Source of the DNA: Amoebophrya sp. A120
Lineage: Eukaryota; Protista; Dinoflagellata
NCBI GenBank assembly: GCA_905178155.1
Contig: CAJINV010000004.1
Location: 2,564,228 to 2,628,227 of the forward strand
Reading direction: 5' to 3'
DNA: 64,000 nt
The translations under genes were made by a program, and so were the position numbers. This document shows, in pieces, positions 1 to 64,000 of the stretch; within the stretch, counting starts at the first letter, position 1, and each line of letters starts with the position of its first letter. A model generated the notes under the pieces. The model was given only the letters and a program-made list of their open reading frames with translations. It had not been told where the DNA came from and did not search any database.

Positions 1-3000
1 TAATCGTAGTAGCTCATGCCACTCATCAACATCTCCTCCTTGTCTCGCCTCAGCGCCCGCTCCTTCGCCTTTTTTTCCCGCAATTTCCTCGCGACGGTTT
101 CGCTCGCCAGCTGCGACTCCCGAGCGGGTAACACCCGCTTCGCCTTGCCGCGGGTGCACCAACTAATCCGGTCGTCGGACCCGAAACGTTTAGTCGCGGA
201 TTCCTTTTGCCGGAGGAGACTCTGCAACTGCGGCTGGTTTTTCACACGGTGGTAGTGGGGGAAAAAGGACTTCGCGGTGGTACTTTGTGGTTGTAGACCA
301 ACAGCACCGTGCTGTTCCTGTTGCTCGTCGTCAAGATGATCTACTCGTGCGGCGGAGTGTAGGTTCTGCGTCTCCTCCGATCGGTCAAAGGGGACAACGC
401 GGTCCGCGTGACTGCCGTGTTTACTCGTCGTCTTGTTCTTTGAGAAGTCCGAAGGGGACTTCATCTTACAACTACCCGTGAGTGCGTTTATTTGATGCTC
501 ATTTTCCTCCTGATCCTCTGCTCCCCCGCCTTGTTCCCCAAACCGCACCGCTTTGACCCCCGTATCTACTTCGGGATCATGACTTTTCGGTTGGTCTGTT
601 TGTTGAGCGGAAATGTTAATGTTTCCATCTTCCGCCTCCTCCTCGTGGAGTTGCGCAAACACCAATCGCATTTCCTCTTCCTTCCTCCGCAATCTCTCTT
701 TCTCCACTTCCGCAAACGCCACTGCGTCCGCAGACGCTAAAAGTGCTCCCTCCAGCGTCGCCGGGCCCTCGGTTAAAGACAACGCGTTCCAAATTTCCCG
801 CTTTTGCTCCGGCTCGGGCGATCTGGGGACGCGGTAGGTTTGATAGTGTGCCTTTCCTCTTGCGTCTTCGGCTTGCTGTTCTTTCGTTCGTTCCTCGCTT
901 TTATGTTTCGTAGTAGAGGTGGTGGATGAGGAAGCTGGAGCTGCCGAAGCGGAAGCTCCACCACCCACCGTTGTGGTACTGGAGCCTAGAACTCCTTCAG
1001 CTTTCGGCTTTTTGCCCATCTTGTTCGTGCGAAACACCTGGATTTCCGGGGTTTGGGGCTTCAACTTCTCGCGCAACCGGTCCGCGACTTGCACCCGGAT
1101 GGTCTGATCGCTGTCGTCCAGCCATTGCTGCCGCCGTAAGGCCGCGGCCTCTTTGGTCGTTATTGGCACGGTGGGTGAAGATGAGGCCGCCCCCGCGGGG
1201 GTAGTGGAGAAAGGCTTTACCTGGAGTGGTTGATGAAATATTTATACAGAGTGGGCGAATTCTTTCGTCATGTTGTTCGATCTAGTTACATTCGATCACT
1301 GTACTACATGGACGTGGGAGCAGGACCGCGACGAAATCAAAATTATGCACACAATGAGGTAAAAACACGGCACCTAGAGGTGTTTTAGGCTACCGCTCTC
1401 CTTCCTTACCTCTCTTTTCCCGCCTCCAACAGCAGCACCCCCCGCTTCCGCCTCCCGCCACATCGCTTTCGACTGCTTCGCGCACCTCGGGGACCACGCT
1501 TCGGAATCCTTATTTGCCACCACGGGTGCTTTATTCGCCGTGGTGGAAACGTGCTGGGAAACTAAATTCAGCTTGCTGGACCGCTGTGCCTGCAATCTTT
1601 CAGCCATGTTCAGGTGATCCGAGTTAGTACCCCCTGCGCGCTGCTGGACGGGGCTGTTGCTACTGGCAGGAAAAAATGATGAGTCGTTATTTCCAGAAGT
1701 AGAACCTGTCGCTCTATGCGCCACATGGTCTAGCAAGTAATAATCCGCTTGCGCCGCGCTCGGCCGAAACGCTTCCCAGAAGAAGTTTCGTTGCGGTCGT
1801 TTTTCCGGCTCGTCGACGGGGTTCCCCTCGCCCTCGGCGGACGTAGCGGATTTTTCTTCCTCCCAAATCTCTTCGTACCGCGTCGGAACTTCGGCTTCGC
1901 TGATAAAGTTTTTTGGGCAGTGCACTTCACTCATTGAAATGCACAATTTCCGTAACGACAAGCTCACTGTCCTGATATACAAAATGCCATCGAAGTTGTA
2001 GAACAAGTGATTCTTACTTTTCCAAAGCCCTGCCAAATTCTCTCTCCGACACCTCCAACTGGCGTAATCGATTCGTCGCCAGCACTATCGCGCTCTTCCG
2101 CAATTTCCCCGAGAACGGACTCGGGCTGCCGGCGCTAGGCGTGCCGGAGGGGGAGGGGAACAAGCCCGCGGCCTGTCTCGTGGTCGGACTCAACATGGAG
2201 CTGCTCGCCGGGCTGAAAGGTGGCTCACCTCCGGATAATTGGTCCGAAGCTCCTCCGACAGACGTTCCGCTGAAGGCCTGATGCATCCCGGTGACACTTG
2301 GCTCTCCGGTCGTCGACACGGTGGGGGACGCTGAGAGAGACGATGCTGCCGCACCTCCGATAAGTTTCGCTGGAGACGACACGACAGATGAACCACCACT
2401 GCCATCCTGCTCCTGCGCGACCACGGCTTGTTGCTGCGCAATTTTGCCAAACGCGATGTCCAGGGCGTGTTTGCGCTGCCACACCATCTCCGAGTCCAGC
2501 GGCGCATCGCGGAACCGGGTGACCCCCGGAATCCCCCAAATCCACTCGCTTTCGCTCTTGGGCTGCAGCGCCGAGAAGGTGTTGTCGCCGGTGCCGAGGT
2601 TGATCGTCAGGTCATCGCCGGGGAGCTCTTATCCTGTGCAAAAGTATCGCACTCGTATTGCGATCGTGCATTACAAACAAGGTCCGAGCACGGGGGCTGG
2701 GGCCCCCGTGCGGAGACCTTGCATCTTTGGAGGGTATTGGGCGGCCCGGGCAGTTTCCGAGGCCGGGCGGGCTTGCTCCTCGCGACATTTGAGCGCAGCG
2801 GCCGCAACGGGGACGCGCGTCGCGAAGTATACAAATGGCCACTGATTGCTGCGCCACCCCCAGCGGCCTACCACATAGGGCGCCCAAGGGGTGGCGCGTT
2901 CCCTTGCATGCACATGCAGGACTTCGGCACCGGCCGGACCCCTGCAAGCTGATGGCAGGCGTTTGGAAGTCGGCGCCGGACCAATGGGCGCCGCTGCCTG

Positions 3001-6000
3001 GCGGCCTTACTTGTAGTTGTGGAGAGAGCGAAGCTGCTGGCGGCCTAACTTCTAAAAGCCGGCGGCGCGCCTGCGGAAGGAAGCTGCCCCCAGCCTCACG
3101 GAAGTCATCGCCCGGCTTTTGGTCCATAGGCCTGGATCTTACTTACTTAGGAAGCCCGCACCGGCCGGAAAGGCAGCGAAATTCTCTACCACGAGAAACA
3201 GCCCGGCAAGGCTGGGCCGCTTTGCTTGTTTCTGACTGGATGGCTTGCGAAAAGTGTCCGCGCGACGCAGCTTGCTTCCTCGGCGCTTTTTAACCACGAG
3301 CGACGTCCCGGCCTGCCTGGGCCTTTTCGTGTGTTTCTGGTTTGCGAAATTGGCCGCGCGTGCGCCGCAGCTTTCTCGGCCTTTCTCTGCCACAAGAAAC
3401 AACCCGACCAGATTGGGCCTCTTTGCGTGCTGCGTGCGTGCCGGTTTGCGAAATGGTGGCTGGGTGCCGCGCGGCGCAGCTCCCTCGGCACTTTTTTACC
3501 ACAGGAAACCGCCCGGCCAGACTGGACCTCTTTGCGTGCTTCTGGTTTGCGAAAGTGGTCGCGCGGCGCAGCTTCCTCGGCATTTTCCTAGCACGAGAAA
3601 CAACCCGGCCAGACTGGGCCTGCTTGCGTGTATGTTGTCGGAATGCGGAAAGTGCTCGCGCGACGCAGCTCTTCCGGCACTTTTTTACCAACCACGAGAA
3701 ACAGCCCGGCCAGCCTGGGCCTTTTTGTTTGTTTCTGGTTTGCGAAAAGTGTCCGCGCGACGCAACACGCTTGGCACTTTTTTACAACGGGAAACAGCCT
3801 CGCCAGGCTGGACCTTTTTGCGTGTTGTCGGTTTGCGAAAAGTGCCCAAGCGAGGCGGTTTTTCCGGCACTTTTTTATCATGGGGAACAGCCTCACCAGA
3901 CTCGGCCCGTTTGCGTGTTCTCGGTTTGCGAAAAGTGCCCGCGCGACGCAGTTGGCCCGGCACTTTTTTACCACGAGAAACAGCCCGCCAGTCGGGGCCT
4001 CTTTGCGTCGTGTCGGTTTGCGAAAAGTGCCCGCGCGGCGCAGTTTGTCCGGCACTTTTTTACCACGAGAAACAGCCCCGCCAGACTGGGCCTCTTACTT
4101 TGCGTGTTGTCGGTTTGCGAAAATTGCCCGCGTGGCGCAGTTTGCCCGGCACTTTTTTACCACGGGAGAAAGCCTCGCCAGACTGGGCCCTTTTGCGTGT
4201 TGTCGGTTTGCGAAAAGTGCCCGCGCGGCGCAGTTTGCCCGGCACTTTTTTACCACGAGAAGCAAACAGCCGTGCCAGGCGGGGCCTTTTTGCGTGTTGT
4301 CGGTTTGCGAAAAGTTCCCGCGCGACGCAGTTTGTCCGGCACTTTTTTACCATGAGAAACAGCCTCGCCAGACTGGGCCTCTTTGCGTGTTGTCGGTTTG
4401 CGAAAAATGCCCGCGCGACACAGTTTGTCCGGAATTTTTTTACCGCGGGAAACTGCCTCGCCAGACTGGGCCTCTTTGTTTTCGTGGTGTCGGTTTGCGA
4501 AAAGTGCCCGCGCGACGCAGTTTGCCCGCCACTTTTTTACCACGAGAAACAGCCGCGCCAGACTGGGCCTCTTTGCGCGTTGTCGGCTTGCGAAAAATGC
4601 CCGCGCGACGCAGTTTGCCCGCCACTTTTTTACCACGAGAAACAGCCGCGCCGGACTGGAACGCTTTGCGCGTTGTCGGTTTGCGAAAAGTTCCCGCGCG
4701 ACGCAGTTTGTCCGGCACTTTTTTACCACGGGAAACAGCCTCGCCAGACTGGGCCTCTTTGCGTGTTGTCGGTTTGCGAAAAGTGCCCGCGCGGCGCAGT
4801 TTGTCCGGCACTTTTTTACCACGGGAAACAGCCTCACCAACCTGGACCTCTTTGCGTGTTGTCGGTTTGCGAAAAGTGCCCGCGCGACGCAGTTCGTCCG
4901 GCACTCTTTTACCACGAGAAACAGCCGCGCCAGCCTGGGCCTCTTTGCGTGTTGATTGTCGGCTTGCGAAAAGTGCCCGCGCGACGCAGTTTGCCCGGCA
5001 CTTTTTTACCACGAGAAACAGCCCGCCAGCCTGGACCTCTTTGCGTGTTGCCGGTTTGCGAAAAGTGCCCGCGCGACGCAGTTGCCCCGGCACTTTTTTA
5101 CCACGAGAAACAGCTTCGCCAGACTGGACTTCTTTGTGTGTTGTCGGTTTGCGAAAAGTGCCCGCGCGGCGCAGTTTGCCCGGTACTTTTTTACCACGAG
5201 AAACAGCCAGCCAGGCGGGACCTTTTTGCGTGTTGCCGGTTTGCGAAAAGCGCCCGCGCGACGCAGTTCGCCCGGCACTTTTTTACCACGGGAAACAGCC
5301 GCGCCAGACTGGGCCTTTTTGCGTGGTGTCGGTTTGCGAAAAGTGCCCGCGCGACGCAGTTTGCCCGGCACTTTTTTACCACGGGAAACAGCCTCGCCAG
5401 AGTGGGCCTCTTTGCGTGTTGTCGGTTTGCGAAAAATGCCCGCGCGACGCAGTTTGCCCGGCACTTTTTTACCACGGGAGACAGCCCCGCCAGGCTGGGC
5501 CTTTTTGCGTGGTGTCGGTCTGCGAAAAGTGCCCGCGCGACGCAGTTTGCCCGGCACTTTTTTACCACGGGAAACAGCCTCGCCAGACTGGGCCTTTTTG
5601 CGTGTTGTCGGTTTGCGAAAAGTGCCCGCGCGACGCAGTTTGCCCGGCACTTTTTTACCACGGGAAACAGCCTCGCCAGACTGGGCCTTTTTGCGTGTTG
5701 TCGGTTTGCGAAAAGTGCCCGCGCGACGCAGTTTGCCCGGCACTTTTTTACCACGGGAAACAGCCTCGCCAGACTGGGCCTTTTTGCGTGTTGTCGGTTT
5801 GCGAAAAGTGCCCGCGCGACGCAGTTTGCCCGGCACTTTTTTACCACGGGAAACAGCCTCGCCAGACTGGGCCTTTTTGCGTGTTGTCGGTTTGCGAAAA
5901 GTGCCCGCGCGACGCAGTTTGCCCGGCACTTTTTTACCACGGGAAACAGCCTCGCCAGACTGGGCCTTTTTGCGTGTTGTCGGTTTGCGAAAAGTGCCCG

Positions 6001-8600
6001 CGCGACGCAGTTTGCCCGGCACTTTTTTACCACGGGAAACAGCCTCGCCAGACTGGGCCTTTTTGCGTGTTGTCGGTTTGCGAAAAGTGCCCGCGCGACG
6101 CAGTTTGCCCGGCACTTTTTTACCACGGGAAACAGCCTCGCCAGACTGGGCCTTTTTGCGTGTTGTCGGTTTGCGAAAAGTGCCCGCGCGACGCAGTTCG
6201 TCCGGCACTTTTTTACCACGAGAAACAGCCGCGCCAGCCTGGGCCTCTTTGCGTGTTGTCGGTTTGCGAAAAGTACCCGCGCGGCGCAGTTTGCCCGGCA
6301 CTTTTTTACCACGAGAAACAACCCGCCAGACCGGACCTCTTTGCGTGTTGCCGGTTTGCGAAAAGTGCCCGCGCGACGCAGTTGCCCCGGCACTTTTTTA
6401 CCACCCGAAACAGCTTCGCCAGCCTGGACCTCTTTGCGTGTTGTCGGTTTGCGAAAAGTGCCCGCGCGACGCAGTTTGCCCGGTACTTTTTTACCACGAG
6501 AAACAGCCCGCCAGGCGGGGACTTTTTGCGTGTTGTCGGTTTGCGAAAAGTGCCCGCGCAACGCAGTTTGCCCGGCGCTTTTTTACCACAGGAAACAGCC
6601 TCGCCAGACTGGGCCTTTTTGCGTGGTGTCGGTTTGCGAAAAGTGCCCGCGCGACGCAGTTTGCCCGGCACTTTGTTACCAACCACGGGAAACAGCCCCG
6701 CCAGACTGGGCCTTCTTGCGTGGTGTCGGTTTACGAAAAGTGCCCGCGCGACGCAGTTCGCCCGGCACTTTTTTACCATCCACGGGAAACAGTCTCGCCA
6801 GACTGGGCCTTTTTGCCTGCGTATTGTCGGTTTGCGAAAAATGCCCGCGCGCCGCAGTTTGCCCGGCACTTTTTTACCACGAGCAACAGCCTCGCCAGAC
6901 TGGGCCTTTCTGCGTGTTGTCGGTCTGCGAAAAGTGCCCGCGCGACGCAGTTTGCCCGGCACTTTTTTACCACGGGAAACAGCCTCGCCAGACTGGGCCT
7001 CTTTGTTTGTTGTCGGTTTGCGAAAAATGCCCGCGCGGCGCAGTTTGCCCGGCACTGTTTTACCACGAGAGACAGCCTCGCCAGATTGGGCCGCTTTGTT
7101 TGCGTGTTTCTGTTTTGCGAAAGTGGTCGCGCGACGCAGCTTGCTCGGCATTTTTCTACAACGAGAAGCAGCCCGGCCAGCCTGGGCCTTTTTGCGTGTT
7201 ACCGGTTTGCGAAAAGTGCCCGCGCGGCGCAGTTTTTCCGGCACTTTTTTACCACGGGAAACAGCCTCACCAGACTGGGCCCCTTTGCGCGTTTCTGTTT
7301 TCTTTGCGAAGGTGGTCGCGCGAAGCAGCTTCCTCGGCATTTTTCTACCACGAGAAACAATCCGGCCGGACTGGGCCCCATTGCGTGTTTCTGGTTTGCG
7401 AAAAATGTCCGCGCGGCGCACCTTTTCCGGCACTTTTTCACCACGAGAAACAACCCGGCCAGGCTGGGCCTTCTTGCGTGTTTCCGGTGTGAGAAAAGTG
7501 TCCGCGCGGCGCAACCTTCTCGGCACTTTTCATTCTACCACGAGAAACAACCCGGCCAGGCCGGGCCTTTTTGCATGTGTCTGGTTTGCGAAAAGTGCCC
7601 GCGCGCCGCGGCTTTCTCACGAATTTCCTTCCGCGAGAAACAGCCCGGCAAGACTGGTTCTCTCCAGTGCCCTTCTCTGGTTTGCGAACTGCGTCCGCCC
7701 GGCGCAGTTTTTTCGGCACTTTTTTACCACGAGAAGCCGCCCGGCCCAGCTGCGCAGGCCAGGCCCTTGGGAAGTAGAGGCCGCCGTGCTTTGCGTTTTA
7801 TGGTCGTCGTGGTTCTTTGTGTTTGATGATCAAGAGCTGCGCGAGCTGGAAGGGGACTGGAAGCATCCAACTTGTGATGGATCATGCAAAAGATGGATCA
7901 TGCAAAATATGCATGACAAAAGTGGGCTTATACAAAACACGCGCGACAAAGTGGATCATGCAAGACATGGGCGGCAAAGTAGTGCGCATCATAGTGGATC
8001 ATGCAAAATATGCATGACAAAGTTGGGCGCTTCCAGACCCAGACAGATTCGCAAATGATATCGCATCGGCTGGAGTCGGGTAGAGTCGGGAAAGGTCGCT
8101 TTGCCTTTCCCGAGCTATTTACCCGACTTTACCCGACTCAAAACCTACCCTGGACCCGACTTTTACCCGACTCCTCACCCGACTCCACAGCTCGTGTTTG
8201 TTTTTTTCCCCGAGCTGTATCGGTCGGCTGAGGAGTCGGGTTGAGTCGGTTCCTGGGTCGGTTCCTGGGTAGGCTGTACCCCCCCCCCTCTTAAATCCAC
8301 TGTCCCCTCGTGTTACCTACCCCGGAACCTACCCTGGAACCTACCCTGGAACCAGGGTAGGAATGCCAATTTTGGCTAGTTGCTGCAGTTTCAATAGTAA
8401 TATTTTTCTTAAGGTAAATCAGCATGACAAATTTTATTTCTCGTGCTGAGGAAATTTGTAATGCATTTATACAAGTCCGATACTTTTGCAATGCATAGCT
8501 CTAAGAAAACCGATTCTGATTCGTTTGCCTCCTGTTGCCGCTTCTTCGCGGCCCGGCGCTCGGCGCGCCGGTCCCGCTTGCGATCGGGTTTGCTCGACAT
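1..8600 (-). CDS. Hypothetical low-complexity protein, 3' end outside the window. Exons 8600-8498, 2624-2018, 1971-1410, 1220-<1
   Basis: MSSKPDRK...ESVFLE joins in frame to LPGDDLTINLG...MVWQRKHALD after removing 2630-8497 plus one GCTCT repeat. Canonical GT-AG introns 1972-2017 (GTAAGA..ATCAG) and 1221-1409 (GTAAGG..TCCAG) keep the frame open to the window edge. Confidence 0.75.
2678..8400 (-). mobile_element. Non-autonomous insertion, possibly Helitron-like
   Basis: Sits in TTACAAA^TATTTT of the introner with no clear TSD and no TIR. Terminal hairpin 2678-2721, palindrome CCTACCCTGG-aa-CCAGGGTAGG at 8340-8361, internal satellite. Confidence 0.5.
3180..7750. repeat. 93-bp tandem satellite, roughly 49 units
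   Basis: Unit CCACGGGAAACAGCCTCGCCAGACTGGGCCTTTTTGCGTGTTGTCGGTTTGCGAAAAGTGCCCGCGCGACGCAGTTTGCCCGGCACTTTTTTA. Period 93 (e.g. 5578 vs 5671), near-identical centre ~5520-6200, degenerate flanks. Confidence 0.95.
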
Positions 8601-9645
8601 GGTGCGGTGGCGGGCTGAGGAGAAACGACCTGGCACTTGATGTGTGTAGAAGTTACTAGTGCCGCCTCCGCGCTAATGTAATACTAACTTTCATATGATA
8701 ATGATGGTAAACGTAAAATCGTTGCAAGTCAAAATTTGAATTTGAAAGACAAATCGAAATCGCCTTCTTGGCAACCAAAACAGGAAAGTCAGGTACGTAG
8801 GTGCAGGACGATTATTCAGTTTCATCGACTTATTGATTTACCCAAACACCAGACCATGACCAGCACGACGCGTATGAAAACTTACCGACATAAATTTTTT
8901 TCATTTGATTACTTATAGCGGCGATTGCCGAGCATCAGCATCCATAGCAAGGAGTCGCGCTGCACGACTTCCCGAAAAAAAAAAAAGGCAACGACAGCAA
9001 ATCTTACGACCGACTAAACCTGCATGCGCACAAAGAAAACAAAAAAGGAATGACGACGCCAGCTCTCCGCATTATCTCTTCCAGTAGTGCCGCTCGTGCT
9101 ACAACACAAAAAGTCACGATAGCGAACGAAAAAAATGCTTGTGGATGTTTCATTTAGGTTTTCCCATCGTCGATCCTCCATCGTCTTCCATGTTGTTGGA
9201 AATCTTTAGATGCGGTAAAAAGATTCAGATATATCTGTAGAAGAACTATCTAAAGCGACTCAACGCACAAAGGAACATACCATAGAAAAATCGCACAGAA
9301 CAACGGCACCAATCGATGCATCACCATCTGTTTCAGTTGACTACATCACTGAGACACAGAGATTTTTGTTTTCAGCTTCCGCCGCGGCCTCGTACGTTTG
9401 TAGGTATTTGTTGATGAAACTGAGGATCCGGATCTGCGGACGCAGCAGCAGATCAGCGGGAAATCAAGGAACTCCTTGTTTTTCTGAAACTGAAGATGTT
9501 ACTAATGACCAGCACTATCATTTCACAGGCGTGCCTCTGGCTGCAGTGCAGAAGCGGAATAAGAGATCACTGTGTTGTAGGTGGAAAGGCTAGATCACTT
9601 TAATTTAGTATCACAACCACGGCGCTGACGTTGTAGCTTCGTACT

Positions 9646-9667
9646 CTAAACCCTAAACCCTAAACCC
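9646..9667 (-). repeat. Interstitial telomere-like (TTTAGGG)3
   Basis: CTAAACCCTAAACCCTAAACCC on + strand, just downstream of the TUTase stop. Confidence 0.7.
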
Positions 9668-9679
9668 AACCCAGAGCTG

Positions 9680-11542
9680 TCATTGGAAAGTCGGTGCGTA
9701 GGTATTTCTTGGAGGATTAGGAAGAGGAAGAGCAGGAGGATTAGGAAGAGGTCGCCCGCATTTGTCTCGCTGCAGTGCATGCTCAGCGTCGACTGATACG
9801 GGGATCAACTCAGACACCTTGCTCGAGATCGCTTGGGATAACTCATCAAAGCCTTCCGTCGTTGTACAGCTGAGAATTCTTGGCCTCCCATTGGGCCCGA
9901 GCTCGAACGGATCCTCTGCGGCGACCGCAGACCATGTGACGTTTTCTGTCTCGTGTCTGCAAAATCCGCCACTTTTGATGCTCAAAACATATCGCTCTGG
10001 CCGCCTCCACGTTTTATCGATCCGCCCGTCAAGCAGGTTGAAAAACTGGCTCTCCAACACGTCGACGACGGTGTCCAGCGAAGCACTTTCGGGCGGCGAA
10101 GCTCCGATTTCGCGGGAGCTGAGTTTTCGAACATACCACTCCAATTTACGACAATACGGGCTTGCGCCCGACAACTGCGCCCAATCCCACCGCTCACCAT
10201 ACTGGCTACGCAGCCAGCCCTCCTGCGTGGTGTTATCTTGCAAATTGGGCAGGATCTCCCTCCACTGGAGAAAGGCCACGGCAAGCAGCGTATACGTGTA
10301 GCTGCTCAGCAGCCCGTTCGTGACGTTTCTGATCAGCTTCTTTTCCCGCGCCCAGGATTTCACTCGCAAAGCGAGAGCCTTTGCCACGGGGCAGGTCATA
10401 TACTGTGCGAGAAGGTTGGAATTCATCACGCCGTTGGAGTTGTTGACAGTGATTTCGATCGCAAGATCCTTATTTTTCGACCTGTATACGCAACGCACCA
10501 GCGGCACGCGGGCACCACGGACCACTTCGATATTTCTGTAGCTGTACCTGGGCGCCTTACGACGTTTGGCTGCTTTGTTGAGCCGCTGCGCAAACGCCTC
10601 CAAGTTACGCAACTGGAAGGTTCTTGTGTCGCTTTGGTCACGAATAGCGATAAAGTAGGTCAGATCTAGGTCGGATGCCTCTCCAGCAAATAAACCCGTT
10701 TTTGCGGACCCGTACACGATCCCTGTTAGTTGCAGCGCCTCGTCCATGCGACGCTTCGCGTTCGCGAAGAAGCGCTGTTGCTCCTCCGCTGGATCACTTT
10801 TTGAGATTGATACCTGTCGTTCGTGCGCCTCGTGCGAGATGTTGTTAGTAGTTCCCGGATCTTCCTCTTTGCCTTTGGCATCAGCTCCAGCATGTGCTGG
10901 GAGTGGTATTGCAGCGCTGCTGATCTTCATGCTGGCTGTACTATTTTCGGTGGCACTGCTTTCGCTTTGCGGCAAAAGCGGAGACGGGCGGGACAGCGGG
11001 ACGGCATGACCCGGCACCTGCGCTGACACTATAACAGCGCCGGTCTGCTGGTATTGGAGGTGGTGCTGCGGCGGGTTGGAGTCGGCGGCGCTGGAGGCCG
11101 ACGCCTGTTGAAAGTGCACCGAAACAGGAGCCGCCTGTACGTCAACGTTCGTGGTCAAATGAAAAGGAGAATTGGTCATCTCCCGCTGCCGCTCGTCACC
11201 AGCCGAAGAACCTTCTTTTAGTGGCTCGCGTTCGGTCAGATTCAGCAAGTTTCGTGGTTCTGGTCCAACAGTTTTAACGGGAAAAGGATACTTTGGGAGT
11301 GGGCCGAGATCGAGAAAAACGGGCTCAACATGAAAATCTGCTGGAAGAGTAGTTTTCTTTCCATAGTTCCGTTTCGACCTCCATCGGTGCAGACGCGCCG
11401 CGGCTTTGAGCGCCTCGAGGTCGCCCTGACGCTGCTCGGCCGCGAAGTAGAGGCGCCACTGCTCCTCCGCTGGGACTGGGTCACTTGTTGACATTAATAC
11501 CTCTGGTGGTTCTTGTGCGGTGTTCGTCGGTGCATCCATCAT
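9680..11542 (-). CDS. Cid1/GLD2-family non-canonical poly(A) polymerase or terminal uridylyltransferase
   Basis: Motifs YGSAKTGL..SDLDL, ARVPLVR, EITVNNSNGVMNS.LL, VKSWA, LSSYTYTLLAVAFLQ, EDPF. Single 620-aa ORF. Confidence 0.85.
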   Translation of the reverse strand: MMDAPTNTAQEPPEVLMSTSDPVPAEEQWRLYFAAEQRQGDLEALKAAARLHRWRSKRNYGKKTTLPADFHVEPVFLDLGPLPKYPFPVKTVGPEPRNLLNLTEREPLKEGSSAGDERQREMTNSPFHLTTNVDVQAAPVSVHFQQASASSAADSNPPQHHLQYQQTGAVIVSAQVPGHAVPLSRPSPLLPQSESSATENSTASMKISSAAIPLPAHAGADAKGKEEDPGTTNNISHEAHERQVSISKSDPAEEQQRFFANAKRRMDEALQLTGIVYGSAKTGLFAGEASDLDLTYFIAIRDQSDTRTFQLRNLEAFAQRLNKAAKRRKAPRYSYRNIEVVRGARVPLVRCVYRSKNKDLAIEITVNNSNGVMNSNLLAQYMTCPVAKALALRVKSWAREKKLIRNVTNGLLSSYTYTLLAVAFLQWREILPNLQDNTTQEGWLRSQYGERWDWAQLSGASPYCRKLEWYVRKLSSREIGASPPESASLDTVVDVLESQFFNLLDGRIDKTWRRPERYVLSIKSGGFCRHETENVTWSAVAAEDPFELGPNGRPRILSCTTTEGFDELSQAISSKVSELIPVSVDAEHALQRDKCGRPLPNPPALPLPNPPRNTYAPTFQ

Positions 11543-12116
11543 CTAATTGCACTAAGTATGGGGGGCCGGTCGTGAAATGGGTGTCTGGCCTGGATGAATA
11601 TTTATATTTCGCATCAGCAACGAAAAAGAAAATCACTTGCGTGCTCGCCTCTTGTGGCGACCGACTAACTGTTTCCCATGTTTCTGAGTTCCGAGAGAGA
11701 AAAGCAAGGCGCAAGTTTGCGTTGAGTGTTTCGACGCTTCCACGCCAACATCGAAGACAACTATGTCGCTACATCCTTTGAAGAAGAATACCGAGGAGAT
11801 GGAGAGTTCAACTCAACTTAGAGCACGAACACTTCGACTTCCTTTTCTGTTCTTGCGATACTACCGCACTAGATCTAGAACAAGGTGGGTCTATAAATCA
11901 TCTGTAATTTTGCATGCGCCTCCACTACTTTATTCTCAAATCTTTGTAGAGAATGAGAAGCTCGTGCTCGCTTCTTCATTTACATCGTTTATTTTCTTGC
12001 GGACGAGGACGGTGAGAAAGAGGATAGCATCGTCATCGTTTTTTCTCGTCAAGACCTTCACGTTCACACGATGCAAAAATAGCACTCAAGGCTGCTGTTC
12101 TAGTTTTTGTTCTTTT

Positions 12117-14918
12117 TCAGAACTGCGGCCTGACAAGTTCGAACTCGTGCCGCATTTCCAACAGAGCCTGGTCCAAGGCGGCAACGCCATCTAAAGAACC
12201 GTTTTTAATACCGTCCCCTCCGAGCCATTCCTTGTACATCGGAGAGAACCTCCCCTTTAACTGCCGCCAGAAATCTCGCCGAAACGCCGCCGCCTCGAAT
12301 TCGTTCGGACACTTGCTGAAGTGGTAAATGGTACAGGCGCGAGCGAGGGCTATCAAGTCCGCTTTTTCAATAGGCGGGCAGTTGACCTGGAAAGCCGGGC
12401 TTCCAAGTGCGGTATTCTTGTCGTGTGGGTGAGATGAATCGCTTTCATCTTCGCTGTTGTTCCATTCTTGTCCTTGTCTCTCCTCTGCCATGTAGCCGTC
12501 ACTGTCGTGCTGGAAAGAACCTCCACCGGTCGTCGCACCACTTTCGAAGTTCAAATGCTTCGATACCGACTTTTTCTCCTTCGCGTTTCCCCGGGTCAGC
12601 AACAACCGACCCAGACCGGCGCAGCGGGCGCCGAGCTTGTTGCGATATTTGTCCACAACATCGGTTAAGGTAGTTCGAGCGGGGGGCGAACTATTTGTTG
12701 TTCCCTCTAACTGCAGCTGCTTGGCCGAAGATGATTCACCCCGATTTGATGCTTTATCCCAACCTCTTCGAAAACTCGCAAGGTTCATCCCCAGATGCTG
12801 CCCGTGAAAGCAGTTCAGGATCCGTTCGGCCGCTGCCAGGGAATACGCGTCCTCCTTATCCCATTCGTCCACGTGGATGGAGAGGTCCCGGTGGTTCTGA
12901 ATTTCGCGCTTCCAAGCAGCGCCCTTCTCCACCCGGTGGAGTAATTCGCGCAGGATGAAAGCAGATGCCATAGATGAAGATGAGTTCTGTTGCTTTTCCA
13001 TGTCTTGGTGATCTCCTGCTGCACTCTGCCCGCCAAAGATGGACTGGGCTTCAGCACTCCCATTTTCTTGGTCGAAGACGCCTTCGCCAGCAGGCCACAA
13101 CCCTTCCAGAAATGCTGGCTTCCCTCCACTCACCGCCAATAACGGCCTTGCGTACCGGCGCACGTCTTCAAACTCCACTCTGTGGTCCGCAAAACGCAGA
13201 ATTACGTCGCTGACATCCTCAGCGAAAGGGTAGTACTCCGCGTCGACAGAGAGAAAAACCGTCAGCGGGGAGGAAGCAGAATCAATACCACCACCACCAC
13301 CACCGTCCAAGTTTAGCGCCGTACGGATAAGTTGCTGGACCGTGAAGAAGCTTTTCGCGTTCACCGCTTCTTGAAATCGAAGCACGTCATCGATGATCAG
13401 AAGAGGTTTCGGTGGTTGGAGGTTTTTGCTTATTTTCATTCTCGTTTCAACATCTGATTCAGATTCTGATGCTGGATTCAGATTCTGACTCGAGCAAGCG
13501 GCTTGCGGTTGCCCCCCTCGTCCCGAATTCGTGCCGTTCTGGATTTTATTCCCACTGATAGTGGGTCCTCGCGTAGAAGATGAAGATGCCACCAGTAACT
13601 TTGCATATTGAATCGCCATCAAAACAGAGATCCACGCGTGCTCCCCGGCGTCTTTGTGCGCGAAGTCCTGCGCGAAGACGACGCTGTTGGGAAATTTGTG
13701 GGCGTTTTCGACACTGCAGACCACGACGCTCTGGCCCTCGCGGTGGGATTTGGTTAGCTGGGAGAGAAAGGTCGTTTTCCCCGCGTTCTGCGGGCCTTTC
13801 AGGATCACCCGTTGGCCCGGCCGGATGGTGTGGCACAGGTCTAATAGGTAATTGCCGGTGAGGAGCTGCTGGTGCTGACCCTGCTTCATCCTGGATTTTT
13901 GTCTGCTCGTCGTGGTCGTTTTCTTGCAGGAGGCAAAGATGCTTTGCGGGTTTAGCGCAGCCTTCTGGTCGTGAGAGATGGCAACATCCAGGAAGGACGA
14001 CGACGGTCGCGCACCGATGATGTCTGCCTCTCCTGCAACACCGCTTTGTATTTGTTCAGCTGACGACGTTGGGTTGCAACGATTAGGATTGCCAAAGAGT
14101 CGCGGCACCGTGAAAACGTTGGCACGAGCAAGCGCAAAAGACCCCGTCGAGGAGGGCTCTAGCAGCAAATGTTGTAGGTCGCGTTCCTGTGCGCCACTTT
14201 CCGCTTCGATTCCACTTGCAACATGTTCCCCCGTGATAACAGCAGCAGTTGCAGTTTCACCATGGTCGTGGCTCCCCCTAGTACACCAGGTCGCGAGCTT
14301 CACGCTCGCAGACACGGAGCTCCGACACTGCGCAGCAGCCGCGAAAATTTCAGGAATCGGGAAAAGCTTCCCCGTGAACTCACAAGCAGAGGAGAGAAAA
14401 GCCGTGGCAGGTGCTCTTATTTCATGATCTCCTTTTGCATTCTTTACCTCTACTTCATTCATTCGGGTTGGCGAACTACTGAGCAGCGCAACAGACACCT
14501 CCGAACCCCGCGAAAATCCAGTGACAACGCCGACTGCAGCAGCGGATACTCTTGTTGTTTCGCGTGAGGTTCTTTCAGTAGACGCAGCTGCACAGGAGGA
14601 TTCCGCCGAAGGAACAAATCGCACACACTCTCCAATGCGGACTGGCCCGCTGTGCTCGACTGAGACACGTCCTTTCACGCTTTGCAGGATGCGCCCCCGG
14701 CTTCTTTGTTCTAGAACATCACCCATAGACTGCTCAGCCAGTCTTGCAGCTGCTAAGCTTGTGTCGGTACTGCTTCCGGTCGTGACAGACGAAACTTTAG
14801 CTGCAGTGGCTGCTTCGGCGCCAAGAATGGAGCGCGTCAGAGCATCGACACTGCTCTCAGAAGCTGCAGGCACGACACGTGCGGCGTGCCGCAGAGAGGA
14901 TAAAGCACGAATTGCCAT
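12117..14918 (-). CDS. Highly divergent F1 ATP synthase alpha-subunit-like P-loop protein
   Basis: N-terminal barrel-like GRILQSVKGRVSV..VRIGECVRF, then LLTGNYLLDLCHTIRPGQRVILKGPQNAGKT and Walker B LLIIDDV. N-terminus MAIRALSSLRHAAR resembles a mitochondrial presequence. Confidence 0.6.
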   Translation of the reverse strand: MAIRALSSLRHAARVVPAASESSVDALTRSILGAEAATAAKVSSVTTGSSTDTSLAAARLAEQSMGDVLEQRSRGRILQSVKGRVSVEHSGPVRIGECVRFVPSAESSCAAASTERTSRETTRVSAAAVGVVTGFSRGSEVSVALLSSSPTRMNEVEVKNAKGDHEIRAPATAFLSSACEFTGKLFPIPEIFAAAAQCRSSVSASVKLATWCTRGSHDHGETATAAVITGEHVASGIEAESGAQERDLQHLLLEPSSTGSFALARANVFTVPRLFGNPNRCNPTSSAEQIQSGVAGEADIIGARPSSSFLDVAISHDQKAALNPQSIFASCKKTTTTSRQKSRMKQGQHQQLLTGNYLLDLCHTIRPGQRVILKGPQNAGKTTFLSQLTKSHREGQSVVVCSVENAHKFPNSVVFAQDFAHKDAGEHAWISVLMAIQYAKLLVASSSSTRGPTISGNKIQNGTNSGRGGQPQAACSSQNLNPASESESDVETRMKISKNLQPPKPLLIIDDVLRFQEAVNAKSFFTVQQLIRTALNLDGGGGGGIDSASSPLTVFLSVDAEYYPFAEDVSDVILRFADHRVEFEDVRRYARPLLAVSGGKPAFLEGLWPAGEGVFDQENGSAEAQSIFGGQSAAGDHQDMEKQQNSSSSMASAFILRELLHRVEKGAAWKREIQNHRDLSIHVDEWDKEDAYSLAAAERILNCFHGQHLGMNLASFRRGWDKASNRGESSSAKQLQLEGTTNSSPPARTTLTDVVDKYRNKLGARCAGLGRLLLTRGNAKEKKSVSKHLNFESGATTGGGSFQHDSDGYMAEERQGQEWNNSEDESDSSHPHDKNTALGSPAFQVNCPPIEKADLIALARACTIYHFSKCPNEFEAAAFRRDFWRQLKGRFSPMYKEWLGGDGIKNGSLDGVAALDQALLEMRHEFELVRPQF

Positions 14919-15137
14919 TTTTTTTATATGGAGGTTTTAGATCGCGCACTCCTGGTCCTTCTCAAGATGTGTGCATCAAGATGTGTGCATATGTCGCAAG
15001 CTTTCTGCTTTCCGTCTAGGAGAAGGACATGGACAAAGTTCCGACCGAAGGAATCACACGGGCGTACCTGGAACCGCAGATCTAGTCCCCTGTTGAAAGT
15101 CCAACTCACACAACTACAACCTTGATCGACTGTGGTT

Positions 15138-16769
15138 CACTATCCACGACCAAAGGATAATTCGGGCAAGCATCCTCTAGTGAAACAAGAAAACATGGGG
15201 CGCATCCATTCGTACGCCGCCAGAAGCCAAAGCTACCATTTACCGGGGAAACAAACGGGAACACCAACTCCAGTACCCGCCAGCGGCAACCTGCAAAGGG
15301 ACTCGCGGATCTTCATGACAATGATACAACAAACATACACACCCACGGATCCAACGGGCGGCGCGCCATCTTTCTGGTGGCCACATGGGGTCGCAGTTTG
15401 ATTTTCCCTAGGCACCAATGTATACGGGTGACGCCGAGGCGGCCACCACAATGATCGTTGCTCGCCCTGAAGGAAGGATGGAACAGACGCCTGGCGGCGC
15501 CGGCGGGCCACCCACCCTACCAGGCAACCACCTAAAACAACGAACGGGCACCGACGGGCCCACCAGACTTCAGGGGCTGCGCGCCAAGGGCTGCGTCGGG
15601 CGCCTGGGGCCGGCCGGCGGGCGCTACGGATCCACCGACGCCAAGCGGGCAGGCCTCCCGACGGGCAGCGGGGAGACTGCCAAGCCAAACAAGAAAAGAT
15701 GGCGGGGGGGGGGCGGGGGCGGCCGGGCCGGTCCGGTCGACAAGCGCATTGCCTCGCCCCCAATCAAATGAAGCCAGGAGCAGGCCGGGGGCCGCCCAAC
15801 AAGCCAAGAAAGGCGCAAAAGGGCGCGCGCCCGCCGCCCGGCCGGGCGCGAGAGTGCCCGAGAGGCAGGCGGGTGGCAGGCGGGGAGAGTGCGCGAGAGG
15901 CGCCCTGGCGATGCATGCAAAAGGGCCAAGGGGGCACGCGCGCGGAGAGGGCTTCTTTCTCCCTCTTCTCGAACTCTGTCCCCCGAGGTCATTCAGCGGG
16001 GCGCCGCCCGCTCCGGGTCCTTGACCATTTGCGGGCCCCTTCCCCCCCGCTACCCCCATCCGGCGCGCCTATTTAAGAGGCGCCCCGGCCCGCCCGGAGG
16101 GCGCGCAACGGCCCCCCCCCCGCCCCACAACCAAGCAAAGCAGCCCCCTGCCGGCCGACCACATACATTCTAAAGGGGGCAGCCGCAAAGCCTACCCGCG
16201 GCGCCTGCCGCGCGCGGGCAGGCTGCCAGCAACGCCACACACTATCAAAGGCCCCGGCCGGCATTCCGGGCGACGGCTTTGCAGACTCCCTCCAGGATCG
16301 ACGCTCGCCCTGTGTCGGGACGGCGGGCCGAACGGACTCGCGGAAATGCTCCGCGGGGCCTCATTTCCACCCCCCGGGCCTGCCCAACATATTCCAACGG
16401 GCCACAGGCAGCCGCGCGGAACCAACCGCGCAGCTTCTCGAGGTCCCGGGCCGCGCCTGCGGGTTTTTTGGCCAAAGCAGCCAGCTGCGTCGTGGTGAGT
16501 CCCTCCCGTTTCGGCCTGCCCGCTGGCCCGCGGGCGCGGCGTGGTGGCCACGACCCAGGGGCCGGGCTTATCCCTGCGACAACAGCAAAGCGCCCGAGCC
16601 GACTAAGTATCACGACAATGCACCGGGGCCGGGGCGATCACCAAGATCGAAAGATGATGGCACTACAGTGAGGACGAGTCGATGACTGCGCTGCAAGCGA
16701 ACACCCGTCCAAATGGAGATCTTCCAACAGGTACGAAAACGCCTCCAGCCACCTTCAGTCGTGGCAGTG
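15138..16769. mobile_element. Non-autonomous CACTA/EnSpm-like element
   Basis: Left end CACTATCCACGACCAAAGG, right end reverse complement CACTGCCACGACTGAAGG, 3-bp TSD GTT (15135-15137 and 16770-16772). GC-rich interior without a transposase ORF; intergenic. Confidence 0.65.
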
Positions 16770-17195
16770 GTTACATATCGCTAGCGCGCAACTTCGTTAA
16801 TTGTCTTCGTCTTTGTCTTTCACGGAGGTTCCAAAATGATTAATGCGCGGTGAATGTTATATAACGTGAGGGTGGTGAGGGTGATCGTATCATTGTCGAT
16901 AAACATGTGAAGATGTAGTACTATGTCGCAGACCGTATTGCAACTGCATGTGTTGACGTGCCAAAAAATTGCTTTCTCGGAAAATAAGGAAATGTTGTGG
17001 AGTCATCTATGCGCGGCAGATTTTCATAAACCTAAACAGCAACATTATGCGTACTTTCAATTCTCTGGGTAATTCTCTTCTTAAAATTTCAGAGATTCTG
17101 ACATTCCTGATGTATCAATCTATGCGATTATGTAGACAGAACCAGAAGCTGCACGTGCACGACGGGCGGTCGTGAGTCTACAACTCTGCCTCCTC

Positions 17196-20100
17196 TTAAA
17201 TCCCCCCAGTTGTCCCACCCCCCACGCCCTGAGAGTCCACATTCGTCCTGTTGATCCCGAGCAGCAAATCGGAGATCGCTTCCGCGGTCATTTTCGAATA
17301 CAGCGTGTCCAAATGCCCCACACCCTCCATAATCAAAATATCCACCGGCTCGTCCTGTTGCAACCTAGTGATGTCTTCTTCTTCCACCTCGTAAACCGTC
17401 GCTTTGTTCAGCACTTTCCGGTACTCCTCGACCGACGGGCTCTTCCGCTTCCGCCACAGTAGCGCCGGATTTTTTCCCTGTTGACTTCCAGTCGAAGTGG
17501 TATTTTTCCCGCCGATCGTTTTCCGCAGGGCGGAAGACGCGGCCTGGGCCGCTGCAGTGGCCATCGGCAGTCTGGGCTTGCTGTGACTGCTAGAGCGGGA
17601 AGAGGAGGATGAAGAACAAGCGGCTTGTAGTTCGCCTTGATGTAGTTCGTGAAAATTATGATCTGGGTGATTTAGATTTTGTTCCGTTGCTGTGGAGTTC
17701 ATCGTCGTCCCGTGTTCGTACTTAAACAGGTACTTCTCCCGGTAATATTTCCCGGCCCAGAACTTACACATGACCAAGCTCTCCCAGGGAACGGTCCCAT
17801 CCCCGTGCGTGTAGAAAATTTTCGTCGGGAAATTCTCGATACCGTCGTCGTACCGGTACTGGTACCCGGTTTGGATCTTCGTTCCCACTAGGGCGGTTAC
17901 GGGAACCTTTGGCGGAAGGAGGTTGCGGAAGCCGTGTCTCTTCTCCATTTTGCTGGACATGCAGGCCATGATTTCCGACATTAGCATGGATTCCTTACAC
18001 CGCGCGTATTCCGCGACCAGCGGGTCGACTTTGGCATTGTCTGGCTGACTGTTTTCGTCGTCGAACGGCGATTGGCCCGAATTCTCTTCCTCGTCAAAAT
18101 ACTCGGTCGACGCATCGGAGAGGTCGTCCTGTTCGTCCTTGGATGCTGCTAGTTGCTCTTTGTTCTTTATCGTTTCATCGGTCGTGGCATCTGTGCTGGA
18201 CTTTTTCCTCGTTGCATCAGTTTCTCCTTCCTGATGTTCGTGGTCATCATTGCTGGCGACCTCCGAAGTACTGGATTCGGTAGTTTTTGACAACTTTATG
18301 TCTTGTTTTTTTCTCCTTCGACAAAAAAGTTTCTGGACTTCTTTCTTTCGGGATTTGCAGTGCAGGAACAGCATACCGAATAGACTTGTCGGTCGTGGCT
18401 TGCGCTTGCGATTTAGATTTTGATGATTCTGCGGCTGGTGCATCTGCTTCGCGACATTTTCGGTGAAATTATCCTCAGCAAAGCCCCCGCTCAGACGGTC
18501 CACATCGGAAATTCCTGACCATTTTCCGCCCGCTTCCGCAGCACTGTTCCGGACTAGATTCATCGCTTCCGCCATCGTTGACCGGTTCTTTAATTCATCT
18601 GCACCATCGACATCATCTTCCGCTTCCTCCTTATCTGGTATAATGACAACGTTGGACGCGATGTTGGATTGCGCCAAGACGGCTTCAATGTCCAGTGGCT
18701 GGAGATTTGGAGACGTTCCAGCTCCGGGTGTCGTTGTAGTCGTTTTGACAGTACCGTTTTGGCTTTGTTCAATATCAGCATTATTCAAAAAGTTGTCCAC
18801 CCCCGCTGCTGCAGTACTAGCGCCTGCTCTAGCCAAGCGCCATCTCCTCGCCGCGGCGTGCATCAGATTCCGCCAGTGGTGGGCCGAGTGGAGAAAGATC
18901 GCAGGGACGTCGTTGCACTCGAACAACTCCTATCCTGTGCAAAAGTATCGTAGTAATTGCTATCACGCATTACATTTTTTTTTTTTTGGCGGAAAATCAG
19001 CATTACAAATTTTATTTTTCACGCTGAGGAAATTTGTAATGCATTTATACGAGTGCGATACTTTTGCAGTTCATAATTCCCGGACTTCCTCCCCTTCCGT
19101 GGCGGACCCGAAAAGCTGGCTCGTTGCAGACTGCTGCTCGTCTCCCTCGGTTTTTATCAGTCTATTCTTGTGTTTATTGCTCTTCTTCGTTCGCTGTGTA
19201 GATTCTGCTCCACCACCGAGGGCTCGGGCTGCAGATGCTGACTTCATGTTTTCGTTTTCCTCAGCCTCCGGCACCGCTTCCGCCGCACTTTCTCGCGCAA
19301 GATGACCTGCTTTATTGTTACTTCTGCCGTCAACAGCTCCTGCAGCCACCACTGTGGCTCCGGACGAGGAGCTCTCTGCGGACAGAGACAGCCTAGTAGA
19401 CGACCCGGGACCACCAACACGCGAGGAGTCCGGGCGTCGTTGCGTGCTGCTGTATGGCAGTGCACAACTCCCCCTCCCCCTCATTTGTATAGGTATAGCA
19501 TGAACTACGGCAACACGACAAGCATCAGCAAGAGTGCCGGTTTTGCATGACAAATTTGCACTGGATTGTAGTGCTACTTGGGCTACCAGAACTTATCATG
19601 CAAACAGTGCCAAGAGGCAAACGGTGGATTGGGTATTTTGCATGACAAATGAGGGGGAGGGGGAGTTGTGAAATGTCATATGCTGAGCGGCCGACGTACT
19701 AGCTCGTCGATCTCCTCCTCCGAGTTGTCGGCTTCCTCACCCGGTGGAGAAGAACTTGTTCTGAAGCCGGAACGCGTTCGGGTTCTATTGCCGCTTTTCG
19801 TGGAAGCGGATGAAAACTTCTCCCGCGCCGGTCCTCCTGTCACTTGTACGGCGGTCGCCGCGGAAACTTTCGTCATGCGCATGCTGGGTTGTTTTGCGGT
19901 TGCGGCATCGTCGCTGGCCCCTTTGATCTCGAGCCTTTCCACGTCGACGACCCCCGTTGCGTTTCGGTCTGTCTGCTCGTCGCTTTGGCTTGTTTCTTCG
20001 GCCGTAGCTGTGCCCGTGATGGTCCTGGTGTTATTTTTTTGGAGGTTTTCGATACCACCGGCACCGCTTGATGAACGTCGTTTCTTCATATTAACCTGAT

Positions 20101-23100
20101 CTGCCCGAAGTTCGTCCTCGCTGTCCAACGAGGACCCGGACCCCGCCTCGGAAGATGATGTTGAAACATAGTCGTCGACCGGCTGGAATTCAACCAGGTT
20201 TCTGCGACACGCCACGATGATGCTCTCGAACCGGGCGTGCACCCGGCCGCGCGCGTCGCGGATCAGACAGTCGGATTTCGCGGGTAGTGCCCCGGGTTGC
20301 GGGAGCAAGTACGCGACACCTGGCCAGGTGCATGTGAGGTTTCGCAAGTCAATGTCCCGCACCCAGGGGATCACCTGCCCGAGGTGGTAGTTCGCGCCGG
20401 AGTGCGGCATCAGACTGCCAAGCAACGCGTTTGGTGCGCCGCCGAACGGGGCGGCGATGGAGATCCAGTGTTTTACGTGTAACGTCTTGTACAGTTGCGG
20501 AACATGATTTGAATTTGTAATGCTCGTAACCGGTGGAGTTGTAGATGGTGTCGGACTTCTATACTGCGCGCAAATTTTCGCCAACTCTTCTCTGTCGCAC
20601 GTTCGTTCCAGCCAGTCAAGAAAGCTGTGCACAAACCTGCCGCCCTGGCTCCAGGAAATCAGCACCGCGGGCTTGTTGTAGCGAGCACGGTACAGTTCCA
20701 AAGTCAACTTCGCCTGCGCAAAAGTGCCGTCCTGCTCCCACTCGAGAGCCGATTTGCGCCAGTCGTAGAAGAGGTTCCCAACGCGCCGGCGCGTGTACCC
20801 TTGGCGCATCAAGTGGGCGAACATCAAAACGTTCCACGGTACCGCGTAGCCCTCCGCGGGAGAGACTTCGCGGAACGGCAGGATGTTGCGCAACGCAGAA
20901 CAGCCGGAGTGGTTGGAGCTGTGCAATTTGAACTCCCTTTGGTGAAGCTTGTAGGATGTCGGGAGGTAGTTCTCGTAAGTTTCGTCGGTAATATGTTGTT
21001 GAAAAGCATCGTGCGGTAGCGGCTCGACACTGGTATTCGTGTTGGAGGTTTGCCGGGAAAAGGATTCCTCGTACCGGTTCGGAAGAGGGGGTGGGGGTGC
21101 TAGTGGGCCCGCGTTGGGGTCGTGTTGGGAGAACTTCTGGTCGTAAGAGGATGGTGTTGCTGTGCCAGCGCCAGGTGGAAATCCTCCTCCTGCAGCTCCC
21201 AGAGGCTTGTTTCTCACTGCTGCTGTTGAGAGGCTGATGTTAGGGATAGGGTCCTTGCTTCTGTCCTTCTCGTTGTGTGTCATGCGGGAGTACAGATCTT
21301 CTGACACAGTAGATGGATGCTCTGGAGGCGCTCCTTCAAGAGATCCATTAGACCCACCTCCCTGACTTTTTAAAGCCATTTTCGTACTAACTACAGGACC
21401 ACTGCCGGTGAGCTGCTTCTGCTGCGCCAGCGCAACCTGCGCACTCGCAGCTGGGTTGCTGGTTGCTTTCCAGTAGAGCGAGTTGTGGTGCGCCGAGGTG
21501 GCTACTGACGCGTCTAACATTCTCCGGCTGCTGTCCCGGGACATGAAACTTTCAAATTTCGCCGACTGAAGCGGTCCACCGGCACCTCCACCTGTACCCA
21601 AGAGGTCAGCTGAGGTGACCCCAAAAGGGCTCCTCTGGGGGTTGTATTGCTGCTCTGCGTAGAAGTGGTTATGAGCACGACCAGAGTTGTGCTGGTCATA
21701 ATGGTGGTGGCCACCGTCACCGTACAATTGTCCGTGATGGTCCCGTCGGGCGGCCTCTAAATCTTCCAAGTCGTTCCTTTCCTCCACCAAAACTCGGTTT
21801 TTCGCCGTGGTCTCCCATTGGAACGCAAAGCTGCCCATCACCATCCGGTAGGTGCGCGGGTCCAACACGAAGTTGCCCCGGTTCCAGAGCAGTTCCTCGT
21901 TTTTGATCGCTTCTATCTCTTCGGGGGAGGGATGGAGGGAGGCGAGCCAGCGGTCCGTGTTGTTTTGGTAGCTGTTCAGCCACTCCTTCGCTGTGAGTTT
22001 TCGATTTTCTGTGGGATGGTCCGGAAGCTTCTCCCACCAGAAAGACCCGCGATCGAGCTGATTTTCTTTTTCAACTATATCGTCTGCCGTCGGATGAATT
22101 TTCCTTTCATTTTTCCCCTTCACGGCCGTCGGTGTCGCTTCCGCTTCAGGTTCGCTGTTGACCACAGGGTCTTCGTTGTTCGGAGATGGATTTTTCGCTC
22201 GGCCCGCTCCACCCGCGCTCGTCTCTGAGGAGTTACTAGTTTTCCCGGGTCTGGCGTCCTTCACGATCCTGGCGCCGAGGCAGGGACCCACGAAAAGGAT
22301 CGGGTGCAGGTGCTTGCGCGACTGGTGCTCCGCGGTTTTTGGCTCTGATGAGGAAATCCCACCAACCGCTGCGGATTTGGCCTTGTTCAAGAAGGCCGCT
22401 TTTGATGTTTTCTTCTTCTCTATTGATTTTAGTCTCATCTTCCCTGCGGTTGTAGTGCCATGGACCACGTCGTCCGGCTTCTTGTTCTTTTCTGCTACAT
22501 TGTTCCTTTCGCTTTCGTTGTTGAGTTCCCGGTCGTTCAAAAGCGTCTGCTGTACCGCTACAGTCTTCATTTTATCCTCGAGGTAAAAGTCGTCTGTTAG
22601 CCGCGGCCGGGTGGTCGGTACCTGCCGGTGCACGGAATCTGGGTCCACAACCGTGTGTGTGCTGCTGCGACGCCGCTTACGAATTATGCCGGTTGCTGAA
22701 GATGTTCCGTCTGTGATATGCATTGCAAAAGTATTTTCGCACATCACGTACGACAGCTCTAGTAACAATGCAATTTAGAAGCTCAGTAACATGAAAAATG
22801 AGGCTTGTCATGTGGATATTTAGCTTGGGAAGCGGAAGGACGACATTGGTCTTGCATGATTGCGATTTTACAGGTACGAGTACGATACGATAGTACTTTT
22901 GCAGCGGATATGTTATCCCCTCCAAGTTGTCCATGTGTTCCTCGTTTTCCGTGGTGTCGTTCGTGGTCTTTGACGAGCAAACCTTGCTAGTACTTTGTGT
23001 TGTGCCAATTGCACCACTATCCCCATTTTCCTCGTGCTCATCCGAGCTCGCCTCGTAGAAAAAGTCTACCTCGTCGTCTGTGCTGTCTCATGCATTGCAA

Positions 23101-26049
23101 AAGCATCGTACTAAGTGGTACTCGCATCACAAATTATTTCGTATAGGAAGGAAAGTAAAATTTAAATTTGTCATGCTCTAGTGAGCTTAGAATTTGGTTG
23201 GTTCTAGATCTTAGATGCAGAGACGGAAGAACATGAAGTAACAACGCAACGGAGAGAGGGAGGGGGGACAACACTTCTGCCTGTAACGAGTGAGCTTAGA
23301 AAAGAAATCTGTCATGCATAACAGCGATTACTACATGTACGACTACGATACTTGTTTTGCAGCTGATATGTCCTCATCTTCGTTTCCGAGAAAGACCACC
23401 CGCACGGACTCCAGTATTACAGTGAAAAGTGCCCCCCACCCCTCAAATTGCAAAAAATTGTGATGCGAAGTGTCCAAATGAAAACTTTTTGTCATGCATG
23501 AAACGAGTATGAATCTTTCTGATGCAGAGTCTAGGCGTGTATCGCATCGCTTGCATGACAAGCGCCGCTCTTGCTGGGGTCTTTTGCAATACAAATTTTC
23601 GCTATTCACGATTGGAAACCTGTGATGCTGATAGGTGCAAGAGGGCGAGTGTTTCATTTGGAAAGGTTTGCAATACAAATGCTTTCAAGTTCGGGGGTGG
23701 GGGCATTTTTCATTCTGATATCCAGAAACGTGTACACAGTCTCCAAAAACTGCCGCACCGACGGCGGGTCCCGGTCCATGCTGTGTATCTGCACGGACGA
23801 GTTGTACAGCGCCTGCTTCGCCCCCTCCAGCGCCTGCCGCATCCCCTCGAGGTTCTTCTGCGCAAAGCTACTCGCGCAGAGCAAATCGAAGATGAAGACC
23901 TCCACGATCTTTAGGAGTTTGTCGTGCAGGATGGTCAACAACGTCAAATTCTCCTGGGGGGAAATGTGGTAGGGGTCCGGCTGCAGAACCTTCGACCGCC
24001 GGCAGCACTGGCACCAACAGAGTTTCCGGCCGACCCGGCGTCTGCACCTCCCGCCCTTGCTGTACACGTACTCGCTGGATTCGATCCAGTACAGTAGGAC
24101 GGAACTCAGGAACTGAAACCGCCGATCCAACTGGTCGGTTACCGACTGGTGATCGGAATTGTTTTGCGATGATGAAAAACCATAACCATGTTGACCCTCT
24201 TGTTCATTATCTCGTCGTGGCGCAGCACCTGCTATTATTCCGAGCTTCTTGAAGATCCTTTCCTTGTTTCTGGAAAGAAACAGGCCGACGGAGGTGAGCG
24301 TCAAAATCACAATCGTCAGGCGAACCGTGTAGGAGCTAGAGTAGGAACTCGATGCCGTTTCTCCTGCGTTAAGAACATCGGAAGGAACTACACCAGATCC
24401 TTGTTGCGATGATTCTTGTGCGGGAGTTCCACCACTTCCCTCCCCTTCGAGTATCCCGACGGGTAGAAGCAGTTGCGTACCGGTCACGACCACCGCGTAC
24501 CGGAGAAAATCGACAATTGTCGTCAATACATTCCCGATGATCGGGTAGTTCCTCGCCAGTTCGCTTTCCCTGACCAGCACCCAATACGGCCGGACAAAGC
24601 CGAAAATTCCATCCTCGTAACCGGCCAGGAAGTGCAGGTAAAAGAGGACAATCCAAAACAGCGCCGGGAAGAGAAATGTGAATGTGTACAGCGTCCTGCG
24701 GATAAATGATACCGGCACGTAGTACCGGAGCAGGAGCCGGCCCCGCAGCCATTTCTGCTTCAAAACCAGTTTCCATGTGTGTTTCCCCTCGTCGCTGAAT
24801 TCGTCGTTGATGATGGACACAATTTCCGTGTGCATGTTCTGGTGCGCGATCGCCTGTGCCTTTTTCAGCGGCGACGGTCGCGTATCCTGTGCAAAAGAAT
24901 CGCAGTCGTATTTTTGCAATCATGCATAATTTACAATTTTTTTTCTCAAGCGAAGTCCGCATGGCATTTACAAATTTCATTTCTCATGCTGAGAAAATTT
25001 GTAATGCATTTATACGAGTACGATACTTTTGCAATTCATAACGCGCGGAGGAAGGGTTGCTGGCGGATTTTGGACTCGCGGAGGCCGTCGCGGCATTTCC
25101 TGCGGCACCGAGCAAATTCAGCGGTGCGGGTTTGTTCAACATCTGGTGTGGACCATGTGCAGCTCCAACCGACCCACGGGAGGGAGCTGCTCCACCCATC
25201 ATGTGGTCTACTGCTCCCGGTGGCGAAGAAGATGATGATATTACCCCAAGATTTTTAACGGAAGCGGAACTCGCGGCCGCAGCCGCGCCTGGTAATAACG
25301 GCGAGCCGGGAGGGGCGGAGTTTCTAGATGATGAAGTACTTGATGACGTTCCACCCATCCAGCTGTATGGACTGTGTGTAAAAAGGTTCTGCATGGACTT
25401 TGGCTTTTCCAGGTATTTCCGCAAATTCGGAATCGCCAAGGCCTCCCAACTACCCTGCGGTAGCTGCGGCATGCTGGGCAGCTGCAGCTCCGTGCGTTTT
25501 CGACGGAGGTTGCCTAGTGTGACAGTGCAAAAAGTTATTGTCTTCAACACGGTGACGAGTTCATTGTTGTAAGTATATCTGACTTCCTGATAGACATCAT
25601 TCTTGAAAAGATCCTGTCACGACCTAGAACTTGTCCACACGACGAAAATAAAATTGCAAAAAAACGAAAAACAAGCAGATTCAGATACGGAAAAATCCGG
25701 CTCCGCTGGGTGCGCTCGCCGTCCCTGAGGAAGATTCACCGGCCGACGCGGAAGACGACTCGTCGTCCACATCAGGATGCAAATCAGGCAAAGTTTGGCT
25801 TTGCGGCGACCGCTGCACCAGCGGATTTCTCGTCGGTGAGCCTAATGATAAGGCGCTTCCTCGCGTGCGGCTCGTAGTTGCGTGTGGCTCGTTCGGGGAG
25901 GAGGACTGAGCGAGGGGCGCGGAACTCCGAGGAAGATCTACTGTACGATCATTCGGCGAGGCGCTCCGGCTCGAGGTTGTGTTGGACGTAATTCCTCCCG
26001 CGTTGTTTCCGCGCTTTCGCAAGCCGGAAGAGGATGTTGACGATGCCAT
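17196..26049 (-). CDS. Very large LCAT/PDAT/PLA2G15-like acyltransferase-lipase with an N-terminal TM region; 6 introners. Link to the first exon (25681-26049) is uncertain
   Basis: HPILFVGP, FYDWRKS, KPAVLISWSQGG, ISIAAPFGGA, PPKVPVTALVG, GDGTVPWESL, GHLDTL. 25613-17196 minus 6 elements and one DR each = 7077 nt, open frame. Confidence 0.75.
18931..19075. mobile_element. Introner family A
   Basis: TATCCTGTGCAAAAG...TTTTGCAGTTCATA; DR ACTCC/ATTCC; restores EVRE-LFEC. Confidence 0.9.
19453..19680. mobile_element. Introner family B
   Basis: TATGGCAGTGCACAACTCCCCCTCCCC...GGGGAGTTGTGAAATGTCATA; DR TGCTG; restores RRPLS-STQRR. Confidence 0.9.
22717..22910. mobile_element. Introner, A-like ends
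   Basis: TATGCATTGCAAAAGTA...TACTTTTGCAGCGGATA; DR TGTGA/TGTTA; restores LEGIT-DGTSS. Confidence 0.85.
23089..23368. mobile_element. Introner, A-like ends (old, diverged)
   Basis: CATGCATTGCAAAAGCATCG...TTTTGCAGCTGATA; DR TGTCT/TGTCC; restores NEDED-STDDE. Confidence 0.8.
23415..23720. mobile_element. Introner family F
   Basis: TATTACAGTGAAAAGTGCCCCCCACCCC...GGGGTGGGGGCATTTTTCATTCTGATA; DR TCCAG; restores YTFL-ESVRV. Confidence 0.9.
24883..25040. mobile_element. Introner family A
   Basis: TATCCTGTGCAAAAG...TTTTGCAATTCATA; DR TCGCG/ACGCG; restores PSSAR-PSPLK. Confidence 0.9.
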
Positions 26050-26944
26050 TTTCAGACGCGAAGGTGCGCTGAATTTCTAGAAATGAATCTGCAGCAGGAC
26101 GGAAGCGGTCATCTTAAGCGTACTTAGCCTCATTATAGCAGCTATGGACCGGCGAAGGTGGTCTTGTTTTACTTTCTGAAAATAATCATGGTCATAGTTG
26201 AGTCATTCTCCTCCACAGCTAGCGATAACTTCCGTAGAGAAATTAAAATTTTGGAGCGCACCTGAGAGATGAGTAATCAGACACAATAACATACGAAGTC
26301 AAAATCCAATCGGTAGTGATGTGAAACTCTCAAATCTAGTAAGTACTCCATACCGCACCACAGACCTGAGTCTTCCTGATACAAGTCACAAGTATCACTA
26401 TGCACCAGGTCGTGGTTAGCACCGACGTGGTAAAGTACCGATACAGATCTATTCCCGTTCACTACACCGAATTAAGTGAGTTTTCGTTTAAAAACAGCTA
26501 TGTATACGTAGCTAAATACTTCTTCGTTGTTCATCATGTTCCTTCTGAGTCTGGGTACTAGTTCTAGTAGTGCTTCATCTTCGTGTTTATTTCCCCACGA
26601 CCACTACAGCTCTCACCGGCCCCGGCGTGTCTATGACATCGCCTGAAATTTGGCTTTTATCTCATGGGCGACATCTTCAGAAGTGAGAGTGACATAGTTC
26701 TTACGTCGGGGCGTGAACAGATATTCATATTTGGTCGTAGTTGTACTCATTTCATAGATCAACACTTTCTTTCGCAATACAACCAGCACCGAGCGGGAAG
26801 TGGGTGATGACTTGACAAAAATCTTGACAGGAAAAAACTATACAGATTTGTTTATTGTCTGGAAAAGAAGAACAACCGTAGAGGACTTTCTTGCTCGCTT
26901 TCTTGTCGAGCGGCCCGCGGTGGTCCCCATCTACTAAAGAACTT

Positions 26945-29900
26945 TTACACTGTCATCGCCCCAACCTCCGGCTTCAGCTCCGCTCCCGACTCCAAAACCT
27001 TCTCCGCGAAGCGGATGGCAGCCAGCGACACCGCCCCGGAGGACTCCGCGGGGCTGCCGGGGCAGCTGCTCGCCAGGTCGTCGAACTCCTTCCGGGCGGC
27101 GCTTAGCGCCGTTTTTGCCTTCTCCACCTCGCTTTCTTGGTCCACGACGTCTTGCTTAACCGTCGCAAACTCTTCCGCACTCGCACCGGTGGTGCTCTCG
27201 TACAGTTCCGAGCCCATATGGTTCTCGATGGTCGTCATAATCTCGATCGCGTGATTTAGGCACTGCTCTCCCAAGTGGTCCCGGAAGTCCGTCACCTCCT
27301 CTTCGAACCGGGCCACCTTGTGCGTCACCTCCTCTGCAAGGAGCTTCGGAAGAATGACCCCTGCAGCGGCATTACTTTCGTCCGACGCTGCAGTGGCGTT
27401 CTGGCTGGCGAGGGTGGTTAACTCCTCGAAGACGACCTTCTTCTCCTCGTCGAGCTTCGTCAGAATCTCCTGACACTTGCTGTCCACCTTGTGCTATGCA
27501 ATGCAAAAGCATCGTACTAATAGAAATACAAATACCATTACAAATCTTTCCAGAAAATAAACTGTAATGCTGAAGATTTACCGAAGAAACCACATTTGTG
27601 TTTGTCATGCTGTACTACGATTACTTTTACTACTAGTGCGATGCTTTTGCACTGCATATCTGCCACGTCTCCCCACCGAGCTCCAGCAGGTGGTTCTCGA
27701 GCTTCTTCGAAGTTTCCGAAACGGAGCCAATCGCCTATGGAGTTCTCAAGCGTTAAATTCTCAACTGCTGCATGAATTTGTAATGAAAGAATGGCAAAAG
27801 TCAAAGGGGGGAGGTTTCACCTGTAGCATTACAAATTCCCCACAGATTCAGGCGCTGTTTAGCCCTTCGCAGATTTGTCACGCAAAGCAGCTTGATCGTG
27901 TGGATGATGATGGTAGTTTTGCATGACAAGTCATGTTGTAACAGTTGAGAGTGTAACGTTTGAGAGCCCCATATCGCCTCCTGCACCGCGAGCTTGCCCT
28001 TCGCGTCCACGAGCTTTTTCTCCTCTTTCAGTTTCATGTCCAAAGCAGTAGAAACCTTCTCCCTCGCGGCGTCTAGTGCCGCGGTCGTGCACGGGGTCTG
28101 GCGGCTGCTGGTCGTGGTAGATGTTGAAGCCGCAGCTCCAGAGGAAAACATTGAAAAAGTAGAAGTCGTCGCTAGTACCGCTCCACCCGTGCTGTCGACT
28201 TTCTGTTGCGCGAACAAATTCAGGGCGTTCAGATTCGTCTGCAAGTCGTTTTTGTTCATCCGCTTCCCAAATTCCTGCATCGCCGGGTCCCGGAGCGCCA
28301 GCCCCACGTTCCGCAGCAAATCGGACGCCAGTTGAATCTTTTTCTGCTGCGCCAGAGTCTCCTGTTTAGCTGCGACTGCACCTGTTCCAGCTGTTGTTCC
28401 AGTGGTACTTCCCGCGGCTCCGTCTTCGTCGGAATTCGAATCAGCCCCCATGATCGACGTAGAAGAACTTGTTGCACCAGCTCCTGCCGGCGCCTCCTCT
28501 TCTACCGCTCGGAAAATCGGACTTGGGGCGGAGCTCTCGATGATTTCCGCTTTGTTCATCTTTGAGAAGTTTGTGACCGCGTTTCGCAGCCGGTTCCGCG
28601 CCAGTGCAAGTTTCTTCTTCGTATATCCTGTGCAAAAGTATCGTACTCGTACTAATTGCATTTATGCATTACAAATATCGTTCCTAAGGCAAATCCGCAT
28701 TACAAATTTGATTTGTAATGCTGAGCCAATTTGTATTGCAATTTATACTAGTACGTTACTTTTGCAATTCATATCGTAGAAGATATCTTGGCGATGATTG
28801 GCTTGCTGTTTTTGTTCCCTGTACCAGCCGAGAAAAATGTTGATGAGGAGGTTCTGTAATTCTGCTGGTTCTTGTTTCGCGCGTCCGTTTGCAGAAACGA
28901 GTAGCTCTTCGGCTTCTGTTGACGGTTGTTCGCCGATGCCACTAGTTGTAGTTGTCCCCCGCCTACTCTACTTTGCTTCCCCTGCAAGAAGAACAGGCCC
29001 ACCATCGATTTCGGTTGCTTGTAAACCGCATTTCTCCACGGGCCGCCGCAGTGCGTGTCGCTACCGTCCACGCACTTCGGGGACCGGCCCGGGCCCTGGC
29101 AGTCCTTTTCCGGTTTTTCCCCGTACTTGGCGTATTCGGAGGCTATGGATTGCAAATATGTCTGGGTCTGGAAACAGTTGTAATGCTGCGTTGGGAAAGA
29201 TAGTGGATGCTCTGTAATGTTGCACAGGCAAGCATGAGCAGAAACATCTGCGCTTCTTTGTGTTGCGTTTTTCGCATGACAAACTGCGTTTTTGCATGAC
29301 AGGAAAGCGTGTCTCTTCTTGGACACGCATCACAAACTTTTTGGTCATGTCAGACAGGCATGACAAATCTTGCAATCTTCCAGACCCAGACATTTTTGCA
29401 TTTGATAGAGGCGGATCTGGCGCAAAAGCACTCCGACCCGTACTGCACGCCGAAAATTTATGGAAGCGTCAAGACCGAAAGCAACAATGTTGAATAAATA
29501 ATTTGCGATGCATAAAGTGCGAGGCACAAAGAGCCTGTCTTGCGACGATGACAAATGAGGCTAATTGTAACTCTCCTTAGGGGTAGAGACGGCGGCGCTA
29601 CGACGGAGAATGACAAAAGCAGCCTTCCTTGACCGAAACAGCATGACAGATTGGATTTCAATGCAGACAGAATTTGTAATGCGCCACTTATTAATTGGGG
29701 CCCAACTGGAATCGGTTTTATGCATGACAAAAATCATTTCAATTTTGTCGATTTCGTCGATCCTGACACTCCCATAAAAACTGGAAGTCTGCACCGCACG
29801 CCTCGGAGCACCTCTTCACCGTGAACGAGCCGGACCGCTTCACGGGCATGGCGCGCCGGCCCTTGTCGCGGAAGCAACCAATGTAGGAGATGATGTTATG

Positions 29901-32900
29901 GAGTTCTCAAATGTTACATTCTCAACAACTGTTACATGAATTTGTGATGCAAAAATAGCAAAAGCGAAAGGGGGAACATTGCGCCTCTTGCAATACAGAT
30001 TTGGCACAGATTTAGATACTGTCTAGCCCTTCGGAAATTTGTCATGCGAAGCAGCTTGCTGATCTGCACGCTTAAGGTACTTTTGCATGACAAATTCATG
30101 TAACAATTGAGAATGTGACATTTGAGAGTCTCATATATGTTCGGATCCTCCTTGGGCGCCATACCAGACGCGTAGGTGCGGCCGATTTGCCCGAGACAGT
30201 GGTCTATGCATTGCAAACATATCGTCGGAGTGAAATCGGCCTAGCAACTGGGTGGCTTCTGAAACGCGCTCAAAATGTCCACTACCATGGCCATGGGACG
30301 CCAGGCGGCGATAGGGAGTGGCGCTGTCGAAGTGTTTCCTTTGGCCCCAGAGCCCACAACAAGAAACACAAAAAGAAGACGCGCAAATTGGACAAGTTCC
30401 CAGCTGCAAGTTTCCAGAAAAGGCCTCAGTTAGCGGCCAGGCACAAATGCGAGGGAGGGCCTAGGGCGGAAGGTCACCGGGCCCCTCCGGCCAGGCAGCA
30501 GCAAAAGGCGCAGCGGTCTTGTTCAACAGGTCTCGGCTGACAGGCTTTTTCGACAAGTTGGGGCCGCCAAGTTGCAGAAAAAGCTCGTCTTTTCGTTTCT
30601 TCGCAGCTATCGCAGCCAAGAAGCCGGCTTGCACCCAACCGCGCGCCCAGCTGCGCGCCCAACAATAGCGAGGAAGCATCGCCCGAGCCAAAGAAGCCAA
30701 GCCAGACCAAGCGCGCGCACTTGCTCGCGGCAATCATTTGGAGGCCTTTTTCTGCAACTTCGGGCCGCCAAGTTTCAGGAAAAGGCCTCTTTTCCCTTTT
30801 CCGGGCGCTTCGTGCTCTCTCCCATGCCGGCCAACCGACCCCCGCCAGCAGGGCGGGGGCGCCGGTCTTGAGTACTTTCTGCAGCAAAACATACAGCGCG
30901 GCCTTTTTCTTCAACTTGGAGCTGCCAAAGTACAGAAAAAAGCCGTATTTTCTGTTGTTCAAAAAAGCAGAATGTGGCGCAAAAAAAGGCAGTCGAATTC
31001 GGGAAGAAAAGGCGCAAAAAAATGAACACGCTCAGACAAGCAAAACGTCCAAAAAGTGACACGCAGTTGACACGCAGTTGAGTCCAAAAAGTGACACGCA
31101 GTTGACACGCAAAGTGATACGCAAGTGACACGCAGTGCGTGTCACACTGCGTGTCACTTGCGTACCGCAATGCGTGTCACTGCGTGTCACCAGAATATAG
31201 GTGCAAAAAGTGACACGCACTCAGTGCGTGTCACCGTATACCATCGGGGAAGACCAAAAGACGACAGGCGTTGTCTCTCTCCTGCACGGTATGGTAGTGA
31301 CACGCATCTAGTGCGTGTCAGTGCGTGTCACTTTTTGCACCTATATTCTGGTGACACGCAGTGACACGCACGACCGAATCGCTGGTGGCGAGAATACAGG
31401 CGTGAAGAGTGACACGCACTTGACACGCAGTGAGTGCGTGTCACACAATACCGTCGGTGAAGGATATTTCCAAAACTTTCCAAAACCTCTCTCCGGTCTG
31501 TAAAAGTGACACGCACTGACACGCACTCACTGCGTGTCAATTTACAGAGCGGTTTGACAGTACACACTCGTCAAAAACGAGAAACAGGTCGTGTTTGACG
31601 AGTGCGTATCAGTGTGCGTGTCACTCTGCGTGTCACTTTGCGTGTCAAAAAAAAGGCGGAGTGCGTATCACTCTGCGTTTTTGAAAGCTCCCAAAAATTT
31701 GCCGAAAATCTACCAAAATCCGAAGGAAAGGCTCAAGGAAAGGGACAAGGGGAAGGGGCCGCTATGTGGCAGGCCATACAGCTACGTGCAGGCGCACCGG
31801 CCGGGAAGGCCTCGCGGCCCGCCAGGAAGCCGCCGGTTTGTCCTCAGACACGGTGGGGCGCTCCATTTTCTCCGGTTGGGGGCCCCTCCCAACCGGAAAA
31901 AATCGAGAATCCCACCGTGTCTGAGGACGGGCCGGCGGCTTCCCGACGGGCCGTCGAGGCCTTCCCGTGGCGCCTGTTGCTGTTCTTTTTTCGCCCTTCC
32001 CTTCGCATTTTCTGTGGCCTTCAGGTCGGTTCATTCCCCCGCCCCTCTTCCGACCTGACTCAACATCTCGCGACCTTGGGGCAGACAAGGGCGGAGGAGT
32101 CCTCGTTTGGCCCTCTACTAGCTTTACCCCACACAGAGGGCCGCAATGCTTGGTCCGACATTCGCACGACTTCCCCTCGGCACCGCTACGGAGCCTGCGC
32201 GTCTGTCAAAAAGCGGCGCGTCTGCTTTGAGGGTGCTTGTCGCAAAATAGTCCTCGCGATAGTCGCTAAGCAGCACGCCGGTGGCCGGACAGCCCAGAAG
32301 GCATGCGCGCACAGCCGCGCATAGGAATTCGCGCTGCTCCCGCTGGTGCCACCGAAGGCCGCCAATTGGCACACGGAACGAGGGCGCGCGCGTCAGGGTA
32401 GAAGGGGCACAACCTGAAAAGGCCGGGGCGCTCTTGGGCCGCCCTTTCGTGCTTTTCTGCCCCGTTAGTTGCCGTTTTGTTTTCATTTGGTCGGCGTTTA
32501 GGAGCCTTTTTCTTTGCTAGGCCGATTTGTTCCTAAATATCGTAGTAGTATAAATGCATTACAAATTCCCTCAGCATGAGAAATAAAATTTGCCATGCGG
32601 ATTTACCTTGGTAAAAAAAATTATAATGCATGACTGCGATTACTACGAGTACGATACTTTTGCACAGGATATGGTCGGGCGAGTTTCCGCCGGCACTGAC
32701 GCACTGCTCGTAGGTCTCCACGTCTTTAGCGAGTTTGAACATCTCCAGACTCTGCTACGCATGCATTGCAAACGTATCGCACTCGTAATAATTGCAGTTT
32801 ATGCATAGCGAATCTTGTTTATTTCCTTCCGCATAACTACAAATTCCATTTGTCATGCTGATGCGACATTACCTCTAGTACGATACTCTTGCAATGCATA

Positions 32901-35102
32901 CTGCGAGATCAGCTGCAATTTTTCCACGTTCGTCCGCTCCATCGGTTTTACTTTAGCATCGAGATCCTCAAACAGCACGAGGTCCTCCTATGAGAGTGCA
33001 CAACTCCCCCTCCCTCTCATTTGTACTATTGCGTGAACAGCAATCCAAACACCAGCACACTTGGAGCCTGTGCATGACAAATTCATGCAGTTCTAGTGTA
33101 GTACTGTTTGGGCTTCCGGAACCTGTCATGCGAACAGTGCCACAGGGAAGCATTTGGGTTTGGGGGTTTGCATGACAAATGAGGGGGAGGAGAAGTTGTG
33201 CACTGTCATATTTCCCGCGACAAGGCCAAAACCTTGTCGATCGCGTCGGACACGTACTTGTTTTTAAAGTAGTCCTATGCATTGCAAATATGTCTGGGTC
33301 TGGGAAATTGCGACTTTTGTCATGCTAGTCTGGCATGAGTCTCAACTCTGTATTGCGCGGCCACAAAGAGCTCCTCTTCTCTGTCATGCAAAAACGCAGT
33401 TTCTCATGCGCAGTACGCAACTCTGAGCCGCGGAAAAACTTGTCATGCTGGGCTGCGCACTACAGTGTGCTCACTATTCCCTTCCTTGCATCACAACTTT
33501 CCAGACGAGACCCAGACATTTTTGCATTTGATAAGTCCGCGGTCGAGTTGGTCTGGCGCTCGGGCTATGCATTGCAAATATGTCTGGGTCTGGAAGGATG
33601 TAACTTGTGATGCTGAATCTGGATTCTACAAAAATCTGTATTGCATGAACAGCAAAAGAGGCCCAGCTTTTACGACGGCGAGTGGGCATTGCTCATGCGG
33701 TTTAGGCATCAGGAGACCATCACAAAATCTGTGATGCTAGGGCATGCATCGCAGACATCAGGAGTCATGCGAAATGTGCATGACAAACCTTGCATCCTTC
33801 CAGACCCAGGTATATTGGCATTTGATACGAGCAACAAGTCGATTTGTTCCGTGGTCAAGTCGAGCGACCCCTGCAGCTTCTTCACTGCGTCCTGCGTGAG
33901 AGCCGCGAGTTCTGCGGCCTTCTGCTCGGCCTGGGACCCGTCTTCGTTGGTATCTTGGATCATCTGCTCCAAGGCGCCTTTTAACACCCCGGCGCCGGTA
34001 TGCATTGCAAAAGTAAAAGTATCGTACTAGTATAAATCGCAATACAAATTGCCTCAGCATTAGAAATGGAATTTGTAATGCTGTTTTACCGCAGGAAGAA
34101 GATTTGTCATGCATATTTGCAATTGGTAATTACTACGAGTGCGATACTTTTGCACAGGATAGCCGGGCTCGCTGGAAATCACGTTCAGAACGTTTTGCAA
34201 GGCCGCCGCCTGTATCAACTGCAAATATTATGTCTGGCTCTGGAAGAATGCATGTTTGTCATGCTTGTTTGGCATGACTCTTAAATCTGTCATGCGCACT
34301 ACCCAAAAGCCGAAGCCCTACTTTCCTGGCGTGCAGAAACGCAGTTTGTCATGCAGAATAGGCAACACCTAGAAGAGCTCAGAAACTTGCCATGCTGAGC
34401 CAGCACATGTGGCCTCCTCTCCTCATGATACGGCACCCAGCATCACAAGTTTCCAGACCCAGACATATTTGCAATGCATAGCCTGCGCCGCCGCGGCGTT
34501 TTTGGCGTCGTCCCCGGAGAGCGCGCCGTTTTTGACCCCTTGCATGAACTCGACGAACTTTTCTTTCGCCTAAGAAATAAGGAGGTTTGGTTTTACAGTT
34601 TCATGTCTTCGCACTGATTTAGCGAGACAAACCCATGTGTGTGTGGCATTCTCTGCATTACAAGTTCACAGATTTTTGTTTTTCTATGCGAGGCTACATT
34701 AACATTGTAAAGTTTTTCGTTAGTATCATGAACAAGAAGTAGAAAGTTTTTTACGTCATCCAAGTCGTCCACTTGGATTTCCAGTTCCTTCTCACTCGTT
34801 TTCCTGGTCACATCTGCGTGGTTTCGCTGGGCGTTGGTCCGTTGGCGCTTGATCTTCGCCTCAGCAAGGTACTGTTCCAGTAACTGCTTCGCGTCGGTTA
34901 CAAAATGCACCAGGTTGTCGCCGAGAACGATGTGGTTGAAGTCCTTGGACATGCTGGTCAGCACGCTCGTTGCGTCGACCATTTTCGACGCAATGTCCCG
35001 GGCGGGCAAAGCGGCAACCTCCAGGCAACATCGTGGGGAATAGGAAGTCGTGAGGTAGGCCGCCAGCAAGCCGGCGAAGGACGTTGAAGCGGAAATCGGC
35101 AT
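26945..35102 (-). CDS. Probably secreted coiled-coil protein with a WSC carbohydrate-binding domain; 13 introners plus one canonical intron (~34570-34700)
   Basis: Hydrophobic N-terminus. Spliced WSC reads YIGCFRD..TVKRCSEAC..FQFFGVQYGSECFC..C..CGGPWRNAVY. 34569-26945 minus 13 elements and DRs = 2406 nt, open frame. Confidence 0.8.
27495..27658. mobile_element. Introner family A
   Basis: TATGCAATGCAAAAGCATCG...CGATGCTTTTGCACTGCATA; DR TGTGC/TCTGC. Confidence 0.85.
27736..27973. mobile_element. Introner family D
   Basis: TATGGAGTTCTCAAGCGTTA...TAACGTTTGAGAGCCCCATA; DR TCGCC. Confidence 0.9.
28624..28773. mobile_element. Introner family A
   Basis: TATCCTGTGCAAAAGTA...TACTTTTGCAATTCATA; DR TCGTA. 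Confidence 0.9.
29144..29407. mobile_element. Introner family C
   Basis: TATGGATTGCAAATATGTCTGGGTCTGG...CCAGACCCAGACATTTTTGCATTTGATA; DR GAGGC. Confidence 0.9.
29459..29776. mobile_element. Introner family E (single copy)
   Basis: TATGGAAGCGTCAAGACCGA...TCGATCCTGACACTCCCATA; degenerate DR AAATT/AAAAC; removal restores WSC motif FQF-FGVQYG. Confidence 0.85.
29897..30135. mobile_element. Introner family D
   Basis: TATGGAGTTCTCAAATGTTACATTCTCAA...TTGAGAATGTGACATTTGAGAGTCTCATA; DR GATGT/TATGT. Confidence 0.9.
30226..32535. mobile_element. Non-autonomous hAT-like TIR element
   Basis: Inverted core AAATCGGCCTAGCAA 7 bp inside each end; 8-bp TSD CATATCGT/AATATCGT (30218-30225, 32536-32543); no transposase ORF. 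Confidence 0.7.
31056..31680. repeat. Cluster of GTGACACGCA/TGCGTGTCAC motifs with a perfect 51-bp inverted repeat
   Basis: Many copies in both orientations; 31171-31221 is the exact reverse complement of 31320-31370. Confidence 0.9.
32760..32900. mobile_element. Introner family A
   Basis: CATGCATTGCAAACGTATCG...CGATACTCTTGCAATGCATA; DR CTACG/CTGCG. Confidence 0.88.
32989..33210. mobile_element. Introner family B
   Basis: TATGAGAGTGCACAACT...AGTTGTGCACTGTCATA; degenerate DR CCTCC/TTTCC. Confidence 0.88.
33276..33533. mobile_element. Introner family C
   Basis: TATGCATTGCAAATATGTCTGGG...CCCAGACATTTTTGCATTTGATA; DR AGTCC. Confidence 0.9.
33566..33827. mobile_element. Introner family C
   Basis: TATGCATTGCAAATATGTCTGGG...GGCATTTGATA; DR CGGGC/CGAGC; leaves a net 27-nt micro-exon between it and the previous element. 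Confidence 0.9.
33999..34161. mobile_element. Introner family A (reverse orientation)
   Basis: TATGCATTGCAAAAGTA...TACTTTTGCACAGGATA; DR GCCGG. Confidence 0.9.
34213..34480. mobile_element. Introner family C (reverse orientation)
   Basis: TATCAACTGCAAATA...ACATATTTGCAATGCATA; DR GCCTG. Confidence 0.9.
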
Positions 35103-35646
35103 CTTTACCTTGCTTGGTAACTACCACTTGCAGTTATATCCCGACTTGTAAGTGCCTTTTCTCGCAAGAACCGGCAGTAGCAGACTGAGCACGTCGGACC
35201 AAGCGGGAGTGCGGCGGGGTCCGTCCCCAGCGTTGGCCGGAGGTCGGGCGGCCCGCGGGGAGGGCAAACAAAAACCGCTCAAGTCGTGACCATACTTTCT
35301 TTTACCTTTCGCGATACGGTATGTTTCCTGTATTTAACCATGAAACTATTCAAAGGTGCAACTGCTCGTGTAGCTGGTTACAAATGAGCCAAAGAGGACG
35401 AGATCTTCATTGTTGTTCCCTCTCAGCATGGTGCAACAAAGTGAAATGATTTTACTGATGTACATTCTCTACTACATAACATATGACTACTAGCAAGGAG
35501 TCGACGGACTACAAAAAGTTCTGGAAAAGGAACTGGAACACAACGGTCTGTAAACCATGCTGGTAGAAGCCAAGGAGCACCTTCTCCGCTGCAGAGAAAA
35601 CCAGGCAAGCGTGAGGCCAAAGCTGAATTATCCAGCTGCTCTCGTC

Positions 35647-37277
35647 CTAGTGCACCATATGATTCGGATTCCACCAATTCTCATAAAACACATCAGTTAC
35701 ACCAAATTCATTTTTCAATTGGTTTGCTATGCTCAAGCTGAATTCCGGTGGCCCACAGAGAAACACTCGCAGAGAAGATGAACAAGATGAGCGCTGCTCT
35801 GCTTTATCTTGAAAGAACCTCTTTCTACTTGTTCCCAAATAAATGTCCGCAGCCGTGGGTCTCCGCTTTTCCGTCCCGGTTTGAAACAGCTCGTAGCTCG
35901 CAAGGGTTCCGGTGCGTTTTAACGCTTGAAGGGCGGAAGTATCTTCGGGGCCGAAGATTTTTGCGTCGTCATCGTCACGCACCACGAAGAAAAAGTGGTA
36001 GCGTATGGTGGCCTTTGTTGATGCCTTTTCTCGTTCCATATCCATACGAGTGTGGGGCAGTTCCTCGAGTTCCCGAAAACAGGACAAGAACGGCGTTACG
36101 CCAATTCCAGCAGCTACGAACAAAACGTCGCTGACACTGTCTGTGTATCCTGTGCAAAAGTATCGAACTCGTATTGCAATCATGCATTACAAATCTTTTT
36201 CTTGAGGTCAATTCGCATTTACAAATTTTATTTCTCATGCTGCGGAAATTTGTATAATGCATTTATACGAATACGATACTTTCGCAATTCATACTGTTGT
36301 TTGAGGATCTACCTCCGGTAGTTGATCCCCACTAGCTGTTGCTGTAGTCGTTTTATTCCGGACCGACGTTTTTCTTGTTGCATCTTCATCTGCAGCTGGT
36401 CCACCACATGGAAGAATCCACGACCCCCCGGCCCGCAGCCCAACGACAACGCCCGGCTTACACTGCTCCGAGTGAATCCAGGAGGTCATCGTTGTTTTCT
36501 TGCTTTCATCCAGTCGCTCCCTCTGCACGAGAAATTCTATTTTTGGCAGCTCCCGTGGTGCAGAAACGAACGAATAGCCTCCGATCGGGCGCTATCAAAT
36601 GTAAAAGTGTCTGGGTCTGCGTCTGGAAACTTGTGATGCTGGGTGGCGTATCATGAGGAGGCCACAAGTGCTGTCTCAGCATGACAAGTTTCTGAGCTTC
36701 TAGGTGTTGCCTATTGTATTCTGCATGACAAACTGCGTTTCTGCATGACAGAAAAGTGGCGCTCTTGGGTAACGTGCATGACAGCTTTGAGAGTCATGCC
36801 AGACAAGCATGACAAACATACACTCTTCCAGACCCAGACATTTTTACATTTGATAGGCTCTTCGGGTCCGGCAGCGCGAAATCCGCCCACTGCCCGGGAC
36901 GGAAAGCGAACGGCGGAAAGGTCGGCGGAGTTGGTTCCAGCTGCAGAGTATGCATTGCAAATATGTCTGGGTCTGGAAGAATGCAACTTGTCATGTTAAT
37001 TCTGGATAGTGCAAAAATGTGTGTTGCGTGATTGCCAAAAGCTGTCCACTTTTGACCAAGCTAAGAGGGAGTCTCTCATGCAGACGAGGCATGATAGAGA
37101 TCGGACAGAATCTGTCATGCTGGGTCATGTATGACAGACCTCACGCTCGCGTCATGGACAACCTGCATGACAAGCCTTCCAATCTTCCAGACCCAGACAG
37201 ATTTGCAGTTGATACAGAGTAAGTCGCCGTACTGTTCGTGTCACGTCGCGCACAGAAGTTAAACGGGCGGGGTGCAT
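35647..37277 (-). CDS. OXNAD1: Oxidoreductase NAD-binding domain protein (FNR superfamily, OXNAD1-like); 3 introners; 312 aa spliced
   Basis: FRPGQWADF..PIGGYSFVSAP, WIH..LRAGG, LFVAAGIGVTPFLS, FLCGPP, FYENWW. Spliced length 939 nt. Confidence 0.8.
36146..36293. mobile_element. Introner family A
   Basis: TATCCTGTGCAAAAGTATCG...CGATACTTTCGCAATTCATA; DR CTGTG/CTGTT. Confidence 0.9.
36593..36855. mobile_element. Introner family C
   Basis: TATCAAATGTAAAAGTGTCTGGG...CCCAGACATTTTTACATTTGATA; DR GGCGC/GGCTC. Confidence 0.9.
36949..37214. mobile_element. Introner family C
   Basis: TATGCATTGCAAATATGTCTGGG...CCCAGACAGATTTGCAGTTGATA; DR CAGAG. Confidence 0.9.
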
Positions 37278-37549
37278 GATTTGATTTGGAGGTCTTTTGA
37301 CCTCCAATGAATGTAAGAAAGTATTCACGTAGCCGGCCTTTTCTTTTTTTTTACAGTTTTTTCAATCACGCACGGGCTCACGATTAACAAGAGAAAGGAC
37401 CATTTGCGCATCGCTGTTGTAGGTGTATCCAGAAACAGCTTGGTCTTGAAACACACCAAGTTTCAATAGGAATCAGTTCTTGTAAGGATTGAAAAGATCA
37501 CTTTGATTTTATCTATTTTTGTTGCATAATCCTCGCTGAGATTTGCGCG

Positions 37550-38191
37550 TCACTCTTCAGCACTGATCACGCCCAATTCTATCAGCTTCGGCTCAGCCTC
37601 GCGCAACGCAGCAAGCAAAGTTTCCGCGTTCCGTTGTGCTGCGGCCACGTCTGTTGGTCGGGCGGGGGTTGAGAATTTGAAAACATCATCCCCCGCCAAG
37701 CCGCCGAGCGCGTTCGTTTCGCCAGTGCGCAACTCCTCTCGTAGCCTAGTTTGAATCAACCCGTTCCACTTGCTCCATTGCGCGGTGCTGGGGCCACCAA
37801 AAATCGCAGTTTCCCCGGTCGCCAAGAGGTCTTGCTGCATCTCTGGGTGTTGCCGCAGCTTGGCCGCACATAGCCGGTACATGAGCCGCACGCCGTCCGC
37901 TTCCGTTTTGTGTGGGGTGCCCTGTTGCCCCAGCCGCCACATCCGCTGGCCGTAATCGTGGCTCGACTCGCCCGGGGTCGGGAGATCTAGCCGCATCTTC
38001 TCCCGGTCGGTTTCCTCGTGGAACTTGTAGCCCTGGTAGGCTTGCTCCACGCTGTGCCACTCCTTGCTTTCAAACTCGAATTTCGCAATCTGGAAGTTGT
38101 CCGTGCACGCTGGACAGGGTGTCTTCTTCAACTTCGGCCCGGGCTTCCCGGTGTCCGGCCTCTTCTCGACCAAAAAGCAAGGACCGCCCAT
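37550..38191 (-). CDS. NADAR (YbiA/DUF1768) family protein
   Basis: TDNF..FEFESKEWHSVEQAYQGYKF, MYRLCAAKLRQHPEMQQDLLATG, GLIQTRLREEL; intronless. Confidence 0.8.
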   Translation of the reverse strand: MGGPCFLVEKRPDTGKPGPKLKKTPCPACTDNFQIAKFEFESKEWHSVEQAYQGYKFHEETDREKMRLDLPTPGESSHDYGQRMWRLGQQGTPHKTEADGVRLMYRLCAAKLRQHPEMQQDLLATGETAIFGGPSTAQWSKWNGLIQTRLREELRTGETNALGGLAGDDVFKFSTPARPTDVAAAQRNAETLLAALREAEPKLIELGVISAEE

Positions 38192-38851
38192 GAGTTACTT
38201 GTGGTCCTATGGAGCAGAAAATGAAAAAGCCATCATGTTGTGTGCTGCCCTCTCCTGACGCTCGCGTTTTGATCATATCAATGATGTTGAAATGACGACA
38301 ATAGAGGAGACGCAACTGGCAGGAAGAAGGCCATTTTTCTTGGGGAACACAATCTTCAGCGTTGATGCCGCTGACACTGGGAAGTCATAGAGAACGGCCG
38401 TTATTTGTATTTCCATTCACGTTCACGTTGTAAATGATCCTGCCCGGAGATATAAATGAAAGCAAGTATCTCAGCGCTATTTTCAAAGAGAAAATCAGAA
38501 TGAGACGCAGTTGAACTGGATGGCGGGTGTATGTTCTTTAGTGGACACATAGAAGGTGGAAATGGAATGCCGTGCTACTGTCATGCTGATGCGTGTTGCT
38601 TTTACTTGCTATGATCTGATCATGAAGACTTTTTTCGTGAGTTCTTCGTAAAACCTTTTTCTTTACACGTGTTCCTGCGAGAGCAAGAAGCTGAAGCCCC
38701 ACTAGGAAAAATCTCGATACATCAACTTACATTATTGACAGAAGCGAATGCGTCGTCCTCGTCTGTGATTGCGCTATATTAACCATAGCGACGATTTCAG
38801 AAAAAAAGACATTCTTCATTGCTTTTCCTTTTCAATTTCATATAAATATTG

Positions 38852-40869
38852 CTAGTGACTTGCGATACTCGGGGCAGATTCCTGCTCCTCCCGAAACACC
38901 GCGGCGTCGTTGCAGAGGCGATCGGCCCAGTCCGGGGGATAAAAGACTTGAGTTTGGCTCGGTCGCGCTGCTACTTGCTCTGGTTGGAGGTTCAGTGAAG
39001 AAGAGGAAGAAGTGTTAAAAATGGCTCGGTTATTTTCGTTTTCGATCACACTTCTTGTTTTTTGAGTAGAGCTGTTGTTGCTCCCGCCGGTATCCAAGGT
39101 TAAACCGCTCATCTGCAAAGCCATTTCGTTCGCTCCGCTTGCGTATCAAATGTAAAAGTGTCTGGGTCTGGAAACTTGTGATGCTGGATGGCGTCTCATG
39201 ATGAGGCTACAAATGCTGGCTCAGCATGACAAGTTTCTCAGCTCTTCGGTGTTGCCTATTCTGCATGACAAACTGCGCTTCTGCATCACAGAAAAGCGGA
39301 GCCCTTGGGTAACGTGCATGACAGATTTAAGAGCCATGCCAGACAAGCATGACAAACATGAATTCTTCCAGACCCAGACATTTTTACAGTTGATATTGCG
39401 ACGACAGAATCGAGGGAGCCCAAGATTTTTTTGCGCAACAAATCCATGTCGAAGTCGGGTTCCTTCGCGGAGACGAGGTAGGGATGGCTGACCTGTTACG
39501 GTCACGTGCGTACGTGTTGTGCAAAAGCAGCTCTAGTACGAAATGAATTTCTGTATGCGTTTCTTGTTTGATAACGAAAAAATAAAAAGAAGAGGAATTA
39601 CTACAGCTATAGAATCATTTTTCTAAGCATTCATAATCTACTCAAGCTATCAAGCATGAGAATGAGGTGAGTCCAAAAAAATAAAAGTTTAAGTACTCCA
39701 TGGCGCTGCAAATCCCCTCGGATTTTGTCCAACACTTGCTTCTCACCCATGTCGTTGTCCTCCTCCTCCCGCTCAATGTCGACGTCAACTTTCGTTCGCA
39801 CGAAAATGCACTCCCGGCCGACCCGTTTGCATTCGTCCGAGATCGCCTTATCATTCTCCGTGAACCGCTGAGACGACACCAGCAGTACGCACTGAAAGTG
39901 CCGCAAACCAACGTCGCGAAAGTAGGTTTCTTTCGGGAACCGAGGCGTCCCATATAACAGTGCACAACTCCCACTCCCCCTCATTTGTCATGCAAAATAC
40001 CCAATCCATCCTTCGCCTCTTGGTATTGTTTGCATGACAAGTTGAAGTTCTTGCAGCCCAAATAGCACTACAATCCAGTGCAAATTTGTCATGGAAAACC
40101 AGCACTCTTGCTGATGCTTGTATTGCCGTTTATGCTATACAAATGAGGTGGAGGGGGAGTTGTGCACTGTCATATCCCGACCCCCGGAAGATCCCACAGA
40201 AGGATGCCGGACTCGTAGGCTGACGAGGTGATGTAGTGGGTAATTATACCTGGTCTTTCAACGACCTCTACTGGTGCTCTACAGCAGCTAGAAGAAAGGT
40301 TTGGAGTCTCACATCTTGATCTTTTGGTATGATGGGCTGCGTTGCAGTATACAACGACTCTGAATGCTCGCTAGAACCGAACATGCAACGATGGTTCTCA
40401 CAACCAAAAAATTATACCACCTTCCGACCCCCCCGGCGCCAAAACCGGGTACGGAGTCGCGAACATCGTAGTTTCCGTACTCCCAGTAGCGCACCAAGGC
40501 AGTCCACGCTCCTCGGCCAACTTTCGCTTCCGCAGGCCCCGGAAGCGATTGTTTAGACTGGATTTTCCCGCACCAGAGGGCCCGACAATAGCGATGTTCA
40601 ACTTTTGCGAATACGGCGTCAACCACTCGGGAATGGGGTATTCCTGCAGCATCCGCAAGTATTCCTGCTTCTTCCGCTCCTCCTCCTCTTTTTTCGCCAT
40701 CAGTTTCCTTAATCGCCTGGTTTCCTGCTCCCGGCGCTCCGCTTCGCGCTGCCTCTGCTCTATTTGTTTCCTCCTGGTGCCGCTTCTCAAACTCCGCCAA
40801 TCGCTCATGGAGAGCTCTGCATTGCTGCTTCGCAGCGTCGAGCGCCTCGTGAGAAGGACCACCGCCCAT
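38852..40869 (-). CDS. IRG/IIGP-like GTPase; 2 introners, canonical introns 39493-39696 and 40250-40417; apparent +1 frameshift near 40767
   Basis: LNIAIVGPSGAGKSSLNNRFRGL, TGSTETT, LWDLPGVGTPRFP, SSQRFTEND, FVRTKVD, PYLVS. Start MGGGPS. Spliced length 1162 nt = 3n+1. Confidence 0.8.
39144..39395. mobile_element. Introner family C
   Basis: TATCAAATGTAAAAGTGTCTGGG...CATTTTTACAGTTGATA; DR TTGCG; close relative of 36593-36855. Confidence 0.9.
39953..40174. mobile_element. Introner family B (reverse orientation to 19453)
   Basis: TATAACAGTGCACAACTCCC...GGGAGTTGTGCACTGTCATA; DR TCCCA/TCCCG; splits DLPGVG-TP. Confidence 0.9.
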
Positions 40870-41204
40870 TTGCGTTTCTGGACGAATATAGATTTGGATG
40901 GAGTAGCGTTCAAGTACAAATTGGATCGTTCGTTCAATACTTGAATTGTCGTTTCTCCGTGTTGGTCTTATTTGCACTACTGTTTATGCGGTCTGTCCCA
41001 TGTTGTAAATGTTGGTGCTCGGCGTGGACATATCCGATTTTCTTTTTGCATCGTAACGAAACTTGTGCGTTAACAACACTAACTCGTTTCACAAGAATCG
41101 TCTTTATCTTCTTTCCTTCAGTAAAAAATCGCGTGCCTTGTGACGTTAACCACCTTCCCCTTCGTTGACACGACAGAGATCTTGTTCAGACAGTAAGTGA
41201 CTCA

Positions 41205-41370
41205 GACTGCAGAAGCAGAGAACCATCGCGCTGGAAAGTGAAACAGAAACGGACCACACGGATCAATGACTGGAGTTGTCCGTGAACGGCGCTGGTGGAT
41301 CTTCACGTGCTTTCTTCAACAACTTTGGTCCGAGCTTCCCAGTGTTCGGCCCCTGGAGGACGACCTTCGC
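41205..41370 (-). pseudogene. Degenerate NADAR 5' fragment (second copy ~46550-46715)
   Basis: Translates as GPNTGKLGPKLLKK...PAPFTDN versus RPDTGKPGPKLKKTPCPACTDN in 37550-38191; frame disrupted afterwards. Confidence 0.5.
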
Positions 41371-42048
41371 GCTTTGATCAATGAGGTTATTGAAATAACG
41401 ACCGGAGAAACTGGCACCAGACTGTTTGCATGAACACAGTAAAAAAATATGTTGTAGCAATAACTTCCCTCTAGGATGAAAAAGGTCCTCGTGTATGCCA
41501 TCTTCGCGTGTTTATTATGCTTGCCATTTTCGTGTGTTTAACAAACTCCATACATTCGAGCTTTTCTCTTAATTCACAATTTTGAAACTTATGTTGATAC
41601 TCGTAGAGACTACACTCCTTTTTGTTGTTTCTTGTTAACAGTGAATATCGGTTTGAGTTGGAGTTTTGGGCTATTTGTTTTGGTAAATAGTTTATACTTC
41701 ATCTATGCTATGGGTTTCACTTGTGTATACTGAAAACTGATAGATACTGTAATTGTTTATTGCGAGGTCCGGCTCTCCTGGTGTGCCAGCTGTGAGAAGA
41801 TCGAATTTATTTTCCTCATCGAAATTTTGAAGTAAACTATAACTACCTAAACTAAGACTACTAAAAGGAGCTTATCTGCCAAAACGGAAATATGCAGCCG
41901 GATATTAGCTAAATTGGTCGACTGAGCTACGCATCGTTTCGCTTTCTACTTCGGAAGACAAGAATCAGTGATGCTAAAACCTACAACCAAAAGACATCGC
42001 GCGTACTTATCATTTTGACTTTTACAGCACTGATCGTTTACGTTTTAT

Positions 42049-44631
42049 TTAAATCCCACAGTACTCGTACACATGATTCCAAGTCAATTCTGATTGTTCA
42101 GTCGCTTCCCGCAGCATTGAAAGCGAGTAAGGCTGGTACATCACAGTGGTCAACATGGACAGAAAGTAACAACAATAAGTAATTTGCGTAATCGTGAAAA
42201 TCTGCGGAAATAATTGCAAAGAAAAGCCTGCCTCCTCCGTTGTTCCGGCATCCGGATAAAACAGTCCTACAAATTTCGGCAGCAAGACTTTCACCTGCTC
42301 GTCGTCAAATGCCGCAAACTTCCAGGTAATGACATACCACTCGACGACGTCGCTCACGAAGAAAATAGTTGACACCACCAGACCGAAAATGATCTTCTCG
42401 CTCTTCTGCGGAAACCCGGGGAACAGCGACACGTTATTCACCAGCGCAATGAGGGGAACTAGCATCAGCGTCAGCGACGTCATTATGCGGCAGTGCGCAC
42501 GAAGTTGGTAGCGTTTAAAATTTTCTTGGCGGTAGAAATCAACGCAGTGCTTGAAAGCTTTCAGCTCTGCTTCCGACACCGGTGTCTTCACTGTTTCTGT
42601 TTTTCCTCTATCTTCCCGGCCAAGTAAAAACTTCACAGCCGTCCGGGCCGTCGCCGTCGCTGCAGCCAGGCCAGCGCCAACAGAACGGGTCTTACGAACA
42701 CTATCGGAATGGTGCAGGGCCGGGCTTTGCGGCTTTGCCGGCATGGTCGCGGTCTTTTTCACTGGCAACGCCGTTTCTCCTGCCGGCAGAACACCCACAG
42801 ACTTCCCCCCGTTTGCTTTGTTTCCGATGCTGCAGCCTATTCTGCTGTTGCTTCCGTTCACTTGTTGCGTGCCAACTTCTATCCCTGCAGCAACTCCACT
42901 CGTGGCCAACTTCTCCCCGTCCGTTTCAATTGCGAGCAGGTTGGGTAGTGTTGCGTCTCCGTCGTGGCTTTCGGGTCCTGTCGTGCCCACAGGCTCTTCC
43001 GGATCCATTTCAACTTCCACTGCACCGTGCGAAAGATTCGCGGCGTCTCGATTGCACAAATCCCGAAAAACATGTTGCGGCACGTTTCTGATTCTCACCC
43101 GCATGTTGGAAAAGTGCAGAGCTAATGACTTCTTCTCGAGTTGTACTTGTTGTACCTCCCGCACTGTACTTCGTTGTGCCTCGTTGTAGTACTTCGTTGT
43201 AGTTGTCATGCCGCTAGCTGTGCCCGAGTTGTACTCGTCCGTCTGCTGATGCCCACCTCGAGCTCCTGCATCGAACAAGGCGCCAGTTGTTTCCTCTGGT
43301 AGTTGCAGTTTCTGCTCAAAGTCAATCTCCTCGTCAAATGCGATGGAAAAACGTCGATTGATAGAGCTGATTCGCTGCAAATTGTAACAAATTTTGGTAA
43401 TCCATCGCCAACTCTCCGGAACATGCTCTAGATCGTCAAAGTCGCAAACTTTCAGGGCAAACACCAGCAATGCTTCTGTTTGCCGCAAAGCGAAGTGCCA
43501 AACGTGGTAGGTCAGGTCGCGAAAGAGTACAAAAGCGATGGTTGCAGGTGATAAAACCAGGAACACGCCCCGGCCCATTCCGAACCGCATGGTATCGAAA
43601 ATGAACTGACAGCACCAAACAACGTAGTCCCGAGTCCGGTCCTGCGCCGCTTTCTGCACTCGGGAGTCGGGGAAGCCACACAAACTCCAATCACTATCAG
43701 TAGGAAGCGTTCGCGGTAGAAACACCTGCCCCCAGATCTTTTCCAGAAGAGGCAGCAGAATACTGAAGAAGAAACCGCACACAAGCGCCTCTGCGACAAT
43801 GCGCTGGTACCCCGGTAACTCCCTTGCGGCGGCGAGTAGGCCCGGAACGATGCGCGTCACCGCAAAGAGAGCAAGGCCGATGTAGAGCAGTACGGCGAAT
43901 TGAAAAACAAGGAATCGGTAGACTGCGCTCGAGCATCCCGCACTCCTCGATCGCGCCACTGTATACCGGAAAAAGACTAGCAAAAAAGCACCCAGAAACG
44001 CCTTGATGGGGGTGTAGAGCAATCGGAACAGGGCAAGACTTTGCACACGGCTCTTATCGGTCAGACACGCGAAGACGCCACCGTACATAGTTACTCCTAA
44101 CAAAACGGCGTAAATCGTTGCAAACGCTAGCGCTGCCCGGCGGTTTCGCTTTCGCACCAGTGACGTCTTCAACAGTAGCAAACTATGCGGGGACGGACAC
44201 TGCAGCAAGATCAACGTCGCACCCAGAGCTATTTCAGAGAGAACCAAACCGAGCCCCGCCTCGTGAAACGCGGCGTAGGCGAAATTCGTCGGGATAGCAA
44301 TTGTACTTCCAGGCGCAACTTTCGCTGGATCAAACACACCTGTGCCCATCACCGATGCTAGCCGCTGAAAATCGCTAAACTCGCAAACCGGACCAACACC
44401 GCGCAATATGGTGAGGAGCACAACAAACAGCACCGGAATCAGCACCGCGCGCACGGGGACGGTGGAAAACTTCCTTTTCAATTCCCGAATGCGGTTTTCA
44501 TCCTTCCTAGTTGGTTTTCTCGTGCTGGAAACTTTCCGCACAACGGGGAAGTCAGCTGCGATTGAAGTTGATGCGCGGTTCATTGTGGTGCGAAATGAGA
44601 TATATAGATCGAGATCTTCATCGTGGACCAC
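42049..44631 (-). CDS. Multi-pass membrane protein of unknown function, paralog 1
   Basis: 860-aa intronless ORF with about 10 hydrophobic segments and a large polar loop; colinear with 47500-50031. Confidence 0.85.
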   Translation of the reverse strand: MVHDEDLDLYISFRTTMNRASTSIAADFPVVRKVSSTRKPTRKDENRIRELKRKFSTVPVRAVLIPVLFVVLLTILRGVGPVCEFSDFQRLASVMGTGVFDPAKVAPGSTIAIPTNFAYAAFHEAGLGLVLSEIALGATLILLQCPSPHSLLLLKTSLVRKRNRRAALAFATIYAVLLGVTMYGGVFACLTDKSRVQSLALFRLLYTPIKAFLGAFLLVFFRYTVARSRSAGCSSAVYRFLVFQFAVLLYIGLALFAVTRIVPGLLAAARELPGYQRIVAEALVCGFFFSILLPLLEKIWGQVFLPRTLPTDSDWSLCGFPDSRVQKAAQDRTRDYVVWCCQFIFDTMRFGMGRGVFLVLSPATIAFVLFRDLTYHVWHFALRQTEALLVFALKVCDFDDLEHVPESWRWITKICYNLQRISSINRRFSIAFDEEIDFEQKLQLPEETTGALFDAGARGGHQQTDEYNSGTASGMTTTTKYYNEAQRSTVREVQQVQLEKKSLALHFSNMRVRIRNVPQHVFRDLCNRDAANLSHGAVEVEMDPEEPVGTTGPESHDGDATLPNLLAIETDGEKLATSGVAAGIEVGTQQVNGSNSRIGCSIGNKANGGKSVGVLPAGETALPVKKTATMPAKPQSPALHHSDSVRKTRSVGAGLAAATATARTAVKFLLGREDRGKTETVKTPVSEAELKAFKHCVDFYRQENFKRYQLRAHCRIMTSLTLMLVPLIALVNNVSLFPGFPQKSEKIIFGLVVSTIFFVSDVVEWYVITWKFAAFDDEQVKVLLPKFVGLFYPDAGTTEEAGFSLQLFPQIFTITQITYCCYFLSMLTTVMYQPYSLSMLREATEQSELTWNHVYEYCGI

Positions 44632-46074
44632 CCATTTTAGGATGCGAAGTTGTTGAAGGATTGCATGATGAAAATTGTATACTCATCTTCTGTAATATTT
44701 TTATCTTCAAGAATATATCAATACTTCTACATTTTGATCTACATAAGTACCTCCAGCACCCTTTTCCGCTTCCTCGGCAGATGCTGAGACGGTTGAAATG
44801 GTGGTGACAACCGAGAGCACGCGTTCATTTTCGGCTGCAACATGAGAACTTCTCGTGCTGGAAAGATTGCGAGCGACGGAACCGCCTGTCGAGAGAAGTT
44901 GGAGTAGTTGGTGAGTCAGCTAGTTGTACATCCTCCGTGTGAAAACCCTTTTTTTACAGACCACGCGAAATAAAGCGAAAATCGCATGACACACTGACTC
45001 TCCCTCTTCGTCGGGCTAATGCGGCCGCAATAAACACACTATACCTCCGACAACATTCTTTTCGGTACTGAAACCCAACATCTCCGGGTTCGCCAAATCC
45101 AATGACGCGCGGTCGCCTGATAATAAATAAATCCAAAATTATAGGGCTGCGGGACAAACTACTGACTTCATTCAACATTTTCCCGTTTGTGACTAGGCTC
45201 CAGAAGCTGTCCATCTGTGTCTGACATTAACATTAGAAGTAAGTACGATCAGTAGCAGGATCCCGCACAGACTTGCTCTCCACTGGCACTGGTTCTACCA
45301 AAGCCACACCGCTTTCTTCATTGCTCGCTCTGGAAGACATGCGCACAACGGAGAAGGTGGCAACTGTTGTGCGGTTTGAAATAGAGAAATGGAATAAATG
45401 TTTGTCAGCGTCAGCATGACGTGCAAAAATGACAATTATTAGATATCTCATCTTTATTATTCATTTCTACAACCCCCAAGTTCAAAAAAGATGAAAATAT
45501 GCTGTTTTACCGTCGTTCTCGTCCATCGTCTTCCCCGGAACCGACGGAGTCAATGAATCGCCACCAAGGAAACTCATGATGTTCTGCCACCAAGGAAAGT
45601 CATGATGTTCTGCTTGAAATAGCAGAGGAAACTACAGAACGACCACGAAAAAACAACACTCCTCGGCCTTCTGCCGTCTTCGATACGTTTGTTTTCTTTT
45701 CAACTATTTCACTCTTATCGTTCCCGAAGATAAACCTCCAAGCTGGTAGCTAGAAGGATATGAAAAAACAATGGAAAGTAGCGGAAAATCCGAAAAAAAA
45801 AGTCTCTCCGACCCTCATTCGTAGACAAAACGAAAAGATAGAAAGAACGCAACGTGATGTCTAAAAACATCCGTGAGGCCTGCCCCTCGGGCGGCTGCCT
45901 CTCTCTGCCTCCGGCCGCGAGGACCAGAACCTGCGGGCGGGGCAGTACTAGAGAAAAAAAATGCATGCCTTGCTGACTCTTTCTCTGTCCTTTACAGTCA
46001 AGCACACATCAATGCGCTGCGTCTTGCAGAAGTGTTCTTTTTGTTCCAGTCGAGTCTGAGTATCCCTGGCGCGA

Positions 46075-46196
46075 CTGGATGAGCTACAACAAAATCCTGT
46101 ATTTCTCCTCCATCGGCACCCGACACGCGGTCACAACGCCGTCGTAGGACAAACTGCGGTAGTATAAGCGCGGAAGTGGGAAGGACCACCGCCCAT
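46075..46196 (-). pseudogene. Duplication junction: IRG start (MGGGPSH) fused out of frame to the EIPR1 3' end
   Basis: Contains SLSYDGVVTACRVPMEEKYRILL* (copy of 51582-51660) and the IRG ATG context, separated by a 13-nt filler. Confidence 0.8.
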
Positions 46197-47499
46197 TTTC
46201 GTTTTTGGACGAAGATCGATCTGGATGGAGTTGTAGCTTTCAAGTACAAATTGGATCGCTCGTTCAATACTTTGATTGTTGTTTCTCCGTGCTGTTGGTT
46301 TTATTTGCACTACTGTTTATGCGGTCCGTCCCATGTAAATGTTGGTGCTCGGAGTGGAGGGGCCAAGCCAATATATCCGATTTTTTTTTTGCATCGCAAC
46401 GAAACTTGTGCATCAACTGTAACTCGTTTATACAAGAATCGTCTTTATTTTCTTCCCTTCACAAAAAAATCGCGTGTCGCATGATGTTAACCATCATCTT
46501 CCTCGACACGAAAGAGATCTCGTTCAGACAGTAAGTGACTCAGACTGCACTGCAGAAGCAGAGAACCATCGCGCTGGAAAGGGAAACAGAAACGGACCAC
46601 ACGGATCAATGACTGAAGTTGTCCGTGAACTACGCTGGATCTTCACGTGTTTTCTTCAACAACTTACTTTGGTCCGAGCTTCCCAGTGTTCGGCCTCTGG
46701 AGGACGAACTTCGCGCTTTGATCAAGATCAATGAGGCTGAAATAGAGACGGCAGAAACTGGCGCCAGCTTTCTTGCATGAAGATGAACACAGTAAAATAT
46801 TCTCTAGCAATAACTTCCCCGATCCCGAAAGAAAAGGCCCTCACGTATGTAATCTTCGTGTGTTTCATTGCTTGTGTTGCATTTACGTGTGTTTAATTTA
46901 ATAGCACACTCGAGCTTTTCGCTTTCTTTCGATTCACAATTTTGAAACTGAAGTTGATACTCGGACTACCCTTTTTGTTGTTTTTTGTTCACAGTGACTA
47001 TTCGTTTTCGCTTGAGTTGGAGTTTAGGTTTAGTTTACGCCACGTATTTTTTTTGGTAAATTGATGAAACAATTAGAATTAATATACTTGTACTTCATCT
47101 ATTCTACGGGCTTCACTTGTGTATACTGAAAACTGATTACTGTACTTGTTTACGCACTTTCGCATGCGATTCGGCGAAGTTTCCCCGCAGCAAAGTCGAG
47201 CATAAGTAGATGGCCGAACAGCAGCTCACGTGCACCAGGGGTCTCTTGTGCCAGCTGTGATGAGAAGATCGAGTTTGTACTTGAGTCAAAATGCTTGAGC
47301 TTGTCCATCAAAACGGAAGATACAAATATGCACTCAGCTTCTATTACTGGCTAAATTTGGTCACACCAACGAGCTACGCATGGTTTATTTGTTTTTATAT
47401 TGGGATAAAAATCAGCGGTAAATAAGTAAGTATTTAAAGCTAAGAGCGACAATCCTCTAGTTATGATTTTCACTGACATATTGATCCTTCTCTATCTCT

Positions 47500-50031
47500 T
47501 TAAATACCACAGTAGTCGTACACGTGACTCCAAGTCAATTCTGCTTGTTCAGTCACTTCCCGTAGCATTGAAAGCGAGTAAGGCTGATACCTTACTGTGG
47601 TAATAGTCGACAGAAGGTAACAGCTAAAAACAGGAACCGCAATCGTATTTATTTGCGGAAATAATTGGAAAGAAGACCCTGCTTGCTCCGTCCCAGAATC
47701 CACAAAAAATAGTCCTACAAATCTCGGCAGCAAGACTTTCGCCTGCTCGTCATCAAATGCTGCAAACTTCCACGTAATAACATACCACTCGACGACGTCG
47801 TTCACGAAGAAAATAATTGACACAACCAGACCGAAAATAATCTCCTCGCTGGTCTGCGGAAACCCGGGGAACAGCGACACGTTATTCGCCAGCGCAACGA
47901 GGGGGACAAAAATCATCGCTAGCGACGTCATTAGGCGGCAGTGCGCACGAATCTGGTACCGTTTAAAATTTTCTTGGCGGTAAAAATCAGTGCAGTGCCT
48001 GAAGGCGTTCAGCTCTGCTGCGGAAACCGGGCTCTTTGCTGTTTTCGTTTTTCCTTTATCTTCTCGGCCAAGTAAAAACTTCAGAAACGTCCGGGTGGTC
48101 GCCACAGGCGGGGGAGCGTCAACAGAAAGGGTCTTATGGACACTGCTGGTCTGGTGCAGGATCGCGTTTTCCGGCTTGGCCGGCATGCTCGCGGCCTTCT
48201 TCACTGGCAACGCAGTTTCTACTCTTGCCGCCAGAACACCCACAGACCTTCCACCGGCTTCTACATCTCTGTTATTTCCGATGCTGCGGCCTGTTCCGGT
48301 TCTGGTTCCGCTCCTTTGCGTGCCGACTTGTACCCCTGCAGCAACTTGATTCGCAGTCAGCCTCCCCCTCCCCGTGCTAATTTCGAGCAGGTTGGGCAAT
48401 GTTGCGTCTCTGTCGCTGGTTTCGGATTCTGTCGTGCTCACATGGTCTTCCGGTTCCATTTCAACTCTCACTGCACCGTGCGAAAGATTCGCGACATCTC
48501 GGTTGAACAAATCCCGGAAGAGGTGTACTGGTACGTTTCTGATTTTAACCCGGATGTTAGAAAAGTGCAGAGCCAATGTTTTCTTCCCGAGTTGGGTGCG
48601 AGTTGTAGTACTCCGATGTAGAACTTCCCTGTACTCCGTTGCAATGCCACTAGTTGTGCCCGAGTTGTAATCCGTCAGCTGATGCCCGCATCCAGCTCCT
48701 GCATCGAAGGCGCCAGTAGTTTCCTCTGCGAGTAGTATCTGCTCAAAGTCAATCTCCTCGTCAAACGCGATGGAAAAACGTCGATTGATAGAACTGATTC
48801 GTTGCAGATGGTAACAAATTTTGGTGGCCCATCGCCATCTCTCCGGAACATGCTCCAGATCGTCAAAGTCGCAAACTTTCAGCGCAAACACCAACAACGC
48901 TTCTTTTTGCCTCAAAGCGAAGTGCCAGATGTGGTAGGTCAGGTCACGAAAGAGTACAAAAGCGATGGCTGCAGGAGATAAAACCAGGAAAACGCCGCGC
49001 CCCATTCCGAACCGAGTGGCGTCGAACATGTACTGGGCGCTGCAAACCATAACTTCCCGGGTTTTTTCCTGGGCCGCTTTCTGCGTTCGTGCGTCGGGGA
49101 AGAGGTCGCACAACTTCCAATCGTTGTCAGTAGGAAGCAGCCGCGGTACAAGCACCTGCCCCCCAATTTTTTCCAGAAGAGGCAGCACAATGCTGAAGAA
49201 GAAACCACACACCAGCGTCTCTGCGATAATGCGCTGGTACCCCGGTAACTCTTGCGCAGTTGCTAGTAGGGCCGGAATGATGCGCGTCGCCGCAAAGAGA
49301 GAAAGACCGAGGTAGAGCAGTCCCCAAAATTGAAATGCAAGGGAGCGGTAGACTGCGCTATAGCATCCCGCACTCCACGATCGCGCCACTGCATACCGGA
49401 AGAAGACCAGCAAAAAAACAGCTAGAAGCGCCTTGATGGGGATGTAGACCAATCGGAACAGGGCAAGACTTTGTACGCGGCCTTCCTCGGTCAGGCACGC
49501 GAAGACGCCGCCATACCAACCTACAACAAACAAAACGGTGTAAATGGTCGCAAACGCTAGTGCTGGCCGGTTCTTTCGCAACGACGTCTTCAACAGTAGC
49601 AAGCTAAGCGGCGACGGAATCTGCAGCACGACATACGCCAAGGCCAAGGCTGTTTCAAGGAAAACCGCGCCGACCACCAACTCGTGAAACGCGGCATAAG
49701 CGAAATTTGTCGGGATAGCAATTGTATTGCCAGCCGCTGTAGCTTTTCCGTCGGAGCTAACTTTCGCTGGATCAAACACACCTGTGCCCATCACAGATGC
49801 TAGCCGCTGAAAATCGCTAAACTCGCAAACCGGACCGACGCCGCGCAAAATGGTGAGGAGCACAATAAACAGGACCGGAATCAGCACCGTACGCACGGTG
49901 ATGGTGAAAAACTTCCTTTTCAATTCCCGAATGCGGTTTTCATCCTTCCTGGTTGGCTTTCTCGTGCTGGAAGCTTTCCGCACAACGGGGGAGTCATCTG
50001 CGATTGAAGTTGATGCGCGGTTCATTGTCAT
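47500..50031 (-). CDS. Multi-pass membrane protein of unknown function, paralog 2
   Basis: 843-aa intronless ORF; both paralogs remain open despite many substitutions and in-frame indels. Confidence 0.85.
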   Translation of the reverse strand: MTMNRASTSIADDSPVVRKASSTRKPTRKDENRIRELKRKFFTITVRTVLIPVLFIVLLTILRGVGPVCEFSDFQRLASVMGTGVFDPAKVSSDGKATAAGNTIAIPTNFAYAAFHELVVGAVFLETALALAYVVLQIPSPLSLLLLKTSLRKNRPALAFATIYTVLFVVGWYGGVFACLTEEGRVQSLALFRLVYIPIKALLAVFLLVFFRYAVARSWSAGCYSAVYRSLAFQFWGLLYLGLSLFAATRIIPALLATAQELPGYQRIIAETLVCGFFFSIVLPLLEKIGGQVLVPRLLPTDNDWKLCDLFPDARTQKAAQEKTREVMVCSAQYMFDATRFGMGRGVFLVLSPAAIAFVLFRDLTYHIWHFALRQKEALLVFALKVCDFDDLEHVPERWRWATKICYHLQRISSINRRFSIAFDEEIDFEQILLAEETTGAFDAGAGCGHQLTDYNSGTTSGIATEYREVLHRSTTTRTQLGKKTLALHFSNIRVKIRNVPVHLFRDLFNRDVANLSHGAVRVEMEPEDHVSTTESETSDRDATLPNLLEISTGRGRLTANQVAAGVQVGTQRSGTRTGTGRSIGNNRDVEAGGRSVGVLAARVETALPVKKAASMPAKPENAILHQTSSVHKTLSVDAPPPVATTRTFLKFLLGREDKGKTKTAKSPVSAAELNAFRHCTDFYRQENFKRYQIRAHCRLMTSLAMIFVPLVALANNVSLFPGFPQTSEEIIFGLVVSIIFFVNDVVEWYVITWKFAAFDDEQAKVLLPRFVGLFFVDSGTEQAGSSFQLFPQINTIAVPVFSCYLLSTITTVRYQPYSLSMLREVTEQAELTWSHVYDYCGI

Positions 50032-51581
50032 GCGAAATGAGATATAGATCGAGATCCTTATTGTGAACCACCCATTTTAGCATGCGAAGTTGCCGAAGGG
50101 TTGCATGAAAATTCTATACTCAACTTCTTTAATATTTTTATCTTCAACTAATACTTCTACACTTCGATCTACATAAGTACCTCCAGCACCCTTTTCCGCT
50201 TCCTCGGCAGATGCTGAGACGGCTGAAATGGTGGTAACAACCGAGAGCACGCGTTCATTTTCGGCTGCAACATGAGAACTTCTCGTGCCGGAAAGATTGC
50301 GAGCGACGGAACCGCCTGTCGAGAGAAGTTCAAGTAGATGGTGAGTCAGCTAGTACATTTTCTGTGTGAAAACCAATACAGACTCAGACACTAAAAAATG
50401 TAAATAAAGCGAAAATCGCATGACAAACTCTTCGTCGGGCCAATGTGGCCGCAATAAAGACACTATTATACCTCCGACCACACTCCCTTCGATACTGAAA
50501 TCCAGCATCTCCGTGTTCATTGCCAAACCCAAATCCAATGACGCACGGTCGCCTGATAATCATAATTACATTCGAAATTATAGAGCTGCGGGACAAAGTA
50601 CTGAACCTGACTTCATTCATCATTTTCCAGTTTGTGACTAGGCTCCAGAAGCTGTCCATCTGCATCTGACATTAACACTCATTAGAAGGCTGTCATGTTG
50701 TCTAAATCCGATATACAAATTCATGCTCAAGATGAAAAAGCTGAAGCTATTTCTCAAGTACGATCAGGATCGATTAGCATGGTCCCGAACCGATTTGCTC
50801 TCCACTGGCACCGGTTTTACCAACCCACACCGCTTTCTTCATTGCTCGCTCTGGAAGACATGCTCATAGCGGAGAAGGCAACTCCAACAACTGTTGTGCG
50901 GTGTAGGTTGAAAAAATAGAGAAATGGAAATCTTTCTCAGCGTCAGCATGATGTACAAAAATGACAGTCTCATTGAATCATGAGACTGTTCTTTCTTATT
51001 CATTTTTACAACCTCCAGTTTCAAACAACATATGCTGTTTTACCGTCCTCGTTCTCCTTCATCGTCTCCGCCGGAACCGACGGGATCAACGAATCGCAAG
51101 CAAGGAAGCTCATGCTCTGCTTGAAATATCAAATGGAACGGAACGCCCAAGAAAAAACAACAAGAAGAACGGGCTCCTCCGCCTTCTGCCATCTTCCTAC
51201 ATTTGTTTTTTATTTCAACTATTTCACTCTTATCGTTCCCTAAACCAAGGTGGTAGCTACGATATGAAAAAACAATCGAAATAAGTAGCGGAAAACCCGG
51301 AAAAAAAGACTCTCCGACCCTCATTCGTAGATTAAACGAAAAGAAACAAAGAACGCAACGTGATGATTGAAAACATCCCTGTGAGGCGTGCCCCTCGGGC
51401 GTCTGCCTCGCTCTGCCTCCGCCCACGAGGTCCAAAACATGCGGGCGGGGCAGTAGAGTGAACGCATGCCTTGCTGCCTCTGCCTTTGTCCTTTACGGTC
51501 AAGCACACAATGCGCCGCGTCTTGTAGAGGTATTCTTGTTCCAGACAAATCTCAGTTTCCCTGCGACTAGATGACAATGAG

Positions 51582-53736
51582 TTACAACAGAATCCTGTAT
51601 TTCTCTTCCATCGGCACCCGACACGCTGTCACAACGCCGTCGTAGGACAAACTGCAGTAGACCCAGGCGTCGTTCCCTGACCACGCCACCGAATACACCG
51701 CGTCCTCCTGCGAGACCTGCTTCAGGTTTTTCGAAAGGCTGAAATTCTGGTTTTGCTCCTTCTTCGTGCGCCACAGATTCACCTGGCAGTCGCTGCCCGC
51801 AGTGAGAACCAGCTGGTCGTGAAAGGGATTGTGCGCCACAGCGGTTATCCAATGGGAATGCGCACTGGAGGTGTGGTGGACCTGACAGGTTGAAACAAGT
51901 CGAAGTCGATGATCTTTACTTAGTACTATTACTGATTTTGTGCTTCGCTTTTCATTTTGCGGAAGCATACACTTGGACTTGCACCCGAAAATATAAATAA
52001 TCTACCGCACCATGTTCATCAAGTTTAAACTACCAAGCTGCGCTATACAAGAAAACGTATTACTAGATGAGTACACATGCCGTCTGCGTGTTTCTCAAGT
52101 CCCAGATCTTGAACGCCGCGTCCTCTCCTCCCGTCAAGAGCTGATTTGGCACATTCGGATTGAACTGCACCGCCGTCAGGCCGAACGCGTGCGCGTCCCG
52201 GCACTCCATCTTCGCGGCAAAAGACGCTGCGGAAGACCCGCCAGTGCGGAGGTCGCAGATCTTCAGATCGGCATTGAGGCCGACGGCAAACACGTTACTG
52301 TGGTGGGTATCGTAGGCGATCGCGTGCAGGACGCTCCGTTGCTGGTCCTGCTGTGCAGATGATTCCACTGAGGTCGTGGAACCGCTTGCGGTGCTTTTCG
52401 TCAGGGCCTCCTTCCCGATTGTTCTCACCACCGCGTTCCTCTGCGTGTCCACGGCGCAGACCGTTATCCTCTGCAAAAGTATCGTACTTGTATTGCAATC
52501 ATGCCTTACAAATCATTTTATTAATTCACATCCGCATTACAAATTTTATTTCTCATGCTGAGGAAATTTGTAATGCATTTATACGAATACGATACTTTTG
52601 CAGTTCATAACCGTCGCGCCATCGCGACTGGCGACGAGAAGTCGCGAGGACTCGAAAGGGTCCCACTGGCAGTGGTGCCAGGATAAATTGGTGAAACTTG
52701 TTGAGCTGTTAGATGCCGAAGATGGTGCAGAACTTGCAGTTGAAGTTGTTCCTCCACTCGTACCTCTGCAAGAACTACAGGCCGAACACCTCGCAAACAC
52801 CCCGTCCTCCTCGTAGTTGCTCTGGTCTTTTAACTCATTCCCCGGCTTCTTCGAGATCCACACGGCGCCGTCGTCTCGTCTCCACCCCGTGACAAACGCG
52901 GTGGTGTAGGGTTGTTTCGGCGACACCGCGATGGACGCCACGGGGCCGGAGTCTGGTGGGAGGGCAAGGCTTTTGAGCAACAGAAGCTCGTTCTCCTCGT
53001 CCGCGAACTGGAGCACGTGGACTTGGTTTTTCGCACTGTCCGGGAGAAAGCTGCCGGCGAGAAAGTATTACAATGAAAAATGCCCCCTCTCCATATCAAA
53101 ACGGAAATCTGTCATGCAGATTCGTGGTCACAAATCAGCTTTGTGATGCTAGAAGGCAGAAGATGCGGACTGTAGTGCTGTCTAGCGTGGGGAAGCCTTG
53201 CAGCTCCAGGATGACAGGAGGCAACTGGAAGTGGGAAACAGCATGACAGATTACCTGTAACTTAGGCCGCAGCTTCGTCTCTTGGCCTTCTAGCAAGTCG
53301 ATTTGTGTACTCAAATAGAGCATCACAAATTCGCGCACCTTCCGTTTCCGATATGCACTGGGGGCTTTTTTCACTTTGATAGAAAGACGTTCGTGTTCGG
53401 GACGGCCGCGAGGCTGCGGGCCGACGCCTGCGGCATGCGCCAACTCGAGGAGACGGCATTATGGCGTTCTCAACTGTTACATTCTCAACTGTTACATGGG
53501 TTTGTGATGCAAGAATGGCAAAAGTGAAAGGGGTCAGCTTGCGCGTCTTGCATGACAGATCTAGCAAAGATTCTCGGCCTGTTTGGCTCTTCGCGAATTT
53601 GTCATGCGAAGCAGCTTGATCGTGTCGATTCTGATTGTGATTTTGCATTACAAATCATGTAACAGTTGAGAATGTAACATTTGAGAACGCCATAGGCATG
53701 CTCCACGTTGAGCTCGTGGTGATGTCCTTCGGCCAT
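51582..53736 (-). CDS. EIPR1: EARP/GARP-interacting WD40 protein (EIPR1/TSSC1); 3 introners plus canonical intron 51882-52074; 416 aa spliced
   Basis: NQVHVLQF.DEEN, FNPN...LLTGGED..FKIWDLR, HSHW....HNPFHDQLVLT, EDAVYSVAWS..DAW...SLSYDG...RVP...KYRILL. Spliced length 1251 nt. Confidence 0.9.
52465..52609. mobile_element. Introner family A
   Basis: TATCCTCTGCAAAAGTATCG...CGATACTTTTGCAGTTCATA; DR ACCGT. Confidence 0.9.
53066..53381. mobile_element. Introner family F
   Basis: TATTACAATGAAAAATGCCCCC...GGGGGCTTTTTTCACTTTGATA; DR GAAAG. Confidence 0.9.
53460..53694. mobile_element. Introner family D
   Basis: TATGGCGTTCTCAACTGTTACATTCTCAACTGTTACATG...CATGTAACAGTTGAGAATGTAACATTTGAGAACGCCATA; DR GGCAT. 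Confidence 0.92.
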
Positions 53737-54278
53737 CTTAGAGTAGAGGTTAGGGCCGCGGCGCCCTCGTGTTTTTTTTTTTGTACGTCTGTGAAAAACG
53801 TTAGTTAACGCAAAGATAAACTTGCAAAATTCAGGGGGCACCAGCTCGGACGGCACAGTAGTGAGCTACTTTTGTTGAACTTTGATCTGCATACTTAGAC
53901 AGCGATGAAGAGTCAGTTGCTCTTTGGTTCTTCTTCTTTCGTTTTTATCGCATATAAGATGATTGGAAAACGCAACAGGAACAAGGATAGTTCAGAACGT
54001 GCGCGCAAGTTGTCATCTTGATTGCTGGTGATCTTTGAACGCCTAGAACACATGAGATGCGAATCTGATCATTCGTATGTCGTCTATTGATGATGCCGAT
54101 GGGTTGAGTAGTTTTCAGAAGTTTTTCTCCTGACAGCAACCGACGGCTGGGTTGTGGTCTTGCGTTTGTCAACAAGGGACACCGGCTCAAATATCATACA
54201 AGAGTGCGAAGATGACATCGTACATTTCATCATTTGCGTACAATTCTCGGTTTTATCGTACATGATCCATCTTCAAAT

Positions 54279-57200
54279 TCATTCTATATAGCCAAGACGC
54301 GGTCGTGGTCCAACTCCGCCAGTTTCGCCATGGTCCAATAACTGCTGCCGACCCGCTCTCTCGGTGCCGTTCGCCATCAAAACGTTCCGACTGGACATCG
54401 CAACCACGCCATCACCTCCTCTACTACTTCGCGAGGACCCTGCTTGGTGCTCTTGGGCCACTGCCCTACTTCTTCGCCCATTCACTGCGGTCAAGTACGC
54501 CACCAAATCCCCCACCGTCTCGCACCGAACGATGTTTGCCAATCGCACATCACAATCTATGGTGTTCTCAACTGTTACATTCTCAACTGTTACATGGATT
54601 TGTCATGCAAAACCACCTTAAGCCGCCAGATGGTCAAGCTGCTTCGCATGACAAATCTCCGAAGGGCTAGCCAGCATGTAAATCTGTACCAAATCTGTGA
54701 TGCGAAAGCAGCAAGTTTACCCCTTCGATCGTCATGGTTCTTGCATTACAAATTCATGTAACAATTGAGAATGTAACGTTTGAGAACTCCATACAATCCG
54801 GGAAATGGGAGCGAAGAACCCCGGTGAACGCGGTGGTGCCGAAACTGTCGAGCCCCAGCTCGTATGAATTGCAAAAGCATCGCAGCACTTCTAGTAGTGA
54901 TTGCAATACAAACACAAACTGGCTCAGCATTACAAATTGAATTTGTGATGCGGATTTGCCTTAGGAACTAGATTTGTAATGCATAACTGCAATTAGTACG
55001 AGTACGATACTTTTGCACAGGATAGCTCGTCGAGACGAGAAGCACTATCCACGATCGCACCGGTCAGCTGGCGGAGGAGTTCGGCCAGGCGGGTGTGCGT
55101 AGAGTTGGTGTAGTGCTGAAAAACTTCTGTGCGAGGAGGACCCGGTAATACACTTCCTGCGGCTGCCGCCAGAGGGTAGTTGTTCATTTCCACTTGCATT
55201 CTATCGCGTCCACCCAGGCCGATCGCTGCGGACTGATAATTGGTAGTGAACGTACTAACACCAAGTTGTTCTACTTGTCCATCTTGTTCTCCTCCCATAG
55301 GCGCGTAAAGCGACGTGCTTCCCGCAGTCCCTCCCGCCCGCGGACAACAGTCGCCGCCGGTCCCGAGCAAAGACGCCCAGCAGTCGCCGCAACAGTTGCA
55401 CTGGACTTTCATGAACTTGATGCCGATGCTCGCGATGAAGCCGTTGGAAAGCAAAAAGTTCAGGAAAGACGCCGCGAGCATGGTCAAGAGAATCACGATC
55501 AGGGTCTCGCTGTAGGCTTCCACCGGCCAGGGGTGGCCGGCGGCGTTGTGCCACCACCATTCGCGGTTGGTCGTGCCGCGGGTCAGAAACCAGTAGTACC
55601 AAGCGACGTTGTAGTGCAACAGGTACATGGGATAGGCCTGAGTATTTTTCAGGTGGTGTTTTGATGTTCTCAAATATTTTATTCCCAGGAAGTTCAATAA
55701 CGATGTGGAAGAAAAAAGAACCACCGCAGGAAGAATTCCAAGTCGTAGGCGCTCGAGAAAAAACTAAGAGAGACACCAGACAACTAGACAAGCAGATGAA
55801 CAAGATGCGGATCACTTCTACTTACACAAGTTAAGCGCCTTAATACCAGCGGCGCCAAGTATTTTGCAATCACCATGCCGTTCCAGGTTGTCAGCGCTCG
55901 ATAGGTGAGACTTCGGTTCCCGATCCCCGCGAGACCCAGGAACCAGACCAGCAGAAACGGGGTGATCAGCCGACACGTGCCGAACCAAAACTGCGTCTCC
56001 GTGAGCCAGCGCCCGTCCATCCAGGGGCCAATGTCGTGGCGCTTCTGGTCCGCCGAGTCGATCAGATATTGCTCGTAGGAAACATTGTCACGATCATCTT
56101 CGGAATAACAAATCCTGCCGCCCTATCCCGTGTAAAAACGTCCCCACGACCCCAGAGTTGTCATGCAGTTCTGCACGCCAAAAAGCCTTCTCATGCGGAG
56201 CTCTATGAGAAAGAGAAGCGCTCTCTCTTTGTGTTTTGGAATTTGTGATGCTAGAATCAGCATGCTATGCTAGATCTGTGATGCTTCTGAACTAGCTGAA
56301 CAGGATCACACTACGAGGACAAACGTGTCATGCCAAACAACCAAAGGTGGCTGATTTGTCTAGCAGAGTTCCCATCTTGACTCTGGTGTGGGGACGTTTT
56401 TAATCAGAATACGCCCGCTCGTCGCTTTTCGTCTTCCGCGTCCGGTTTTGGCGGCAGCCAGGCACACGTGTCGTTGGCGTTCACATAGAAAGCGAGGAAC
56501 AGGAAAAAGCAAGAGATTGCGTCCGTGAGAAAGGCCCAGAGGACGGAATTCGTGTACCACGGGAACAGACGAATTGCATCTTGACCACTTCTACTACCGC
56601 TGATTGGCGGCCCATGCATGGAGATCACTCCGACGTTCGTTCCTGTTCCGGCTGGCTGATCTTGGGCTGCTGCTGAATTGTTTGTTGCTCTCTCCTCGTC
56701 CATAGAGCCATGATCTGCAGAGAGAGCAATTCGTTGCTCGTCTAAAACTCTGCTTCTGGTCGCACTTCTGCTCATCTGAGGCTCAGAATTTATTTGCATT
56801 TCCTTTTTCTTCCGTGCTTGCACCGCCGGGAGAAACACCGCTTCGTGCAGTTTCCAAGTCAACTATCCAGGAAAAAACACCCATCCCCATCCATTTTTTG
56901 CATGACAAATAGTGGAACTTAGGCACGTTTTGCATGACAAATTGGATGGGGATGGGTGTTTTTTCCTGGATATCAACACCGCGGTGACGAACATCGGGCC
57001 CCAGCTGAAAATCAGAAACGTCGCGATAAACAGGCCTCGGAAGATCAACGGCACCATGACAAACGTCGCAGCAGTATCAAGCAAAATAGTGTTAGCGTTA
57101 ACGGTTTTCACAGATGTTAGTCATGCATTACAAATTTTGCCTTACATGCATGCTACGCAATACAAATTTGGGTGCCTTGTTTTCTGATGCATTACTGCAT

Positions 57201-60200
57201 CACAAATTCCGTTAACGTTAACGCTTTTCACTTTGATAAGCAGCGCCGGTGAGACAGCAGGCGTAGAACGTTTTCGCTTTATCGACCGGCGTTCTACTGC
57301 TGGTCGTCGAAACAGGACGACTTTGTCCCATGGAAAAAAACGCCGGGTGGTAGTGGAACTCGCTTGAGATCACTTCGTCCAAGCAGGGGAAACAGCACAA
57401 GAAACAGTAGTAGTTCGCCTGAAACCAGTATGACAGTGCACAGGTCCCCCTCGTTCTCATTTGTCATGCAAAGTCCACAATCCAGTCGCTTCGCTTCCTT
57501 GGGGCACTGTTTGCATGGCAAATTCCGGCGGAAGCCCAAACAGCACTACAACACTAGGCACACATCAAATTTGTCATGCAGAGGCGCCACGTGTGCTGGT
57601 GTTTGTACTGCTGTTCATGCAAAAATACAAACGAGGGGGACATGCATGGGGGATTGTGCACTCTCATAACCAGGCCACGGGATTGAAGGGTGCGACGAAG
57701 ATGGCGGGCCAAAACCCGGTGAGGAAGATTAACAACTGGATCGGCACCGCATATGCATTGCAAATATGTCTGGGTCTGGTGGGTTGGCACTTGTGATGCT
57801 AAGTTTGGATTCTAAAAAATGAAAATCTGTATTGCGTGACCAGCAAGAGGAGTCCAGTTTGCGCTACGCGGGGAGGTCATTTGTCATGCGGAACAGGCAT
57901 CAGGAAGGCCTCTATAAATCTGTGATGCTAGGTCATGCATTAGCATTACAGACATCCTGGGTCATGCAAAATATGCATGAGAAATCTCGGATTCTTCCAG
58001 ACCCAGACATATTTGCAGTTGATACCGCAATCCAATACACAACCGCATTCTCCGCCTGCTTGCAGTCCCCCGGGGGGCAGCGGATGAAGAAGCTCGGTAA
58101 CGCGAAGATGGTCGAGAGGATGTAGAGACTGTGCGCCAGGCCAATTCGGTTGATGTAGTAATCTCTCCGTTCCCTTTTCTCGATGGGCTTTCGTGCGGAC
58201 CCGCGGGCGGTGAAAAACGCCGCCAGGAAGCTGAAGGCCGACATGTCCATGCTGAGGCTCTGGAGCTTCGCGGTGAACTCGGTTGGCATGCGCCCGACGT
58301 GGAGCTGAATCACCCAGCACGCGAATAGAAACCGAACTGCGCGCAGCGCCGGATAGGAGCCGCCGGTGGAGAGAAGTTGTAGTTTCGGTGGTCCTTGATA
58401 GAGATAGGGGGCTAGAGGATATGATAAAGTTGTTGCAGAAGAAGCCGAGCCGCTCAAAGCATAGGGCGGCGCGTAGAAGTTCTCAACTGGTCGTGGTGCC
58501 AACATATTCTCTCCATTCTGATGAAGAACAGCGTGGGACGACAGCGCGCCTACAACCGGAGTCGCCGTATTGTATGCCACATGGTACGGAGAACTGCTGT
58601 AGTAGACGCTCCCGCTCGACGGCTGCACTTGCACCACGTGCTGCATAATTTGCGGCTGCGCGACCAGCTGCTGCTGTGGAACAACTCCGCCCCTATCAAC
58701 GAGTGGATTCGGCCTCATCCGGTCGAGGTACCGTTCTGGTGGCAGGCCGAGGACGGTCGGTACCGAATTCCAGTGGTACACAAAGTCAAAGTCGTCCCGA
58801 GTTGTACTAGAAGCCATGATTGCTGCTCTCGCTGCCTCCATGATTCCGTGCGTCCGATGCAGAATGCGGTCTCGCGTCGCGCCGTTGGCGTCGGAGACGC
58901 AAAAGGCGAAGGGTTCGGCATTATGCGGCATCCCCGGCGGCGCAGAAGATGATGCACCTACTGCGGAGGTCCTTGTCGTAATATTACTACCCTCTGCAAC
59001 TACCGCACTTGTTGGACTGCGCGGCCTACTACCTGACGGCAAAATCGGGACTGCACGACCTACAACTGGGGCTCCAACCGAGGGCCGGAACGGGGCTGGC
59101 GTTCTCATGGGCAGCCCTGCAACATCTCCTTCGCCTGTTCTTGGCTGGTGCTGTTCAGCAAGTCTCTGTCCGGGAGGCCGGAAGAACATGCGCGGGTACG
59201 CAGATGCCTGTGCAGCACCGAGGCCTACCGCCGCTCGCTCGACGAAATTTTCGTACGCGCGGCCACGAATCATTTTTCCGGTCTTCGTGATCACGGGAAA
59301 AAGGGCCGTTTCGTTCGCCAGGAAAATCACGGCGGCTTTTCGCGGCGCGGCCACCCCACGGTTCACGGTTTGCGCGAGCAGTTTTCCGAGTGTCAGAAGC
59401 AAGTCGTGGAGACGGAGCTCGATTTTCGTCTTCGCAGAAGAAGACTCATTTGCACGACTTCTTGCAGGAGCTTCGTCACCTCCTGCTCCACCCGCGGAAA
59501 TACTTTCCACGCTGCACTCGTTCAATAACAAGCTGCTCATTGCTTCTGTAGGCAAAACGAAGCACAGTCCGAGCTCCTCGCCGTAGACCACACTCGGCGT
59601 CGCAAAGGCCAGAGCGCGAAACTGTTTTCGGTACTTCACGAGACAGCGCTTGGCAGTAGTGAGGACGACGTTTGAGTAGTCTAAGGGAGCTGTTACACGA
59701 CCTTCTGCTGCGCTTTGTAAGGCTCCTCCTGGGCGGTCAAGTGGTGCCATCAACTCGTGGTCGACTAAAGCCACCGCTTGGTCCGCCCGCTTTTCCGCGT
59801 CAAACAAGTTCACCTGTTCGCCACCTCGTTTCAGCACGTCTCGGATCCGCCTATCAAATGCCAAAGTAACGCACTCGTACCAATTGCGTTTATGCATTAC
59901 AAATCTTTATTTTGCTAAGGCAAATCCGCATTTACAAATTGGATTTGTAATGCTAAGTCAATTTGTAATGCAATTCATACTAGTACAAGTACGATGCTTT
60001 TGCAATTCATACCGCCCGCGCAGGTGCAAATTTCCTTCCGCATCGAGTTTGCCCAGGTCGCCGGTACGGAACCAATCGTCCTGGCCTGCACTAGCAACCA
60101 CCCGGGGCCCCCTGACGCAAATTTCCCCGACTTTCCCGACGGGAAGATCCACGAGGGGAAAGGGGGTGGAAGTAACGACACTGGCATCGGTCAACGTTAA

Positions 60201-62748
60201 GACCACTGGCTCCTCCTCCGGATCGTTCTGTTCGTTGTTCACAGAGAATGAACCAGCAGTAGATTCGACGCTTTTATCAACTGCGGCGATGATTTTCAAT
60301 TCCATGCCGGGCAGGACTTTTCCGACAGATTCCAATTGTGCGGGGTTGGGATTTTTGTCCTCATTGATTATTGCATCTTGGCCTTGTACTTGATGTTGAA
60401 GATGTTGGCCAGCTTGTTGATCTCCTCCTTCTGGCTCCATTGATGTTCTTGCCTTCAACATGGTTCTCCATTCTCCTACCGCCGGCGAGCAGATCGGCAT
60501 GGCCTCCGTCATTCCATAGGTTGAGAAAACCGGAACGCGTAGCAACCTCCGCAGGGCCTGGATCTGCTTGAAGTGAAGCCGCGCAGACGCCGACCGGACG
60601 AAGCGAAGATTGTGACGGCCTTGCAAAATTTGCTGCACGACAGAGACATCTTCAGAGGGGTTTTTTGTCATGCTAAAAACTCCGTTCTTTATCGCTTGCG
60701 CACCAGCTACTTCTTCTTGTTCCAGCGTCAGGAGGATTTGGCGGTGCATGGTTGGGACGGCGTAGTACCAGGTGATGCCCCGTTCCACGACAGCGTGAAG
60801 AAAGTCGTGACAGTTGAACTTCGACAGGAGACCCACTCGTCTATCAAATGCAAATATGTCTGGCTCTGGGTCTGGAAACCTGTAATGCTTATATGGTCAT
60901 GAGTGAGTGCGCCTCTAAGTGCAGTATTGCATGACAAATTTTTCAAACGCTTTCTCATAGTCATAGTGCTTAGTGCGCACGACAAACAAACTGCGCTTTT
61001 TCATACCGAAACTGTGGCGCTTTTGTTGCTTTTACGCAATACAGATTTTTTTGTAGTCCTGGGCACGCAATACAAGTTCAACCTTTCCAGACGCTGACAT
61101 ATTTGCATTTCATATCGCCCCCCGGACTCCAAAACCGCGAGGAGGTTGCAGGCAATGCCGCCAATGTGGAACAGGGGCAACGCGTTTAAGCACCGATCGC
61201 TTGTGCGCAGGTCCAAAGAGTCCGCAATCGCTTTTGCCGACAGTCGCAGCTGGGGGGCTGAATACGTGACCAGTTTTGGTTCCCCCGTGGTGGTGCCCGA
61301 TGTGGGGAGGAGGAGGACTGGAGGCTGAGTACTAGTTGCAACACGGTCTGTCTGCTCGTTTTTCTTGTCGGCGCTGAGAGTCTTTGATGTCCAGGTAGGA
61401 AATGGCGGCACCGGTCGTGTTCGTTTGTAGTTTTTGTTTTGCACGACGCAGTCCACGTAAAGAGAAAACTCTTCTTCTTTAATATTCCCCGCAGTTGTTC
61501 CGCTTCCGTCTACTCCTTCCCCATATCTTCTTCGTGCGCTCTCGTCTACCTGTGCATCAATCTTCGTAGTAGAGGCACGCGGGAGTCCGAGGGAGAAATT
61601 CGCGGCGAGCATCGGTAGATCGATGTGCGCACCATCTTCGCTTGTTGTGCTTCGTTGCGTCGAGGCCAAATGGAGTTGCTTCACCACATCTCGGATTCCC
61701 ACTATGCAGTGGCAGCGGAACACGCTGTTGGCTTGGTGCATCACGTCCGGCAGGGGGCCACGGGCGTCGATCGGACAGGCGATGAAATGAACGCGTCTGT
61801 ATGTAGTTGCTGGGGATCTTTTCGGAGTAGATTTTTGTCCTTCTGTGATCATGTCCTCGTGCAGCTCAACCGACGAAGCACGCTTGCTGGTGTCCTCGTC
61901 CATCTTTGCTGTGCCCGTTTCGCTTATCGTCTTTAATAGTGCAGGCTGGTAAAACAACGAGAGGAGCAAAAGTACCTCCTGGACCGCAATTGAAAGGCTG
62001 TTTTGCGGAGAAGAGCTTGTTTCTTTTTGCAGATGTTCGTTTTCCTCCGCAACAAGATTCGGTTCTTTGGCTTCTCCGCCGATCAGGACGCCGATGCGGA
62101 TAACGAGGACACGATGATCGTCATCTTCTTCATCATCTATGACAGTGCACAACTACTCCCCCTCCCCCTCATCTGTATAGCATGAACGGCAATACAAGCA
62201 TCAGCAAGAATGCCGGTTTTGCATGACAGATTTGCACTGGAGTATAGTCCTACTTGGGCTACCAGAACTTGTCATGCACACAGAGCCAAGAGGCAAAGGG
62301 TGGATTGGGTATTTGACATGACAAACGAGGGGGAGGGGGGGTTATGCACTGTCATATCATCCTTGTTCCGACCGCTGGGCGAAGGAGACTTTGCAGGAGC
62401 TTTATCCGCGACATCTCTTTCAGCACCGGACAAGCCCACCTGCTCCGCAGCCTCGGCACCAGCATCTCGAGACGCCGTTTTTCCTCCGAGGAACAAGAAG
62501 TCCTCGTGTAGTGTCTGACCGCGCAAGGCATCAGAAACTGCTTCGGCGAGAGCGTTTCTGTGGAGAAACTCCGCGAGAACAGGGTAGCTGACATTGCACG
62601 TTGGGTCGTTTGAGTCCTGCAGAGCAACGTGGTGCGGATCTCGCAGTGCGACGGATAGAGCATTTTTCTCCTGTTGTACCAGTCCACCTGCAAGCGGTGC
62701 TCCGGCCAGCCGCAGTGGGCTCTCGTCTTGTGTGGTGGAGGGAGGCAT
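54279..62748 (-). CDS. ~2028-aa fusion: acyl-AMP/CoA ligase (Pcs60/AAE3-like) + acyltransferase-3 multi-TM domain + C-terminal phosphopantetheine carrier domain; 10 introners plus canonical intron 55638-55846
   Basis: Ligase: PTSGTTTGEPK, LPLFHIGG, WYYAVPTM, YGMTEA, GEICVRGP, WFRTGDLG, GRIRDVLKRGGE, TKTGK. AT3: LRAVRFLFACWVIQLH, YYINRI, NPVAWFQANYYCFLCCFP, LAYPMYLLH. Carrier: LDELGLDSFG..TVGDLVAYL. Spliced length 6087 nt, open frame. Confidence 0.8.
54558..54793. mobile_element. Introner family D (reverse orientation)
   Basis: TATGGTGTTCTCAACTG...GTTTGAGAACTCCATA; DR CAATC. Confidence 0.9.
54863..55024. mobile_element. Introner family A (reverse orientation)
   Basis: TATGAATTGCAAAAGCATCG...CGATACTTTTGCACAGGATA; DR GCTCG; splits LDEL-GLDS. 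Confidence 0.9.
56124..56411. mobile_element. Introner family G (single copy)
   Basis: TATCCCGTGTAAAAACGTCCCCAC...GTGGGGACGTTTTTAATCAGAATA; DR CGCCC. Confidence 0.88.
56864..56972. mobile_element. Introner family H: minimal 109-bp element
   Basis: Perfect 30-bp TIR TATCCAGGAAAAAACACCCATCCCCATCCA; DR TCAAC. Confidence 0.92.
57075..57238. mobile_element. Introner family I (single copy)
   Basis: TATCAAGCAAAATAGTGTTAGCGTTAACGG...CCGTTAACGTTAACGCTTTTCACTTTGATA; DR AGCAG. Confidence 0.88.
57429..57668. mobile_element. Introner family B
   Basis: TATGACAGTGCACA...TGTGCACTCTCATA; DR ACCAG; opposite orientation to 32989. Confidence 0.9.
57752..58024. mobile_element. Introner family C
   Basis: TATGCATTGCAAATATGTCTGGG...CCCAGACATATTTGCAGTTGATA; DR CCGCA. 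Confidence 0.9.
59852..60011. mobile_element. Introner family A body with a C-type left tip
   Basis: TATCAAATGCCAAAGTAACG...CGATGCTTTTGCAATTCATA; DR CCGCC; splits LRGR-IRD. Confidence 0.9.
60842..61114. mobile_element. Introner family C
   Basis: TATCAAATGCAAATATGTC...GACATATTTGCATTTCATA; DR TCGTC/TCGCC. Confidence 0.9.
62138..62356. mobile_element. Introner family B
   Basis: TATGACAGTGCACAAC...GTTATGCACTGTCATA; DR TCATC; close relative of 19453 and 39953. Confidence 0.9.
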
Positions 62749-63726
62749 GGTCTTCAGCTGGATTTGCAGCGTTCGACGGCAGCACCACTACAACCAAGGC
62801 AGTTCAGCGAATGGCTAGGTGTGGTCCTTACAAGTGGGCGTGTGCGCCATCTTGCTCTTGCACTTGCTATCGCCGGTAACATCTAAATTGTCTAAGGGAT
62901 AGGGATACAGATGAACATTATTTTTACGATGGTTCAATCTCAATCAACAACACGAGGACGCGGCCTTGTGCTCCCACTGACGTTGTGCGAGGTCGTTTGC
63001 CGGTGCCGGGTCCAGCGATATCAGAACTCGTGAGGCAAGTACGAATAGAAGCAGTGCCATAATTCACGAAGGCATGGGTCAACATGTAGTGTGAAAATGT
63101 TACATGAGGTCCTGAAGGAGCCAGCGCCAGCAGAACGAAGCAGACTTTAAGTGCAAGCGACAAGTGAAACGAAAGAATGATGTGCACCACAAAAATTAAA
63201 TGTTGACATTGACATTTGATGCCTCGTTTGGGTATGTTGAAAGTCTCTCTTGACTCCTGCTCCAGAGTCAGACCTAATCCGAAACATCCGACGCACCAGA
63301 CACTATCAAGCGCCATCAGAATCTTCAATACGAACATCGATGCGAAGATCAAGAACACGATGATGTTGATGTGTTTCGCCTTGGATTAAATTCTGCGTTT
63401 GCAGCGACGTCCTCGCCATGGTCAGGTATACACCAGAAAAAGATAAAAACTCATTAAATTATATCCACGACGACTACGTGGACGTACCGTTCTCGTCCAT
63501 CATCGATTTGGATTTTCTTTTCCATACACAAGCGCACAGTTTCTGCATGATACATTCATTATTCGTTGGCCATTCGTCGTGTGTTTCATTTTCATTGATG
63601 CAGAACATGGGAGGTCGAAAAACCCTCCTTTCATGAGGTCAAGAACCATCAATCAATCCACGAGCAGCGCAACAGGACAACTTGCAAGAAGTAGCCGAGT
63701 GCATCAAGTCCACCATAGCTTACAAC

Positions 63727-64000
63727 TCAGCCTGCCCGCAGCGGACTGTTGACGACTACTTCCGGATTGATTCCCGCGTTTTTTGCTTGGATTTCGGCTA
63801 ACACATTTCGCCCCACCTTCGGCTTCTTCCACTTCGCCAAGATTTCGTCCACAATGTGTTGGTTTTCCTGCAGTTCCGCACTGTCAAACGCGGTTTTTCC
63901 GTCGCTTTCCGCCTTCAAGTACGGATCCGCGCCGTGGTTCAGGAGTATCTTGATCGTGGATGTCCGGCCCGCCCGGCAGGCGGCGTTCAGCGCTTCGGTC
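63727..64000 (-). CDS. Ankyrin-repeat protein, C-terminal part
   Basis: Frame open from the window edge: ALNAACRAGRTSTIKILLNHGADPYLKAESDGKTAFDSA. Confidence 0.75.
   Translation of the reverse strand, partial: TEALNAACRAGRTSTIKILLNHGADPYLKAESDGKTAFDSAELQENQHIVDEILAKWKKPKVGRNVLAEIQAKNAGINPEVVVNSPLRAG

Follow-up and report, generated by a model that had tools for sequence, protein, structure and literature searches.

The window analyzed here, a 64,000-nt stretch of the Amoebophrya sp. A120 genome, contains one expressed nuclear gene for a multi-pass membrane enzyme of 2028 residues. The coding span of this gene runs from 62748 to 54279 on the minus strand, to which all of the features given below also belong. 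In a frame check on the window, the 12 exons sum to 6087 nt, i.e., 2028 codons and a stop codon, with no internal stops. The initial annotation had proposed that removal of ten introners and one GT-AG intron would merge the open reading frame fragments into a single 6087-nt frame. This proved correct: the joined product is identical at every residue to the unnamed Amoebophrya sp. A120 protein CAD7944812.1 (database id P0001; GSA120T00000252001.1), and the joints seen in spliced contigs agree. The gene had also been described as hidden and liable to be shredded by gene finders. It is not hidden, because an identical model already exists in the public annotation.

Exons, introners and transcripts

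Exon 1 (62357-62748; residues 1-131) holds the start codon and a divergent N-terminal part of the adenylation domain, which continues with low-complexity insertions through exon 2 (61116-62132; residues 131-470; Pfam AMP-binding E = 3.6e-9) and into exon 3 (60012-60837; residues 470-745; E = 2.3e-13), where the WYYAVPT, LRFVRSASA, YGMTE and TGD motifs are found. Exon 4 (58024-59846; residues 746-1353) encodes the C-terminal subdomain of the ligase, a linker of ~300 residues and the first three helices of the AT3 domain, and the ligase-AT3 fusion point falls within its one unbroken open reading frame of 1823 nt. Downstream of it lie exon 5 (78 nt; 57668-57745), exon 6 (184 nt; 57239-57422), exon 7 (97 nt; 56973-57069) and exon 8 (447 nt; 56412-56858), the last holding a low-complexity insertion of ~95 residues in a cytosolic loop. 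Exon 9 (273 nt; 55846-56118) encodes an acidic Cys-bearing outer loop and helix 8, and exon 10 (613 nt; 55024-55636) the YLLH helix and the last helix, followed by a linker and the carrier's first helix. The GLDS motif is in exon 11 (64 nt; 54793-54856), and exon 12 (273 nt; 54279-54551) completes the carrier and adds a low-complexity tail and the stop codon. The length of exon 5 comes from the contigs, and its position (57745-57668) is fixed by identity to P0001 and by the direct repeats GCGGT and CTGGTT; a placement at 57751-57674, drawn from the inverted repeats alone, was rejected as lying 6 nt off from both.

Amoebophrya introners are repeated in the genome and have non-GT-AG ends, terminal inverted repeats of 8-20 nt and border direct repeats of 3-5 nt (Farhat et al., 2021; PMC7789003). 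Ten of the eleven introns fit this published definition. Their ends are non-GT-AG, and between 19 and 30 of the 30 positions compared agree in their terminal inverted repeats. The border direct repeats measure ~3 nt in intron 2 and 5-7 nt in the other nine, and introner depth in the DNA run reached ~1e5 vs. ~25 for unique sequence. Introner 1 (224 nt; 62133-62356) begins with TATGACAGTGCA and ends with TGCACTGTCATA, is bordered by the direct repeat GATGA and shares its end family with introner 5 (57423-57667), whereas the inverted repeat of introner 11 (241 nt; 54552-54792) matches at 26 of 30 positions. The remaining introners occupy 60838-61115, 59847-60011, 57746-58023, 57070-57238, 56859-56972, 56119-56411 and 54857-55023. 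Intron 9 (55637-55845) is the sole conventional intron, reading GT..AG if its joint is slid by 2 nt (55847-55639; CT..AC on the plus strand), and no inverted repeat was found at its ends. Euglenid nonconventional introns, which the CAG..CTG pairing seen between the intron ends had suggested, were considered and dropped, given that the protein is from Amoebophrya sp. A120, for which introners are published (PMC7789003).

Intron-free, RNA-like contigs from runs X1 and X4 display the joints of six introns among introns 3-11 directly, and three further joints in this set are fixed by the lengths of two short exons lying between them; introns 1 and 2 are placed by their repeats, the frame and the public model. 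The DNA-like run X5 contains the introns. Runs X1-X3 contain a fraction of 0.72 of the sampled words, the same as the fraction of the queried sequence that is exonic, with the RNA status of X1-X4 being the tool's guess. That status leaves some room for a model that wrongly joins two or more separate genes, as does the fact that assembled contigs are no proof of a single RNA molecule: in X1 the span is divided at intron 8 between two contigs, and some of its fragments retain introns. Nevertheless, we regard such a misjoining as exceedingly unlikely. The ligase-AT3 junction is inside a single exon, the 3′ UTR, the carrier, the AT3 part and the ligase to within ~12 nt of intron 1 are all joined in a single 5805-nt contig of X4, and relatives that lack these introns are colinear. 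With the frame open across every joint as well, the proposal of one gene in one frame stands.

The ligase, membrane and carrier domains

Full-length P0001 matches Pfam AMP-binding (PF00501) at 98.5 bits (cut-off 29.9; E = 4.6e-28), and separate exon pieces also pass the cut-off. Together with this match, all of the ligase motifs named in the initial annotation were recovered from the spliced protein: the P-loop TSGTTTGEPK (residues 408-417; 61303-61274, exon 2), WYYAVPT (493-499), LRFVRSASA (547-555), YGMTE (577-581), TGD (728-730), GRIRDVLKRGGE (A8; 744-755) and TKTGK (932-936), the latter with the A10 lysine K936 (59276-59274) in exon 4, which also encodes KRGGE. The P-loop (A3), A5, A7, A8 and A10 lysine motifs are intact and all lie in conserved columns of the family. 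The closest solved relatives are the oxalyl-CoA synthetases 6qjz, 5ie0 and 8aff, which rank first by sequence and fold. Oxalyl-CoA synthetases were the top Foldseek matches of the ligase, a Foldseek search with the whole 1072-residue model of relative P0008 returned ligase matches only, and the oxalyl-CoA synthetase (AAE3, LsOCS, Pcs60) family profile gave an E-value of 2e-115 vs. 7e-62 for the next class. The likeness to Pcs60/AAE3 ligases, first suggested by the shared motifs WY.AVPT and LRF.RS.SA, is thus borne out. In the AtAAE3 pocket, Ser289 and His319 contact oxalate and are subfamily-specific, and His216 is a further pocket residue (PMC8905533). His216 corresponds to Gly455 and His319 to Pro584 in P0001, with Gly/Pro in 42 of the 43 family members, while Ser289 is kept as S554 and is Ala in half of the family. 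P0001 therefore does not carry the full Ser289, His319 and His216 set of an oxalyl-CoA synthetase pocket and, because two of these residues are replaced, oxalate is not established as the substrate.

The AT3/TmAT-type membrane domain (55404-58361; residues 1241-1790) is spread over exons 4-10. Its assignment to AT3 by the initial annotation finds support in relatives, a motif and the fold match of a relative, but not in the Pfam cut-off on the protein itself. PF01757 reached at best 18.8 bits (E = 9e-4; exon piece 58026-58361) against a cut-off of 31 bits, full-length P0001 gave no match to Pfam AT3 at E <= 0.01, and the locus was not among the matches listed in six-frame genome scans with PF01757 and PF00550. 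Weak Pfam AT3 scores distinguish the ligase-AT3-carrier subfamily from other AT3 members, although its members can pass: P0008 scores 37.2 bits, P0037 47.1 and bacterial members 44-62, and P0008, P0030 and the bacterial members together span 31.5-62 bits. Colinear BLAST blocks between P0001 and P0008 (1072 residues) cover the ligase, the N-terminal half of AT3 (P0001 1245-1397 to P0008 558-714), the C-terminal half of AT3 (1576-1783 to 778-957) and the carrier. R1250 and H1261, read from the sequence at 58299-58334, reproduce the R/K-X10-H motif of AT3 helix 1, including its spacing, and neither column varies among 43 family sequences; the motif has been defined in the first transmembrane helix of AT3 proteins, where the pair is needed for acyl transfer by OafA (PMC7448272). 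By language-model features, the 30 named Atlas clusters nearest to residues 1235-1800 were all PF01757 (30/30; top score 0.95).

Structure models were of the relatives P0008 and P0027, not of the Amoebophrya protein itself. With VIA-align, the membrane domain of the P0027 model (18-447) had the ten-helix core of HGSNAT as its top two matches (Z 13.0 and 11.1; 306 residues), a Z of 13 being near background for helical bundles, and HGSNAT and AT3 proteins are known to share the 10-helix TmAT fold (PMC12423673). A Foldseek search of the PDB with the 572-residue model had no match at E <= 0.001, and NCBIfam had no model for the ligase-AT3-carrier fusion or its AT3 part. MBOAT (PF03062) was without a match in any Pfam scan, and the membrane domain is AT3/TmAT-like. 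We assign it to AT3 because of its colinear homology to relatives that pass the profile, the invariant R-X10-H pair and the HGSNAT fold match of the relative.

The carrier (PP-binding) domain (54471-55106; residues 1890-1965) is split by introns 10 and 11, and exon-by-exon Pfam scans gave no carrier match and a weak AT3 signal. In the spliced protein, PF00550 matches residues 1895-1958 at 27.6 bits (cut-off 20.8), the GLDS motif (1918-1921) is kept and the codon of its serine, S1921, the predicted site of phosphopantetheine attachment, lies at 54846-54844, all in agreement with the carrier claim of the earlier reading. The serine is kept in all 39 of the sequences that cover its column. In relative P0027 alone, the modeled carrier matches the four-helix PCP/ACP folds (Z 9-10.9; rmsd ~1.8, range 1.7-2.0, over ~70 residues), and Foldseek paired the relative's carrier with AcpM and ACP at probabilities of 0.99-1.00. 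The Amoebophrya sp. A120 genome also contains a phosphopantetheinyl transferase gene (PF01648; 36.9 bits).

Family relationships and membrane topology

Diatoms, a core dinoflagellate and numerous Proteobacteria share the ligase-AT3-carrier order. This arrangement prevails in a family of well over 100 database members that extends from Pseudomonas to diatoms, and the view of this order as unusual had to be abandoned. In open-access papers, we found no description of the fusion family. Bacterial homologues (Pseudomonas chlororaphis, Burkholderia, Acinetobacter, Marinibactrum) are entered as "AMP-binding protein," measure ~1430 residues and align over 92-96% of the eukaryotic relative P0008 in the order ligase, AMP-binding_C, AT3 and carrier; unlike the Amoebophrya protein, they begin with an additional FSH1 serine hydrolase domain at the N-terminus and are free of its insertions. 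Their conserved neighbors encode a PEBP-family protein, an AraC regulator, a DJ-1/PfpI protein and a phosphopantetheinyl transferase, the last of Sfp type and adjoining the homologue in 6 of 16 loci; glycan-synthesis genes are not among these neighbors, and the surface glycan mentioned in the initial annotation is no more than a candidate acceptor.

Judged by its sequence, the Amoebophrya protein is a much-expanded member of this conserved family. It is nearly twice as long as is usual in the family, its ligase, linker and loops contain low-complexity inserts, and it forms a long branch in the FastTree tree. It shares 31-39% identity and every catalytic motif with the 1736-residue relative P0002. 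Its length, inserts and long branch could also be those of a decaying or non-catalytic relic, expressed yet crippled by insertions, as could the absence of a match in P0001 to the first 144 positions of the Pfam AMP-binding profile. We consider this very improbable, since the catalytic motifs that it has in common with P0002 are all intact, only loops and linkers are interrupted by the insertions, the frame has stayed open over 6087 nt and proteins in Amoebophrya genomes generally evolve fast (Farhat et al., PMC7789003).

Across the family, hydropathy and the distribution of Lys and Arg predict ten membrane crossings with both ends inside and the acidic Cys-bearing loops outside, a count that needs the hydrophobic but ambiguous helix at P0008 665-681 to be non-spanning. 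Both of the large insertions in the AT3 domain are in predicted cytosolic loops. The initial annotation had made its reading depend on the ligase and carrier lying on the same side of the membrane, and charge and fold prediction agree in placing the two on one face, predicted to be the cytosolic one. Its description of a carrier after the transmembrane domain as unusual fares less well: the C-terminus of HGSNAT lines the cytosolic entrance of the acetyl-CoA site, and that placement is what the fold predicts (PMC11357348). On the opposite side, the outer loops bear conserved Cys, GRW and acidic residues, including the conserved Cys pair C1604 and C1625 in a predicted acidic outer loop of the AT3 domain, which suggests a functional extracytosolic face.

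A proposed carrier-fed route for transmembrane acylation

AT3/TmAT enzymes decorate sugars of the cell surface and of lumenal compartments in every domain of life; their activity affects O-antigen serotypes, resistance to lysozyme and the breakdown of heparan sulfate in lysosomes. The Amoebophrya protein has in common with these enzymes (OafA/OafB, OatA, OpgC and ExoH; fold relative HGSNAT) the R/K-X10-H motif of helix 1 and, by prediction, the ten-helix domain, the cytosolic pore entrance and the presumed task of passing an acyl group across the membrane. Known AT3 members use a cytosolic acyl-CoA donor, and in many of them the acyl group goes on to a periplasmic SGNH domain that is fused via an 11th helix. 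In contrast, the Amoebophrya protein has neither the 11th helix nor the SGNH domain, and its ligase and carrier flank the membrane domain cytosolically. To our knowledge, the route of the acyl donor to the AT3 pore has been modeled for acyl-CoA only. The AT3 donor is held to be acyl-CoA rather than a carrier protein (PMC9558356), and AT3 domains fused to a C-terminal domain in the cytoplasm have precedents, as exemplified by VanT (PMC12423673).

We consider it on balance probable that the ligase loads the C-terminal carrier and that the phosphopantetheine arm of the carrier enters the AT3 pore in place of acyl-CoA. In this scheme, the cytosolic N-terminal ANL-type ligase would adenylate a small carboxylic acid. 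Oxalate is the acid activated by the nearest relatives of the ligase, but its own pocket is altered. The acid would then be thioesterified onto the phosphopantetheine arm of the carrier and not onto free CoA, so that the product is probably a carrier thioester, whereas AAE3, LsOCS and Pcs60 make a CoA thioester. Hung from the last of the ten helices, and thus at the cytosolic mouth of the acyl-CoA pore, the carrier would insert its arm, which is chemically the same as that of CoA, and an acceptor on the far side of the membrane, be it lumenal or extracellular, would receive the acyl group through the conserved Arg/His pair. Extended to the whole family, the proposal is that the AT3/TmAT pore takes a protein-tethered arm instead of CoA, making one polypeptide a complete CoA-independent machine that activates a small unusual (di)carboxylic acid and delivers it across the membrane. 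We give this broader version slightly less than an even chance.

The ligase might simply make acyl-CoA, because it belongs to a clade of CoA ligases and is nearest to true ones, the oxalyl-CoA synthetases. Free acyl-CoA released beside the pore would then serve the AT3 domain, as it does in the AT3 enzymes tested so far (PMC9558356), and the carrier would be an acyl buffer, an alternative acceptor or a docking module. We think this rather unlikely. Nearly all full-length family members retain the carrier and its serine, a dedicated phosphopantetheinyl transferase recurs next to the bacterial genes and the carrier is predicted to be tethered at the cytosolic mouth of the pore; a dispensable carrier is hard to square with selection on its serine, the adjoining transferase and this tethering.

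Another route would involve no transmembrane transfer at all, with the membrane domain acting as an anchor or on an intramembrane lipid, a role proposed for AT3 proteins of the NRF-6 type in eukaryotes, and the ligase and carrier acylating an acceptor in the membrane or the cytosol. Little is known of what AT3 proteins do in eukaryotes, and the conserved bacterial neighbors (PEBP, AraC and DJ-1/PfpI proteins) do not point to glycan synthesis, both of which would accord with such a role. However, the R-X10-H pair required by OafA for acyl transfer is invariant, and the conserved Cys, GRW and acidic residues of the outer loops would have little place in it; we judge it improbable and retain the carrier-fed pore as the preferred explanation.

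The logic of a carrier-fed pore resembles that of DltA, DltC, DltB and DltD, in which an adenylating enzyme, a phosphopantetheinyl carrier and a polytopic membrane acyltransferase act in series toward the outer face. The ligase-AT3-carrier protein is an analogue and not a member of the Dlt system: DltB is an MBOAT protein of unrelated fold, the Dlt parts are separate proteins and the Dlt ligase is a D-alanine ligase. Aas, an acyl-ACP synthetase fused to a 2-acyl-GPE acyltransferase in one membrane-associated polypeptide, likewise unites an acyltransferase and an ANL ligase and depends on an acyl carrier protein for its action. Unlike the Amoebophrya fusion, Aas has a PlsC-type acyltransferase, relies on a separate ACP, uses a long-chain fatty acid and carries out no transmembrane transfer.

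If correct, a carrier-fed pore would overturn the assumption that AT3 donors are always acyl-CoAs, and a natural fusion with ligase and carrier at the two cytosolic ends of the pore offers a testable prediction of carrier-fed transmembrane acylation. In Amoebophrya, a parasite about whose biochemistry hardly anything is known, the protein is a candidate enzyme for modifying the surface or a compartment. As regards annotation, the "ligase" label on hundreds of database proteins masks a membrane acyltransferase.

Structure and transcription of the fusion gene

The ligase-AT3-carrier gene, located on the minus strand (62748-54279), is real and annotated already, and it belongs to an uncharacterised family. 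In the ORF listing it appears as a chain of fragments, two of which score as AMP-binding, and repeat analysis showed that the gaps between fragments are flanked by inverted repeats. Exon ends were determined from contigs, including those of two small exons (78 and 97 nt), with introns 1 and 2 placed by their repeat-defined ends. The resulting 12 exons total exactly 6087 nt and contain no stop in frame. When exon 4 was used as a query in an all-against-all HMMER search, it was 100% identical to residues 746-1352 of a 2028-aa protein, CAD7944812.1 (P0001), deposited as "unnamed protein product [Amoebophrya sp. A120]", and the spliced translation is the same at every residue. The exon model, frame and identity to CAD7944812.1 show that the initial annotation was correct in its intron count, length, coordinates and motifs, but the gene is not hidden, as had been claimed, since the public annotation already has the same model. 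The spliced product served for the frame and identity checks, and exon pieces or P0001 were the queries in domain and homology searches. One 654-aa ORF (59897-57933) contains both the end of the ligase and a hydrophobic region that scores weakly as AT3, so the ligase-membrane junction needs no splicing.

One intron is GT-AG and the other 10 are of the Amoebophrya introner type described previously (PMC7789003), with non-GT-AG ends, inverted repeats and short direct repeats. Introner pairs with common end sequences occur within the gene (62133-62356/57423-57667, 60838-61115/57746-58023 and 59847-60011/54857-55023), and a near-copy of intron 11 (54552-54792) lies closely downstream of it (53460-53694).

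Read coverage was examined over 6000 letters (54150-60149). Contigs of four sequencing runs (X1-X4), whose "RNA?" label is a guess by software, skip the gaps between ORF fragments. In a fifth run (X5) the gaps are present, and depth rises from ~25 over unique sequence to as much as ~1e5 over the gap elements, indicating that X5 is DNA and that these elements are highly repeated. A single 5805-nt X4 contig extends from 54157 via the carrier and membrane part into the ligase, 1693 nt past the examined stretch; X1 covers this span with two contigs and is interrupted at intron 8, a position at which some fragments retain the intron. Moreover, X1-X3 contain 0.72 of the words sampled from 54200-62900, which is the exonic share of that region. 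Intron 8 is a 293-nt introner (56119-56411), and short intron-containing X1 and X4 RNA-like pieces (56094-56297 and 56145-56260) suggest its partial retention or slow removal. Three RNA-seq runs from 2026 (X8-X10) bear the same species label; X8, the one mapped to the gene, gave zero reads on 6 kb that the 2020 runs cover well. Strain or stage may differ, or expression may be very low, and the run is no test of the gene.

Ligase, carrier and membrane domains

P0001 matches Pfam AMP-binding (E 4.6e-28) with all ligase core motifs intact. The resemblance to oxalyl-CoA ligases noted earlier stands at the level of clade: oxalyl-CoA synthetases rank first among solved structures (6qjz, 5ie0-3, 8aff) for both the protein and the family profile, at E 2e-115 vs. 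7e-62 for malonyl-CoA synthetase with the profile and 4e-22 vs. 1e-13 with P0001 alone, and Foldseek likewise ranks them as nearest. Oxalate as the substrate is another matter. Among the oxalate-pocket residues of the oxalyl-CoA synthetase AAE3 (PMC8905533), Ser289 is kept (S554 in P0001), but His216 and His319 are replaced by Gly455 and Pro584, respectively, in P0001, with both replacements in 42 of 43 family members, and half of the family has Ala in place of Ser289. Membership of this clade, the closest to the ligase, therefore does not imply an oxalate substrate.

The terminal carrier domain was upheld, with PP-binding scoring 27.6 bits against a Pfam cut-off of 20.8 (residues 1895-1958 of P0001) and the GLDS serine (codon 54846-54844) conserved. 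Single exons gave no PP-binding match in Pfam since introns 10 and 11 split the domain. In an AlphaFold model of the relative P0027 (pLDDT 79, pTM 0.84), the carrier part matches PCP/ACP domains (Z 9-10.9, rmsd ~1.8). A phosphopantetheinyl transferase is present in the A120 genome.

For the membrane part, the AT3 identity proposed initially fails by the Pfam cut-off, with no AT3 match on full-length P0001 and a best score of 18.8 bits on one exon, but four other lines favor it. Five colinear blocks align P0001 with P0008, a relative of 1072 aa, and span the ligase, both AT3 halves (N and C) and the carrier; P0008, three further relatives (P0030, P0037 and P0045) and bacterial members clear the cut-off at 31.5-62 bits. 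The R/K-X10-H of helix 1, common to all studied AT3 enzymes (PMC7448272), is found here as R1250..H1261, without variation across 43 sequences, and language-model features over residues 1235-1800 lead to PF01757 clusters only. When the P0027 model was compared with the whole PDB, the best two matches were HGSNAT (Z 13.0 and 11.1, 306 residues), spanning model residues 18-447 and the ten-helix core of HGSNAT; the TmAT fold is common to HGSNAT and AT3 (PMC12423673). Since Z 13 is near background for helical bundles and no AT3 structure was among the model's matches, this fold match, which is of a relative, is supportive only. Together, these lines point to an AT3 domain.

Family-averaged hydropathy and Lys/Arg content predict ten crossings, a count that assumes that the hydrophobic helix at P0008 665-681 does not span the membrane and that matches the even, ten-helix TmAT core. 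Charge analysis places positive loops on the ligase/carrier side and acidic loops on the opposite side, where one loop has a GRW motif together with two conserved, paired cysteines (C1604, C1625). The predicted topology thus agrees with the proposal that ligase and carrier occupy one membrane face. In HGSNAT, the C-terminal end borders the cytosolic opening of the acetyl-CoA site (PMC11357348). Being on the last helix, the carrier would be located at the pore mouth, so that its place after the TM domain, initially considered unusual, is instead expected in the TmAT fold.

A wider family and its putative mechanism

The domain order is likewise not exceptional, as had been thought: ligase, AMP-binding_C, AT3 and carrier follow one another as a rule across a large family that includes, among eukaryotes, diatoms (Seminavis, Nitzschia, Pseudictyota, Thalassiosira), Prorocentrum cordatum and marine transcriptomes, and also many Proteobacteria (Pseudomonas chlororaphis, Burkholderia, Acinetobacter, Marinibactrum, Methylobacterium and others), the last with an additional N-terminal FSH1 hydrolase. 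In a quick FastTree phylogeny, bacteria form one clade and P0001 pairs with P0002 (an NCBI protein of 1736 aa, assumed here to come from another Amoebophrya) on the eukaryotic side, on long branches. Two sequences from eukaryote transcriptome collections (P0121 and P0123) branch next to the bacterial clade, apart from other eukaryotic members, and P0123 has a bacterial-style FSH1 domain; contamination or separate acquisition could account for this placement. Aeromonas popoffii (L044:8001-12309) has two ORFs, 733 aa and 710 aa long, in place of the single fusion ORF, which could be due to a frameshift, sequencing error or broken copy.

At 16 bacterial loci, conserved neighbors were an AraC regulator (14/16), a PEBP-family protein (13/16) and a DJ-1/PfpI protein (8/16), with an Sfp-type phosphopantetheinyl transferase at six loci and a porin at three; glycan-synthesis genes were absent from the conserved neighbors. 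The transferase beside these homologues argues that the carrier is in use. We know of no characterised operon combining PEBP, the fusion gene, AraC, DJ-1/PfpI and an Sfp-type transferase.

Carrier-fed transfer is the best-supported reading, inferred from the order of the domains, conservation, topology and the neighboring transferase: the ligase would load the carrier, the carrier arm would take the place of CoA in the AT3 pore, and the Arg/His pair would hand the acyl group outward. In the open-access literature, the donor of AT3 enzymes is taken to be acyl-CoA, with ACP set aside (PMC9558356). Searches of the open-access literature found no paper on a ligase-AT3-carrier fusion, and what the family seems to represent is a new form of AT3 transmembrane acylation, one fed by a carrier. 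The initial observation is confirmed and its interpretation partly supported, and the significance lies in the family-wide hypothesis more than in the single A120 locus.

The sole other ligase-like locus in the genome (L024:4800-8900; G000:C1:3707799-3711899, plus strand; 37% identity) holds a single 1367-aa ORF with AMP-binding, AMP-binding_C and hexapeptide-repeat (left-handed beta-helix) acyltransferase repeats, and no carrier domain was detected in this ORF; by its domains, it is a predicted second, soluble "ligase fused to acyltransferase". Downstream of the fusion gene, the window contains WD-repeat-like ORF pieces (51582-53016) and an unbroken 843-aa ORF on the minus strand (47500-50031) with many hydrophobic stretches.
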